Below, in pieces: positions 1 through 64,000 of a DNA stretch of 64,000 bases. Position 1 is the first letter of the stretch, and every line of letters begins with the position of its first letter. Origin of the DNA: Gammaproteobacteria bacterium (GTDB lineage Bacteria > Pseudomonadota > Gammaproteobacteria > UBA6186 > Azoamicaceae); the NCBI GenBank assembly GCA_018061325.1, contig JAGOUJ010000001.1, positions 654 through 64,653 of the forward strand, in the 5' to 3' direction. The notes below the pieces were generated by a model that worked only from the letters and a program-made list of their open reading frames with translations, did not search any database and was not told the DNA's origin. A program made the translations under genes and the position numbers.

Positions 1-1
1 T

Positions 2-475
2 GTGTTAGGACATTATGCGAAAGCCAATGTGTTGCCAGGTTTGGCGCTTGTGGAGTTTCGTGTTGATGCGGCAGTGATTACCTCTATCCAGGTTGGTGAT
101 GAATTAAGAGCTGATCAGTTTCGCGCAGGGCAGTGGGTCGATGTGACGGGTACGACCCGAGGCCATGGTTTTTCTGGTACGGTCAAACGACATAATTTTA
201 GAACCCAAAATGCTTCGCATGGTAACTCTTTATCACACCGTAAGCCTGGTTCTATTGGTCAAAATCAAACGCCAGGTCGTGTATTTAAAGGGAAAAAAAT
301 GGCAGGTCATGATGGGAATGCCCGTCGTACCATTCAGAGTTTAGCGATTGTACGTGTCGATGCTGAACGTAATGTGTTGCTCATTAAGGGCGCTATTCCG
401 GGGGCACCCGGTGGTCAGGTTCTGATCTGTCCATCGGTCAAACGAACCAACACCCAATTAACCGAAGTGGCCTAA
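2..475 (+). CDS. rplC: 50S ribosomal protein L3, C-terminal part (5' end outside window)
   Basis: ORF open to left edge. L3-type sequence ([18 protein letters not shown]). Followed by rplD-rplW-rplB in S10-operon order. Confidence 0.95.
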
Positions 476-484
476 GGGGGATTT

Positions 485-1102
485 ATGAAGCTTGCATTGG
501 CTATACCGGGTGGGGTGTCGACCGAAGGATTAGACGTTTCTGCAACCACCTTTGGCAGAGATTTTAATGAAGCCCTGGTTCACCAAGTGGTGACAGCGTA
601 TCTAGCGGGGGGCCGTTCAGGTACCCGTGCACAACTTACGCGGGCCGAGGTACGTGGTGGTGGTGCGAAGCCCTGGGCACAGAAAGGCACAGGTAGGGCA
701 CGTGCAGGTACGATTCGTAGTCCTATATGGCGTGGGGGCGGTCGAACTTTTGCAGCAGGCCCCACGGATCATAGTCAGAAGGTCAATAAGAAAATGTATC
801 GTGCGGCGATGCAAGCGATTTTATCCGAGCTAGTACGGCAGGATCGTTTGGTGGTTGTTCAGGATCTAGCCCTTGCGCGGCCTAAAACACGAGACTTATT
901 GGATAGACTATCGGGTTTAGGCTTAAAGAATGTTCTTATTATTACGGATGCGTGGGATGAAAATGTACAGTTATCAGCCCGAAATGTATCCAAAATTGCA
1001 GTGTGTCAGGCAGCCCATGCGGATCCTGTCAACCTGATTAAGTTTGAGAAAGTGTTAATGACCGTTGCAGCAGTACGCCAATTCGAAGAGGTGCTGAAAT
1101 GA
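485..1102 (+). CDS. rplD: 50S ribosomal protein L4
   Basis: 205 aa with the [29 protein letters not shown] motif. Operon position matches. Confidence 0.96.
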
Positions 1103-1395
1103 ATGAGAAGCGTTTATATTCTATCATTTTAGGTCCGCATGTGACGGAAAAAAGTGTACGTTTGGCAGGATCTGCTAATCAAGTAGTTTTTAAGGTTGCT
1201 AAAGATGCAACCAAATTGGAATTGGCCGAGGCGGTTGCGAAGCTTTTTTCAGTCAAGGTGTTGTCTGTGCAAATGCTGAATGTGCGTGGTAAAGTGAAAA
1301 ACTTTAAGCAAGTTGCTGGGCAGCGCTCACATTGGAAGAAAGCCTATGTGCAATTAGCAGCAGGTCACACGATTAATATAGAAAGTTTTCAATAG
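1099..1395 (+). CDS. rplW: 50S ribosomal protein L23
   Basis: 98 aa. 4-nt ATGA overlap with rplD. Position between L4 and L2. Confidence 0.93.
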
Positions 1396-1411
1396 TCGGG
1401 GGTTTTAAGGC

Positions 1412-2239
1412 ATGGCAATTGTAAAAATGAAACCAACTTCTCCGGGGCGACGTTTTGTCGTGAAGGTGGTGGACGCAACCTTGCATAAAGGAAAGCCTTA
1501 CCAGCCCCTGCTCGTCGCAAAATCTAATACAGGCGGTCGCAATTCGCATGGTCGTATTACATCTTGGCATCGTGGTGGTGGGCATAAGCGTGCTTATCGC
1601 ATCATCGATTGGAAACGTAATAAAGAAAATATCCCTGGTATTGTCGAGCGTTTAGAGTACGATCCCAATCGCAGCGCGAATATTGCCTTGGTGTGTTATG
1701 CGGATGGTGAGCGTTGTTATATGATTGCGCCAAAGGGTTTAAAAATTGGTGCTTCCGTATTATCCGGTCAGCGTGCACCGATCGCCGTGGGTAATTGCTT
1801 ACCTTTAAGTCATATTCCCGTGGGTTCAGTCGTGCACTGTGTCGAGATGCAGATAGGTAAGGGTGCTCAGCTCGCACGGAGCGCGGGTTCTTCCATACAG
1901 TTTTTAGCGAAAGAAGGTCGTTTTGCCACGCTGCGTTTAAAATCAGGCGAAGTGCGTCGTGTGGCGCTCGATTGTCGTGCTACTATTGGCGAAGTCGGGA
2001 ATAGCGAACATAACTTAATAAAATTGGGTAAGGCTGGCGCTAGTCGTTGGCGTAATATACGTCCCCGTGTACGAGGTGTTGCCATGAATCCTGTGGATCA
2101 TCCCTTGGGGGGTGGTGAAGGACGTACCTCGGGTGGTAGACCACCTTGCACGCCTTGGGGTGTGCCAGAAGGTCGAAAGACACGTCGTAACAAGCGTACG
2201 GATAAGATGATTATCCGAAGACGTAAAGCAAGCAAATAA
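1412..2239 (+). CDS. rplB: 50S ribosomal protein L2
   Basis: 275 aa with the [10 protein letters not shown] and [14 protein letters not shown] motifs. Confidence 0.97.
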
Positions 2240-2252
2240 GAGGGGTTAAACA

Positions 2253-2552
2253 ATGCCGCGTTCTTTAAGAAAGGGGCCATTTATTGATGACCATCTGCTG
2301 AGAAAAGTAGAGGTGGCCGTTGAATCGCGCATTAAAAAACCGATCAAGACTTGGTCCAGGCGTTCCATGATTTTACCTGTGATGGTCGGTTTAACTATCT
2401 TGGTGCATAACGGTCGTAACCATATACCTGTGTTAGTGACTGAAAATATGGTGGGGCATAAATTGGGCGAATTTTCACCAACGCGTACCTTTAAAGCGCA
2501 TGCGGGTGATAGGGCTACCAAGGCTAAGCCCGTCAAGAAGGATAAAAAATAA
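2253..2552 (+). CDS. rpsS: 30S ribosomal protein S19
   Basis: 99 aa. [13 protein letters not shown]-terminus and HNGR motif. Confidence 0.96.
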
Positions 2553-2893
2553 TGACGACGCAGCAATTGGTTCGGGCAAAATTATCGGGTGTGGCGTTGT
2601 CGCCACAGAAGGCGCGCTTGGTTGCCGATCAAATTCGTGGTTTATCCGTGGCGCGTGCCATTGATCTGCTGAGTTTCAGTACGAAGAAGGCCGCACCTAT
2701 CATTAAGAAAGTCTTGTTATCCGCCATTGCGAATGCAGAGCATAATCAAGGTTTGGATATTGATAGTCTTTCCGTAGAACGTATTTTTGTCGATGAGGGG
2801 CCTCGTTTAAAGCGTATGAGCCCAAGGGCCAAGGGTCGTGGAAATAGGATTGTTAAAAGAAGCTGTCATATTACCTTAGTGGTTGCAGCTTGA
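2552..2893 (+). CDS. rplV: 50S ribosomal protein L22
   Basis: 113 aa. Operon position. [14 protein letters not shown] motif. Confidence 0.95.
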
Positions 2894-2916
2894 GTTTTCA
2901 ATAGAGAGGATAAGTC

Positions 2917-3582
2917 ATGGGGCAAAAGGTACATCCCGTTGGTTTTCGTTTAGGTTATATCAGGTCGCCTTCTGCAAAGTGGCTTCCGGAGAATGGCGTT
3001 TCTTTTGCCAAAACCTTGGCCAGCGATTTAGCGATTCGTAGCTATATACAAAAATATTTACCGGAGTCCGCGGCGCTGAGCGATATTCTCATTGAGCGCA
3101 CGGGTCGCAATGTACGTCTTACCCTGAAAACGGGCAAGGCCCCGGCGATTATAGGGCATAAAGGTGATGGTGCTAGGAAGCTGCGTGCAGACCTTAGTGC
3201 AAAAATTGGTCAGCCCGTTGATATTCGTATTGAGGAAATTAGAAAGCCAGAGTTGGATGCTACTTTAGTGGCTCAAAATATTGCGCAACAGCTAGAGCGT
3301 CGCATTATGTTTCGCCGGGCGATGAAAAGAGCTCTGAGCACAGCCATACGTTTAGGGGCTAAAGGCGTTAAGATTTGTGTTGCGGGTCGATTGGGCGGTG
3401 CTGAGATTGCGCGCACAGAGATCTGTCGTGAAGGTCGTGTTCCTTTGCATACGCTTAGAGCTGATATTGATTATGGCACCGCGACTGCAAAGACAACCTA
3501 TGGCATTATCGGTGTGAAAGTTTGGATTTTCAAAGGCGAAATTCTATCATTAAAAGGGGTGAGCGACGATGCTGCAGCCTAA
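2917..3582 (+). CDS. rpsC: 30S ribosomal protein S3
   Basis: 221 aa. [14 protein letters not shown]-terminus. Confidence 0.96.
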
Positions 3583-3985
3583 GCGAACGAAATTTCGCAA
3601 ACAGCAGAAAGGGCGTAATCGAGGTGTTGCAACCCGTGGAAATCGGGTGAGCTTTGGTGAGTTTGGTTTAAGAGCGCTGGGACATGCCCGTGTGACGGCG
3701 CGTCAGATAGAAGCCGCCAGGCGAGCGATTAGTCGTTATGTGAAACGAGGCGGTAAACTATGGATCAGAGTGTTTCCCGATAAACCGATTACTCAGAAAC
3801 CTTTAGAAGTGCGTATGGGTAGCGGTAAGGGTAATGTTGAATACTGGGTCGCACTGGTGCAGCCGGGTAGGGTCTTGTTTGAAATTGAAGGTGTGAGTGT
3901 TGAATTGGCACGTGAGGCTTTTCGTTTAGCCTCTGCAAAACTACCAATGTCAACAGAGTTAATTGCTCGGGAGATGATGGGATGA
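3569..3985 (+). CDS. rplP: 50S ribosomal protein L16
   Basis: 138 aa. [20 protein letters not shown]-terminus. Confidence 0.96.
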
Positions 3986-4179
3986 AGACCGCAGAATTAC
4001 AGCTCAAAACGGTGACTGAAATCCGAGAGCTGGTCAGTACGCTTAGACGTACACAGTTTAAGTTGCGATTGTTAAAGTCGAATGCCGATGTAAAGCAGAC
4101 GCATGGTATTAAACAAGCGCGTCGAGCGATTGCCCGGGCATTGACCCTGTTGGCACAAAAAGAAGGACAAGCCTCATGA
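3982..4179 (+). CDS. rpmC: 50S ribosomal protein L29
   Basis: 65 aa. 4-nt overlap with rplP. Operon position. Confidence 0.9.
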
Positions 4180-4439
4180 CTGAATGTGCTATCAAGGGTA
4201 GAACCCTACAGGGTATTGTCCTCTCTTCCAAGGCTGATAAAACAGCCGTGGTTCGGGTGGTCAGAAGAGTTAAGCATGCCTTATACGGCAAAATTGTGAA
4301 TCGATTTACACAATTGCAGGTGCATGATGCTGAAAATCAGTGTCATGAAGGGGATGAGGTAGTCATTCGTGAATGTAGGCCTCTTTCTAAAACAAAAGCT
4401 TGGGTTTTGGTGAAGCGACTTGAAAAGGTGTGCTCGTGA
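4176..4439 (+). CDS. rpsQ: 30S ribosomal protein S17
   Basis: 87 aa. 4-nt overlap with rpmC. Operon position. Confidence 0.92.
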
Positions 4440-4473
4440 ATGCTATGATGCTCCCCTTTGAAGGAGGTCAGCC

Positions 4474-4845
4474 ATGATACAAATGCAGTCCGTTCTGAAA
4501 GTGGCAGACAATAGTGGTGCCCGCAGCGTGAAATGTATTAAAGTCCTGGGTGGCTCTAAGCGTCGCACAGCTGGTATTGGGGATGTTATTGTCGTCAGTG
4601 TGCAAGAGGCCGCGCCCAAAGGAAAAGTCAAAAAAGGTGAAGTGCTGAAGGCAGTGATTGTACGTTCTGCGTATGGTGTGCGTCGAGCCGATGGTTCTGT
4701 TATTCGTTTCGATGATAATGCAGTTGTTTTGTTAAATAATCAGTTGCAGCCTCTGGGTACACGTGTTTCAGGTCCTGTGACGCGCGAATTACGTGAGCGA
4801 GAGCAGTTTATGAAAATTATTTCTTTGGCCTTAGAAGTATTGTAG
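4474..4845 (+). CDS. rplN: 50S ribosomal protein L14
   Basis: 123 aa. [18 protein letters not shown]-terminus. Confidence 0.97.
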
Positions 4846-4856
4846 GTAGAGTCCCT

Positions 4857-5183
4857 ATGAAAAAAATTAAGAAAGGTGATACGGTAATCGTTAAAGCAGG
4901 CAAGGATAAGGGCCGTTCGGGTCAGGTATTGGCTGTTTTAGGTGCTTCCTGTGCTTCGAGTGTCCGCGTTTTGGTCGAAGGGATCAATCTTGTAAAGCGG
5001 CATATTAAAGCGACGCAGGATCGTGCAGGTGGTATTATTCAAAAAGAGGCATCTATCCATATTTCCAATATTGCTATGTTAAATCAGGCCACGGCCAAGG
5101 CCGATAAAGTGGGCTTTAAAACACTAGAAGATGGTCGCAAGGTGCGGTTCTTTAAATCGACTGGAGAGATCTTAGATGCATAA
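4857..5183 (+). CDS. rplX: 50S ribosomal protein L24
   Basis: 108 aa. [20 protein letters not shown] motif. Confidence 0.94.
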
Positions 5184-5724
5184 GGCGACGGGTTTAAAGG
5201 CGTTTTACAAAGAAGTAGTGCTTCCAAAGTTGACCAAGGAATTTCATTATAAATCAGTGATGCAGGTTCCCAAGATCACCAAGATAACGCTTAATATGGG
5301 TGTGGGGCAGGCTGCCAATGATAAGAAATTGGTGGATCAGGCTTTTGCCGATTTAATGCGTATTGCAGGACAAAAACCGGTGATTACCAAGACGCGTAAA
5401 TCGGTGGCGGGTTTCAAAATTCGTGAAGGTTGGCCTATTGGTTGTATGGTGACGCTACGGGGCGATCGCATGTACGATTTTTTAGAGCGTTTATTGTTTA
5501 TTGCGATCCCTCGGATCCGAGATTTTCGTGGTTTGAATCGTCGTTCATTCGATGGGCGCGGTAATTATGCGATGGGTGTTACCGAGCAGATTATTTTCCC
5601 TGAAATTCAGTATGATAAAATTGAGGCCCTACGTGGCATGGATATCGTGATCACCACAACGGCCGGTAATAATCAAGAAGGCTTGGCTTTGTTGGCTGCT
5701 TTTCAGTTTCCGTTTAGAGAGTAA
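5176..5724 (+). CDS. rplE: 50S ribosomal protein L5
   Basis: 182 aa. [18 protein letters not shown] motif. Confidence 0.96.
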
Positions 5725-5727
5725 ACT

Positions 5728-6033
5728 ATGGCAAAATTATGCAAGGTCAATAAGGATAAGCGTCAACGAAAGTTGGTATCGCATTTTCAGGTCATACGTG
5801 CTGCATTGCGCGCACAAATTCGGGACCCCAATCTCAGTTTTGAAAAGAAACTGCTGGTTCAAAAGAAAATGCAAGATTTACCCAAAGATTCTAACCGTTG
5901 TCGTTTAAGAAATCGTTGTTTAGTCACGGGTCGCTCGCGCGGTGTGTATCGCCGATTTGGTTTAGGCCGTACTAAGCTTCGGGAGTTTGCCATGCAGGGC
6001 CTGATTCCCGGGATTCGCAAAGCCAGTTGGTAA
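5728..6033 (+). CDS. rpsN: 30S ribosomal protein S14 (long form)
   Basis: 101 aa, ending in [11 protein letters not shown]. Confidence 0.95.
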
Positions 6034-6043
6034 AGGAGCGTCG

Positions 6044-6439
6044 ATGAGTTTACAAGATCCAATCGCCGATATGCTAACCCACATAAGAAATGGGCAGATG
6101 GCGAACAAAGCCCAAGTTGTGGTGCCAGCCTCTAGAAAAAAAGTGGATATTTTGTCTGTGCTCAAGCAAGAAGGTTATATTGCATCCTTTGAGCGTGTAG
6201 GAACCGTCAAAGTTCAACTGGTGATACAGCTGAAGTATTTCAATAAAGGGCAGCCGGTAATCGAAAGTATTAAACGTGTGAGTCGACCAGGCTTGCGTGT
6301 TTATGTACACAAAGACAAGCTACCCAAAGTGATGGGTGGATTGGGTATTGCTGTACTCTCTACTTCTAGGGGCGTGATGACGGATAAAGAAGCCGCACGT
6401 TTGGGACAAGGCGGCGAAGTTCTTTGCTTGGTGGCCTAA
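6044..6439 (+). CDS. rpsH: 30S ribosomal protein S8
   Basis: 131 aa. [18 protein letters not shown]-terminus. Confidence 0.96.
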
Positions 6440-6451
6440 AAGGGGATTGCG

Positions 6452-6979
6452 ATGTCGAGAATTGCCAGAAAAGCTATAGAGATTAAAGCAGGTGTTGATT
6501 TGCATCTTGCAGGCCGCGCGCTTTCCATTAAGGGAAAACATGGTGTTTTTGACTATCATTTGCATGAGGCTGTTGATGTGGCGGTTGAAGGGAAGACTTT
6601 GAAGGTCTTGGCCAAAAACAAGCCGCATCCCATGGTTGGTACAACCTTCAGACTCATCCAGAATATGATCCACGGTGTTTCCGAGCTTTTTAACGTAGAG
6701 CTAGAGCTTGTGGGTGTGGGTTATCGTGCCAAAATTCAGGGCGCACAATTAGAATTAAGTTTAGGTTATTCCAATCCAGTCCTTTTCCCGATACCTGCAG
6801 GTGTGTCTGTGGTTGTGCCGGTGCCTGCAAAAATTATACTGCAAGGTATCAATAAGGAATTATTGGGTAAAATAGCTGCGGAAATTTGTGAGTGTAGACC
6901 ACCAGAGTCTTACAAGGGTAAAGGGATCCGTCGTTTTGGTGCGGTGATTCCTCTGAAACAGACCAAAAAGAAGAAGTAG
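6452..6979 (+). CDS. rplF: 50S ribosomal protein L6
   Basis: 175 aa. MSRIARKAIEI N-terminus. Operon position. Confidence 0.95.
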   Translation: MSRIARKAIEIKAGVDLHLAGRALSIKGKHGVFDYHLHEAVDVAVEGKTLKVLAKNKPHPMVGTTFRLIQNMIHGVSELFNVELELVGVGYRAKIQGAQLELSLGYSNPVLFPIPAGVSVVVPVPAKIILQGINKELLGKIAAEICECRPPESYKGKGIRRFGAVIPLKQTKKKK

Positions 6980-6987
6980 GGGCCTTT

Positions 6988-7341
6988 ATGAATAACATGC
7001 GTAATGCACGCCAGCGTCGTATCCGACGCAGCCGGGCCAAGATTGCTGAATTAAATGTTGCTTATCTAAGTGTCTATCGTAGTGCGCAACATATTTATGC
7101 GCAGGTTTTTTGTCCCAGGGGCGCTTTGGTTTTAGCTGCGGCTTCTAGTTTAGAGGCTGTCCTGAAGAATAAAGACAAGGGCAATAAAGTGCAATTGGCG
7201 GAGGCTGTAGGACATTTAGTGGCCGAGCGTGCAAAGGCTAAAGGCGTTCAGCGCATTGCTTTTGATCGTTCTGGATACCGCTATCATGGTCGTGTAAAGG
7301 CCTTGGCAGAGGCCGCAAGAGCTGGTGGCTTAATTATTTAA
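6988..7341 (+). CDS. rplR: 50S ribosomal protein L18
   Basis: 117 aa. C-terminal FDRSGYRYHGRVKALAEAAR motif. Confidence 0.95.
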   Translation: MNNMRNARQRRIRRSRAKIAELNVAYLSVYRSAQHIYAQVFCPRGALVLAAASSLEAVLKNKDKGNKVQLAEAVGHLVAERAKAKGVQRIAFDRSGYRYHGRVKALAEAARAGGLII

Positions 7342-7367
7342 GGTTTTACTTAAAGGGTTTATAAACG

Positions 7368-7880
7368 ATGGCAAGTGTAGCAGTCGATCAAAAAGGGGAT
7401 GGCTTTCAAGAAAAGCTTATCGCTGTGCGTCGCAGTGCGACTGTGGTGAAAGGTGGCCGAAAGTTTAGTTTTTCTGCTTGGACCGTGGTGGGCGATGGTA
7501 AAGGTCGTTTTGGGATTGGGCGCAGTAAAGCCCGTGAAGTCCCAGTTGCGATTCAAAGAGCGATGGAAAATGCACGACGTAATTTGATACGTATCGATCT
7601 CAATGGCAGCACTTTGCATCATCCTATTCGAGCCAGTCATGGCGCCTCTACGGTCCTTATGTTTCCTGCCAAAGATGGTACAGGTATTATTGCAGGCGGA
7701 TCCATGCGCGCCATTTTCGAGGTCTTGGGTATTCATAATGTGCTGGCCAAATCGTTAGGATCCACGAATCCTGTCAATGTTGTCCGTGCAACGGTCAAAG
7801 GGTTACAACAAATGTCTTCTGCCGAGCAGGTTGCTGCCAAACGTGGTAAGACCGTGGCTGAGATTGTGGGGAACGACTAA
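7368..7880 (+). CDS. rpsE: 30S ribosomal protein S5
   Basis: 170 aa. [18 protein letters not shown] motif. Confidence 0.96.
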
Positions 7881-7881
7881 A

Positions 7882-8316
7882 ATGATGCGCTTAAACACAT
7901 TAAAACCAGCTCCAGGTTCCAAGAAAAAAGCAACACGTTTAGGACGTGGTATTGGCTCAGGTCTAGGAAAAACCTGTGGTAAAGGGCATAAAGGACAAAA
8001 GGCACGCGCGGGTGGTTATCATAAAGTGGGTTTTGAGGGTGGTCAGATGCCTTTGCAAAGACGCTTACCCAAATTTGGTTTTCATTCAGCGATGTCAAAA
8101 GATTGTGCGGAATTACGCGTGGATCAATTAGCGAAGCTAGGTCCGATTTCGATTGATTTAGAGGCTTTATGGAACGCTAAAGTGTTTCCTAAGACGATTA
8201 AACGCGTCAAAGTTATTTTGGCAGGAACTATTACCCAGGCTGTGGTATTAAAAGGGATTGCCGTGACAAAAGGCGCCAAGCAGGCTATCGAGGCTGCTGG
8301 GGGCAGGATCGAATAG
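7882..8316 (+). CDS. rplO: 50S ribosomal protein L15
   Basis: 144 aa from the ATG at 7882 ([15 protein letters not shown]). The tracked ORF start at 7777 lies inside rpsE and is rejected. Confidence 0.95.
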
Positions 8317-8319
8317 TCT

Positions 8320-9627
8320 ATGCAAAAAAGCAGACAAATAGGGGCTCAAAGCGGCGTTTCAGAACTGAAGAAACGGGTATTCTTTTTAATAGGAGCCTTG
8401 TTGGTTTTTAGGATCGGAGCGCATATCCCTGTTCCCGGTTTAGATCCTGCGCGGTTATCAGAATTATTCAATAGCAACCGTGGTATCTTGGGGCTTTTTA
8501 ATCTTTTCTCCGGTGGTGCCTTAGCCCGTTTAACCGTCTTTGCACTGGGTATTATGCCCTATATCTCGGCTTCTATTATTATTCAATTGTTAACCGTTGC
8601 ATGGCCACTGCTTGAACAACTCAAAAAAGAAGGTCAAACAGGGCGCCGCAAGCTTTCGCGTTATACCCGTTATGCCACGTTGTGCTTAGCTTCTGTACAA
8701 GCTTTTGGTATGGCAAAATATTTAGCCAGTGCAGGCATTGCATTAGATCCCAATCTTACCTACTATTTTACTGTCACTTTAACCCTGGTTACGGGTACGC
8801 TCTTTTTAATGTGGTTGGGTGAACAAGTCACCGAGCGTGGTATTGGTAATGGTATATCGCTTATTATTTTTGCAGGTATTGTTGCAGGCTTACCCAGTGC
8901 TGTACTGAATACCCTCGAGAAGGTGAGTCAGGGTGAAATGCAGGCTATTAGTTTGTTGTTGCTCTGTGTGATGCTTGTCGTGGTGATCAGTGTGGTGGTC
9001 TTTATTGAGAGGGGACAACGCAGGATCACGGTTAACTATGCACAAAGGCAGCAAGGTCGTCAGATCTATGCAGCACAAAAAAGTCACTTACCTCTAAAGT
9101 TGAATATGGCAGGCGTAATCCCCCCTATTTTCGCCTCTAGTTTAATTCTTTTCCCAGCGACCATTAGTCAGTGGTTCGCCAAGAGTCCGGGTATGGAATG
9201 GTTAGGTCGCGTAAGCATGGCCTTGTCGCCTGGGCAACCACTTTATATTGTATTATTTGGCTCAGCGATTGTTTTCTTTTGTTTTTTCTATACTGCTTTG
9301 GTTTTTAATCCCCGAGAAACAGCCGAGAATTTAAAAAAATCGGGGGGCTATATTCCGGGTATGCGTCCGGGTGAACAGACAGCGCAGTATATTGATAAAG
9401 TGATGACACGTCTCACCGTTGTGGGGGCCGTGTACATTACTTTAGTCTCTTTATTACCAGAGTTTCTGGTCATGGCCTGGAATGTGCCTTTTTATTTTGG
9501 TGGAACCTCGTTATTGATTATTGTAGTCGTGGTGATGGACTTTATGGCGCAAGTGCAAGCGCATCTGATGTCTCATCAGTATGAATCTTTAATGAAAAAG
9601 GCCAACTTAAAAGGTTTAAAGGGGTAG
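8320..9627 (+). CDS. secY: Preprotein translocase subunit SecY
   Basis: 435 aa, polytopic. [25 protein letters not shown] motif. Position after rplO. Confidence 0.97.
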
Positions 9628-9688
9628 CCTTTAGGGGCCGAGAAGAGTACAATGCGGGCTCCAAGTCAAGAAAGCTTAGGAATACATC

Positions 9689-9805
9689 ATGAAGGTTAGG
9701 GCATCTGTGAAGAAAATGTGTGATGAATGTGTCGTCTTTCGGCGAGAGGGTGTTGTTAGAGTCACCTGTAAAAAGACTCGCAAGCACAATCAAAGGCAGG
9801 GTTAA
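9689..9805 (+). CDS. rpmJ: 50S ribosomal protein L36
   Basis: Hand-translated 38-aa ORF absent from the track: [38 protein letters not shown]. It has C11/C14/C27/H33 zinc ligands and lies between secY and rpsM. Confidence 0.93.
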
Positions 9806-9807
9806 GT

Positions 9808-10197
9808 ATGGCTATTCGTATTTCAGGTGTCATACTACCGCCTCATAAGCATATGCGCATTGCGTTGCGTGCTGTATATGGTATTGGTAATCACCATGCT
9901 TTGGCGATTTGTGCCAAAGTTGGACTCAGTCCTACCGTTAAAGTAAGTGATCTGAAAGATGAGCAGGTAACCCTGATTCAGGCTGCCGTCAATCAGTATG
10001 AAGTTGAAGGTGATTTACGCCGGCGTGTAGCCATGGATATTAAGCGCTTGGTAGATATTAAATCCTATCGTGGGATTCGGCATAAAAAAGGCTTGCCTGT
10101 CAGAGGCCAGCGTACTAAGACCAATGCCAGAACCCGTAAGGGGCGCAAGCGACAGAGCCAGCTAACGCCTAAGCAGAATACAGATTCGAAAAAATAA
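9808..10197 (+). CDS. rpsM: 30S ribosomal protein S13
   Basis: 129 aa. KSYRGIRHKKGLPVRGQRTKTNARTRKG motif. Confidence 0.95.
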   Translation: MAIRISGVILPPHKHMRIALRAVYGIGNHHALAICAKVGLSPTVKVSDLKDEQVTLIQAAVNQYEVEGDLRRRVAMDIKRLVDIKSYRGIRHKKGLPVRGQRTKTNARTRKGRKRQSQLTPKQNTDSKK

Positions 10198-10216
10198 GTT
10201 AGAGGGAAGCCCATAG

Positions 10217-10603
10217 ATGTCTAAAGTCGTTGCTGCGCGTACGCGCAAGAAAACAAAGCGTGTTGTGACAACGGGTGCGGTTCACGTGTTGGCAACCTTT
10301 AATAATACCCATATTACGGTAACAGATCCGCAAGGCAATGTGATTGCGTGGCGTAAAGCGGGTGGTGAGTTTAAAGGCTCGCGTGCGAGTACGCCGTATG
10401 CTGCACAAATGGCAGCTAGAAAGGCTATTCAGATGGCCAAAGAATTCGGTTTAAAAAGTGTAGAAGTCTATGTTTGTGGTCCTGGTCCTGGTCGAGAGTC
10501 CGCTATTCGGGCTGTTGGTGAGACTTGCCACGTGTTGCGCATTGTGGATAGGACAGGGATCCCACACAATGGCTGCCGGCCTGAAAAAGAGCGTCGTGTT
10601 TAA
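10217..10603 (+). CDS. rpsK: 30S ribosomal protein S11
   Basis: 128 aa. FNNTHITVTDPQGN and TPYAAQ motifs. Confidence 0.96.
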   Translation: MSKVVAARTRKKTKRVVTTGAVHVLATFNNTHITVTDPQGNVIAWRKAGGEFKGSRASTPYAAQMAARKAIQMAKEFGLKSVEVYVCGPGPGRESAIRAVGETCHVLRIVDRTGIPHNGCRPEKERRV

Positions 10604-10622
10604 GGGGAGAGGCTAGTATAAA

Positions 10623-11246
10623 ATGGCTAGATATTTAGGATCAACTTGCAAAGTATCCAGACGATTGGGTACCGATTTAAGCCTTAAGAGCCGGGTGCGT
10701 GACTTGGACTCCAAGTGCAAATTAAGCGCCTTGCCGGGTATGCATGGCCAAAAACGGACACGTCGTACGTCTGAACATGGTTTGCAGCTCAATGAAAAAC
10801 AAAAGTTTCGTTTTATGTATGGCGTTTTAGAAAAACAATTTCGTCGTTATTACCAGGAAGCAGCGCGTCGTAAAGGTGCTACCGGTGAGATTCTATTTCA
10901 ATTATTAGAATGTCGCCTAGACAATGTTGTGTATCGCTTAGGCTTTGGTAGTACGCGTGCAGAGGCCAGACAATTAGTTCGCCATAAAGCGATCCTTGTC
11001 AATGGTCATATGGTCAATATTCCATCCTATGCGGTGAAAGCCTCCGATAAAATCGAAGTGCGGGAAAAAGCAAAGGCTCAGGTGCGTGTGCAGGATGCCT
11101 TAAAATTGGCTGAAAATGCCGGTTTTCCAGAATGGGTTGAAGTAGATACGACCCATTTAAGCGGTGTTTTTAAACGTGTACCTGATAGAACGGATTTACC
11201 CGCCGAATTCAACGAACAGCTGGTGGTTGAGCTTTACGCGAAGTAA
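10623..11246 (+). CDS. rpsD: 30S ribosomal protein S4
   Basis: 207 aa. [20 protein letters not shown]-terminus. Confidence 0.96.
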
Positions 11247-11272
11247 TACTATTTGTCCCTGAGGAGTGATTC

Positions 11273-12268
11273 ATGCAGCAGCGAGCGCTAAAAGATTTTT
11301 TAAAGCCACGATTAGTGGATGTTCAGCAGCTTGGCTATCATCGTGCCCGGGTTGTCTTAGAGCCGTTGGAGCGTGGTTTTGGTCATACCTTAGGCAATGC
11401 CCTAAGACGCGTTTTATTATCGTCGATGTCTGGTTGTGCCGTAGTGGAGGCCTCCATCGAAGGTGTCTTGCATGAATACACAGCCAAAGAGGGTGTGCAA
11501 GAAGATGTTGTGAATATTCTATTAAACCTTAAGGGTATTCAATTCAAATTAGAAGGTCGCGATAATGTTGAACTGACATTGAGTAAACAGGGCGCAGGTC
11601 CTGTGTTGGCCTCCGATATTACCTTGCCACATGATGTAATCATTGTGAATCCTAATCATGTGATTGCGCATATGACTAAGGCAGGTCAGCTTGATATGAC
11701 CCTGCGTGTAGCCCGTGGTCGTGGTTATGAACCTGCCACGAGCCGCCAAAAAGATCCGGAAGAGACCACGCAAGAGATTGGTTGGTTACCGCTCGATGCC
11801 TCTTTTAGTCCAGTGCATCGCGTCACCTATACGGTAGAAAATGCGCGTGTAGAAAAGCGTACCGATCTCGATCGCTTGATTTTAGAACTTGAAACCAATG
11901 GTACGGTCCAGCCTGAAGAAGCCATTCGTTTAGCGGCTTCTATTTTGGTTGATCAGCTTTCTGTTTTTGTAGAGCTTAAGGGCGAGCAGCAGACTGAATT
12001 ACTACCCAGCAACGCCGAGATCGATCCGCTGCTGATGCGTTGTGTGGATGATTTAGAATTAACCGTGCGTTCTGCTAATTGCTTGAAAGCAGAGAATATC
12101 TACTACATCGGTGATCTGATTCAAAAAACCGAAGTAGAGTTATTAAAGACGCCGAATTTAGGGAAAAAATCTTTAACAGAGATCAAGGATGTCTTGGCTG
12201 TGAAAGGGTTGAGTTTGGGTATGCGTCTTGAAGGTTGGCCGCCAGAAGGGTTAGAACCAGAAAAGTAG
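11273..12268 (+). CDS. rpoA: DNA-directed RNA polymerase subunit alpha
   Basis: 331 aa. [17 protein letters not shown] motif and C-terminal domain ([12 protein letters not shown]). Confidence 0.97.
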
Positions 12269-12292
12269 CAGAATAATAAAGAGGTTTTCAAC

Positions 12293-12652
12293 ATGCGTCA
12301 TCGCAAAGTAGGCAGACGATTTAGTCGAACATCCAGTCATCGTAAGGCTATGTTTCAGAATATGATTAATTCTGTGCTACGTCATGGCATGATTAAAACA
12401 ACCTTACCTAAAGCGAAGGACTTACGGCGTTTGCTGGAGCCCTTGGTAACCTTAGCCAAAGAAGATAGCGTGGCCAAACGTCGTTTAGCTTTTGCTAGAT
12501 TGCGCGATAAGGAAATGGTGGCCAAGCTTTTTGCACAGTGGGGACCTCAGTTTAAGGAACGTCCAGGCGGGTATTTGAGAATTTTAAAATGCGGCCAGCG
12601 TTCAGGCGATGCAGCACCCATGGCTGTGGTGAGTTTTGTAGCGTGTGCTTAA
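12293..12652 (+). CDS. rplQ: 50S ribosomal protein L17
   Basis: 119 aa. [21 protein letters not shown]-terminus. Confidence 0.96.
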
Positions 12653-12685
12653 TGGTGCTATTACCTAAAAATATTTTTTAGAACA

Positions 12686-12712
12686 AGCCGGGCCTTTGCC
12701 CGGCTTTTTTTT
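12686..12712 (+). terminator. Rho-independent terminator after rplQ
   Basis: Stem AGCCGGGC, loop CTTT, stem GCCCGGCT, followed by a T-run. Confidence 0.8.
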
Positions 12713-12723
12713 GTGAGATTTTC

Positions 12724-14286
12724 ATGGAACATCGCACAACACTGTCTTTTGGTCGCATCAGAAGTTTTCTGTGGCCGATTCATTGTTACGAATATAAGAA
12801 GCTATTTCCTATATTAATCTTATTTTTCCTTATATCTTTTGTGTACAACATCTTACGTTGTATGAAAGTGACCTTGGTGGTGACTGCCGAAGGATCCAGT
12901 GCAGAGGTGATCCCTTTTCTAAAAGTATGGGCTGTATTACCCAGTGCTGTCCTGCTTACCTATGTTTATACCAAATTATCCAACCGTCTCAATAGAGAAC
13001 AGGTTTTTTATGCGATGCTGGCTATTTTCTTAGGATTTTTTACGCTGTTTATGGTCTTTTTACATCCGCATCGAGAGGCCTTAGAGTTAAAAGAATTGTC
13101 AGACTTTTTAAGTCAGCAACTACCAGAAAGACTCAATGGCTTAAAAGGATTGCTTATTATTATACGTCATTGGCATTTATCTTTATTTTATGTGCTATCA
13201 GAACTATGGAGTGCGGTGGTTTTATCCATGTTGTTTTGGGGCTTTGCCAATGAAATTACAACGATTGATGAAGCCAAACGATTTTATGCGATTTTTGCCC
13301 TGGGTGCTAATAGTTCGGGTATTTTATCGGGACAGTGTGCACAGTGGCTAACCTTGGATCATTACCACCCGGCATTGCCTTTTGGTACAGTCGCATGGGA
13401 ACAATCCTTAATCTTACAATTGGCTTTGGTGTTAGTGATGGGGTTTGCGATTATTGGCTTATTTTACTGGGTCAATCGTCGACTAATCGTTACGCAACCA
13501 GACAGTAAGCCCCTTGCAGCACAACCTGAAAGTGGCGAAAAACTATCTTTGTGGGCCTGCTTAAAGGCATTGGTTTCTTCGCCTTATATGTTATATATCG
13601 CTATTTTAGTGGTCGCCTATAATATTGTTTACAATCTATCGGATGTTTTGTGGACAGAGCAAATACGTGCACGTTATCCCGATGCCAGCGATTTTAATGC
13701 CTATATTAATAGCATTGCTTCAATCACGGGTGTGTTTGCGACGATCGCCGCATTGCTACTATCGGGCAATGTGATTCGCTTTTATGGATGGACGGCCACC
13801 GCATTAATCACACCTATTTTATGGCTTGTAACCAGTGTGGGATTCTTAGGGTGTTTGCTTGGTACACAGTATGGGCTGTTTTCAGATTATATGTTGGGTT
13901 TTCTAGGGGTTCCGCTGAGTACTTTAGCTTTGTTTTGTGGGTCTGCACAGATCTGTTTGGGTAGGGCTGCCAAATATACTGTCTTTGATGAATCGAAAGA
14001 GATAGCCTTTATTCCACTGAGTCAGGCGGAACAACGTAAAGGTAAGGCTGTGGTTGATGGGATTGCTTCGCGTCTGGGTAAATCGGGAGGATCCTTTATG
14101 ATCCAGGCACTGTTGGTGTCTTATGGAACCTTAGCCTTAACGATTCCGGCCATCAGTGTTATTTTTGTGCTGATGATCGCATTATGGATCTTGGCTGTGT
14201 TGCGTCTGGGACGTATGGCCAGCAGAAAGATTGATCGTACGATGGCACAGCCAACTTCGGAAAAGGTTATTTATGCAGCATCCTAA
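12724..14286 (+). CDS. tlc: ATP/ADP translocase-type nucleotide transporter (NTT/Tlc family), copy 1
   Basis: 520 aa, polytopic. Family-typical LRCMKVTLVV, EVIPFLKVW, FWGFANEITT..EAKRFY and KGKAVVDGIASRLGKSGG motifs. Confidence 0.88.
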   Translation: MEHRTTLSFGRIRSFLWPIHCYEYKKLFPILILFFLISFVYNILRCMKVTLVVTAEGSSAEVIPFLKVWAVLPSAVLLTYVYTKLSNRLNREQVFYAMLAIFLGFFTLFMVFLHPHREALELKELSDFLSQQLPERLNGLKGLLIIIRHWHLSLFYVLSELWSAVVLSMLFWGFANEITTIDEAKRFYAIFALGANSSGILSGQCAQWLTLDHYHPALPFGTVAWEQSLILQLALVLVMGFAIIGLFYWVNRRLIVTQPDSKPLAAQPESGEKLSLWACLKALVSSPYMLYIAILVVAYNIVYNLSDVLWTEQIRARYPDASDFNAYINSIASITGVFATIAALLLSGNVIRFYGWTATALITPILWLVTSVGFLGCLLGTQYGLFSDYMLGFLGVPLSTLALFCGSAQICLGRAAKYTVFDESKEIAFIPLSQAEQRKGKAVVDGIASRLGKSGGSFMIQALLVSYGTLALTIPAISVIFVLMIALWILAVLRLGRMASRKIDRTMAQPTSEKVIYAAS

Positions 14287-15787
14287 TTCAGTACCCTTTT
14301 CTAGATTGCGGAATTTCTTTTGGCCTATTCATGGCTATGAGCACAAAAAGCTTGTGCCTATGCTACTGTTATTTTTCTTAATCTCCTTTATTTACAACCT
14401 CTTACGGTGTATGAAAGTAACTTTGGTTGTGACTTCCCAGGGGTCAGGTGCCGAAGTGATTCCTTTCTTAAAAGTGTGGGCTGTATTACCCTGTGCAGTC
14501 TTTTTAACCTATCTCTATACAAAACTGTCCCAGCATCTTAATCGCGAGCAAGTTTTTTATACGATGATTGCGATATTTCTAGCGTTTTTTACAGTGTTTT
14601 TGTTGGTGTTGTATCCCAATCGAGAGCTCTTAGAGCTCAATACTTTTGCAAACTATCTAGAACAAGTCTTACCCAGCGGTTTTAAAGGACTCATTTCTAT
14701 TATTCGTCATTGGCCCTTAGCCTTATTTTATGTGTTATCCGATCTGTGGAGCGCGGCTGTTTTATCCATGCTGTTTTGGGGTTTTGCCAATGAGGTCACG
14801 ACGGTCAATGAAGCCAAACGATTTTATGCCATTTTTGCTTTGGGGGCCAATTTCTCGGGTATATTCTCAGGACAATTTGCACAGTTTCTCATTTTAGACG
14901 ATTACAATGCATGGTTTCCCTTTGGTCAAAATGCCTGGGAGCAGTCTTTAAATTTACAGCTGGGCCTTGTTTTATGTTTAGGCGTTATGATTATTTTCCT
15001 CTTTCGGTGGGTGAATAAAAAAGTTTTGCCGATGCAGCCCGCTATCAATCTTCATGAACCGCTGGTGGAAGAACCGTTTACGAAGTTTTCCTTAACAGAA
15101 TGTTTTAGGTATATCTCAAAATCACGGTATATGCTTTATATCGCAATTGTGGTGGTCTCCTACAATATTGTGTACAACTTGGCCGATGTCTTATGGACTG
15201 CGCAAGTGAAGCAGCGTTATCCCGATGCCTCGGATTTTAATGCCTATATGAACGATATTGTTTCTGTGGTGGGTGTTTTTGCAACGGTCTCAAGCTTGTT
15301 TTTATCGGGTAATGTCATTCGACGTTATGGTTGGACGGTGACAGCGATGATTACGCCTTGCATTCTGCTCGTAACAGGCATTGGATTTTTTGGTTGTATG
15401 CTGTTTGAAACCAGTCCCTATTTGAGCGATTGTCTCTTTGCCTTATTTCAGACACCGGTGATTAATTTAGTACTTCTTTTTGGTTCTGCGCAAATGTGTT
15501 TGGGTAGAGCTGCAAAATATACCGTGTTTGATGAAACCAAAGAGATCGCTTTTATCCCTTTACCCAAAGCAGAACAACGTAAGGGTAAGGCCGTGGTCGA
15601 TGGTATTGCTTCGCGTCTGGGTAAATCAGGCGGGTCGCTGACCATACAAATTTTATTGGTCTTGTGTGGCAATTTATTGGCTACAGTGCCTTATATTGCC
15701 GGTATTTTTGTGATCTTTATTGTACTGTGGATTATCGCGGTGCGAAGATTGGGTCATTTGGTGTGGAAATCCATCGATAAAGGCTGA
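14273..15787 (+). CDS. tlc: ATP/ADP translocase-type nucleotide transporter (NTT/Tlc family), copy 2
   Basis: 504 aa from the ATG at 14273, collinear with copy 1 (42/60 identical over the first 60 residues by hand count). Overlaps the copy 1 stop by 14 nt. Confidence 0.87.
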   Translation: MQHPNSVPFSRLRNFFWPIHGYEHKKLVPMLLLFFLISFIYNLLRCMKVTLVVTSQGSGAEVIPFLKVWAVLPCAVFLTYLYTKLSQHLNREQVFYTMIAIFLAFFTVFLLVLYPNRELLELNTFANYLEQVLPSGFKGLISIIRHWPLALFYVLSDLWSAAVLSMLFWGFANEVTTVNEAKRFYAIFALGANFSGIFSGQFAQFLILDDYNAWFPFGQNAWEQSLNLQLGLVLCLGVMIIFLFRWVNKKVLPMQPAINLHEPLVEEPFTKFSLTECFRYISKSRYMLYIAIVVVSYNIVYNLADVLWTAQVKQRYPDASDFNAYMNDIVSVVGVFATVSSLFLSGNVIRRYGWTVTAMITPCILLVTGIGFFGCMLFETSPYLSDCLFALFQTPVINLVLLFGSAQMCLGRAAKYTVFDETKEIAFIPLPKAEQRKGKAVVDGIASRLGKSGGSLTIQILLVLCGNLLATVPYIAGIFVIFIVLWIIAVRRLGHLVWKSIDKG

Positions 15788-15878
15788 TGATATAATCAGT
15801 TTTCAGATGGGTGGTTATGTTCTAGGGACTGCGATATAATGGAGCTCTTTAGATTAGAACAAGAGGTACGTCTTAGAG

Positions 15879-16133
15879 ATGGTTGTAGTTCGTTTAGCAA
15901 GGGGCGGCGCTAAAAAGCGGCCGTTTTATCATATTGTTGCAACCGACAAGCGTAATCGTCGGGATGCAGGTAATACGCTAGAGCGTTTGGGCTATTTTAA
16001 TCCTATTGCCCGTGGTCAAGAGATGAGAGTGCATGTGAATCGAGCACGCATTCAGCACTGGCAGGCTATGGGTGCCCAATTATCTCAGCGGGTTTCAGCA
16101 TTGTTGTTAGAATGGGACAAGAAGGGATCCTAA
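15879..16133 (+). CDS. rpsP: 30S ribosomal protein S16
   Basis: 84 aa. [21 protein letters not shown]-terminus. Confidence 0.95.
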
Positions 16134-16141
16134 GGGAGCCC

Positions 16142-16672
16142 ATGGTCGTACTGGGGCGTATAGGCGCACCTTATGGCATCAAGGGGTGGGTACACGTACA
16201 GTCTTATACCCAGCCTGTTTCTAATATTTTGCGCTATAAAACCTGGCACATACTAGAACAGGGGGTTCAAACGCCTCTGCATGTGTTGCAAGGTCGTAGC
16301 CTGGCAAAGGGTTGTGTGGTGGCTTTGGAAGGCTATGAGAATCCAGAGCTTGCAGGGCAACTGAGGCATGCAATGGTGGGCGTACCCCGTGGTAGCTTGC
16401 CTGCCCTAGAGGAAGGTGTTTATTATTGGGCCGATTTGATTGGGATGCAGGTACATAACCAAGCGCTCGATCCTGCGGCACAAAGTATCGGTCGGGTGAA
16501 GGAAGTTTTTGAAGCGGGTGCCAATGATGTATTGGTCGTTGAGCCTTTAGAAGGGGTACTTTCATCAAAGACCACAAAGACGGTTTTAATACCCTTTGTG
16601 ATGGAGTCTGTGATCACAGGGGTTGATCAAGAAGCGCGATGGATTCGTCTTTGCTGGGATGAATGGTTTTAG
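16142..16672 (+). CDS. rimM: 16S rRNA processing protein RimM
   Basis: [17 protein letters not shown]-terminus. Position between rpsP and trmD. The alternative start at 16112 would overlap rpsP. Confidence 0.9.
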
Positions 16673-16674
16673 TG

Positions 16675-17436
16675 ATGCACTGTGGCATTGTTAGTTTATT
16701 TCCGCAGATGTTTAAGGCTCTCACCGATTATGGCATCACAGGTAGAGCAGTTGAACGGGGTCATTTAGAGATTGCGCTCTGGGATCCCAGAGATTTTAGT
16801 CAGGACCCGTATCGTCGTGTCGACGATAGACCCTATGGGGGTGGGCCTGGGATGGTGATGAGTATCTATCCTTTACGTCATGCCATTCAAGCGGCCAAGC
16901 AGGCTGCAGGAGGGGCAGCCAAGGTGATTTATATGTCACCTCAGGGTGAGCGTTTGAGCCAGACAAAGATACGGCAGGTCGTTCAGCAGGCCGAGCCCTT
17001 AGTGTTTGTGGCAGGGCGTTATGAAGGTGTAGACGAGCGATTATTGGACTTAGAGGTAGACGAAGAATGGTCTATCGGGGATTATGTGCTCAGTGGTGGC
17101 GAATTGGCTGTGATGGTAGCGATTGATGCCATGGCACGGTGGATTCCAGGGGTTTTAGGACATGGAGCCTCTGCCGCACAGGATTCTTTTTCAGAGGGTT
17201 TATTGGATTGTCCCCATTATACCCGACCCGAACACAGCGATGGTTTGGCAGTGCCTGCGGTGTTATTAGAAGGCGACCATCAGGCGATTGCACGTTGGCG
17301 TCTCAAACAGCAATTGGGGAGAACCTGGTTAAGACGGCCCGATTTATTAGAGCGCGATTTAAGCGCAGAAGAGACGGATTTATTGCAGGCATTTGTGGAT
17401 GAATATCACAGTGAATTTCAGAGGAGTGTAAAATGA
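16675..17436 (+). CDS. trmD: tRNA (guanine37-N1)-methyltransferase
   Basis: [22 protein letters not shown] motif. Start chosen at the ATG at 16675 by comparison with TrmD N-termini. Confidence 0.94.
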
Positions 17437-17840
17437 GTACCATTATTCAACAGATTGAAGAAGCGCAATTACGTACGGATCTACCGACGTTTAGACCAGG
17501 TGACACCGTGGTGGTGCGAATCGTTGTCAAAGAAGGTACTCGTAAGCGTACACAGGCCTATGAAGGCGTTGTGATTGCAATCCGTAATAGAGGACTTAAT
17601 TCTGCTTTTACGGTACGTAAAATTTCTCATGGTGAAGGTGTAGAGCGCGTATTTCAGCGTCATAGCCCTGCGATTGAAGGGATCGATATTAAGCGTCGCG
17701 GACAGGTACGCAAAGCCAAACTTTATTATTTAAGAGGACTGACTGGTAAGAGCGCCCGTATCAAAGAGCGCTTACATCAATCATTTCCTGATCTACGTAC
17801 AGCAACGCCCATTGTAGCGCCGACCACTGTAGGCGAATAA
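17433..17840 (+). CDS. rplS: 50S ribosomal protein L19
   Basis: 135 aa. FRPGDTVVV...[11 protein letters not shown] motif. 4-nt overlap with trmD. Confidence 0.95.
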
Positions 17841-17924
17841 ACGAACGCTTCCTTCAATTTAGTATATGATACAGAGAGGGTGTTTATTAACAGGTATTGT
17901 ATTCGTTCAGAGGGAGTGTAAAGG

Positions 17925-18710
17925 ATGAGGCAGTGGCTTGGCGTTTGCGTGTTATCGATAGTCTTTGGTCAGGCTATAGCAGAATCGCATCAGCACCATC
18001 ATAAAAAAGAAAAAGGCTCTTGCCATGTCTCAGACAGTGCTAGGGAGAAGATCCGCAGCCAGGTCGAAACAATATTACCCGATCAACCCATCGATAAGTT
18101 AAGCGCCAGTCCTTTGTCAGGATTGTGTGAGGTTCATGCAGGTAATATAGTCTTTTATGCCAGCCAAGATGGTCAGTATTTGTTCATGGGCGATATATTG
18201 GATGTGAGTAGAAGCCCTGACGATCGCAGTCTAACAGAAGTGAGCCGTCGTGCTTCGCGTGCTGTTTTATTTCAGTCCCTCAAAGGTCATACCCTTGCAC
18301 GTTATATGCCTAAGAAGGTCAAAGGTGTACTCACGGTTTATACCGATCCCGATTGTGGCTATTGCAGAAAACTGCATGAAGAAATACCTGCTTTAATGGA
18401 TCTTGGGATCCAAGTTAATTATTTGGCCTTTCCTAGACAAGGTGTTGGTTCACCAACTTATAATAAGTTAGTAGGGGTTGAGTGTGCGACCGATCAAGAG
18501 AGCGCCATGGATAAAGTGATGAAAGATGAGAGTGTTCCTTCAGGTACTTGTAAGAACAAGGTCGAAGAAGCGTATAAGATCGGTCAAAGACTCGGTATCA
18601 ATGGTACGCCCTCCATGGTTTTCTCGGATGGGACCTTATCCATTGGTTATAGACCTGCTCAGGAACTGGCCGACTTGGCGATAAAGCACTATCAAACCCC
18701 CTTAAAATAA
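17925..18710 (+). CDS. dsbC: Thiol:disulfide interchange protein, DsbC/DsbG family
   Basis: Signal peptide. CGYC active site in YTDPDCGYCRKLH. cis-Pro loop region INGTPSMVF. Confidence 0.82.
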   Translation: MRQWLGVCVLSIVFGQAIAESHQHHHKKEKGSCHVSDSAREKIRSQVETILPDQPIDKLSASPLSGLCEVHAGNIVFYASQDGQYLFMGDILDVSRSPDDRSLTEVSRRASRAVLFQSLKGHTLARYMPKKVKGVLTVYTDPDCGYCRKLHEEIPALMDLGIQVNYLAFPRQGVGSPTYNKLVGVECATDQESAMDKVMKDESVPSGTCKNKVEEAYKIGQRLGINGTPSMVFSDGTLSIGYRPAQELADLAIKHYQTPLK

Positions 18711-18722
18711 GATCGTAAAGGA

Positions 18723-19676
18723 GTGTCCTTTGTGCGTGTAATGATTGCCGATCAAGACGCTGCTTATCGACACATCTTGGTGCAGCAGCTGCAAAAAGAG
18801 GGGCATACGGTTCAAGAAGCACTCATGGGTCGGGAAGTTGTAGAGCAGTGTCGTAAAAAATGTCCTGACCTTATTTTTATGGATGCACAGTTATCGGATC
18901 TATCCGCCATCGATAGTGTGCAACAAGTGCGTCAGACGGGGGGGCATGCTTTATGGGTGCCTATCGTTTTGATGGGGCGTGCATGGACAGCGGAAGCTAT
19001 GCAAAAGGGTATCGAAGCGGGTGCCGATGATATTTTAGAAAAACCCTTAACGGGGTCTCAGCTACAGTTAAGGATCAATGCCGCAGCACGACTCTTCGAC
19101 CTCAAACAAGAAGTTTTTAAAGTTGCGCATGAGTTAGTGGTTGAAAATCGCTCTTTACAAAATGTGATGACCAAAGATCTGCTCACAGGTCTGAATAATT
19201 CAAATCATTTCGAGCACACATTGGTGGAGGCATGGTCTGCAGCCAAGCAGGCTAAAAAACCTTTATCGCTTATTTTGCTGAATGTGGATTTTTTCCAATC
19301 CTATAATCAGGCCTATGGTGCACCTGTGGGTGATGAAGCATTGAAGAAAGTAGCAGAGGCGCTTAAACAACAGTTGCCGCCCTATGGTTTTTTGGCACGC
19401 ACCACGGGTGACACCTTTGCTGTCATATTGTCTAATACGGATAAAGATCAGGCTTTTGTGGTGGGTCAGGCACTACGTACCAGGGTGGGTGCCTTAACAA
19501 TACCTCATGCGCGTTCAGGGTGCGATCAATACTTAAGTATGAGTTTTGGGGTTGCCACTGTGAATCATGATCAACAGTATGCGAGTGCGGCCGACTTAAA
19601 AGACGCAGCTGATTTTGGTTTATACCAAGCGAAGCATCATGGTCGTAATCGTGGTTATGCTGCTGTGGCTATTTAA
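18723..19676 (+). CDS. Response-regulator receiver domain fused to a degenerate GGDEF domain
   Basis: REC features are present (DLIFMD, EKPL). The GGDEF-domain scaffold is present (DLLTGL, GDEAL, LYQAKHHGRNR), but the signature reads TGDTF at nt 19404-19418. Confidence 0.8.
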   Translation: MSFVRVMIADQDAAYRHILVQQLQKEGHTVQEALMGREVVEQCRKKCPDLIFMDAQLSDLSAIDSVQQVRQTGGHALWVPIVLMGRAWTAEAMQKGIEAGADDILEKPLTGSQLQLRINAAARLFDLKQEVFKVAHELVVENRSLQNVMTKDLLTGLNNSNHFEHTLVEAWSAAKQAKKPLSLILLNVDFFQSYNQAYGAPVGDEALKKVAEALKQQLPPYGFLARTTGDTFAVILSNTDKDQAFVVGQALRTRVGALTIPHARSGCDQYLSMSFGVATVNHDQQYASAADLKDAADFGLYQAKHHGRNRGYAAVAI

Positions 19677-19687
19677 TGTTCATGTGT

Positions 19688-20329
19688 TTAATGGATCCAC
19701 ACCAAGGTGCCGACGGGTACCGAATTAAATAAACGAATCACATCGTCTGCACGCATATGCACACAACCTTTAGTACTGGGTGCGCCCAGTTTCCACTCCA
19801 TGGTGGTCCCATGAATATAAACCGCTCTTTGTGCTGTATCTACAATGCGGCCCCTGTTGTCTCGTCCTCGATTAAAACCAGGTTGTAGACCTTCTAAGCG
19901 CAGAATTCTTGTCGACACATAGTCTTTCAAGTGTTGATGTCGAGGTTTGCGTTGCCACACACCTATAAATTGTCTGCGGTGAAAAATGCCATAGTGTGGG
20001 ATCCCTTCACCAATTTTCTCATTAATCCGATGTAAACCTTGCGGTGTTTGGAAAGTATCCACTTTTTGTCCAGGTCCACGCTTGCTCGTCGAAATCGTAT
20101 ACATTTGTTGGATCTGATTGCCATGGATAAGGGCTAGTGTTTGTTTTTTAATATCCACCACCACGATATGCTCAGTTGGTTGCACGCCCATCCGAGAAAT
20201 ATGTGTACGTACATCTTCGAGTGGGACAGCAGAGACTTGCGATCCCGTACCGCAGGCAGTACTGCTTAGACAGAAAAGTAGAAGGGTAATGATTTTTGTA
20301 ATAAGCATGTTTGTGATCATAGCATGCAC
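19688..20329 (-). CDS. L,D-transpeptidase (YkuD domain) lipoprotein
   Basis: Lipobox LSSTAC. Catalytic YIHGT...STKGCVHM motif. Confidence 0.82.
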   Translation of the reverse strand: MHAMITNMLITKIITLLLFCLSSTACGTGSQVSAVPLEDVRTHISRMGVQPTEHIVVVDIKKQTLALIHGNQIQQMYTISTSKRGPGQKVDTFQTPQGLHRINEKIGEGIPHYGIFHRRQFIGVWQRKPRHQHLKDYVSTRILRLEGLQPGFNRGRDNRGRIVDTAQRAVYIHGTTMEWKLGAPSTKGCVHMRADDVIRLFNSVPVGTLVWIH

Positions 20330-20435
20330 TTAAAACTTTATGCCAAGTTCTGCAAGTGTTTTTGGGGGGCGAACCTTCGTGGTGAATACTGGAGGATTTA
20401 GTGTAAACCCTCCAGTATCTACAGATTCAATCTAT

Positions 20436-20801
20436 TTAGCGTACAAAAGTCTTGGCTGCTTGGATGATTTCCTGCAGATGTTCTTCTGCTTGGTCTTCTT
20501 GCCCATTTTCCACAACAGCTTTAGCAGCTATCCATCTTAGACTGTTAGAGGTTCCATATCGCTTAGCAGAGATTTCAGCAGCTTTTGAGGCTAAAGCCTC
20601 TTTAAAGGCTGGCAAAAGATTCATTCCAGCTTTTTTAAAATGAGGCCCTGGAAAGTGTTTGGCTACATCTTTTTCTTGAGATTGTATGGAGATCCACGAC
20701 AACTTTTCAGCTAATTCCTCAGCTCCGCCTACGGCAAAAATAGCAGCTCTATCTGTAACGTGATAGGGATGATTTTCCAAATTTGCATAAAATTCTCTCA
20801 T
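20436..20801 (-). CDS. Hypothetical protein
   Basis: 121-aa ORF with a GGAG-type SD-like purine run upstream. No family recognised. Confidence 0.45.
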   Translation of the reverse strand: MREFYANLENHPYHVTDRAAIFAVGGAEELAEKLSWISIQSQEKDVAKHFPGPHFKKAGMNLLPAFKEALASKAAEISAKRYGTSNSLRWIAAKAVVENGQEDQAEEHLQEIIQAAKTFVR

Positions 20802-21259
20802 GGTTTCTTCTCCTTTATTCGTTATTGTTATCTATGATGTAGCAGGGTTCATGCTAACAAAAAATAGTTTAGTTGGCAAACATTTTTTCAAGGTACACTA
20901 ATGAGAGAATATGCACGATAAAGCATTTTTGGCGTGCAATAAATGAACGTTTTTCCTAAGTTTTTTCGCTGTGATGCTTTCTCCAGAAAGTAGGCTATTG
21001 ACGAATATTTTTTATGTGCTTTGGATGAGTAGCTTGGCCTTGGTATGGTTCATCGTAGTATCCCTGTTTTTTACAAGTCCAGTGGAGGTCGACACATGCG
21101 CAGGTATAAACATTGATTAGAACGTATTACGGGAGCAGTTTTAATAGCCTTAGCATTCGGCAAAACATATTTGACGAGCTACTAGGACTGCGGGCAGCAT
21201 CCTGACCTAGACAGGCTGTATGAAAGCTGAAAGAATGGTTTTTCCAGGGGAGTGGTGCC

Positions 21260-22522
21260 ATGAATAAAACACGTCGTATCGTCTTATTAAGTTGCGTTGG
21301 GTCCAGCCTGGAATATTATGATTTTATCATCTATGGCATGATGATTCCCTATATTACCGCTGTTTTTTTCGTCGATCATCAACCAGCTGTTGCCTATTTA
21401 AAAACCTTTTCTATTTTAGCGATTGGTTATTTAGCACGACCGCTAGGGGGCTATTTATTTGGCATGATTGCCGATATTTACGGGCGCAAAAAAACCTTTT
21501 TGGTCATTATGTCGGTCATGGCAGCCGCAACACTGATTATGGGATTATTGCCAAGCTATAAAGAGGCGGGTTTATGGGCCCCTTTGCTTCTCATTCTAGC
21601 CCGCATCCTACAGGGGCTTTCTTTTGGTGCGGAAATTCCCAGTGTTAGTACGCTTATTAAAGAACACAGTGCATCTAAACCCTCAGGCCATTATTTTGGT
21701 TGGATTATTTCGAGTACCAGTGTGGGTGCGCTACTGGCCTCGCTGGTCGTTTTTCTGATGGGTCGCACTTTTTCTACCGAAGAAATAACACAAGGCCTAT
21801 GGCGTCTTCCCTTTATACTGGGAGGTATTTTGGCCGTTGTGGCTTTTATCCTGAGAAATCGGATTGATGAAACGCCCGATTTTCTTCAGCATCAACACGC
21901 AAACAATCTGCATCATTCTGCCAAAACCATTCTTGGATCGCTTTTAAAAACACAGCCTAAAAGCTTGATCCGTGGTTTTTGTATGACTTTCTTTTTTTCA
22001 TATTTAATTATTTTTACCTTGTATCTGCCAGTCTATCTCAAGCAATATTTTGGTTATGCCACCCACACGGTTTTTTCAAGGATGTCCATGGGGATTTTAT
22101 TGGCAGGCTTAAGCGCCCCTGTTTTTGGTTATTTATTCGATCATATCGATCGCATTAAGGCCATTAAAGTCATCACGCCGCTTTTTCTTGTCTTCTTATA
22201 TGCATCCTTAAAAATGTTAGAGGTGCATGCTAGTTATGCCCTAGAAGTCTTTTTGTTGGGTTATCAACTTTTTATTGCCGCCTATTCTACGAATCTACTG
22301 GCTATTTTACCCACGCTCTTTCCCATGCCTGTGAGAAGTACTGGCGCGGGTCTTTGTTATAATCTGGCCTATTCGGTGGCCAGTTTAATTCCCTTAGGTT
22401 TAAGCGCTTGGGTTCACCCCCATAATTATCAAGGTATAATACTTGGTTGTGCGGCCTTGGTGATTAGTATTACCTTTCTAGGCACGGTTTATACAGAGCC
22501 TAAAGTATATCCGCAGGCCTAG
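21260..22522 (+). CDS. MFS transporter, metabolite:H+ symporter (ProP/KgtP-like) type
   Basis: 420 aa, about 12 TM. YYDFIIYG, RPLGGYLFGMIADIYGRKK and ARILQGLSFGAE motifs. Confidence 0.85.
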   Translation: MNKTRRIVLLSCVGSSLEYYDFIIYGMMIPYITAVFFVDHQPAVAYLKTFSILAIGYLARPLGGYLFGMIADIYGRKKTFLVIMSVMAAATLIMGLLPSYKEAGLWAPLLLILARILQGLSFGAEIPSVSTLIKEHSASKPSGHYFGWIISSTSVGALLASLVVFLMGRTFSTEEITQGLWRLPFILGGILAVVAFILRNRIDETPDFLQHQHANNLHHSAKTILGSLLKTQPKSLIRGFCMTFFFSYLIIFTLYLPVYLKQYFGYATHTVFSRMSMGILLAGLSAPVFGYLFDHIDRIKAIKVITPLFLVFLYASLKMLEVHASYALEVFLLGYQLFIAAYSTNLLAILPTLFPMPVRSTGAGLCYNLAYSVASLIPLGLSAWVHPHNYQGIILGCAALVISITFLGTVYTEPKVYPQA

Positions 22523-22558
22523 GTTATTTATCGGATGTAAAACCGATACAAAGATTAT

Positions 22559-22688
22559 AAAATTCACTTGTAATCAGTATAAGTTCTCACCCAAGTGCCC
22601 CTGGATGATTTAACCACCTTTCAGTGGTCTAAACCAAGATACAAGGCATCACTCCGATGAGAACTTATACTGATTACAAGTGAATTTT
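22559..22688. repeat. Perfect 31-bp inverted repeat flanking a 68-bp spacer (MITE-like or long hairpin)
   Basis: AAAATTCACTTGTAATCAGTATAAGTTCTCA at 22559-22589. Its exact reverse complement is at 22658-22688. Confidence 0.9.
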
Positions 22689-22882
22689 TGTTACACCATT
22701 TGTTGAATACAGGCGATACAGCAGAACAAGTTATCGATATCGGTGTACAACAAGGCATTCAGCAAGGTCTGCAACAAGGTGTTCAGACAGGGCAACGGCA
22801 GGAAAGAACCTACTTAGATCGCTACGGGCATAGTCTCTCCTGCAGGGGGAGAGTTCTGCTCCTTGCATTTCACTGCTGTTGA
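22688..22882 (+). pseudogene. Possible C-terminal remnant of an Rpn/YhgA-like (PD-(D/E)XK) putative transposase
   Basis: 64-aa TTG-initiated ORF with five 12-nt repeats (22742-22801) encoding GVQQGIQQGLQQGVQTGQRQ. This resembles the repetitive tails of Rpn-family proteins, as recalled from memory. Confidence 0.3.
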
Positions 22883-22984
22883 TCCCTATAATGTGGCCTC
22901 CTTAGCACCTAAACCGTGCCAAAGGTTTGAATCTCCTTGTCCTGCAAAAGTTTGCAGACTGACAAAACCCATAAGGAGTTATAA

Positions 22985-23389
22985 ATGAGACATTACGAAA
23001 TTGTGTTTATGGTCCACCCGGATCAGAGCGAGCAGGTCCCTGCCATGGTCGAGCGCTACAAGACGCTGATCGAGGCCAAGGGCGGCCAGATCCATCGTTT
23101 GGAAGATTGGGGGCGCAGACAACTGGCTTACCCCATTAACAAGCTTCACAAAGCGCATTATATGCTGATGAACATCGCCTGTACCCAAGAAGCTTTAAAA
23201 GAGCTCACCGACAACTTCCGTTTTAATGATGCTGTCATACGTCACTTGGTCTTAATCCAAGATGCTCCGATTACGGAACCTTCTTGTCTGATGAAAGAAA
23301 AAGACGAACGTCGTGAAGGTGGCTATAGACCTCGGGATCGCGGTTTTGATTCCGAAGAAGAGATTTTTGGCGCTGCGGAAGAATTATAG
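22985..23389 (+). CDS. rpsF: 30S ribosomal protein S6
   Basis: 134 aa. [19 protein letters not shown]-terminus. Confidence 0.96.
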
Positions 23390-23398
23390 GAGCATACT

Positions 23399-23626
23399 AT
23401 GGCACGTCCATTCCGTCGTAGAAAATTTTGCCGCTTTACGGCTGCAAAGACTGAACAGATTGATTACAAAGATTTAAATGTATTAAGGAACTATATTACC
23501 GAAAGCGGAAAAATTGTTCCAAGCCGTATTACGGGCACTAAAGCACGGTATCAGCGGCAATTAGCGCAGGCCATTAAATTGGCACGCTATTTGTCTTTAT
23601 TACCTTATTGCGATCAACATCAGTAG
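23399..23626 (+). CDS. rpsR: 30S ribosomal protein S18
   Basis: 75 aa. RRRKFCRF...IDYKD...[11 protein letters not shown] motif. Confidence 0.96.
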
Positions 23627-23659
23627 TCCCCAATAATCCTCATAAAAGGAATAGGTATC

Positions 23660-24112
23660 GTGGAAGTCATTTTATTAGAAAGAATCCCCAAACTAGGGGA
23701 CATGGGCGAAAAAGTACAGGTTAAACCAGGCTTTGGGCGCAACTATTTAATCCCCAGAGGGAAGGCTTTGGCTGCAACGCGTGCGAATGTTATAGTGTTT
23801 GAATCGCGTCGTGCAGCTTTGCAAGTAGAAGCCGAAGCACGTTTGGCAGCAGCCCGTGCCCGTGCGCTGGCCTTAGAAGATTTGTTGGTCACGATTGTGG
23901 CGAATGTAGGCGAAGAAGGACGGCTTTTTGGTTCAGTCACTGCACAAGATATTGTCGCAGCCTTAGAAACCTTGGGTCATCGTGTGGATAGACATGAAAT
24001 CCGTTTTGTCGAAGGACCGATTCGTCAGTGTGGCGATCATACGGTCGAGTTGCCTTTGTTTGGGGATGAAGTCGTTGCCAGAGTCCGCGTACTGGTAACA
24101 GCCGCTTCATAA
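23660..24112 (+). CDS. rplI: 50S ribosomal protein L9
   Basis: 150 aa, GTG start. VILLERIPKLGDMGEKVQVKPGFGRNYLIP motif. Confidence 0.94.
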   Translation: MEVILLERIPKLGDMGEKVQVKPGFGRNYLIPRGKALAATRANVIVFESRRAALQVEAEARLAAARARALALEDLLVTIVANVGEEGRLFGSVTAQDIVAALETLGHRVDRHEIRFVEGPIRQCGDHTVELPLFGDEVVARVRVLVTAAS

Positions 24113-24151
24113 GACCCTAAGCGTATAGGCTCATGGACGTGGAGAGGGACA

Positions 24152-25534
24152 ATGTTAAGCGAAGCCCTGCTTCTTGAACCGGGTCTTAAAATTCCACCGC
24201 ATTCTGTGGAAGCAGAACAAGCTGTTTTAGGCGGCTTGATGCTTGATAATCATGCTTGGGATCGGGTGGCCGATCGTCTTTTAGAATATGATTTTTACCG
24301 CATGGATCATCGAGCCATCTATAGAGCGATGGCCGATCTAGCCTTACAATCCAAGCCTATCGACATCATCACCGTTTCGGAAGCGCTAGAGGGATCGCAT
24401 GCCCTTGATACCGTAGGAGGGCTTGCCTATTTAGGCAATTTGGCCAAGAGCACACCCACCTCGGCCAATATTGTTGCCTATGCCGATATTGTGCGCGAGC
24501 GATCGATTATGCGTCGGCTCATTGAGATTGGTGGCGAAATTACCGAGTCTGCTTTTCATGCCGCGGGTAGATCCGCTTCAGAATTGTTGGATGATGCAGA
24601 GCGTAAAGTCTTTGCCATTGCCGAGCAAGGCGGACGTAGTGTACAAACGGGCCCCCAAGCCATTGCAACGGTCCTGGCACGTACGATTGATCGTATCGAT
24701 ACGATTTTTCATGCCGGTTCTTCCATCACCGGTATTTCTACAGGCTTTAACGATTTTGATAAGCTGACCTGTGGTTTACAAGCCTCCGATTTAATTGTGG
24801 TGGCAGGCCGTCCTTCGATGGGTAAAACCACTTTTGCCATGAATATTGCCGAGCATGCTGCGATGAAAAATCCCGATAGCGCCGTGCTTATTTTCAGTAT
24901 GGAAATGCCAGCCGATCTATTAGCCATGCGGCTCTTGGCGTCTATGGGGCGTGTGGATCATCAAAAAATCCGCAGTGGTCAATTAGAAGAGGCCGATTGG
25001 CCTAGGCTTTCTTCAGCGATTAGCCTGTTGTCTGCGAAGAAATTATTAATTGATGATAGCGGTTCTTTAAGTCCCTTAGAAATTCGCGCCCGTGCGCGTC
25101 GGGTTGCCCGAGAACAAGGTTCCTTGGGTCTCATTGTCATCGATTATTTGCAATTGATGCGGGTGCCTGGGCGTAATGAACATCGGGCGGCTGAAATTTC
25201 AGAAATTTCTCGTTCGCTTAAATCCTTGGCCCGAGAGCTCAATGTGCCGGTGATTGCTTTATCACAGCTCAATCGTAGTTTGGAGCAACGACCTGATAAA
25301 CGGCCCATGATGTCCGATCTGCGTGAATCCGGTGCGATTGAACAAGATGCCGATCTGATTGCTTTTGTGTACAGGGATGAGGTTTACAACAAAGACTCTA
25401 ACGATAAAGGGACTGCCGAAATTATTATTGGCAAACAACGAAATGGTCCCATTGGCATGACACGTCTTACCTTTTTGGGTCAGTATGCACGTTTTGATAA
25501 TTTTTCGGCTGAGAGCCGGATGATGGATCATTAG
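24152..25534 (+). CDS. dnaB: Replicative DNA helicase DnaB
   Basis: 460 aa. PPHSVEAEQAVLGGLM N-terminus. Walker A GRPSMGKTTF. Position after rplI. Confidence 0.97.
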   Translation: MLSEALLLEPGLKIPPHSVEAEQAVLGGLMLDNHAWDRVADRLLEYDFYRMDHRAIYRAMADLALQSKPIDIITVSEALEGSHALDTVGGLAYLGNLAKSTPTSANIVAYADIVRERSIMRRLIEIGGEITESAFHAAGRSASELLDDAERKVFAIAEQGGRSVQTGPQAIATVLARTIDRIDTIFHAGSSITGISTGFNDFDKLTCGLQASDLIVVAGRPSMGKTTFAMNIAEHAAMKNPDSAVLIFSMEMPADLLAMRLLASMGRVDHQKIRSGQLEEADWPRLSSAISLLSAKKLLIDDSGSLSPLEIRARARRVAREQGSLGLIVIDYLQLMRVPGRNEHRAAEISEISRSLKSLARELNVPVIALSQLNRSLEQRPDKRPMMSDLRESGAIEQDADLIAFVYRDEVYNKDSNDKGTAEIIIGKQRNGPIGMTRLTFLGQYARFDNFSAESRMMDH

Positions 25535-25663
25535 TAGTCTGTTAAATAAGTTTTTCCGAATGGCACTCGGGGGCATACATCCCTGTATTCGACGATTTTC
25601 CATCCCTGGAATCGACGCCCCTCATGCACACTCAGAAAAACTTATTGGACAGCGTTAGGGTAG

Positions 25664-25695
25664 CCCCTTGAATTTTCGCCTGCAGCCCCCATCTA
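25664..25695 (+). promoter_or_regulatory. Sigma-32 (RpoH) heat-shock promoter of groES-groEL
   Basis: CTTGAAT at 25667-25673, a 13-nt spacer, then CCCCATCT at 25687-25694. The E. coli consensus is CTTGAAA-N13-15-CCCCATnT. About 105 nt upstream of groES. Confidence 0.8.
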
Positions 25696-25800
25696 CAAGT
25701 TAGCCAAGGCTTATTCATCAATGATATGCTTGGCACCGTTGCTAAATGGTTGCACGGCAAGATTTAGGTATAAAACTTATTTGGTTAAGGAGCACAGAAG

Positions 25801-26094
25801 ATGAGTGAACTCAAAATTCGTCCCCTAAACGATCGCGTGATCGTTAAACGTATTGTGGAAACTGTGAGTGCAGGGGGAATTTTGATCCCTGAAACAGGTG
25901 ATAAACCACAACGTGGTACCGTCTTGGCCGTGGGACCCGGTAAGCTCGATAACAATGGGACCTTACGTCCAGTCGATCTGAATGCTGGAGACGAAGTACT
26001 TTTTGGTAAGTATTCCGGTACCGAAGTGAAAGTCGATGGTCAGGATCTCCTGATTATGCGCGAAGAAGACATTCTGGGTGTGGTTGGACACTAA
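25801..26094 (+). CDS. groES: Co-chaperonin GroES
   Basis: 97 aa. [12 protein letters not shown] and GGILIPE motifs. Confidence 0.97.
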
Positions 26095-26128
26095 TTACTG
26101 ATTATTGAATAGAGAGGAGTAGATAAAC

Positions 26129-27802
26129 ATGGCTTCAAAAGAATTACTTTATGGTGAAGCAGCGCGACATGCCTTATTAAGAGGTGTTGTAGGCCTGGCC
26201 GATGCAGTAGCCGTTACTTTAGGTCCCCGTGGTCGCACGGTGATTATTCAAAAATCCTATGGTGCCCCTACCATTACCAAAGATGGTGTGTCGGTCGCCA
26301 AAGAATTTGAAATGGATGGTGTAGCAGGCATGGGTGCCAAGATGCTGCAAGAAGTTGCTTCCAAGACCTCTGATGATGCAGGCGATGGTACAACGACTGC
26401 GACGGTTTTGGCCCGATCCATTGTGGTGGAAGGTCATAAGGCTGTAGCTGCCGGCATGAATCCTATGGATCTGAAACGCGGTATGGATAAAGCCACTGCT
26501 GCAATTGTTGCTGAACTGAAGAAATTATCGGTGCCTTGCAAAGACAGCAAAGCGATTGCTCAAGTGGGTACCATTTCAGCTAATTCCGATGAATCGGTCG
26601 GTAATATTATTGCCGAGGCCATGGGCAAAGTGGGTAAAGAGGGCGTGATTACGGTTGAAGACGGTAATGGCCTGAGCGATGAACTATCTTTCGTAGAAGG
26701 TATGCAATTTGATCGCGGTTATATCTCACCTTATTTTGCGAATAATCAGCAAAATATGAGCTGTGAGCTTGAGAACCCCTTCATCTTAGTGATCGATAAG
26801 AAAATTGCGAACATTCGTGAGATGTTACCTATTTTGGAAGCGGTGGCTAAAGCAGGTCGGGCACTATTTATTATTGCTGAAGATGTTGAAGGCGAAGCCT
26901 TAGCAACCTTGGTGATTAACAATATGCGCGGTATTGTGAAAGTGTGTGCAGTCAAAGCGCCTGGTTTTGGCGATCGTCGCAAAGCCATGTTGGAAGATAT
27001 TGCCACATTGGTTAAAGCAACTGTCATTTCCGAAGAAATTGGACTCACGCTTGAGGGTGCAACGGTCGACGTGCTGGGTACGGCTAAACGTGTATTGGTC
27101 ACCAAAGAAAACACCACCATTATTGATGGTAAGGGTGACCATGCGACGATTGAAAAACGTGTGTTGCAACTACGACAACAATCAACGGATGCCACCTCTG
27201 ATTATGATCGCGAAAAAATCCAAGAGCGTATTGCAAAGCTCTCCGGTGGTGTGGCTGTGATCAAAGTAGGTGCCGGATCCGAAGCAGAAATGAAGGAAAA
27301 GAAGGCACGGGTTGAAGATGCACTGCATGCTACGCGTGCAGCGGTTGAAGAAGGTGTAGTGCCCGGTGGCGGTGTGGCCTTGGTGCGTGTCATTCCTTTG
27401 GTGCAGGGATTGAAAGGTGATAACGAAGATCAAAATCACGGTGTTGCCATTATCCTAAGAGCCTTAGAGGCACCTTTACGTCAAATCGTCTTAAATGCGG
27501 GTGGAGAGCCTGCAGTGGTATTGCAACGTGTGAAAGAGGGCACCGGTAACTTTGGTTACAACGCTGCAACCTCCGAATACGGCGATATGGTTAAAATGGG
27601 TATTTTGGATCCAACCAAAGTAACCCGTACAGCCTTACAACAAGCCTCTTCTGTGGCTGGCTTGCTCATTACTACAGAGTGCACGATCTCCGATGCGCCT
27701 AAGTCTGATAAGGACAGCGGTGCAGCCGGTGGCGGCGGCATGGGTGGTATGGGCGGAATGGGCGGAATGGGAGGCATGGGTGGTATGGGCGACATGATGT
27801 AA
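26129..27802 (+). CDS. groEL: Chaperonin GroEL
   Basis: 557 aa. [12 protein letters not shown] motif. C-terminal GGM repeats. Confidence 0.98.
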
Positions 27803-27845
27803 CAACCCCACCCTAGCCACTAAAGCTGCGCTTTAGTGTGCTTTT

Positions 27846-27870
27846 CCCTCTCCCGCGAAGCGGGAGGAGG
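27846..27870. repeat. REP-like C-rich/G-rich palindromic element, copy 1
   Basis: CCCTCTCCCGC-GAA-GCGGGAGGAGG. Related to copies at 40025, 45107, 50233 and 60653. Confidence 0.7.
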
Positions 27871-27888
27871 ATCATTGCAATAAACCCG

Positions 27889-27917
27889 GAACCCCGCTTT
27901 AGGCGGGGTTCTTTTTT
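27889..27917 (+). terminator. Rho-independent terminator after groEL
   Basis: Stem GAACCCCGC, loop TTTAG, stem GCGGGGTTC, followed by TTTTTT. Confidence 0.8.
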
Positions 27918-27969
27918 GGTAGATACCATTGCGACGGTGGGTGGCCCGCAGGGCCGGATGAGGGTTCCA

Positions 27970-28554
27970 TTAAATATACCGCGTTAGCGTTGTCATAACC
28001 TTCGATAAGCCTTTCATCAGCACACACACTATCTGCGGCAATGGTTTTGCACCGTGTGCAATGGCTTGGGTTGCATGTTTTTGTTCATCGATTTGCATTT
28101 TTTGCAGGATAGCTCGGCTCTTTTCATCACGTAGGGGCATTTCTTGTAAGTGTTTTTCTAGATGCAGGCCCACTTGTTTTTCTGTTTCTGCCACAAAGCC
28201 TAAACTGAGTGCTTCACCACACAGTCCCGCTATCATGCCTATGCCGAAAGATCCCGCTGCGAAGCATGGATTAAGCATACTGGCCTTACTATTGAGTTCT
28301 TTAAGGCGATCACCACACCATTGTAAATGCGCTTGTTCTTCATCGGCGGCTTGGTTTAAGTGTTCGATCAAAGGGGCATTGCGTGCCATCAGTGCTTGTC
28401 CGCGGTAGAGGGCTTGTGCACAAACTTCACCCGTATGATTGACGCGCATCAGGGATGCTGCTTTTTGTGCATCGCTGGGATCGGAAAAAAAGGTTTTTAA
28501 GCTTGTATCAATAGGGATCAATAAGCGATCGAAGAAACTATCATAATCACGCAT
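27970..28554 (-). CDS. coq7: Demethoxyubiquinone hydroxylase, Coq7 family
   Basis: 194 aa, di-iron four-helix type. MRVNHTGEVCAQALYRGQ and ADEEQAHL motifs. Confidence 0.88.
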   Translation of the reverse strand: MRDYDSFFDRLLIPIDTSLKTFFSDPSDAQKAASLMRVNHTGEVCAQALYRGQALMARNAPLIEHLNQAADEEQAHLQWCGDRLKELNSKASMLNPCFAAGSFGIGMIAGLCGEALSLGFVAETEKQVGLHLEKHLQEMPLRDEKSRAILQKMQIDEQKHATQAIAHGAKPLPQIVCVLMKGLSKVMTTLTRYI

Positions 28555-28619
28555 AGCCTATAATACCTCGTGCAATAGGTTTTTTGGAATGTGCACCGGA
28601 AAAACACTTATCGGGGGTA

Positions 28620-28871
28620 TTAAAAAACTTCGTGTTCAGGCACACGCCTTGTTTTAAGCAGTGGTTCAGCCTCTACAGTATCGAGTTTGTGGATTAAGGT
28701 CTGCAGACCCTGTGTCCACCGTGATTGATGACCTTTGAGCGTGCTATTTTCCTGTTGTAATTGTGCATTGTACTGTTCAAGTTCTTCAACCTGCAATTTT
28801 AAGAGCGCTATGTTTTCAAGCATAGCGTCAATCTTCGGTTCTAGACTTTCTAATAATGTATGCGACATCAA
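28620..28871 (-). CDS. Small coiled-coil protein (ZapB/TIGR02449-like), function uncertain
   Basis: 83 aa. Heptad-rich sequence LENIALLKLQVEELEQYNAQLQQENSTLK. Confidence 0.5.
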   Translation of the reverse strand: MMSHTLLESLEPKIDAMLENIALLKLQVEELEQYNAQLQQENSTLKGHQSRWTQGLQTLIHKLDTVEAEPLLKTRRVPEHEVF

Positions 28872-28895
28872 GCGCGCTCCTTTGGGTTCGATGCT

Positions 28896-29924
28896 TCAAT
28901 AAAAAACAGTTTTAGCTTCTATACCACGTTCTTCCATAATGGAGCGTAATAGTTTCAGGGCTTCTACTTGGATTTGCCGGACCCGTTCTCGGGTAAGACC
29001 CACTTCCATGCCTACTTCTTCTAAGGTCGATTCCTCAAAGCCTCGCAAACCAAAACGCCGCAGCAAGATAGAGCGCTGTTTCTCATTCAAGAGCGCTAAG
29101 CATTCTTCCAGCCGATTACGCATATTCTTTTCTTCTAAGATTTCAGCCGGTCCTTCATTTTGATGGTCGGCCAGCGCTTCGAGTAAAGGTTTATCGGTAT
29201 CATCACCCATGGGGGTATCTACCGATAAAGTGCGCTCATTCAGTCGGAGAACACGGTTTACAGCAGCAGGCTCTTTATCCAGGGCCTTCGCAATATCTTC
29301 ATAGGTGGGTTCATGGTCCAGATCTTGGGTAAGCTCCCGAGCTTTGCGTAGATAAACATTGAGTTCTTTGATGATATGGATGGGCAGTCTAATCGTGCGC
29401 GTTTGGTTCATAATGGCCCGTTCAATATTCTGTCGAATCCACCAGGTAGCATAAGTCGAAAAACGAAAGCCGCGTTCTGGATCGAATTTCTCTACAGCCC
29501 TAATAAGGCCTAGATTGCCTTCCTCGACCAGATCCAAGAGCGCCAGGCCACGATTCAGATAACGACGTGCAATCTTTACCACCAAGCGCAGGTTGCATTT
29601 GACCATATGGTTACGAGCATCCTCATCGCCTTGGCGGGCACGACGTGCATAAAAAACTTCTTCTTCAGCACTCAGCAAAGGGGAAGCACCAATTTCAATC
29701 AGGTATAATTGGGTTGGGTCGCTTTCTTGTTTGCGAGGCTGCCGTGCGGTGGGTTGTTCTTCTGCTTCTACATCCCAATTGAGTTCTGCAACAAGGACCT
29801 CTGCTTCTAGTTCCACTTCCTCTAAAGCTTCTGCTTCTAAAACAGGGCCCTCTTCCAGTGCTTCTAACAGAGCGCTCTCTACAGGCTCCATGTTGTCAAT
29901 CGATTGTCCCCAGTCCTTTGGCAT
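28896..29924 (-). CDS. rpoS: RNA polymerase sigma factor RpoS (sigma-38)
   Basis: 342 aa. Regions 2-4 are present, with the RpoS-typical [17 protein letters not shown] motif. Acidic N-terminus. Confidence 0.9.
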
Positions 29925-30148
29925 AAGATTTCTCCCGTTGATAAAGCTTAACGAGTGATAAGTGGAAAATTCATACTACACGTAGTTTCCCTGAAAGTTC
30001 AAATACTAAATCTAGAAGAGGAATCACTAAATGTCCAATACAGATTGAAAATTTATTTTGTAAGACAACAAGCTATTTAAAACATTCCCTACCTATACAT
30101 AGGGTGAGGTGTATTGTAGGATGAATCAATCTTGATTTGGAGATCACC

Positions 30149-30442
30149 GTGACACGCTCTCAATTGATTAAAACCTTGGCGATGCAAAACAAGCAACTAT
30201 ATGAGAAAAATATTGCCATCGGTGTACATTTAGTCTTTAAGCAAATCATCGAAGCATTACTGAGCGGCCAGCGTGTTGAGGTCCGTGGTTTTGGTAGTTT
30301 TGTGCTGCGTCTGCGCGCGGCACGTTCTGTTAGAAATCCTAAAACCGGTGCCGTGGCGCATCAAAAACCCAGTTATGTCTTACACTTTAAACCAGGGAAG
30401 GCATTGAGAGAACGTGTGAACCACGTGTTGGCAGAGGGTTGA
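30149..30442 (+). CDS. ihfB: Integration host factor subunit beta
   Basis: GTG start gives MTRSQLI. RVEVRGFGSF...RNPKTG...HFKPGK motifs. The tracked TTG start at 30137 is the alternative. Confidence 0.88.
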   Translation: MTRSQLIKTLAMQNKQLYEKNIAIGVHLVFKQIIEALLSGQRVEVRGFGSFVLRLRAARSVRNPKTGAVAHQKPSYVLHFKPGKALRERVNHVLAEG

Positions 30443-30457
30443 TAGAAGGAATTTTTT

Positions 30458-31279
30458 ATGAAAGTGAGATTAACAAAAACAGGCGTTCTGTTGTGCTTAT
30501 TAGCGATAGGTCCCCGTGTGGCTACAGCGCTCGTAGTCGATCAGTCAAGGGTCGATCCTTATGGGAATGCGCAGTCTACAGCCTTTTACAAGGCTATCAC
30601 GGGGGGATCGGAGATCGGTTTAGAAGAGCAGGCTAGGCTCAATGCCATGGTGCCTAAGCGTACGGATCAACGTTTCTATGGCAGTGTTCGGTATAACAGC
30701 GGTCCTTTTGATTTAACAAAATTTAGAAATAAATCCACAGATGACAATAAAGCAGGGATTGTGAGTACAAAGAGTGTTTCCGCCAAGCAAAGCAGTTTTA
30801 GTCTGCTCCTGGGTTATCAGTTTTCACCTGCGTTCAGAGCTGATCTCGAATATCTGGCGCGCAAGACGCTTAGCTATACAGCCAGCCCTGTGCTGACAGG
30901 TACATTGATAACGCCTCGAAAGTTAGACGGGACCTTAAAAGGCAGCACGGTCCTTCTGAATGCCTATTATGATTTTATCAATCAGACACCGTTCATACCT
31001 TATCTGGGTTGCGGTGTAGGTCTTTCCAAATACACGATTACTGCAACTTTAACACCGGCACCTACCGCGGGGGCTTCTAAAAGCAACAGTCCTATCAAAC
31101 CGGCTATGGCAGTGGGTGCCGGTGTGAAGATGCGGATGTTCGGGGATCATTTTGTGGATCTTAGTTATCGCTACCTGCAACTGGGCGCTAATCTACAATT
31201 TAGAGCCAACAGTGGTTTTATGCTGGATGCCAGCAATAGCGCGAAGGTGATGAGTGTGGGTTGGACACACGTTTTTTAG
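30458..31279 (+). CDS. Outer-membrane beta-barrel protein (OmpA-like/opacity-type)
   Basis: Signal peptide. Alternating-hydrophobic strands. C-terminal VGWTHVF with a terminal Phe. Confidence 0.72.
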   Translation: MKVRLTKTGVLLCLLAIGPRVATALVVDQSRVDPYGNAQSTAFYKAITGGSEIGLEEQARLNAMVPKRTDQRFYGSVRYNSGPFDLTKFRNKSTDDNKAGIVSTKSVSAKQSSFSLLLGYQFSPAFRADLEYLARKTLSYTASPVLTGTLITPRKLDGTLKGSTVLLNAYYDFINQTPFIPYLGCGVGLSKYTITATLTPAPTAGASKSNSPIKPAMAVGAGVKMRMFGDHFVDLSYRYLQLGANLQFRANSGFMLDASNSAKVMSVGWTHVF

Positions 31280-31288
31280 TCTTTTTAG

Positions 31289-40684: not shown

Positions 40685-42235
40685 ATGAGTAAGCAACTCT
40701 TAAAATCTACCGCGGTCGTTAGTTGTATGACTTTTGTGTCGCGTATTCTAGGCTTTATCCGCGATATGGTCGCAGCGCACTATTTTGGGGCAGGATCGGG
40801 TTATGATGCTTTTATTGTAGCCTCCAAAATCCCGAATTTTATGCGTCGCTTATTTGCAGAAGGCGCCTTTGCCCAAGCCTTTGTGCCTTTACTGTCTGAG
40901 TATAAAGCAAAAAAATCTGAAACTGATTTACAACAGTTACTGAATCGTGTATCGGGTTGTTTAAGCATGGTTTTGATAGGTGTTTGCATCGCGGGTATGC
41001 TGTTATCGCCGTTTTTGATCAGACTTTTTGCACCCGGTTTTGCAGAGTCCACCGCAGATGGACGATTTTTATTAGCGTCCGATTTATTAAAAATAACCTT
41101 TCCCTATTTGTTTTTTATTTCCTTAACCGCTTTTTCGGGTGGTATTCTGAATAGCTTTGGCTATTTTGCAGTGCCTGCTTTCACGCCCGTTTTTTTAAAT
41201 ATTGCGATGATTGTTTCAGCTATTTTCGTGGCGCCTTTTTTAGCGCATCCTGTGGGTGCTTTGGCTTGGGGGTTTTTAGCCGGTGGTATCATACAGCTTC
41301 TTTTTCAGTTCCCTTTTCTAAAGGCTATTGGACGTTTGCCAAAGCCTAGTATTAATTGGAAAGATCCGGGTGTGCGGCGTTTACTATGGCTTATGACACC
41401 GGCTTTACTCGGTGTGTCCGTCAATCAATTCAATCTAATGCTCAGTTCTATTTTTGCATCGTTTTTACAGAGTGGCAGTGTATCCTGGTTATATTATGCA
41501 GAGCGCCTGATGGAATTTCCTTTGGGGGGCTTTGGGGTCGCATTAGCAACGGTGGTATTACCGCGTTTATCCTCTTATCATGCCAAAGCAGAGCTGCAGG
41601 CTTTTTCGAAGATGGTTGATTTCGGATTACGGTGGGTGTTGCTTATTGGCCTACCTTCGGCATTGGGTTTAGCGCTGTTATCCGGGCCTTTGCTTACAAC
41701 ATTATTTCAATCCGGACGTTTTACAGCTAGCGATGTGCTTAATAGCCAATCAGCCTTAATCGCCTATGCCCCGGGGATTATAGGTTTTATGCTGCTGAAA
41801 ATTTTTAGTTCGGTCTATTATGCCAAACAGGCTATTAAAACACCGGTGCGTATTGCCATGCTTACGGTGTTGGTAAATACGGTTTTAAGTGCCCTATTGA
41901 TTGGGCCTTTGCAACATATAGGTCTTGCCTTAGCGACTTCGCTTGCAGCTTTATTCAATGCGACTTTCTTAGCTATTTTGTCTTATAAACATCGTTTGTA
42001 TCAACCCCAATTGGGATGGTTATTGTTTTTAGCACGGGTTTTATGTGCATTAGGGGCTATGGGATTGTTTATTGTACAATACAACCCCTCTCAGGATCTG
42101 TGGTTTGAATCCAAAGCCTTGTGGCAGATCCAAAAACTGGCGATGCTGGTTTTTGGAGGCATAGGTACCTATGGAGGGGTTTTATGGCTCTTAGGCTTAA
42201 GGCCAAGGCATTTATTATTAAAGGTGGAAATATAA
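40685..42235 (+). CDS. murJ: Lipid II flippase MurJ (MviN)
   Basis: 516 aa, polytopic. SRILGFIRDMVAAHYFGAG and FAEGAFAQAFVP motifs. Confidence 0.93.
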   Translation: MSKQLLKSTAVVSCMTFVSRILGFIRDMVAAHYFGAGSGYDAFIVASKIPNFMRRLFAEGAFAQAFVPLLSEYKAKKSETDLQQLLNRVSGCLSMVLIGVCIAGMLLSPFLIRLFAPGFAESTADGRFLLASDLLKITFPYLFFISLTAFSGGILNSFGYFAVPAFTPVFLNIAMIVSAIFVAPFLAHPVGALAWGFLAGGIIQLLFQFPFLKAIGRLPKPSINWKDPGVRRLLWLMTPALLGVSVNQFNLMLSSIFASFLQSGSVSWLYYAERLMEFPLGGFGVALATVVLPRLSSYHAKAELQAFSKMVDFGLRWVLLIGLPSALGLALLSGPLLTTLFQSGRFTASDVLNSQSALIAYAPGIIGFMLLKIFSSVYYAKQAIKTPVRIAMLTVLVNTVLSALLIGPLQHIGLALATSLAALFNATFLAILSYKHRLYQPQLGWLLFLARVLCALGAMGLFIVQYNPSQDLWFESKALWQIQKLAMLVFGGIGTYGGVLWLLGLRPRHLLLKVEI

Positions 42236-42239
42236 AAAT

Positions 42240-45089
42240 ATGACAACCGATTATAAACAAACTTTAAATTTGCCCCATACCGACTTTCCCATGAAAGCCA
42301 ATTTGGCTGCCCGTGAACCCACGATCCTTAAACAATGGGAAGAGAATGGTTTAGCTCAGCAGCTCGATACCCATACCGCGGGTGATCCGCGCTTTGTATT
42401 AGCCGATGGTCCGCCCTATGCCAATGGTCCCATTCATATTGGTCATGCGGTGAACAAAATTTTAAAAGATTTTGTACTGAAATCCAAGCGCTTAAGTGGA
42501 TTTTATGCGCCCTATGTGCCTGGCTGGGATTGTCATGGATTACCCATTGAATTACAAGTTGAAAAAAAACAGGGTAAGCCCGGCCCTAACAGCGATAGCA
42601 AAGCCTTTAAAGCTGCCTGCAGAGCCTATGCCATCGAGCAAATTCAAATCCAAAAACAGGCTTTTATACGCTTAGGGGTTTTAGGACGTTGGGACAAGCC
42701 TTATACCACGATGGATTATCAGTACGAAGCCAATACCCTGCGATCGATGGCGAAGGTCATTGAAAAAGGTCATTTGCATCGGGGTTATAAACCCGTGCAT
42801 TGGTGTGTGGATTGTGGATCAGCCTTGGCAGAAGCTGAAGTCGAGTATGAAAATAAAAAATCGATGGCGATTGATGTGGCTTTTACCCTAGCACCCGGCG
42901 CCATTAAAGCACTGCCTGATCACCATAAAGCCCTATGGCTTATCATTTGGACCACAACCCCTTGGACGCTACCGGCGAATGAAGCAGTTACCATTCACCC
43001 TGCTTATGATTATGCGGTGGTATCTGTACCGAATCATCCACAGTATTATTTAGTTGCTAAGCATTTAATTCCTGCCGTCGCTACGCGTTTACAATGGCAT
43101 GATGATGAGATTGTGTGGGAATGTTCGGGGGCAGCCTTAGCGGGCCTTCAGCTTTCTTTAAAACATCCATTGTATGACAAACACGTTCCACTCTTATTAG
43201 GTGATCATGTTACTTTAGATACGGGTACCGGTTGTGTACACACAGCGCCTGCGCATGGCTTGGACGATTATCATGTTTGCATCGCACAGGGTATGACCGT
43301 ACAAAGCTTGGTGGATGCGCGCGGTTGTTTTACAAAAGAAACACCTTTATTGGGTGGTCAATTTGTCTTTAAAGCCAATGATCGTGTGATTGAGCTCTTA
43401 GAAGAACGTGGCCTGTTGCTGTATAAGGCAAGCCTAGAACATAGTTATCCGCATTGTTGGCGTCATCATACACCCCTCATTTTTAGAGCCACGGGTCAGT
43501 GGTTTATTAGCATGGATCAAGCCCATTTGCGGACCAATGCTTTGGCAGTGATTGACGCTGACACTGGTCCTAACACAGTGGAATGGATCCCCGATTGGGG
43601 AAAAGCGCGCATTCGCGGCATGATTGGAGATAGACCCGACTGGTGTATTTCCAGACAACGCACTTGGGGCGTGCCCTTAGCTTTATGGATGCATCGAGAA
43701 ACAGAAGCGATTCATCCACAAACACTGGCATTGATGGAAAAAGTTGCAGCGCGCATAGAACAACAGGGTACCGACGTATGGCCAGAAGGTTGTGCTGATT
43801 TATTATCGGATGCTGAACGTACAGACTATGTACCTTGTACTGATTTATTAGAGGTATGGTTTGACTCAGGGGTCTCGCATGAATGTGTGTTACGCCAAGA
43901 GCCCTCACTAGACTATCCGGCCGATTTGTATTTAGAAGGGTCCGATCAACATCGAGGTTGGTTTCAAACAGCCTTGCTGAGTGCTGTGGCGATGAATGGT
44001 ACAGCACCCTATAAAGCAGTCTTAACCCATGGTTTTGTGGTGGATGCGCAAGGACGAAAAATGTCCAAACATTTGGGCAATGTGGTGTCTCCCGAAGCCG
44101 TCACACAATCCTTAGGGGCGGATATTTTAAGGCTATGGGTGTGCTCGACGGATTATCGGGCCGAGATGGCCATTTCCGACGAAATGCTGCGACAAACCAG
44201 CGATATTTATAGAAGGATCCGTAATACAGCACGGTTTTTATTGTCGAATTTAAACGATTTTGATGTGGAAAAACATGCGGTTAAACCGAGTGAATGTTTA
44301 GCATTGGATCGCTGGATGGTTGGGCGTACGCGAACCCTTCAAAAAGAAATCATCGAAGCTTTTGAAACCTATCAGTTTCATCATGTTTATCAGAAAATAC
44401 ATCATTTTTGCAGTATTGAATTAGGCGGCTTTTATTTGGATGTCATTAAAGATCGCCAATATACTTGTAAAAAAGAGGGTGCTGCCAGACGCTCCGCACA
44501 AACAGCGATGGTTCATATCATAGAGGCTTTGGTGCGATGGATGGCGCCCATTTTAAGTTTTACCGCCGAGGAAATTTGGAGATATTTACCAAATAGAAAG
44601 GAATCTTCCGTTTTTTTAGCCCATTGGTATCAGGGACTTGAAGCCTTTAATCCTCTTCAAAATGACATTGCTTGGCATCATGTTGTAGAGATACGCAATG
44701 TCGTTAACAAACATTTAGAAGAAGCTAGAGAAAACAAGCTCATTGGCTCGAGCTTAGAAGCAGAAGTAGAGCTTTATCTAGATGAAAAGCAAATTTCAGA
44801 CGAAAACTATAAAATTTTGATTGAGTCTCTGAAAAAAATGGGCGATGAATTACGTTTTGTCTTTATTACTTCAGAGGCGAATCTTTACTCCGCTTCATCA
44901 CGTCCTGAGGATGCAGTAGAAACGAGTATCAAAGGTTTATGGATCAAAGTAAAGGCAAGTCCTCACACCAAATGTGAACGTTGTTGGCATAGACGTGAAG
45001 ATGTTAATAAAAACACAGAATATCCGGGTATTTGTGGGCGCTGTGTAGAAAATATTGCAGGCAAAGGGGAGCAACGTTTGTATGCGTAA
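42240..45089 (+). CDS. ileS: Isoleucine--tRNA ligase
   Basis: 949 aa. PYANGPIHIGH (HIGH) and KMSKHLGN (KMSKS) motifs. C-terminal CxxC...CxxC zinc motif. Confidence 0.98.
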   Translation: MTTDYKQTLNLPHTDFPMKANLAAREPTILKQWEENGLAQQLDTHTAGDPRFVLADGPPYANGPIHIGHAVNKILKDFVLKSKRLSGFYAPYVPGWDCHGLPIELQVEKKQGKPGPNSDSKAFKAACRAYAIEQIQIQKQAFIRLGVLGRWDKPYTTMDYQYEANTLRSMAKVIEKGHLHRGYKPVHWCVDCGSALAEAEVEYENKKSMAIDVAFTLAPGAIKALPDHHKALWLIIWTTTPWTLPANEAVTIHPAYDYAVVSVPNHPQYYLVAKHLIPAVATRLQWHDDEIVWECSGAALAGLQLSLKHPLYDKHVPLLLGDHVTLDTGTGCVHTAPAHGLDDYHVCIAQGMTVQSLVDARGCFTKETPLLGGQFVFKANDRVIELLEERGLLLYKASLEHSYPHCWRHHTPLIFRATGQWFISMDQAHLRTNALAVIDADTGPNTVEWIPDWGKARIRGMIGDRPDWCISRQRTWGVPLALWMHRETEAIHPQTLALMEKVAARIEQQGTDVWPEGCADLLSDAERTDYVPCTDLLEVWFDSGVSHECVLRQEPSLDYPADLYLEGSDQHRGWFQTALLSAVAMNGTAPYKAVLTHGFVVDAQGRKMSKHLGNVVSPEAVTQSLGADILRLWVCSTDYRAEMAISDEMLRQTSDIYRRIRNTARFLLSNLNDFDVEKHAVKPSECLALDRWMVGRTRTLQKEIIEAFETYQFHHVYQKIHHFCSIELGGFYLDVIKDRQYTCKKEGAARRSAQTAMVHIIEALVRWMAPILSFTAEEIWRYLPNRKESSVFLAHWYQGLEAFNPLQNDIAWHHVVEIRNVVNKHLEEARENKLIGSSLEAEVELYLDEKQISDENYKILIESLKKMGDELRFVFITSEANLYSASSRPEDAVETSIKGLWIKVKASPHTKCERCWHRREDVNKNTEYPGICGRCVENIAGKGEQRLYA

Positions 45090-45612
45090 TGATACAGGAT
45101 TCAAATCCCCTCTCCCGCTTAGCGGGGGAGGGTTAGGGTGGGGGTTAAGACCCTACGGTCTTATACTTGCCTGCTGTGTGATCATCATTGATCAGATCAC
45201 TAAGTACTGGAGCACACTTTATTTAAGCGCTGAACATGTCAGCGTGTTCAAAGGGTTTGATCTGGTCTTAAGCCATAATCCGGGTGCAGCTTTTAGTTTT
45301 TTAGCAGGGGCTTCGGGGTGGCAACGTTGGTTTTTTAGTGCGTTGGCTGTGGGCATGAGTCTTGCCATTTACCGTTGGTTGGGTCGTTTAAAGCCTCATG
45401 AAAAACAAGAGGCCTTAGCGTTGTCTTTGGTTTTAGGCGGCGCTCTCGGTAATCTGATGGATCGTCTATGCTATGGGCATGTCATTGATTTTATTTTGCT
45501 TTACTATCAACAGTGGTCTTGGCCTGCGTTTAATGTGGCTGATGCTGCGATTTCACTGGGGATGATCCTATGGATTCCCTTGTGTTTTAAGAACCCCAAC
45601 AAGTGCTGCTAG
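45082..45612 (+). CDS. lspA: Lipoprotein signal peptidase (signal peptidase II)
   Basis: IIIDQITKYW, NPGAAFSF and FNVADAAI motifs. The start overlaps the ileS stop. The N-terminal tail is encoded by a REP-like element. Confidence 0.9.
   Translation: MRNDTGFKSPLPLSGGGLGWGLRPYGLILACCVIIIDQITKYWSTLYLSAEHVSVFKGFDLVLSHNPGAAFSFLAGASGWQRWFFSALAVGMSLAIYRWLGRLKPHEKQEALALSLVLGGALGNLMDRLCYGHVIDFILLYYQQWSWPAFNVADAAISLGMILWIPLCFKNPNKCC
45107..45144. repeat. REP-like element, copy 3, inside the lspA 5' coding region
   Basis: CCCCTCTCCCGC-TTA-GCGGGGGAGGG followed by TTAGGGTGGGGG. It shares the GGGTTAGGGTGGGG tail with copy 5. Confidence 0.7.
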
Positions 45613-45967
45613 GTCCTTGATTGCCTAGATTATCTAAGGTTATGGTTGGGCAGTCCGTATCATCGGCTTGATTACCGGTGGGCCTTGCTGTGATGGTATA
45701 GGTTGTTGCCGTGTTATTCACGCTATAACTATAGTTTGGAGTGGATGCGGCGGCTGGTATAGCCGGTAATGCGCCTGCGGGATAGCTGTTATATTGTGAA
45801 TAGTAGCTCTCGTAAACCGACTGTATGCTAAGAATTTGCGTACGCGCTTCTGCGCGGTTGGTCTTTAAGATATTGGCTCTATAACTTCCAACACTGAGCG
45901 TGGAGAGCACACCAATCACGGAGATGGTTATCATCAGCTCAATCAGTGAAAAACCCTGCGCCTTCAT
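45587..45967 (-). CDS. Type IV pilin-like protein (PilE-like)
   Basis: Prepilin leader MKAQG|FSLIELMITISVIGVLS with Glu+5. 126 aa. The 3' end overlaps the lspA 3' end by 26 nt, convergently. Confidence 0.85.
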   Translation of the reverse strand: MKAQGFSLIELMITISVIGVLSTLSVGSYRANILKTNRAEARTQILSIQSVYESYYSQYNSYPAGALPAIPAAASTPNYSYSVNNTATTYTITARPTGNQADDTDCPTITLDNLGNQGPSSTCWGS

Positions 45968-46371
45968 AAAGCATTCCAGCATTCTTGGGGCTTTTTATTA
46001 TTGATGTTATCGATGCTTAAGATCTTACAAGCGATAGATCCTTGTGTATCAGAAAACTGGGGAGAGGCAGCAGGGGCTGTTGCGGTTAGGGTGTAAGCGG
46101 TCGCTGCACTATCAACGCTATAGGTATAATAGATTGTATTGCTGGGCAAAGCAGGTGGAGAAATGATATAGGTGTTGTTTTGCGCGTAGTATAGCTCGTA
46201 GGCTCTTTGGGTGGCTAGCAGGGCATTAATGGCTTCAGATCGCCTAGATTTTTTAACATGGGTTGAGTAGTTAGGTATCGCTACGGCAGAAAGTGTGGCG
46301 GTAATCGCTACTACAATCATCAGTTCGATGAGCGAGAAAGCTTGTTGTTTTCCGATCTTTTGCTTGCACAT
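45964..46371 (-). CDS. Type IV pilin-like protein (PilE-like) with Ala at the -1 cleavage position
   Basis: Leader MCKQKIGKQQA|FSLIELMIVVAITATLSAVAIPNY. 135 aa. Confidence 0.82.
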   Translation of the reverse strand: MCKQKIGKQQAFSLIELMIVVAITATLSAVAIPNYSTHVKKSRRSEAINALLATQRAYELYYAQNNTYIISPPALPSNTIYYTYSVDSAATAYTLTATAPAASPQFSDTQGSIACKILSIDNINNKKPQECWNAL

Positions 46372-46409
46372 AGTGTGAGTATAGTCCGTTTTTAGGGGTG
46401 GGCCCATTT

Positions 46410-46937
46410 TTAAGGACATGTGACAATGCTCTTGGTCATTTGTCCATCGGGTGGAATCGTAATGGCATAGCCACTGGTACAGCCTGTGGGTTTAATATTA
46501 AAGGTATAAGTGCTTGTGGATACAGGTGAGGTCATGCCATTGCCAGTGAAGATAAGATAATTTTGTGCGCCCCCCGAAATACTAATCCCCTGATTGGTGA
46601 CAGCGGTGAGCGTTGAATTAAATTGAAAATTGCGTTTAACAGTGTTTGTTGTGGCAGACACCACAGACCAACCCTTTTGCCAGGTGCTTGTGTTATCGCA
46701 GGTGGAAGCACCCAGCGCCGTTGGTTGACAAATGGTGACAGTGTTATTTTCCATTATTGCTAAACTTCTGGCATAGCGTAGATCGGACATCAATTGATTG
46801 GCATAGGTTGAAGCACGACTATTGGCCATGAGCGTGCTGTAATTAGGGATGGCAATGCTGGCTAAAACACCTGCAATCGCAATGGTAATAAGCAACTCGA
46901 TGAGTGAGAAACCCTGTGTTTGTTGAGTATTTTCCAT
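46410..46937 (-). CDS. GspH/FimT/FimU-family minor pilin
   Basis: Leader MENTQQTQG|FSLIELLITIAIAGVLASIAIPNY. GspH-type region LMSDLRYARSLAI. Confidence 0.82.
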   Translation of the reverse strand: MENTQQTQGFSLIELLITIAIAGVLASIAIPNYSTLMANSRASTYANQLMSDLRYARSLAIMENNTVTICQPTALGASTCDNTSTWQKGWSVVSATTNTVKRNFQFNSTLTAVTNQGISISGGAQNYLIFTGNGMTSPVSTSTYTFNIKPTGCTSGYAITIPPDGQMTKSIVTCP

Positions 46938-46944
46938 GATGATC

Positions 46945-47508
46945 CTATCGGCACTGAATCGGTGTTTCTTGAGGGGTTCCAACATGTTTTAAAAGAACTC
47001 CGTGTATATTCCTATGGCTCAGTGCATAGAGACGCGAAGCCTTACTAATGACCAAAGCTTCAGCTTCTAGGCGATTAGCATCCAAGGGACAATAGATAAA
47101 AGTGCCATTGCTTTCATTGTGCCCATCAGGCTTTATCTGTAAATGTGTAGAAAATTGGGCAAAAACAAGCGTGCCATAACGTGTGCCTGCAAAAACACGT
47201 ATCACGGTGGGGATAGGCAGCGGGCTTTGATTCGAGGGGTTTGCGATCAGAATAAAGCCCCGACTCCAGTCTTGGTAGGGATGACAGGTTCGTCGATCAT
47301 AGCTGCCGCACAGTGTAAGGGTTGTGTTGCGTGCAAAAGCTTGTTGTTTGGCTAAGGCAATGGCAGCATGGATCCTTTCCATCATCATACGGCGCTCAGT
47401 ACGCATCAATAAATGATGAAAACTAGGCAAGGCCATGCCCAGCACGATCCCTACCAAGGCTAAGCAAGCACCTAGTTCAATGATTGAAAAACCCTTGTTT
47501 GTAGTCAT
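46945..47508 (-). CDS. GspH/FimT-family minor pilin
   Basis: Leader MTTNKG|FSIIELGACLALVG. GspH-type region IHAAIALAKQQAFARN. Confidence 0.8.
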   Translation of the reverse strand: MTTNKGFSIIELGACLALVGIVLGMALPSFHHLLMRTERRMMMERIHAAIALAKQQAFARNTTLTLCGSYDRRTCHPYQDWSRGFILIANPSNQSPLPIPTVIRVFAGTRYGTLVFAQFSTHLQIKPDGHNESNGTFIYCPLDANRLEAEALVISKASRLYALSHRNIHGVLLKHVGTPQETPIQCR

Positions 47509-47567
47509 GCTTAGAAAATGCTACTATTTGCACATCCTGGCAATCCGTTTTTAAACTGTGAGTTTTT

Positions 47568-48002
47568 ATGAAAGCTAAGTTACCAATGCTTGCTATGGCC
47601 TGCCTGCTGTTATCTGCCTGTACCGGGCTCAGTGCCAATCGTTATTTAGGTAATAAACATTTGTTTATGGTGGGTCGCGGCGATCCCACAGCCTATGCAG
47701 ATGGTTATGTCGATGGTTGTGCAGTGGGTCGTCGTTTGGCAGGTGATAAGCGTTTTAGTTACCGTCAGGATAGTCTACGTTTTGAGAAAGACGCGCTTTA
47801 TGCACGTGGATGGCAGGAAGGTCAGATTAATTGTCGTAATGAAGTCTTGGCAGAGGGTTTTGAAATCGCACCCAAAAAAGTTCAGCCATCGCTGTCATCT
47901 CATCCAAATGTGCACCAGGATGCTCCCTTGTCTCCTCAGCATGCTGAACAACGTGCTGTTGAAGCAGAAATGCGTGAGATTTGGGAAGAGCTTAAAAAAT
48001 AA
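47568..48002 (+). CDS. Hypothetical lipoprotein
   Basis: 144 aa. Lipobox LLLSAC. Confidence 0.6.
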   Translation: MKAKLPMLAMACLLLSACTGLSANRYLGNKHLFMVGRGDPTAYADGYVDGCAVGRRLAGDKRFSYRQDSLRFEKDALYARGWQEGQINCRNEVLAEGFEIAPKKVQPSLSSHPNVHQDAPLSPQHAEQRAVEAEMREIWEELKK

Positions 48003-48023
48003 TCATCGCGACGGGATCTTAAG

Positions 48024-48383
48024 ATGCCTATTTACGAATATTGTTGTGAACACTGTCATCATCAGAAGGAAGCTTTACAAGGGATTAACGATCCACCTTT
48101 GTTGCACTGTGAACAGTGTCAGCACGATAGTCTCAAACGTCTACTCTCTGCTTCTGGCTTTCGTTTAAAAGGAGGCGGTTGGTATGAGACTGATTTTAAA
48201 ACAGCAGCCGATAAGCAGAAAAATCTAGTGGGTACACCCGCTGTAGCATCCAATACTTCAAACACTGCGACACCACCGGTTGCAGCCGAGGGTGCCTCAC
48301 AGGATGCAAAGCCTACTGTAAAAACAGAGAGCAAAACCACCGAAAGCAAAACGGTGGTTGATAAATCTTCTACCACGGAATAA
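48024..48383 (+). CDS. FmdB-family zinc-ribbon protein
   Basis: MPIYEYCCEHCHH...CEQCQH double CxxC, followed by GGGWYETDF. Commonly found upstream of aspS. Confidence 0.82.
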   Translation: MPIYEYCCEHCHHQKEALQGINDPPLLHCEQCQHDSLKRLLSASGFRLKGGGWYETDFKTAADKQKNLVGTPAVASNTSNTATPPVAAEGASQDAKPTVKTESKTTESKTVVDKSSTTE

Positions 48384-48405
48384 TATTTAAGAGCGAGATT
48401 GTTTT

Positions 48406-50181
48406 ATGCGTACACATTATTGTGGAGAGTTAAAAGAAAGCGAACTTGGAAAAACCGTTCGACTGTGCGGATGGGTACATTACCGTCGCGATCTGGGTGG
48501 ACTTATTTTCTTAGAACTACGTGATCGCAGCGGCTTTATGCAAGTGGTTTTTTCACCGCAAGTCCAAACGCCGGAACTTTTTGCCTTGGCCGAAAGCCTA
48601 CGTAAAGAATATGTGTTGTGTGTGGCTGGGATAGTACGTTTAAGGCCATCCGGTACGGAAAATACCCACTGTTCAACGGGGACCTTAGAGATTTATGCAG
48701 ACGAAGTTGAAGTGCTTAACCCCGCACAAGCCCTGTCTTTTTACCCTGATGATCACCAAAGTATTTCAGAAGAATTAAGGCTGCAATACCGCTATGTGGA
48801 TTTGCGTCGTCCAGAGGCTTTTGGGCGTTTGGCATTTAGAAGCAAAGCCGTCGGGTTGATGCGACGTTTTTTGGATGAAGCAGGTTTTTTAGATATTGAA
48901 ACCCCTATTTTAACCAAGTCTACCCCTGAGGGCGCACGAGATTATTTGGTACCCAGTCGTACCCATCCCGGTAGTTTTTTTGCCTTACCTCAATCACCCC
49001 AATTGTTTAAGCAATTGCTGATGGTGGCAGGGATCGATCGTTATTATCAAATCGCCCGCTGTTTTAGAGATGAGGGTTTGCGTTCTGATAGGCAGCCCGA
49101 ATTTACGCAATTAGATTTAGAAACCTCTTTTATGAATGAATCCCAGATTATGGATCTGGTAGAAACCTTGATTCGAAAATTATTTTCAGAATTATTAGAT
49201 GTTTCATTACCCGATCCTTTTCCACGCATGTCTTATGAAGAGGCTATAGAATGTTTTGGCGTGGATAGACCCGATTTGCGTAATCCTTTGCGTTTAATCG
49301 AAGTGGCCGATCTTCTAAAGTCGGTAGATTTCCAAGTATTTAGTACGCCCGCCAACGATGCTGATAGCCGCGTGGCAGTATTGTGTGTGCCTCAGGGAGG
49401 CACTCGTTTAACGCGCAAAGCCATCGATACTTATACAGAATTTGTAGGGCGTTATGGGGCTAAGGGTTTGGCCTACATCAAGGTTAACGATCGTGCTTTA
49501 GGGATGGAAGGCTTACAATCGCCTATTCTAAAATTTTTACCAGAAGCAGTGGTACAAGCGATCTTAGAACGCACGCACGCTAAGACGGGCGATCTATTAT
49601 TTTTTGGAGCAGACAAACGCAGTGTCGTAAACGATGCTTTATCGGCTTTAAGGCATCAAATAGCCCTCGATCTAGAACTGTTAGAAGGCATCTGGAAACC
49701 CTTATGGGTGGTAGATTTCCCTATGTTTGAATACGATGCTAAGCAATCACGTTGGCAAGCCGTTCATCATCCTTTTACAGCACCAAAAATCTCGGATCTA
49801 CAAGTCATGATTGCCAATCCTGGCGCTTGTAAGGCACGGGCTTATGATATTGTGCTCAATGGTATTGAATTGGGTGGTGGTTCTATCCGTATTCATCGTT
49901 CTGAAATGCAAGCGGCTGTGTTTAAGCTTTTAGGGATTACACAAGAAGAAGCCACGCAGCAATTTGGTTTTCTTCTAGAGGCCTTGCAATCCGGTTCTCC
50001 ACCGCATGGTGGTTTAGCCATTGGGATCGATCGTTTGATCATGCTCATGACAGGTTCTTCTTCGATTCGAGAAGTGATAGCTTTTCCGAAAAGCCAAACA
50101 GCTACTTGTCCTCTCACCAGTGCGCCTTCCTCCGTGAGTGCAGAGCAGCTTAAAGAACTGAAGATTAAATCAATCGTTTAG
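48406..50181 (+). CDS. aspS: Aspartate--tRNA ligase
   Basis: 591 aa. [10 protein letters not shown]-terminus. Class II motifs FRDE and [10 protein letters not shown]. Confidence 0.97.
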
Positions 50182-50232
50182 TCTTTGCCCGTCTCGCACA
50201 TTCTTGCGATCCGCACTCGCAGCGGAGCAGGA

Positions 50233-50255
50233 CCCTCTCCCCACAGGGGAGAGGG
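50233..50255. repeat. REP-like C-rich/G-rich palindromic element, copy 4
   Basis: CCCTCTCCCC-ACA-GGGGAGAGGG (perfect 10-bp stem) between the convergent aspS and gcvR genes. Confidence 0.7.
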
Positions 50256-50270
50256 CTTTGAAAAGGGTGA

Positions 50271-50807
50271 TTAATTCCTCGCAGGATCTAAAAAGCCCTC
50301 AAAATTATGATTGTCACAATAATTCATAAAAGCATCTCGTAGTGTGGCTAAATGTACCGTCGTAGGCAGATGAATTTTAAGTTGTATATTAAGCATGGTC
50401 GTGCCTGTGCTATTAGGATAAGTATGGGCCGAGGCTTCTTCAATGATAGCCGCCTCTTTTTGAAATAAGTCAAGTAACTCATTTAATAATCCACTGCGAT
50501 CGACGGCTATCACTTGTACCGTGTAAGTCATTAAAGGATGGGTGGAAGGGAGTTCTTGGGTTCTACGACTTTGGATAGTAAGAGACAAGCGTTGTTCAAG
50601 GGCTGGCAGGGCTGCTTCGAGTTTTGCAATGGCACCCCAATTCCCTGCAAGAAAAAAGAAAGCCGCTACATCTTGGCCTAATACGTTGATTTTGGCATGT
50701 AAAAGATTACAACCATACTGGGCATAAGAGCGTGATAGTTCACTTAAAATACCTGTACGGTTTGTCCCCAGCACAGATACAATGAGGTAATTGTAAACCG
50801 ATACCAT
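50271..50807 (-). CDS. gcvR: Glycine cleavage system transcriptional repressor GcvR (tandem ACT domains)
   Basis: YLIVSVLGTNRTGILSEL ACT motif. Divergent from dapA, as in E. coli. Confidence 0.8.
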   Translation of the reverse strand: MVSVYNYLIVSVLGTNRTGILSELSRSYAQYGCNLLHAKINVLGQDVAAFFFLAGNWGAIAKLEAALPALEQRLSLTIQSRRTQELPSTHPLMTYTVQVIAVDRSGLLNELLDLFQKEAAIIEEASAHTYPNSTGTTMLNIQLKIHLPTTVHLATLRDAFMNYCDNHNFEGFLDPARN

Positions 50808-50936
50808 ACACGCATCTCCCACTCTTTTTACTAGTTTATCAAACTAAAATACTTTTTGTAGTGTTTTTTATAGCAGGCTCTACAGTATACTGCTGCCTTT
50901 GGCTAGGATGAAATAGGACTTAAGGCGGATCCCCCT

Positions 50937-51830
50937 ATGGTAGATGGCAGTATTGTTGCACTGGTAACACCCATGACCCCGACAGGGGCCGTGGATTATG
51001 CAAGCCTAGGATCTCTGGTGGATTGTCATTTGCAAGCACAGACCCAGGCTTTGGTTATCAATGGCAGTACAGCCGAAGCCATTACCCTGAGTGATGAGGA
51101 ACGTCATCGTATCCTTGCAACCGTGATAACACGGGTTGCTAAACGTATCCCCGTGATTGCAGGTACAGGGGCTGCCTCTACCGATGAAACCATCGAAAGA
51201 ACCCAAAAGGCTTTAGCTTTGGGCGCAGATGCAGCACTGATTGTAACGCCCTATTATAATCGGCCAACCCAAGAGGGTTTGTATCAGCATTATAAGGCCG
51301 TTGCAGAGGCTGTACCCACTTTACCCATTATTTTGTATACCGTGCCATCTCGTACAGGGGTTGATTTCTCTATCGATACTTTAGAACGTTTATCCTTGGT
51401 TCCCACTATTATTGGACTCAAAGATGCTACGGCGGATCTGGTTAAACAACGTGAAATCTTAGCACGCTGTGGTAAGTCGTTCACTTTGTATTCTGGGGAT
51501 GATGCCAGTGCCTTGGCCTTTATCATGCAGGGTGGGCGAGGGGTGATTTCGATTACAGCCAATGTGGCACCTGAAGCCATGCAACACATGGTGAAGGCTG
51601 CTCTATTGGGGCAAGTTGCAGAGGCGGGCGAATTAAATACCCGTTTAATGCCCTTACATAAGGCTATGTGCTTTGAATCCAATCCCATTCCTGTGAAATG
51701 GGCTTTACACAAGCAGGGTTTGATCCAAAATAGGGTTCGTTTGCCCTTAACCACCCTTTCAACATGCTATCATCAACCGATGATAGAGGCTATGCAGTTT
51801 GCAGGAGTTTTACCATGTTCCGTTTCCTAA
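50937..51830 (+). CDS. dapA: 4-hydroxy-tetrahydrodipicolinate synthase
   Basis: 297 aa. GSIVALVTPM, GTGA and Schiff-base region GLKDA motifs. Confidence 0.95.
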   Translation: MVDGSIVALVTPMTPTGAVDYASLGSLVDCHLQAQTQALVINGSTAEAITLSDEERHRILATVITRVAKRIPVIAGTGAASTDETIERTQKALALGADAALIVTPYYNRPTQEGLYQHYKAVAEAVPTLPIILYTVPSRTGVDFSIDTLERLSLVPTIIGLKDATADLVKQREILARCGKSFTLYSGDDASALAFIMQGGRGVISITANVAPEAMQHMVKAALLGQVAEAGELNTRLMPLHKAMCFESNPIPVKWALHKQGLIQNRVRLPLTTLSTCYHQPMIEAMQFAGVLPCSVS

Positions 51831-52033
51831 TGTTTCGTTTAGGCTTAGTATTCCTCAGTAGCCTTTTATTAGGTACACTGTGCGCTTGTAGTAAAAAAGA
51901 TAAGGCTCAAGAGGGTTGGTTTCGGGATCGCTCAGGTGATTATGTGAAGCATGTAGAAGAATGTCCTGTGCTTAAAGTCCCAGAGCCAGCCAAAACAGAA
52001 TCTTTTAGCGAGGACTACCAGATCCCCGAGTGA
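51815..52033 (+). CDS. bamC: Short lipoprotein resembling only the N-terminal segment of BamC (NlpB)
   Basis: 72 aa. AGGAG SD. Lipobox LCAC. The mature sequence carries R..SGDY...L.VP...DYQIP, like the BamC N-terminus. Sits in the bamC position after dapA. Confidence 0.5.
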   Translation: MFRFLMFRLGLVFLSSLLLGTLCACSKKDKAQEGWFRDRSGDYVKHVEECPVLKVPEPAKTESFSEDYQIPE

Positions 52034-52041
52034 AAATATTT

Positions 52042-52132
<91 letters not shown>

Positions 52133-52273
52133 ATTTAAGATCCCGCCTTGTTCTAGCACATCCAAAGACTTCCTAAAAACACTTTAAAATCAACAACATA
52201 TGAATTATTTCTTATCTTAAGAAGGTTAGCTTAGACTCTTTACATCCATTGGACAGCGAATCATCAAAGACTT

Positions 52274-53098
52274 GTGATGCGCAGGCTAGAAAATTATATT
52301 TTTCCTTTGTTAAGTACTTGTGCTATGCGCGAGATTGCAGCGCCACAATTATTAGAGGCACTGCGTCGTATCGAATACAAAGGCGCTTTAGAAACGGCAC
52401 ATAGGGTGCATCAAATTTGTGGGCAAATTTTTCGCTATGCGGTTGCTACAGGTAGAGCCGATCGCGATATCACCGTCGATTTAAAAGGCGCACTCTCGCC
52501 TGTTAGGGTAAAACATTATGCCTCTATTATAGAACCTAAAAAAACAGGTGAGCTTCTTCGGGCGATCCATGGCTATGATGGTTTTTTTGTTACCCAATGT
52601 GCTTTACGCCTAGCACCTTTGGTATTTGTGCGTCCTGGCGAATTACGAAAAGCAGAGTGTTCGGAAATAGATTTGAATAAAGCAGAGTGGTGTATTCCTG
52701 CTGAGAAAATGAAAACACGCCAACCCCATGTTGTACCTCTATCCACGCAAGCCTTAGCTATTTTAAAAGAACTACACCCCTTAACGGGCACAGGAAAATA
52801 CTTATTTCCAGGCCTATTAAGCAATAAACGTCCCATGTCTGATAATACCATCAATGCGGCTCTAAAACGATTGGGCTATGAATCAAGCGAAATCACGGGG
52901 CATGGTTTTAGAGCCATGGCGCGAACCCTGTTGGATGAGATCTTAGGCTTTCGTCCTGATATTATTGAGCATCAGTTGGCACACACGGTTAAAGATCCTT
53001 TAGGCCGTGCTTATAATCGAACCTCGCATTTAGATTTAAGGCGCGATATGATGCAGAAGTGGGCTGATTATTTGGATACATTAAAGAGTGTGTTGTAA
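52274..53098 (+). pseudogene. int: P4-type tyrosine integrase lacking its N-terminal ~125 aa
   Basis: Catalytic domain is intact (RPGELRKAE, HGFRAMARTLL, AYNRTSH). Only about 140 nt separate it from tRNA-Ser, and an in-frame stop lies at 52232, so the arm-binding domain is missing. Confidence 0.8.
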
Positions 53099-53200
53099 AA
53101 ACAGTACGAGATGATTGCAATGCGGTCACTTACAAGGAAGTGGGAATGATTGATTTAAAAAAAGAACCTCAAATGGAGATGACCTAATAGAAAGGCTATA

Positions 53201-53566
53201 ATGAGCTGGGTTAAAGGAGGTGATGTTTTACGTAAGATCATCAGCACTCTTGTTGATTTTAATGATTGGATTAAGATTTCGCTTTGGTCCTTAGAAGAGA
53301 GTATTGCCTTATTACTTGGTAGAAATCCAGAAGTTGTCAAATGGAATGAGTTACATGAATGTATACACCGAAACGCTTTGAGCTTTGATGAAGATGATAT
53401 ATTTTGTTCCGATTACTTGAAGTTGAGAGATCTTGTATTAGAAGGATTAGATAATCAAGAAATTGGTGAATTCAATACGCCCTCTTATTTTATTCAATGG
53501 GCGACCAATAAAGGCGTTGAAATCCCAGAACCCCTGCAAATTATTCTCACTGAAAAAGGACTATGA
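53201..53566 (+). CDS. Hypothetical island protein (possibly frameshifted at its 3' end)
   Basis: 121-aa ORF. A coiled-coil-like continuation is open in another frame to 53678, past the GAAAAAGG run at about 53555. Confidence 0.4.
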   Translation: MSWVKGGDVLRKIISTLVDFNDWIKISLWSLEESIALLLGRNPEVVKWNELHECIHRNALSFDEDDIFCSDYLKLRDLVLEGLDNQEIGEFNTPSYFIQWATNKGVEIPEPLQIILTEKGL

Positions 53567-53778
53567 TTCTTTAAAACTGATACAAACGGTGGCAAAAGAA
53601 AAGAATGTTATCAAAGGTCAAATTGGTTTTTTACAGCAACGCATTTTGGAGATGGAATGTGTATTAAAACGTTTGTAAGCGATCCGGGAAACTTTCAATT
53701 ACCCACAACTTTTGTTAAAATTTTCAATCAGAACAATCACTTATAAATTTTTTAAAGGAATCATGGAGTGATTAGAAG

Positions 53779-54864
53779 TTGAAGACGACGGCAAGTTTTA
53801 AAGATAAAAGTCATTTTGATAATAATGCATGGTCAGATACAGAAATTGAACAAAGTACATTTAAAGATGAAAGGTTTCACAAGCGATTTAAGAGTTTACT
53901 CGGTCAAATGTGGACTGGAATTGGTGAAAGTATTCCCTTTGCTTGCCAAGATTGGACAAACACCAAGGCGGCCTATCGCTTTTTAAGTAATAATCGAGTT
54001 AGTGAACAAGAAATAATGCAAGGTCATTTTCGATCAAGCCAAGATCGTTTTTCAAAAACAAAAGGGCCAGTGCTGATTTTGCAGGATACGACAGAGTTTT
54101 CCTATGAACGTGACAAACCAGAAAAAATAGGCTCAACCCGAATTATCCAACATAGCTCTTTTGGGCAAGTACAGCGCCACACCCTATGCGGTATGTTAAT
54201 GCATTCAAGTCTTGCGGTGACCACAGAGGGATTGCCCCTTGGGCTTGCTGCGATAAAATTTTGGACTCGAAAAAAATTTAAAGGTTGTAATGCGCTTAAA
54301 AAAGATGTGAATCCAACACGAATTCCTATTGAACAAAAAGAAAGTGTACGTTGGTTAGAAAATATGAAACAATCTACAATTCTTTTTAATGATCCAAGTC
54401 GATGTATTCATGTGGGCGATCGAGAAAGTGATATTTTCGAACTTTTTTGTTTGGGTGAAAAACTTAAAACCAATTTTCTTGTGCGAACATGTGTTGATCG
54501 TCTTGCTGGAGATGGTGGGCATACTATTGCTGATGAAATGAAAGAGGTTAAAGTCAAGGGCTATCATCGCATTGAAGTAAGAGATAAAAAAGGTAACGTA
54601 TCTGAAGCCATTTTAGAGCTTAAATATAGTCGTATTAAAGTTTTACCGCCTATTGGAAAACAAAAGCAATATCCTGAATTATGGTTGACTATTATTCACG
54701 CAAAAGAGCGTAAAAAACCCAAAAAAAGGGAGTAAATTATTTGGAAACTGATTACCAATTTGTCTGTCACATCACGTCGAGAAGCCATTGAAAAACTTAA
54801 CTGGTATGCGATGCGTTGGAAAATAGAAACTTTTCATAAAATTCTGAAGTCTGGCTGTCGGTAG
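53779..54864 (+). pseudogene. IS4-family (Tn5-like) transposase gene, disrupted
   Basis: LQDTTEF and VGDRESDIFE (DDE Asp residues) and YAMRWKIETFHKILKSG motifs are present. In-frame TAA at 54733-54735. The 3' part is cut off at about 54865 by the IS3-family element. Confidence 0.8.
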
Positions 54865-54908
54865 CTTTCAGGATAGTTGTCGCGTGATGCAGATAAAAAA
54901 TAAAACAA

Positions 54909-55973
54909 CTATTTTTTTGCTGCCTCTTTTTTTGAATGTTTTGGATTTAAAAAGACCTTGCCTGCAACCGACCAGTTGCGTATTTTTTTGGACCAGCGGT
55001 TTGGGTTTTTTTGTCGTGCAATCTCGTATAAACGCGATCTTTTTTCTAAAACGATGCTATCTACTCCTTTATGACGGATGTTTGGTGTTACAAAATTAAT
55101 ACCGCTGTGCTGATGAACATGGTTGTACCAAAGAACAAATTTTACGACCCAGGCATACGCTTCTTCCAGAGAAGCAAATGGCTTTTTGGGATAAAATGGG
55201 CAGTATTTGACAGTCTTAAAGTTTGATTCCGAGAAAGGGTTGTCGTTACTGACAGAAGGTCGGCTAAAAGAAGGCATAATTCCTAGATTCTGAAGGGTCA
55301 GAAGCATTGTAGAGCCCTTCATGGGGCCGCCATTGTCTGAGTGCAGACTCACCTCTCCTGCTCTTATATTTTCAGCAACATAGGCCCTAGAGACAACCTC
55401 AGCCGCATACTCAGCCGATTCTTGCTCGAACACATCAAACCCAAAAATTTTTCGGCTAAAAATATCTAAGAAAAAATAGAGATAAAAGAATTTTCCTCGA
55501 ATGGGACCTGGTAAATAGCTGATATCCCATGACCAAACCTGATTAGGTTTTAAAGCTACTAACTCAGCAGGTTTTTTATGTGTTCTTTCGCGTGATCCAC
55601 CGCGGTGGGTTAATTGATTTTCTTGTTTTAGAATTCTATAAAAAGAGGATTCTCAACCAATATACACGGATTGATCGGCCAATGTTGGCACAATTTGCGA
55701 AGGAGGCTGATTACAGTATTCTGGGGAATTAGCAACCTCTAAAATACGTGCACGCTCAATCACACTTAATTTATTAGCGGGTGCGCTATTAGGACCCTGG
55801 CGTTTGTCCGCGTGGCTTTCTTCCTTTTTCCACCTTTGTAGGGTCCTAATATCGATTCCTAGCACCTCACAAGCCTCTTGTGCTCTGCATCCGACCTCAC
55901 ATGCCTCCTGGATTAAAGCAATGGCCTGTGCCTTATCCTGGGCCCCAATCAATCGTCCTCGTTGTCCCCCCAA
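54909..55973 (-). pseudogene. IS3-family transposase OrfB (rve integrase core) with an in-frame TGA
   Basis: DDE/rve motifs are present (WSWDISYL, HSDNGGPM, NPFSES). A single in-frame TGA at 55653-55655 splits the frame. Confidence 0.8.
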
Positions 55974-56464
55974 ATTAAGCTCGCTTTTTTTTTCAAAAGA
56001 AGTAGCGCCGAAGCTTCTATCAAGGCTTTCTCTTTGCGATTCAACTCATGCTTTAATTGCTTATTTTCCGCCGAAAGTTGACGAACCTCTATTCGTTGTT
56101 CTTTGTCGGTGGTGTCTTTTTCCTTGCTGAATAAGGCTAAAACCTGTTTTTTCCAGTCATCCAGATCATGGGTGTAAAGACCATGTTTTCGACAGTACGC
56201 GCCTCGTTCTTCCTCCTTCATCTGAAAAGTATCGAACACCGCCCTGAACTTAGCTTCTGCATTCCCATGGTCTTGTGGTTTTTTAGAAACAGTTTCCGAT
56301 TTTATTAAGTGCTTTTTTTTAGCCATATAGATCCATGTGTTTAAAGTAGCATAAGGGATACCCGCTTTCCTCGCCAATTCTACAGGACGCGGCGCATGAG
56401 TGGAAAATACTTTGGCCAATAATCGTTCTTTAAACTCGGCAGAACAGTGTGTACATTTTCGCAT
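55949..56464 (-). CDS. IS3-family transposase OrfA (HTH)
   Basis: 171 aa from MRKCTHCSAEF. Leucine-zipper-like C-terminus, ending just past the A9 run. Confidence 0.75.
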   Translation of the reverse strand: MRKCTHCSAEFKERLLAKVFSTHAPRPVELARKAGIPYATLNTWIYMAKKKHLIKSETVSKKPQDHGNAEAKFRAVFDTFQMKEEERGAYCRKHGLYTHDLDDWKKQVLALFSKEKDTTDKEQRIEVRQLSAENKQLKHELNRKEKALIEASALLLLKKKASLIWGDNEDD

Positions 56465-56490
56465 AAGGGACTCCACGCCCCTCATAAAAG

Positions 56491-57021
56491 TTAGTTTACT
56501 TCAGAGGCGACAACTTTCCTGACGCACGGGGCAGAGGTCTTCATGCCAATATAAATATCTAGAACCGTGTTCTTTGGATCTTTGGCACGTTCATCATACA
56601 GCTCAAAATCAGTTTCATAACTTCTTGTGCCACCTAAGGTTTCTGGGGGTATGGTCCATATTTTTTGCCACAGATTAATACATACATCAGGCATAGGGCC
56701 CGGATTGCTGGTAAAGGTTGTGTACTGTTGTGCGGGTATAGTTAATGTGCTAAAGCCTTCTGGCAGATCATCAAAAGAGGAAACCTCTTCACCCATAAAA
56801 AAAGTATAATCACCCGATAAATCACTTTCATAATCCGTATAACAGCAGTAAGTGGTACCTGGTTTTTTACGATAGATCATTTTTTCTGATAAGGCATTCT
56901 GAAAGTATTTTTGAACAGTTTCACCAATTTTTGAAGTGGCAGGGTTCATTTCAGATGCAGTATTGGTTCTGGTTTTAATGCCTACAACTTTTATGGTTGG
57001 CAATTGTGTGGTTTGCTGCAT
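56491..57021 (-). CDS. GyrI-like small-molecule-binding domain protein
   Basis: 176 aa. Resembles the GyrI/SbmC/AraC effector-binding fold. The last ~10 codons (56491-56522) are supplied by the IS3 end. Confidence 0.65.
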   Translation of the reverse strand: MQQTTQLPTIKVVGIKTRTNTASEMNPATSKIGETVQKYFQNALSEKMIYRKKPGTTYCCYTDYESDLSGDYTFFMGEEVSSFDDLPEGFSTLTIPAQQYTTFTSNPGPMPDVCINLWQKIWTIPPETLGGTRSYETDFELYDERAKDPKNTVLDIYIGMKTSAPCVRKVVASEVN

Positions 57022-57159
57022 AGGTATTGCTTCATGATGTATTTTAATGAATTTTTTATGTTAGCATAAAAAAAGAGGTCAAGGCTACTGTGGTTGATGG
57101 CAGCATTTTACTTTCGGTTGGCGCCCGACCGCTGATAAATGGGAGAGTAATAGAGCATT

Positions 57160-57480
57160 ATGAACAAACAACAACTATCCATTGTCTATACAACGATTGC
57201 AACCTTACAAGAAGCAGAAACATTAGCTGAACAAGCAGTGATAGGACAATATGCAGCCTGTGTGAATATTATTCCAAGTGCCATCTCAGTATACGAATGG
57301 GAAGGGAAGCTTGAAAAAAGCCAAGAGTGTCTGTTGCTTTTTAAAACAACCATGACTAAAACTGAAGAACTCAAGCAATGGATTTTAGCGCAGAATCCTT
57401 ATTCGATACCAGCCATCCTAAGCAGTACTATAGAGACATCCTCCGATTTTTATACTTATGTGAGCTCAAAAATCTTGTGA
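57160..57480 (+). CDS. cutA: Divalent-cation tolerance protein CutA
   Basis: 106 aa. YTTIATLQEAETLAEQAV..AACVNIIP..SVYEWEGK motif. Confidence 0.85.
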   Translation: MNKQQLSIVYTTIATLQEAETLAEQAVIGQYAACVNIIPSAISVYEWEGKLEKSQECLLLFKTTMTKTEELKQWILAQNPYSIPAILSSTIETSSDFYTYVSSKIL

Positions 57481-57532
57481 TACCATAGTCCAGTCTTATC
57501 TTGATGAAAGCCTAAGTTTAAAGGAGAATCCC

Positions 57533-57775
57533 ATGGTTCCAATTAATTGGTCAGCCGAAATCTTTGATACTCTAGTAAGCTTGGCAGGTAAATATGGCCG
57601 ATGGCTCAGTGCACGTGGAAAAAGATTTTGTTTTGTTGTATGGTCACTTTGTACACTGTATTGGGCGGTGAGGGATTTTAAGTTGGGTTTATACTCACAG
57701 GCCTTTTTCTGTTTATTTTCGGTCGCGCTCAATATTTACGGTTATTCAAATTGGAAAAAAAAGGGTATTGGTTAA
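57533..57775 (+). CDS. 80-aa three-TM membrane protein resembling one PnuC repeat unit
   Basis: ARGKRFCFVVWSLCTLYWAVRDFKLGLYSQAFFCLFSVALNIYGYSNW resembles the E. coli PnuC repeat, as recalled (..NYFFGLINV..QIQLYASLLLQVFFFAANIYGWYAW). Convergent with nudC, 11 nt apart. Confidence 0.45.
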   Translation: MVPINWSAEIFDTLVSLAGKYGRWLSARGKRFCFVVWSLCTLYWAVRDFKLGLYSQAFFCLFSVALNIYGYSNWKKKGIG

Positions 57776-57786
57776 AAAAAGTCTTT

Positions 57787-58629
57787 TTAAGCGCGTAGAA
57801 TAAAGCTATCGATTAATGCTCTAGCAATGCTTGCATGCGATGGGAGCTTTGGTAAATGGTGAAGGCTAAACCATTGTGCATCTTCTATCTCTTCAGGATC
57901 AATTTTTAGATCTCCGCTCAAATAGTTTGCTGTAAAGGCGATCATAAAACTATCGGGGAAGGGCCAGGGTTGGGTTCCAAAGTATTTTAAATCTGATATT
58001 TCCAAACCTACTTCTTCCTGTACCTCTCTGTGGACAGCCTCTTCGGCAGTCTCTCCTAGATCAATAAAGCCCGCAAGCGCACTATACATACCGGTTTCAA
58101 AATGCCGCGATCGGGCGAGTAAAATATCATGATCTCGCTGAATTAATACCATAATGGCGGGAGAAAAGTGTGGAAAAAAAGAAAGATGACAGGCCACACA
58201 TTTTTTTTCAGTTTTGTTCAATATCTTTTGAATTTTTGCACCACATTGGCTGCAATACTGAAGCTTGGTATCCCAGTTTAAGCAATGGATGGCACGTAGT
58301 ATGAGTGGTTGAATCGGTTTCTGATAGCTTTGATATAAAAAATCTTTTGCAGAGTGTATCAGAAATCCCTGTTTGCGTATTTGTTCTGCTGTTAAAGTGT
58401 TGTAGCACTTTACAACCAGGGTGCTATTGTCTAAATAGGCCGAGTGCAGCCCCAATCCCAATTGTTTAACGGTGCTCGCAAAAGGTACTAGGGGGGAGGA
58501 TGTCTCTGCATCCACCACGATACCTTCATCGGCAAACAACACAGCAGAGTAGTTCGCATACTGTTCTAAAAGGCATATTTCAAGTGCTTGCATAATGTTC
58601 AGTGTTGCATGGTAGGGCATTTTTTGCAA
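57787..58629 (-). CDS. nudC: NAD(H) pyrophosphatase NudC
   Basis: 280 aa. Zinc ribbon CSQCGA...CVAC. Nudix box GFIDLGETAEEAVHREVQEEVG. NudC-type SQPWPFP-like QPWPFPDS motif. Confidence 0.88.
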   Translation of the reverse strand: MQKMPYHATLNIMQALEICLLEQYANYSAVLFADEGIVVDAETSSPLVPFASTVKQLGLGLHSAYLDNSTLVVKCYNTLTAEQIRKQGFLIHSAKDFLYQSYQKPIQPLILRAIHCLNWDTKLQYCSQCGAKIQKILNKTEKKCVACHLSFFPHFSPAIMVLIQRDHDILLARSRHFETGMYSALAGFIDLGETAEEAVHREVQEEVGLEISDLKYFGTQPWPFPDSFMIAFTANYLSGDLKIDPEEIEDAQWFSLHHLPKLPSHASIARALIDSFILRA

Positions 58630-58756
58630 TTGGAAAGTTTACTATCTAAATATGGACTTTTATCGCTGCATAGCTGGGCCTAATGCTTTCAATAGCCTAA
58701 GCTAATAACGTATGATTGCTCCAATATTCCACCCTGGATGCTCTTAGGATTTTCGA

Positions 58757-59515
58757 ATGCCAACCCTCAGTGTTATCATTATTACGAAAAACGAGGCAGA
58801 TCGTATTGAGCGCTGTTTAGAATCCGTGGCTTGGGCCGATGAAATCATTGTTTTAGATTCCGGTAGTACGGATGGTACAGCCGATCTGTGCCGTCACTAT
58901 TCCCCCAAAGTAAAAGTCTGGGAAACAGATTGGCCTGGATATGGGGTTCAGAAGCAGCGTGCTTTAGAAAAAGCGACCAAGGATTGGGTCTTGTCTTTGG
59001 ATGCCGATGAGCAGGTTACACCAGCCTTAGGCGAAGAACTAAGGGCCTTGCTATTAGAGCCCTTAGATTCAACGACCTATAATGGTTTTCATATCAAGCG
59101 CTGTACAAAATATGGCGATCGTCTTTTGCGATTTGGTGCAGGATTTCGCGAATACCGTTTAGTTTTATTGAGGCGCGACAAAGGTCATGTGCTTCCTTTA
59201 GCGATCCATGAAAGAATAGAAGTACAGGGTCCAATAGGCCGTTTAAAAGGATTTATTCTGCATGAGTCTTTTCCAAACCTTCATGCCGTCTTAACCAAGA
59301 TGAACGATTATTCGACACTCAGCGCACAACAAAAAAAAGCCAAAGGGCAACAGGGTGGTTTGTTCAAAGCCATAAGGCATGGTTTATTTAGTTTTATCAA
59401 AACTTATTTTTTGAAATGGGGGTTTTTAGACGGCAAGGCTGGTTTTATCATGGCTGTGTCTACGGCGGAAGGTAGTTATTATCGTTACCTGAAGATGATG
59501 GAATCATCAATATGA
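58757..59515 (+). CDS. Family 2 glycosyltransferase (LPS-core KdtX/WaaE-like)
   Basis: LSVIIITKNEADRIERCLESV...IIVLDSGSTDGT and DADE motifs. Confidence 0.82.
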   Translation: MPTLSVIIITKNEADRIERCLESVAWADEIIVLDSGSTDGTADLCRHYSPKVKVWETDWPGYGVQKQRALEKATKDWVLSLDADEQVTPALGEELRALLLEPLDSTTYNGFHIKRCTKYGDRLLRFGAGFREYRLVLLRRDKGHVLPLAIHERIEVQGPIGRLKGFILHESFPNLHAVLTKMNDYSTLSAQQKKAKGQQGGLFKAIRHGLFSFIKTYFLKWGFLDGKAGFIMAVSTAEGSYYRYLKMMESSI

Positions 59516-59970
59516 ATAAAAACATACATGTTTTAAGCCGCGCGGTGATTTTGGATCACGATCATATTTTGCTTTGCAAAACCCTTGATCTGGCACAAAG
59601 TTTCTATTTTCTGCCCGGTGGTCATGTAGAGCATGGCGAAAGTGCAGAGTCTGCAGTGCTTCGCGAGCTTTTTGAGGAAAGTAGCGCATTATGCAGCATT
59701 AAACGATTCTTAGGTTGTTTGGAATATAGCTTTGAGCCAGGCCGCAATAGCATTTGTCATAATCATGAATATAATTTTATTTTTGAGGCTGTGTCTGATA
59801 CTTTGAAAATAGCTAACGATATACCACAGCTCGAAGATCATATTAAACTGGTATGGATACCAACGCTAAAGCTAAGCGACATCGATTTTAGGGCGGAACC
59901 TTTAAGATTACTTGTTCCAAAATGGTTGGCACGTTCTGAAGACTATGCCTTTCAAAGTGTCATGTTGTGA
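59512..59970 (+). CDS. Nudix hydrolase
   Basis: Nudix box GGHVEHGESAESAVLRELFEES. 4-nt overlap with the upstream GT2 gene. Confidence 0.85.
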   Translation: MNKNIHVLSRAVILDHDHILLCKTLDLAQSFYFLPGGHVEHGESAESAVLRELFEESSALCSIKRFLGCLEYSFEPGRNSICHNHEYNFIFEAVSDTLKIANDIPQLEDHIKLVWIPTLKLSDIDFRAEPLRLLVPKWLARSEDYAFQSVML

Positions 59971-60045
59971 AAAAATGCTGCAAGATCGCCTTGATTTTAG
60001 GCAGCGGTGGCATCTGAAATAATGTAAAAAGGGTTGTATTGTAAA

Positions 60046-64000: not shown

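Follow-up and report, generated by a model that had tools for sequence, protein, structure and literature searches.

Two tandem genes for predicted nucleotide transporters, here called NTT-a and NTT-b, lie behind the ribosomal alpha operon of a gammaproteobacterium of the order UBA6186 (Ca. Azoamicales). The window, i.e. the whole stretch of DNA that was analysed, comprises 64,000 nt. Upstream of the pair run secY-rpsM-rpsK-rpsD-rpoA-rplQ and downstream rpsP-rimM-trmD-rplS, in agreement with the first-pass annotation, which had placed two collinear paralogous ORFs between the alpha operon and rpsP, with the second start at position 14273 overlapping the first stop (Table 1).

Table 1. Features of the tandem NTT locus and signature residues of the encoded proteins
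Feature	Coordinates	Strand	Description
rplQ	12293..12652	+	Encodes L17; closes the alpha operon; TIGR00059, 139.8 bits
Alpha-operon intrinsic terminator	12685..12714	+	Terminator scan and sequence
NTT-a	12724..14286	+	520 aa, predicted TLC/NTT family transporter
NTT-a/NTT-b overlap	14273..14286	+	14 nt; from ATG 14273 to TAA 14284-14286
NTT-b	14273..15787	+	504 aa, predicted TLC/NTT family transporter
rpsP	15879..16133	+	S16, first gene of the rpsP-rimM-trmD-rplS operon
NTT-a signature residues			V49, K67, E160, D307, T311, K453
NTT-b signature residues			V49, K67, D157 (E245 position), D305, T309, K451

The NTT-b ORF, which ends at 15787, has two candidate starts at 14231 and 14273. The ATG at 14273 was chosen as it yields an N-terminus matching that of NTT-a residue by residue (MQHPNSVPFSRLRNFFWPIH versus MEHRTTLSFGRIRSFLWPIH). 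The two proteins are 64% identical over 508 residues; within the first 60 residues we count 40 identities, not 42 as had been counted by hand before. Both ORFs are intact and full-length, and both copies have dN/dS values of 0.06-0.11 against the genomes of two close relatives (G005, G008), hence both are under purifying selection. These observations rule out that NTT-a is a pseudogene in the source genome.

The alpha-operon terminator consists of a 9-bp GC-rich stem (beginning GCCGGGCC) followed by a T8 run. The ATG of NTT-a stands 9 nt past its end, leaving no room for a promoter in between. The hairpin is kept in the 14 spacers examined, and relatives with longer spacers possess a TTGACA-N17-GATAAT-like promoter 3′ of it. 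As the source genome leaves no space for a separate promoter of the pair, its transcription probably depends on read-through past the rplQ terminator. The sequence GGAAAAGG stands just 5′ of the 14-nt overlap; the start/stop arrangement suggests translational coupling, and NTT-b is probably coupled to NTT-a in this way. The only runs listed as 'RNA' in which the locus occurs bear a flag as probable DNA, and they contain short contigs of a related strain.

Both proteins match the family profile PF03219 (TLC) over nearly its full length, NTT-a with 512.8 bits (profile positions 6-488 of 491) and NTT-b with 560.9 bits (7-489 of 491), at a cut-off of 21 bits. They also exceed the 387.2-bit cut-off of TIGR00769 (475.9 and 502.4 bits). 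Residues 8-498 of NTT-a and 6-496 of NTT-b align without large gaps to residues 6/8-493 of the bacterial 'ADP,ATP carrier protein 1' (PDB 9j3n), and alignments to 9j3n and to AtNTT1 (9j3j) have E values of 1e-100 to 1e-126. Hydropathy plots of both show several hydrophobic segments across the full length. By these matches and their collinearity with solved carriers NTT-a and NTT-b are assigned to the NTT/TLC family (PF03219, TIGR00769, TC 2.A.12), which upholds the family proposed at first.

We checked the four strongly conserved charged residues of NTTs, K155, E245, E385 and K527 in AtNTT1 numbering (Trentmann 2000 via Heinz 2014, PMC4256464). Both copies retain the equivalents of K155 and K527, the E245 position is occupied by Glu in NTT-a and by Asp in NTT-b, and Asp stands at the E385 position in both (D307 and D305, respectively). 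Since these exchanges are conservative and the functional carriers ThNTT1 and ThNTT3 also deviate at these positions (Heinz 2014, PMC4256464), they are compatible with family membership. A further Asp in TM1 and a Lys in TM7, which are invariant in 55 and 57 other aligned NTTs, respectively, are gone: the pair has RCMKV in place of RDTKD (V49) and DVLWT in place of EVTWK (T311 in NTT-a, T309 in NTT-b).

For the phylogenetic placement two IQ-TREE runs and FastTree were used, and the history of a and b was taken from the careful IQ-TREE run with bootstrap/SH-aLRT supports. Anchors were fixed by exact-sequence look-up: CAF22974 clusters with CAE46506 and is PamNTT1, CAF22965 is PamNTT2 and CAF22964 is PamNTT3. 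Their functions follow Supplementary Table 8 of Graf 2021 (PMC7969357), where PamNTT3 is a UTP/H+ symporter and PamNTT2 a nucleoside-triphosphate antiporter. Among the characterised NTTs the tree thus has PamNTT1, 2 and 3 as its accession-based anchors, together with a probable PamNTT5; it does not include PamNTT4, Simkania NTT2-3, Chlamydia Npt2 or Rickettsia Tlc2-5. The probable PamNTT5 (P0148) is named by genome position and accession arithmetic only; its branch is very long (2.86), and it comes out as sister to the UBA6186 clade in one IQ-TREE run, a placement given no weight here, and elsewhere in FastTree. The best 120 clusters of NTT-a homologues contained no characterised anchor and consisted of environmental relatives with 57-100% identity.

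In two IQ-TREE runs and in FastTree the pair falls inside the PamNTT2/PamNTT3 superclade (support 100). The superclade of PamNTT1 is the opposite one (both sides 100). PamNTT1 groups instead with the other two NTTs of the source genome, the C64 and C41 paralogues (support 100). The scores to the ATP/ADP carrier 9j3n run in the same direction, 618 bits for C64, 437 for C41, 426 for NTT-b and 396 for NTT-a; C64, which shares 62% identity with PamNTT1, is what truly corresponds to the ATP/ADP translocases. The phylogeny against characterised NTTs that the first-pass annotation had called for, run here on the anchors given above, therefore retains the family but places the pair outside the PamNTT1 group, and the designation as an ATP/ADP-translocase type of energy parasitism has to be given up. 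AtNTT1, 9j3n and PamNTT1 share with the pair the fold family, end-to-end alignability and the K155 and K527 equivalents, but they belong to the other superclade and differ at E385 and, for NTT-b, at E245.

Within its superclade the pair is orthologous to neither anchor, as both the PamNTT2 clade (support 98-99) and the PamNTT3 clade (89-96) exclude it. PamNTT2 and PamNTT3 of P. amoebophila resemble it in family, in superclade and in being an adjacent gene pair in an intracellular bacterium without nucleotide synthesis, and the pair is about 45-50% identical to its chlamydial relatives. In contrast to them, NTT-a and NTT-b are each other's closest paralogues (99/95) from a duplication within UBA6186, and they lack the TM1 Asp, E385 and TM7 Lys that PamNTT2 and PamNTT3 keep. 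The subclade of the pair comprises 48 rows (98/94) and is defined by the loss of the TM1 Asp and the TM7 Lys, with E385D in most members. At 50% identity it includes about 22 representatives from uncultured bacteria, e.g. an Oligoflexales MAG.

The clades of a (99/96), of b (96/97) and of a and b together (99/95) are recovered in the careful tree, with only 8 fixed differences between the a and b clades, and place the origin of the pair in a tandem duplication inside UBA6186. The ancestor would have been a chlamydia-like NTT of the PamNTT2/PamNTT3 superclade that settled behind the alpha-operon terminator early in the history of the order and was then duplicated in tandem, giving rise to the a and b lineages. 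The transfer of a ready-made chlamydial NTT3-NTT2 tandem was also considered, but the sister relationship of the a and b clades led to its rejection. In the survey of related genomes for single and duplicated copies, tblastn synteny located an NTT directly 3′ of rplQ in all 18 UBA6186 loci examined (18/18). NTT-b is the copy in every UBA6186 rplQ locus with a/b-type genes, while NTT-a was lost or broken later in several genomes. Of the two copies, NTT-a is more derived and, in evolutionary terms, dispensable. Only the three closest genomes (G000, G005 and G008) have rpsP as the neighbour on the downstream side.

The source genome of 1.28 Mb belongs to a relative of the ciliate endosymbiont Azoamicus, and its GTDB family also contains Azoamicus and Azosocius. 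The genes purH, purA, guaB (IMPDH) and pyrF were searched for in this 67-contig, 96.7%-complete MAG and not found; pyrG, RNR, ndk and the ATP synthase genes atpD/atpA are present. With this complement the genome would lack de novo synthesis of purine and pyrimidine nucleotides and the interconversion of A and G, and would keep the steps from UTP to CTP, from NDPs to dNDPs and from ADP to ATP. Because the former genes were not found and the latter are kept, a net import of nucleotides is most likely needed by this host-associated organism. The source organism most likely is obligately host-associated and uses host-derived nucleotides. An intracellular lifestyle had been read from the presence of NTTs alone in the initial annotation, and it agrees with the reduced genome, the endosymbiont-containing lineage and the missing de novo synthesis.

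We therefore regard it as likely, with some reservation, that NTT-a and NTT-b are two functional inner-membrane importers of nucleotide building blocks that arose by duplication within UBA6186 and are expressed by read-through and coupling. The pair most likely supplies the building blocks of RNA and DNA by net import, via H+ symport or hetero-exchange, because the organism would neither synthesize nucleotides de novo nor interconvert A and G, yet would be able to make CTP, dNDPs and ATP. ATP/ADP exchange for energy is most likely the task of the separate PamNTT1-like paralogue, which lies on a different contig. That both copies are instead classical ATP/ADP counter-exchangers of energy parasitism, kept as extra copies for dosage, appears unlikely to us. 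In its favour, this activity gave the family its name in Pfam and NCBIfam, ATP is accepted by most of the NTTs characterised (Heinz 2014, PMC4256464), and both copies retain K155 and also K527, a residue linked to triphosphate transport. Against this stand the full-support split of the pair from the PamNTT1 clade with the genome's own PamNTT1-like copy, the Asp at E385 in both and at E245 in NTT-b, and the missing TM1 Asp and TM7 Lys. Moreover, the organism encodes an ATP synthase of its own, and what it requires is a net import of G and U nucleotides, which pure exchange would not provide.

The substrate range of NTTs is not predictable from sequence (Heinz 2014, PMC4256464). NTT-a and NTT-b may differ in specificity, as the initial annotation had suggested; only 8 fixed differences set their clades apart. 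The odd changes at otherwise invariant charged positions in the subclade could point to a non-canonical substrate, such as NAD+, as carried by PamNTT4, or another cofactor, in place of the four RNA nucleotides. PamNTT4 itself is unanchored in the tree, as scanning the genome of P. amoebophila with PF03219 gave no more than 4 matches. However, RNA nucleotides are the substrates of PamNTT2 and PamNTT3, the closest relatives that have been characterised, and the metabolic gaps lie in nucleotide synthesis, so that we consider such a substrate improbable. Very unlikely is an outward transport of ATP to the host, as proposed for the TlcA of Ca. Azoamicus: Azoamicus and Azosocius share the GTDB family of the source genome and an ATP synthase is encoded, but the tlcA of Azoamicus falls in the C41-type clade and outside the tandem-type clade, and a 1.28 Mb genome with signs of nucleotide dependence is far from an organelle-like respiratory specialist of 0.3 Mb. 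The import of nucleotide building blocks thus accounts best for the locus.

Parasitism of nucleotides and energy has its hallmark in the NTTs, and ideas on the integration of endosymbionts and organelles with their hosts give them a central place; the origin of tlcA has been debated in the order of the 'respiratory endosymbiont' Azoamicus. In the UBA6186 relatives with larger genomes the NTT types form a stable complement, three to four in number, among them a PamNTT1-like exchanger, the type kept by Azoamicus and the chlamydia-derived importer type, which underwent its duplication in situ behind the alpha operon of ribosomal genes. This complement supports an ancestor that already was a nucleotide parasite. 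According to Speth et al. 2024 (PMC11549363), tlcA occurs across the order, including a copy that UBA6186 obtained from a member of the Chlamydiota and that Azosocius inherited; hence the family, its presence in this order and the origin of this copy were already known. In our trees the Azosocius copy (L044) belongs to the same clade as the pair, unlike the C41-type tlcA of Azoamicus itself. The available parts of that paper and of Graf 2021 (PMC7969357) mention neither a tandem duplication, a and b lineages and a loss of a, nor the rplQ-adjacent position and the residue signature. Added here are the duplication within UBA6186, the later loss of a, the rplQ site, the non-exchanger class and the metabolic gaps.

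The losses of the TM1 Asp and the TM7 Lys covary (Fisher test, p = 7e-27), a value inflated by shared ancestry, as in essence the loss happened once, apart from a few scattered cases; a salt bridge between the two residues is for this reason a hypothesis only. If in canonical NTTs the two residues formed a salt bridge that serves as gate or in coupling, a new transport mode or substrate range, unlike that of all NTT classes characterised so far, would follow for the large subfamily, with the function divided between a and b, which we think rather doubtful though conceivable. The locus is otherwise a well-documented and largely ordinary case holding little surprise for specialists, and its residue signature marks a sizeable NTT subfamily.

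The overlapping tandem genes NTT-a and NTT-b belong to the NTT/Tlc transporter family, as the first-pass annotation had proposed. The TLC model PF03219 (cut-off 21 bits) matched them with 513 and 561 bits, respectively, over almost its entire length, both exceeded the cut-off of NCBIfam TIGR00769, and both aligned end to end with the solved NTT structures 9j3n and 9j3j (Arabidopsis AtNTT1) at E-values of 1e-100 to 1e-126. The two collinear reading frames described before were both present; the NTT-b start and the NTT-a end have 14 nt in common, including the NTT-a stop codon. The NTT-b frame is already open upstream, from TTG 14231, but its start was set at the ATG listed in the table because the resulting N-terminus matches NTT-a residue for residue. 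The proteins are 64% identical over 508 aligned residues; a hand count of 42 identities among the 60 N-terminal residues had to be corrected to 40. The dN/dS ratio against the orthologues from the two nearest genomes was low for both copies (0.06–0.11), therefore NTT-a and NTT-b are kept by selection.

Coordinates of the tandem NTT genes (window positions) and of related or inserted genes (positions in the extracted loci, L)
Feature	Position	Length	Remark
NTT-a	12724-14286	520 aa	TAA stop 14284-14286
NTT-b	14273-15787	504 aa	ATG start 14273
C64 paralogue	L001:1492-3000		same genome as the window
C41 paralogue	L003:1435-2991		same genome as the window
Split NTT-a orthologue, G001	L029:4355-5846	272 and 252 aa	two ORFs
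APH(6)/hydroxyurea-kinase-family gene, G008	L017:7704-8612		between a and b
MFS transporter, NAD-dependent epimerase, UDP-glucose dehydrogenase, G011	L020:7527-11027		between a and b

The genome harbouring the window (1.28 Mb in 67 contigs, 96.7% complete) contains, besides the pair, one NTT gene on contig C64 and one on contig C41, four in total. Each of the 24 further genomes searched in the same GTDB family also had NTTs. Among the members of this family are a 353,051-bp single-contig genome, taken as Ca. Azosocius aquiferis, and a 292,520-bp genome with one NTT that fits Ca. Azoamicus ciliaticola, which places the lineage in the order UBA6186 (Ca. Azoamicales). Close relatives carry the public labels 'uncultured Legionella sp.' or 'Legionellaceae bacterium'. 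Wastewater and freshwater metagenomes of at least seven studies contain the locus. The NTT gene tlcA was reported across UBA6186 by Speth et al. 2024 (PMC11549363), and translocases in this group were also noted by Graf et al. 2021 (PMC7969357) and in single-cell work of the Schulz lab. Hence, the presence of NTTs in UBA6186 and its meaning for lifestyle are already known; the history of the pair, its position and a subfamily residue signature are the additions made here.

For the assignment to a transport class, accessions and activities of characterised NTTs were taken from Supplementary Table 8 of Graf et al. 2021 (PMC7969357), and anchors from the Ca. Protochlamydia amoebophila UWE25 genome were verified by exact-sequence look-up. 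CAF22974 clustered with CAE46506, which is the ATP/ADP transporter PamNTT1, while the neighbouring genes CAF22964 and CAF22965 encode PamNTT3 (UTP/H+ symporter) and PamNTT2 (NTP antiporter), respectively. Five NTTs have been published for P. amoebophila; a six-frame PF03219 scan of the UWE25 genome returned four matches, PamNTT4 (CAF23209) being absent at E ≤ 0.001. Among chlamydial MAG loci, the tandem order PamNTT3-like then PamNTT2-like is conserved in several uncultured Chlamydiota (L031, L032, L033, L035, L038), and L038 holds six consecutive NTT ORFs or fragments, some of them broken.

The anchored tree separated two NTT superclades, each with a support of 100*. One contains PamNTT1 together with the C64 and C41 paralogues, the other PamNTT2 and PamNTT3 together with the tandem pair, which lies outside both the PamNTT2 and the PamNTT3 clade. 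The C64 paralogue shares 62% identity with PamNTT1, and bit scores against the ATP/ADP carrier 9j3n decreased from C64 (618) over C41 (437) and NTT-b (426) to NTT-a (396). This placement and ranking argue that the pair is probably not of the ATP/ADP-exchanging, energy-parasitism type. The family assignment stands, but the label 'ATP/ADP-translocase-type' is probably wrong for the pair. In this genome, ATP/ADP exchange is likely the task of the C64 gene. The tlcA of Azoamicus (L042, G019) is of the C41 type: the C41 paralogue and genes from four or more further UBA6186 genera join it in a clade of 12 rows (100*), which favours vertical inheritance within the order over a recent alphaproteobacterial transfer.

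Six-frame family searches of the genome did not find purH, purA, IMPDH or OMP decarboxylase, while the same searches were positive in 13–14 of 14 control genomes. An external supply of adenine, guanine and uracil nucleotides, or of their precursors, is therefore needed. The genome does encode CTP synthase, ribonucleotide reductase, Ndk and F1Fo ATP synthase, and the organism can regenerate ATP by itself. Because pure ATP/ADP exchange yields no net gain, a net nucleotide need fits importer roles, and the copies in the PamNTT2/PamNTT3 superclade would be putative importers.

The duplication was traced in a set of 94 NTTs of nearly full length, drawn from 25 UBA6186 genomes and chlamydial MAG loci, using a quick tree and a careful IQ-TREE analysis of a reduced set (support as bootstrap/SH-aLRT). 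The orthologues of NTT-a (9 rows, 99/96) and of NTT-b (17 rows, 96/97) formed sister clades in both trees (99/95). Therefore, the duplication took place inside UBA6186 and predates the split of several genera, and transfer of a chlamydial NTT3-NTT2 tandem as a whole is ruled out by the same sister relationship. A separate, independent tandem duplication exists in G017 (100*). The proposed survey of relatives showed copy a to be absent or broken in several of them: it is missing from the rplQ locus of G002, G004, G007, G009 and two more genomes, no a-type copy was found in searches of G012 and G021, and in G001 it is split, apparently a pseudogene, beside an intact NTT-b. Copy b occurs in every genome with a/b-type genes.

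Among 238 columns conserved in both clades, eight fixed a/b differences were found (S14N, S59G, A97T, F112V, H151P, I178V, S197F, S424T). At sites 59, 197 and 424 copy a differs from the state in nearly all other NTTs, which together with its repeated loss marks b as ancestral-like and indispensable and a as derived and dispensable. Distinct specificities of the two are possible; according to Heinz 2014 (PMC4256464), NTT substrate range is not predictable from sequence.

The functionally important charged residues of AtNTT1 are K155, E245, E385 and K527 (Heinz 2014, PMC4256464, citing Trentmann 2000); they were placed on the 9j3j chain by one constant offset of 84. K155 and K527 are retained in both copies, E385 is replaced by Asp in both, and E245 by Asp in the NTT-b proteins of the window and of the two relatives closest to it. 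Two further positions set the tandem-type proteins apart. The second Asp of RDTKD in TM1 is D or E in 55/55 other aligned NTTs and the Lys of EVTWK in TM7 is K in 57/57, while all 37 tandem-type proteins of UBA6186 have V/I/T/L and T/I/A/N at these sites, respectively. Searched exhaustively, 1.84 billion representatives yielded 150 NTTs with identities down to 31%. In the tree, the NTTs lacking this Asp/Lys pair formed a single clade (48 rows, 98/94) without intruders and with none of the four Protochlamydia anchors; its further members belong to uncultured bacteria, one of them an Oligoflexales MAG. The pattern suggests, as a hypothesis, that both residues interact in canonical NTTs, and no more than that, because their joint loss is essentially one evolutionary event.

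As claimed, the pair lies between the alpha operon and rpsP, flanked upstream by secY-rpsM-rpsK-rpsD-rpoA-rplQ and downstream by rpsP-rimM-trmD-rplS. In each of the 18 UBA6186 loci extending far enough upstream, rplQ is immediately followed by the first NTT; the rpsP operon follows only in the window's genome and its nearest relatives, G005 and G008. Insertions seem to be tolerated at the a-b junction, as in G008 and G011 (table). The alpha-operon terminator, a GC-rich hairpin with a T8 run 3′ of rplQ, was kept in 14/14 spacers examined. The 200–300-bp spacers of relatives (L022, L023, L025, L028, L055) contain a near-consensus sigma-70-type promoter between terminator and NTT, e.g. TTGACA-N17-GATAAT in L022. 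The spacer of the window measures 71 bp, and the promoter-bearing stretch is lost in its lineage; only 9 nt, GTGAGATTTTC, remain from the end of the T-run to the NTT-a ATG. This spacer geometry suggests that the pair is probably transcribed by read-through of the terminator. Runs labelled as RNA that contain the locus were flagged as probably DNA. GC skew was positive in 31 of the 32 bins over positions 1-64000 and the cumulative skew climbs steadily, hence the window is probably confined to a single replichore and most of its genes to the leading strand.
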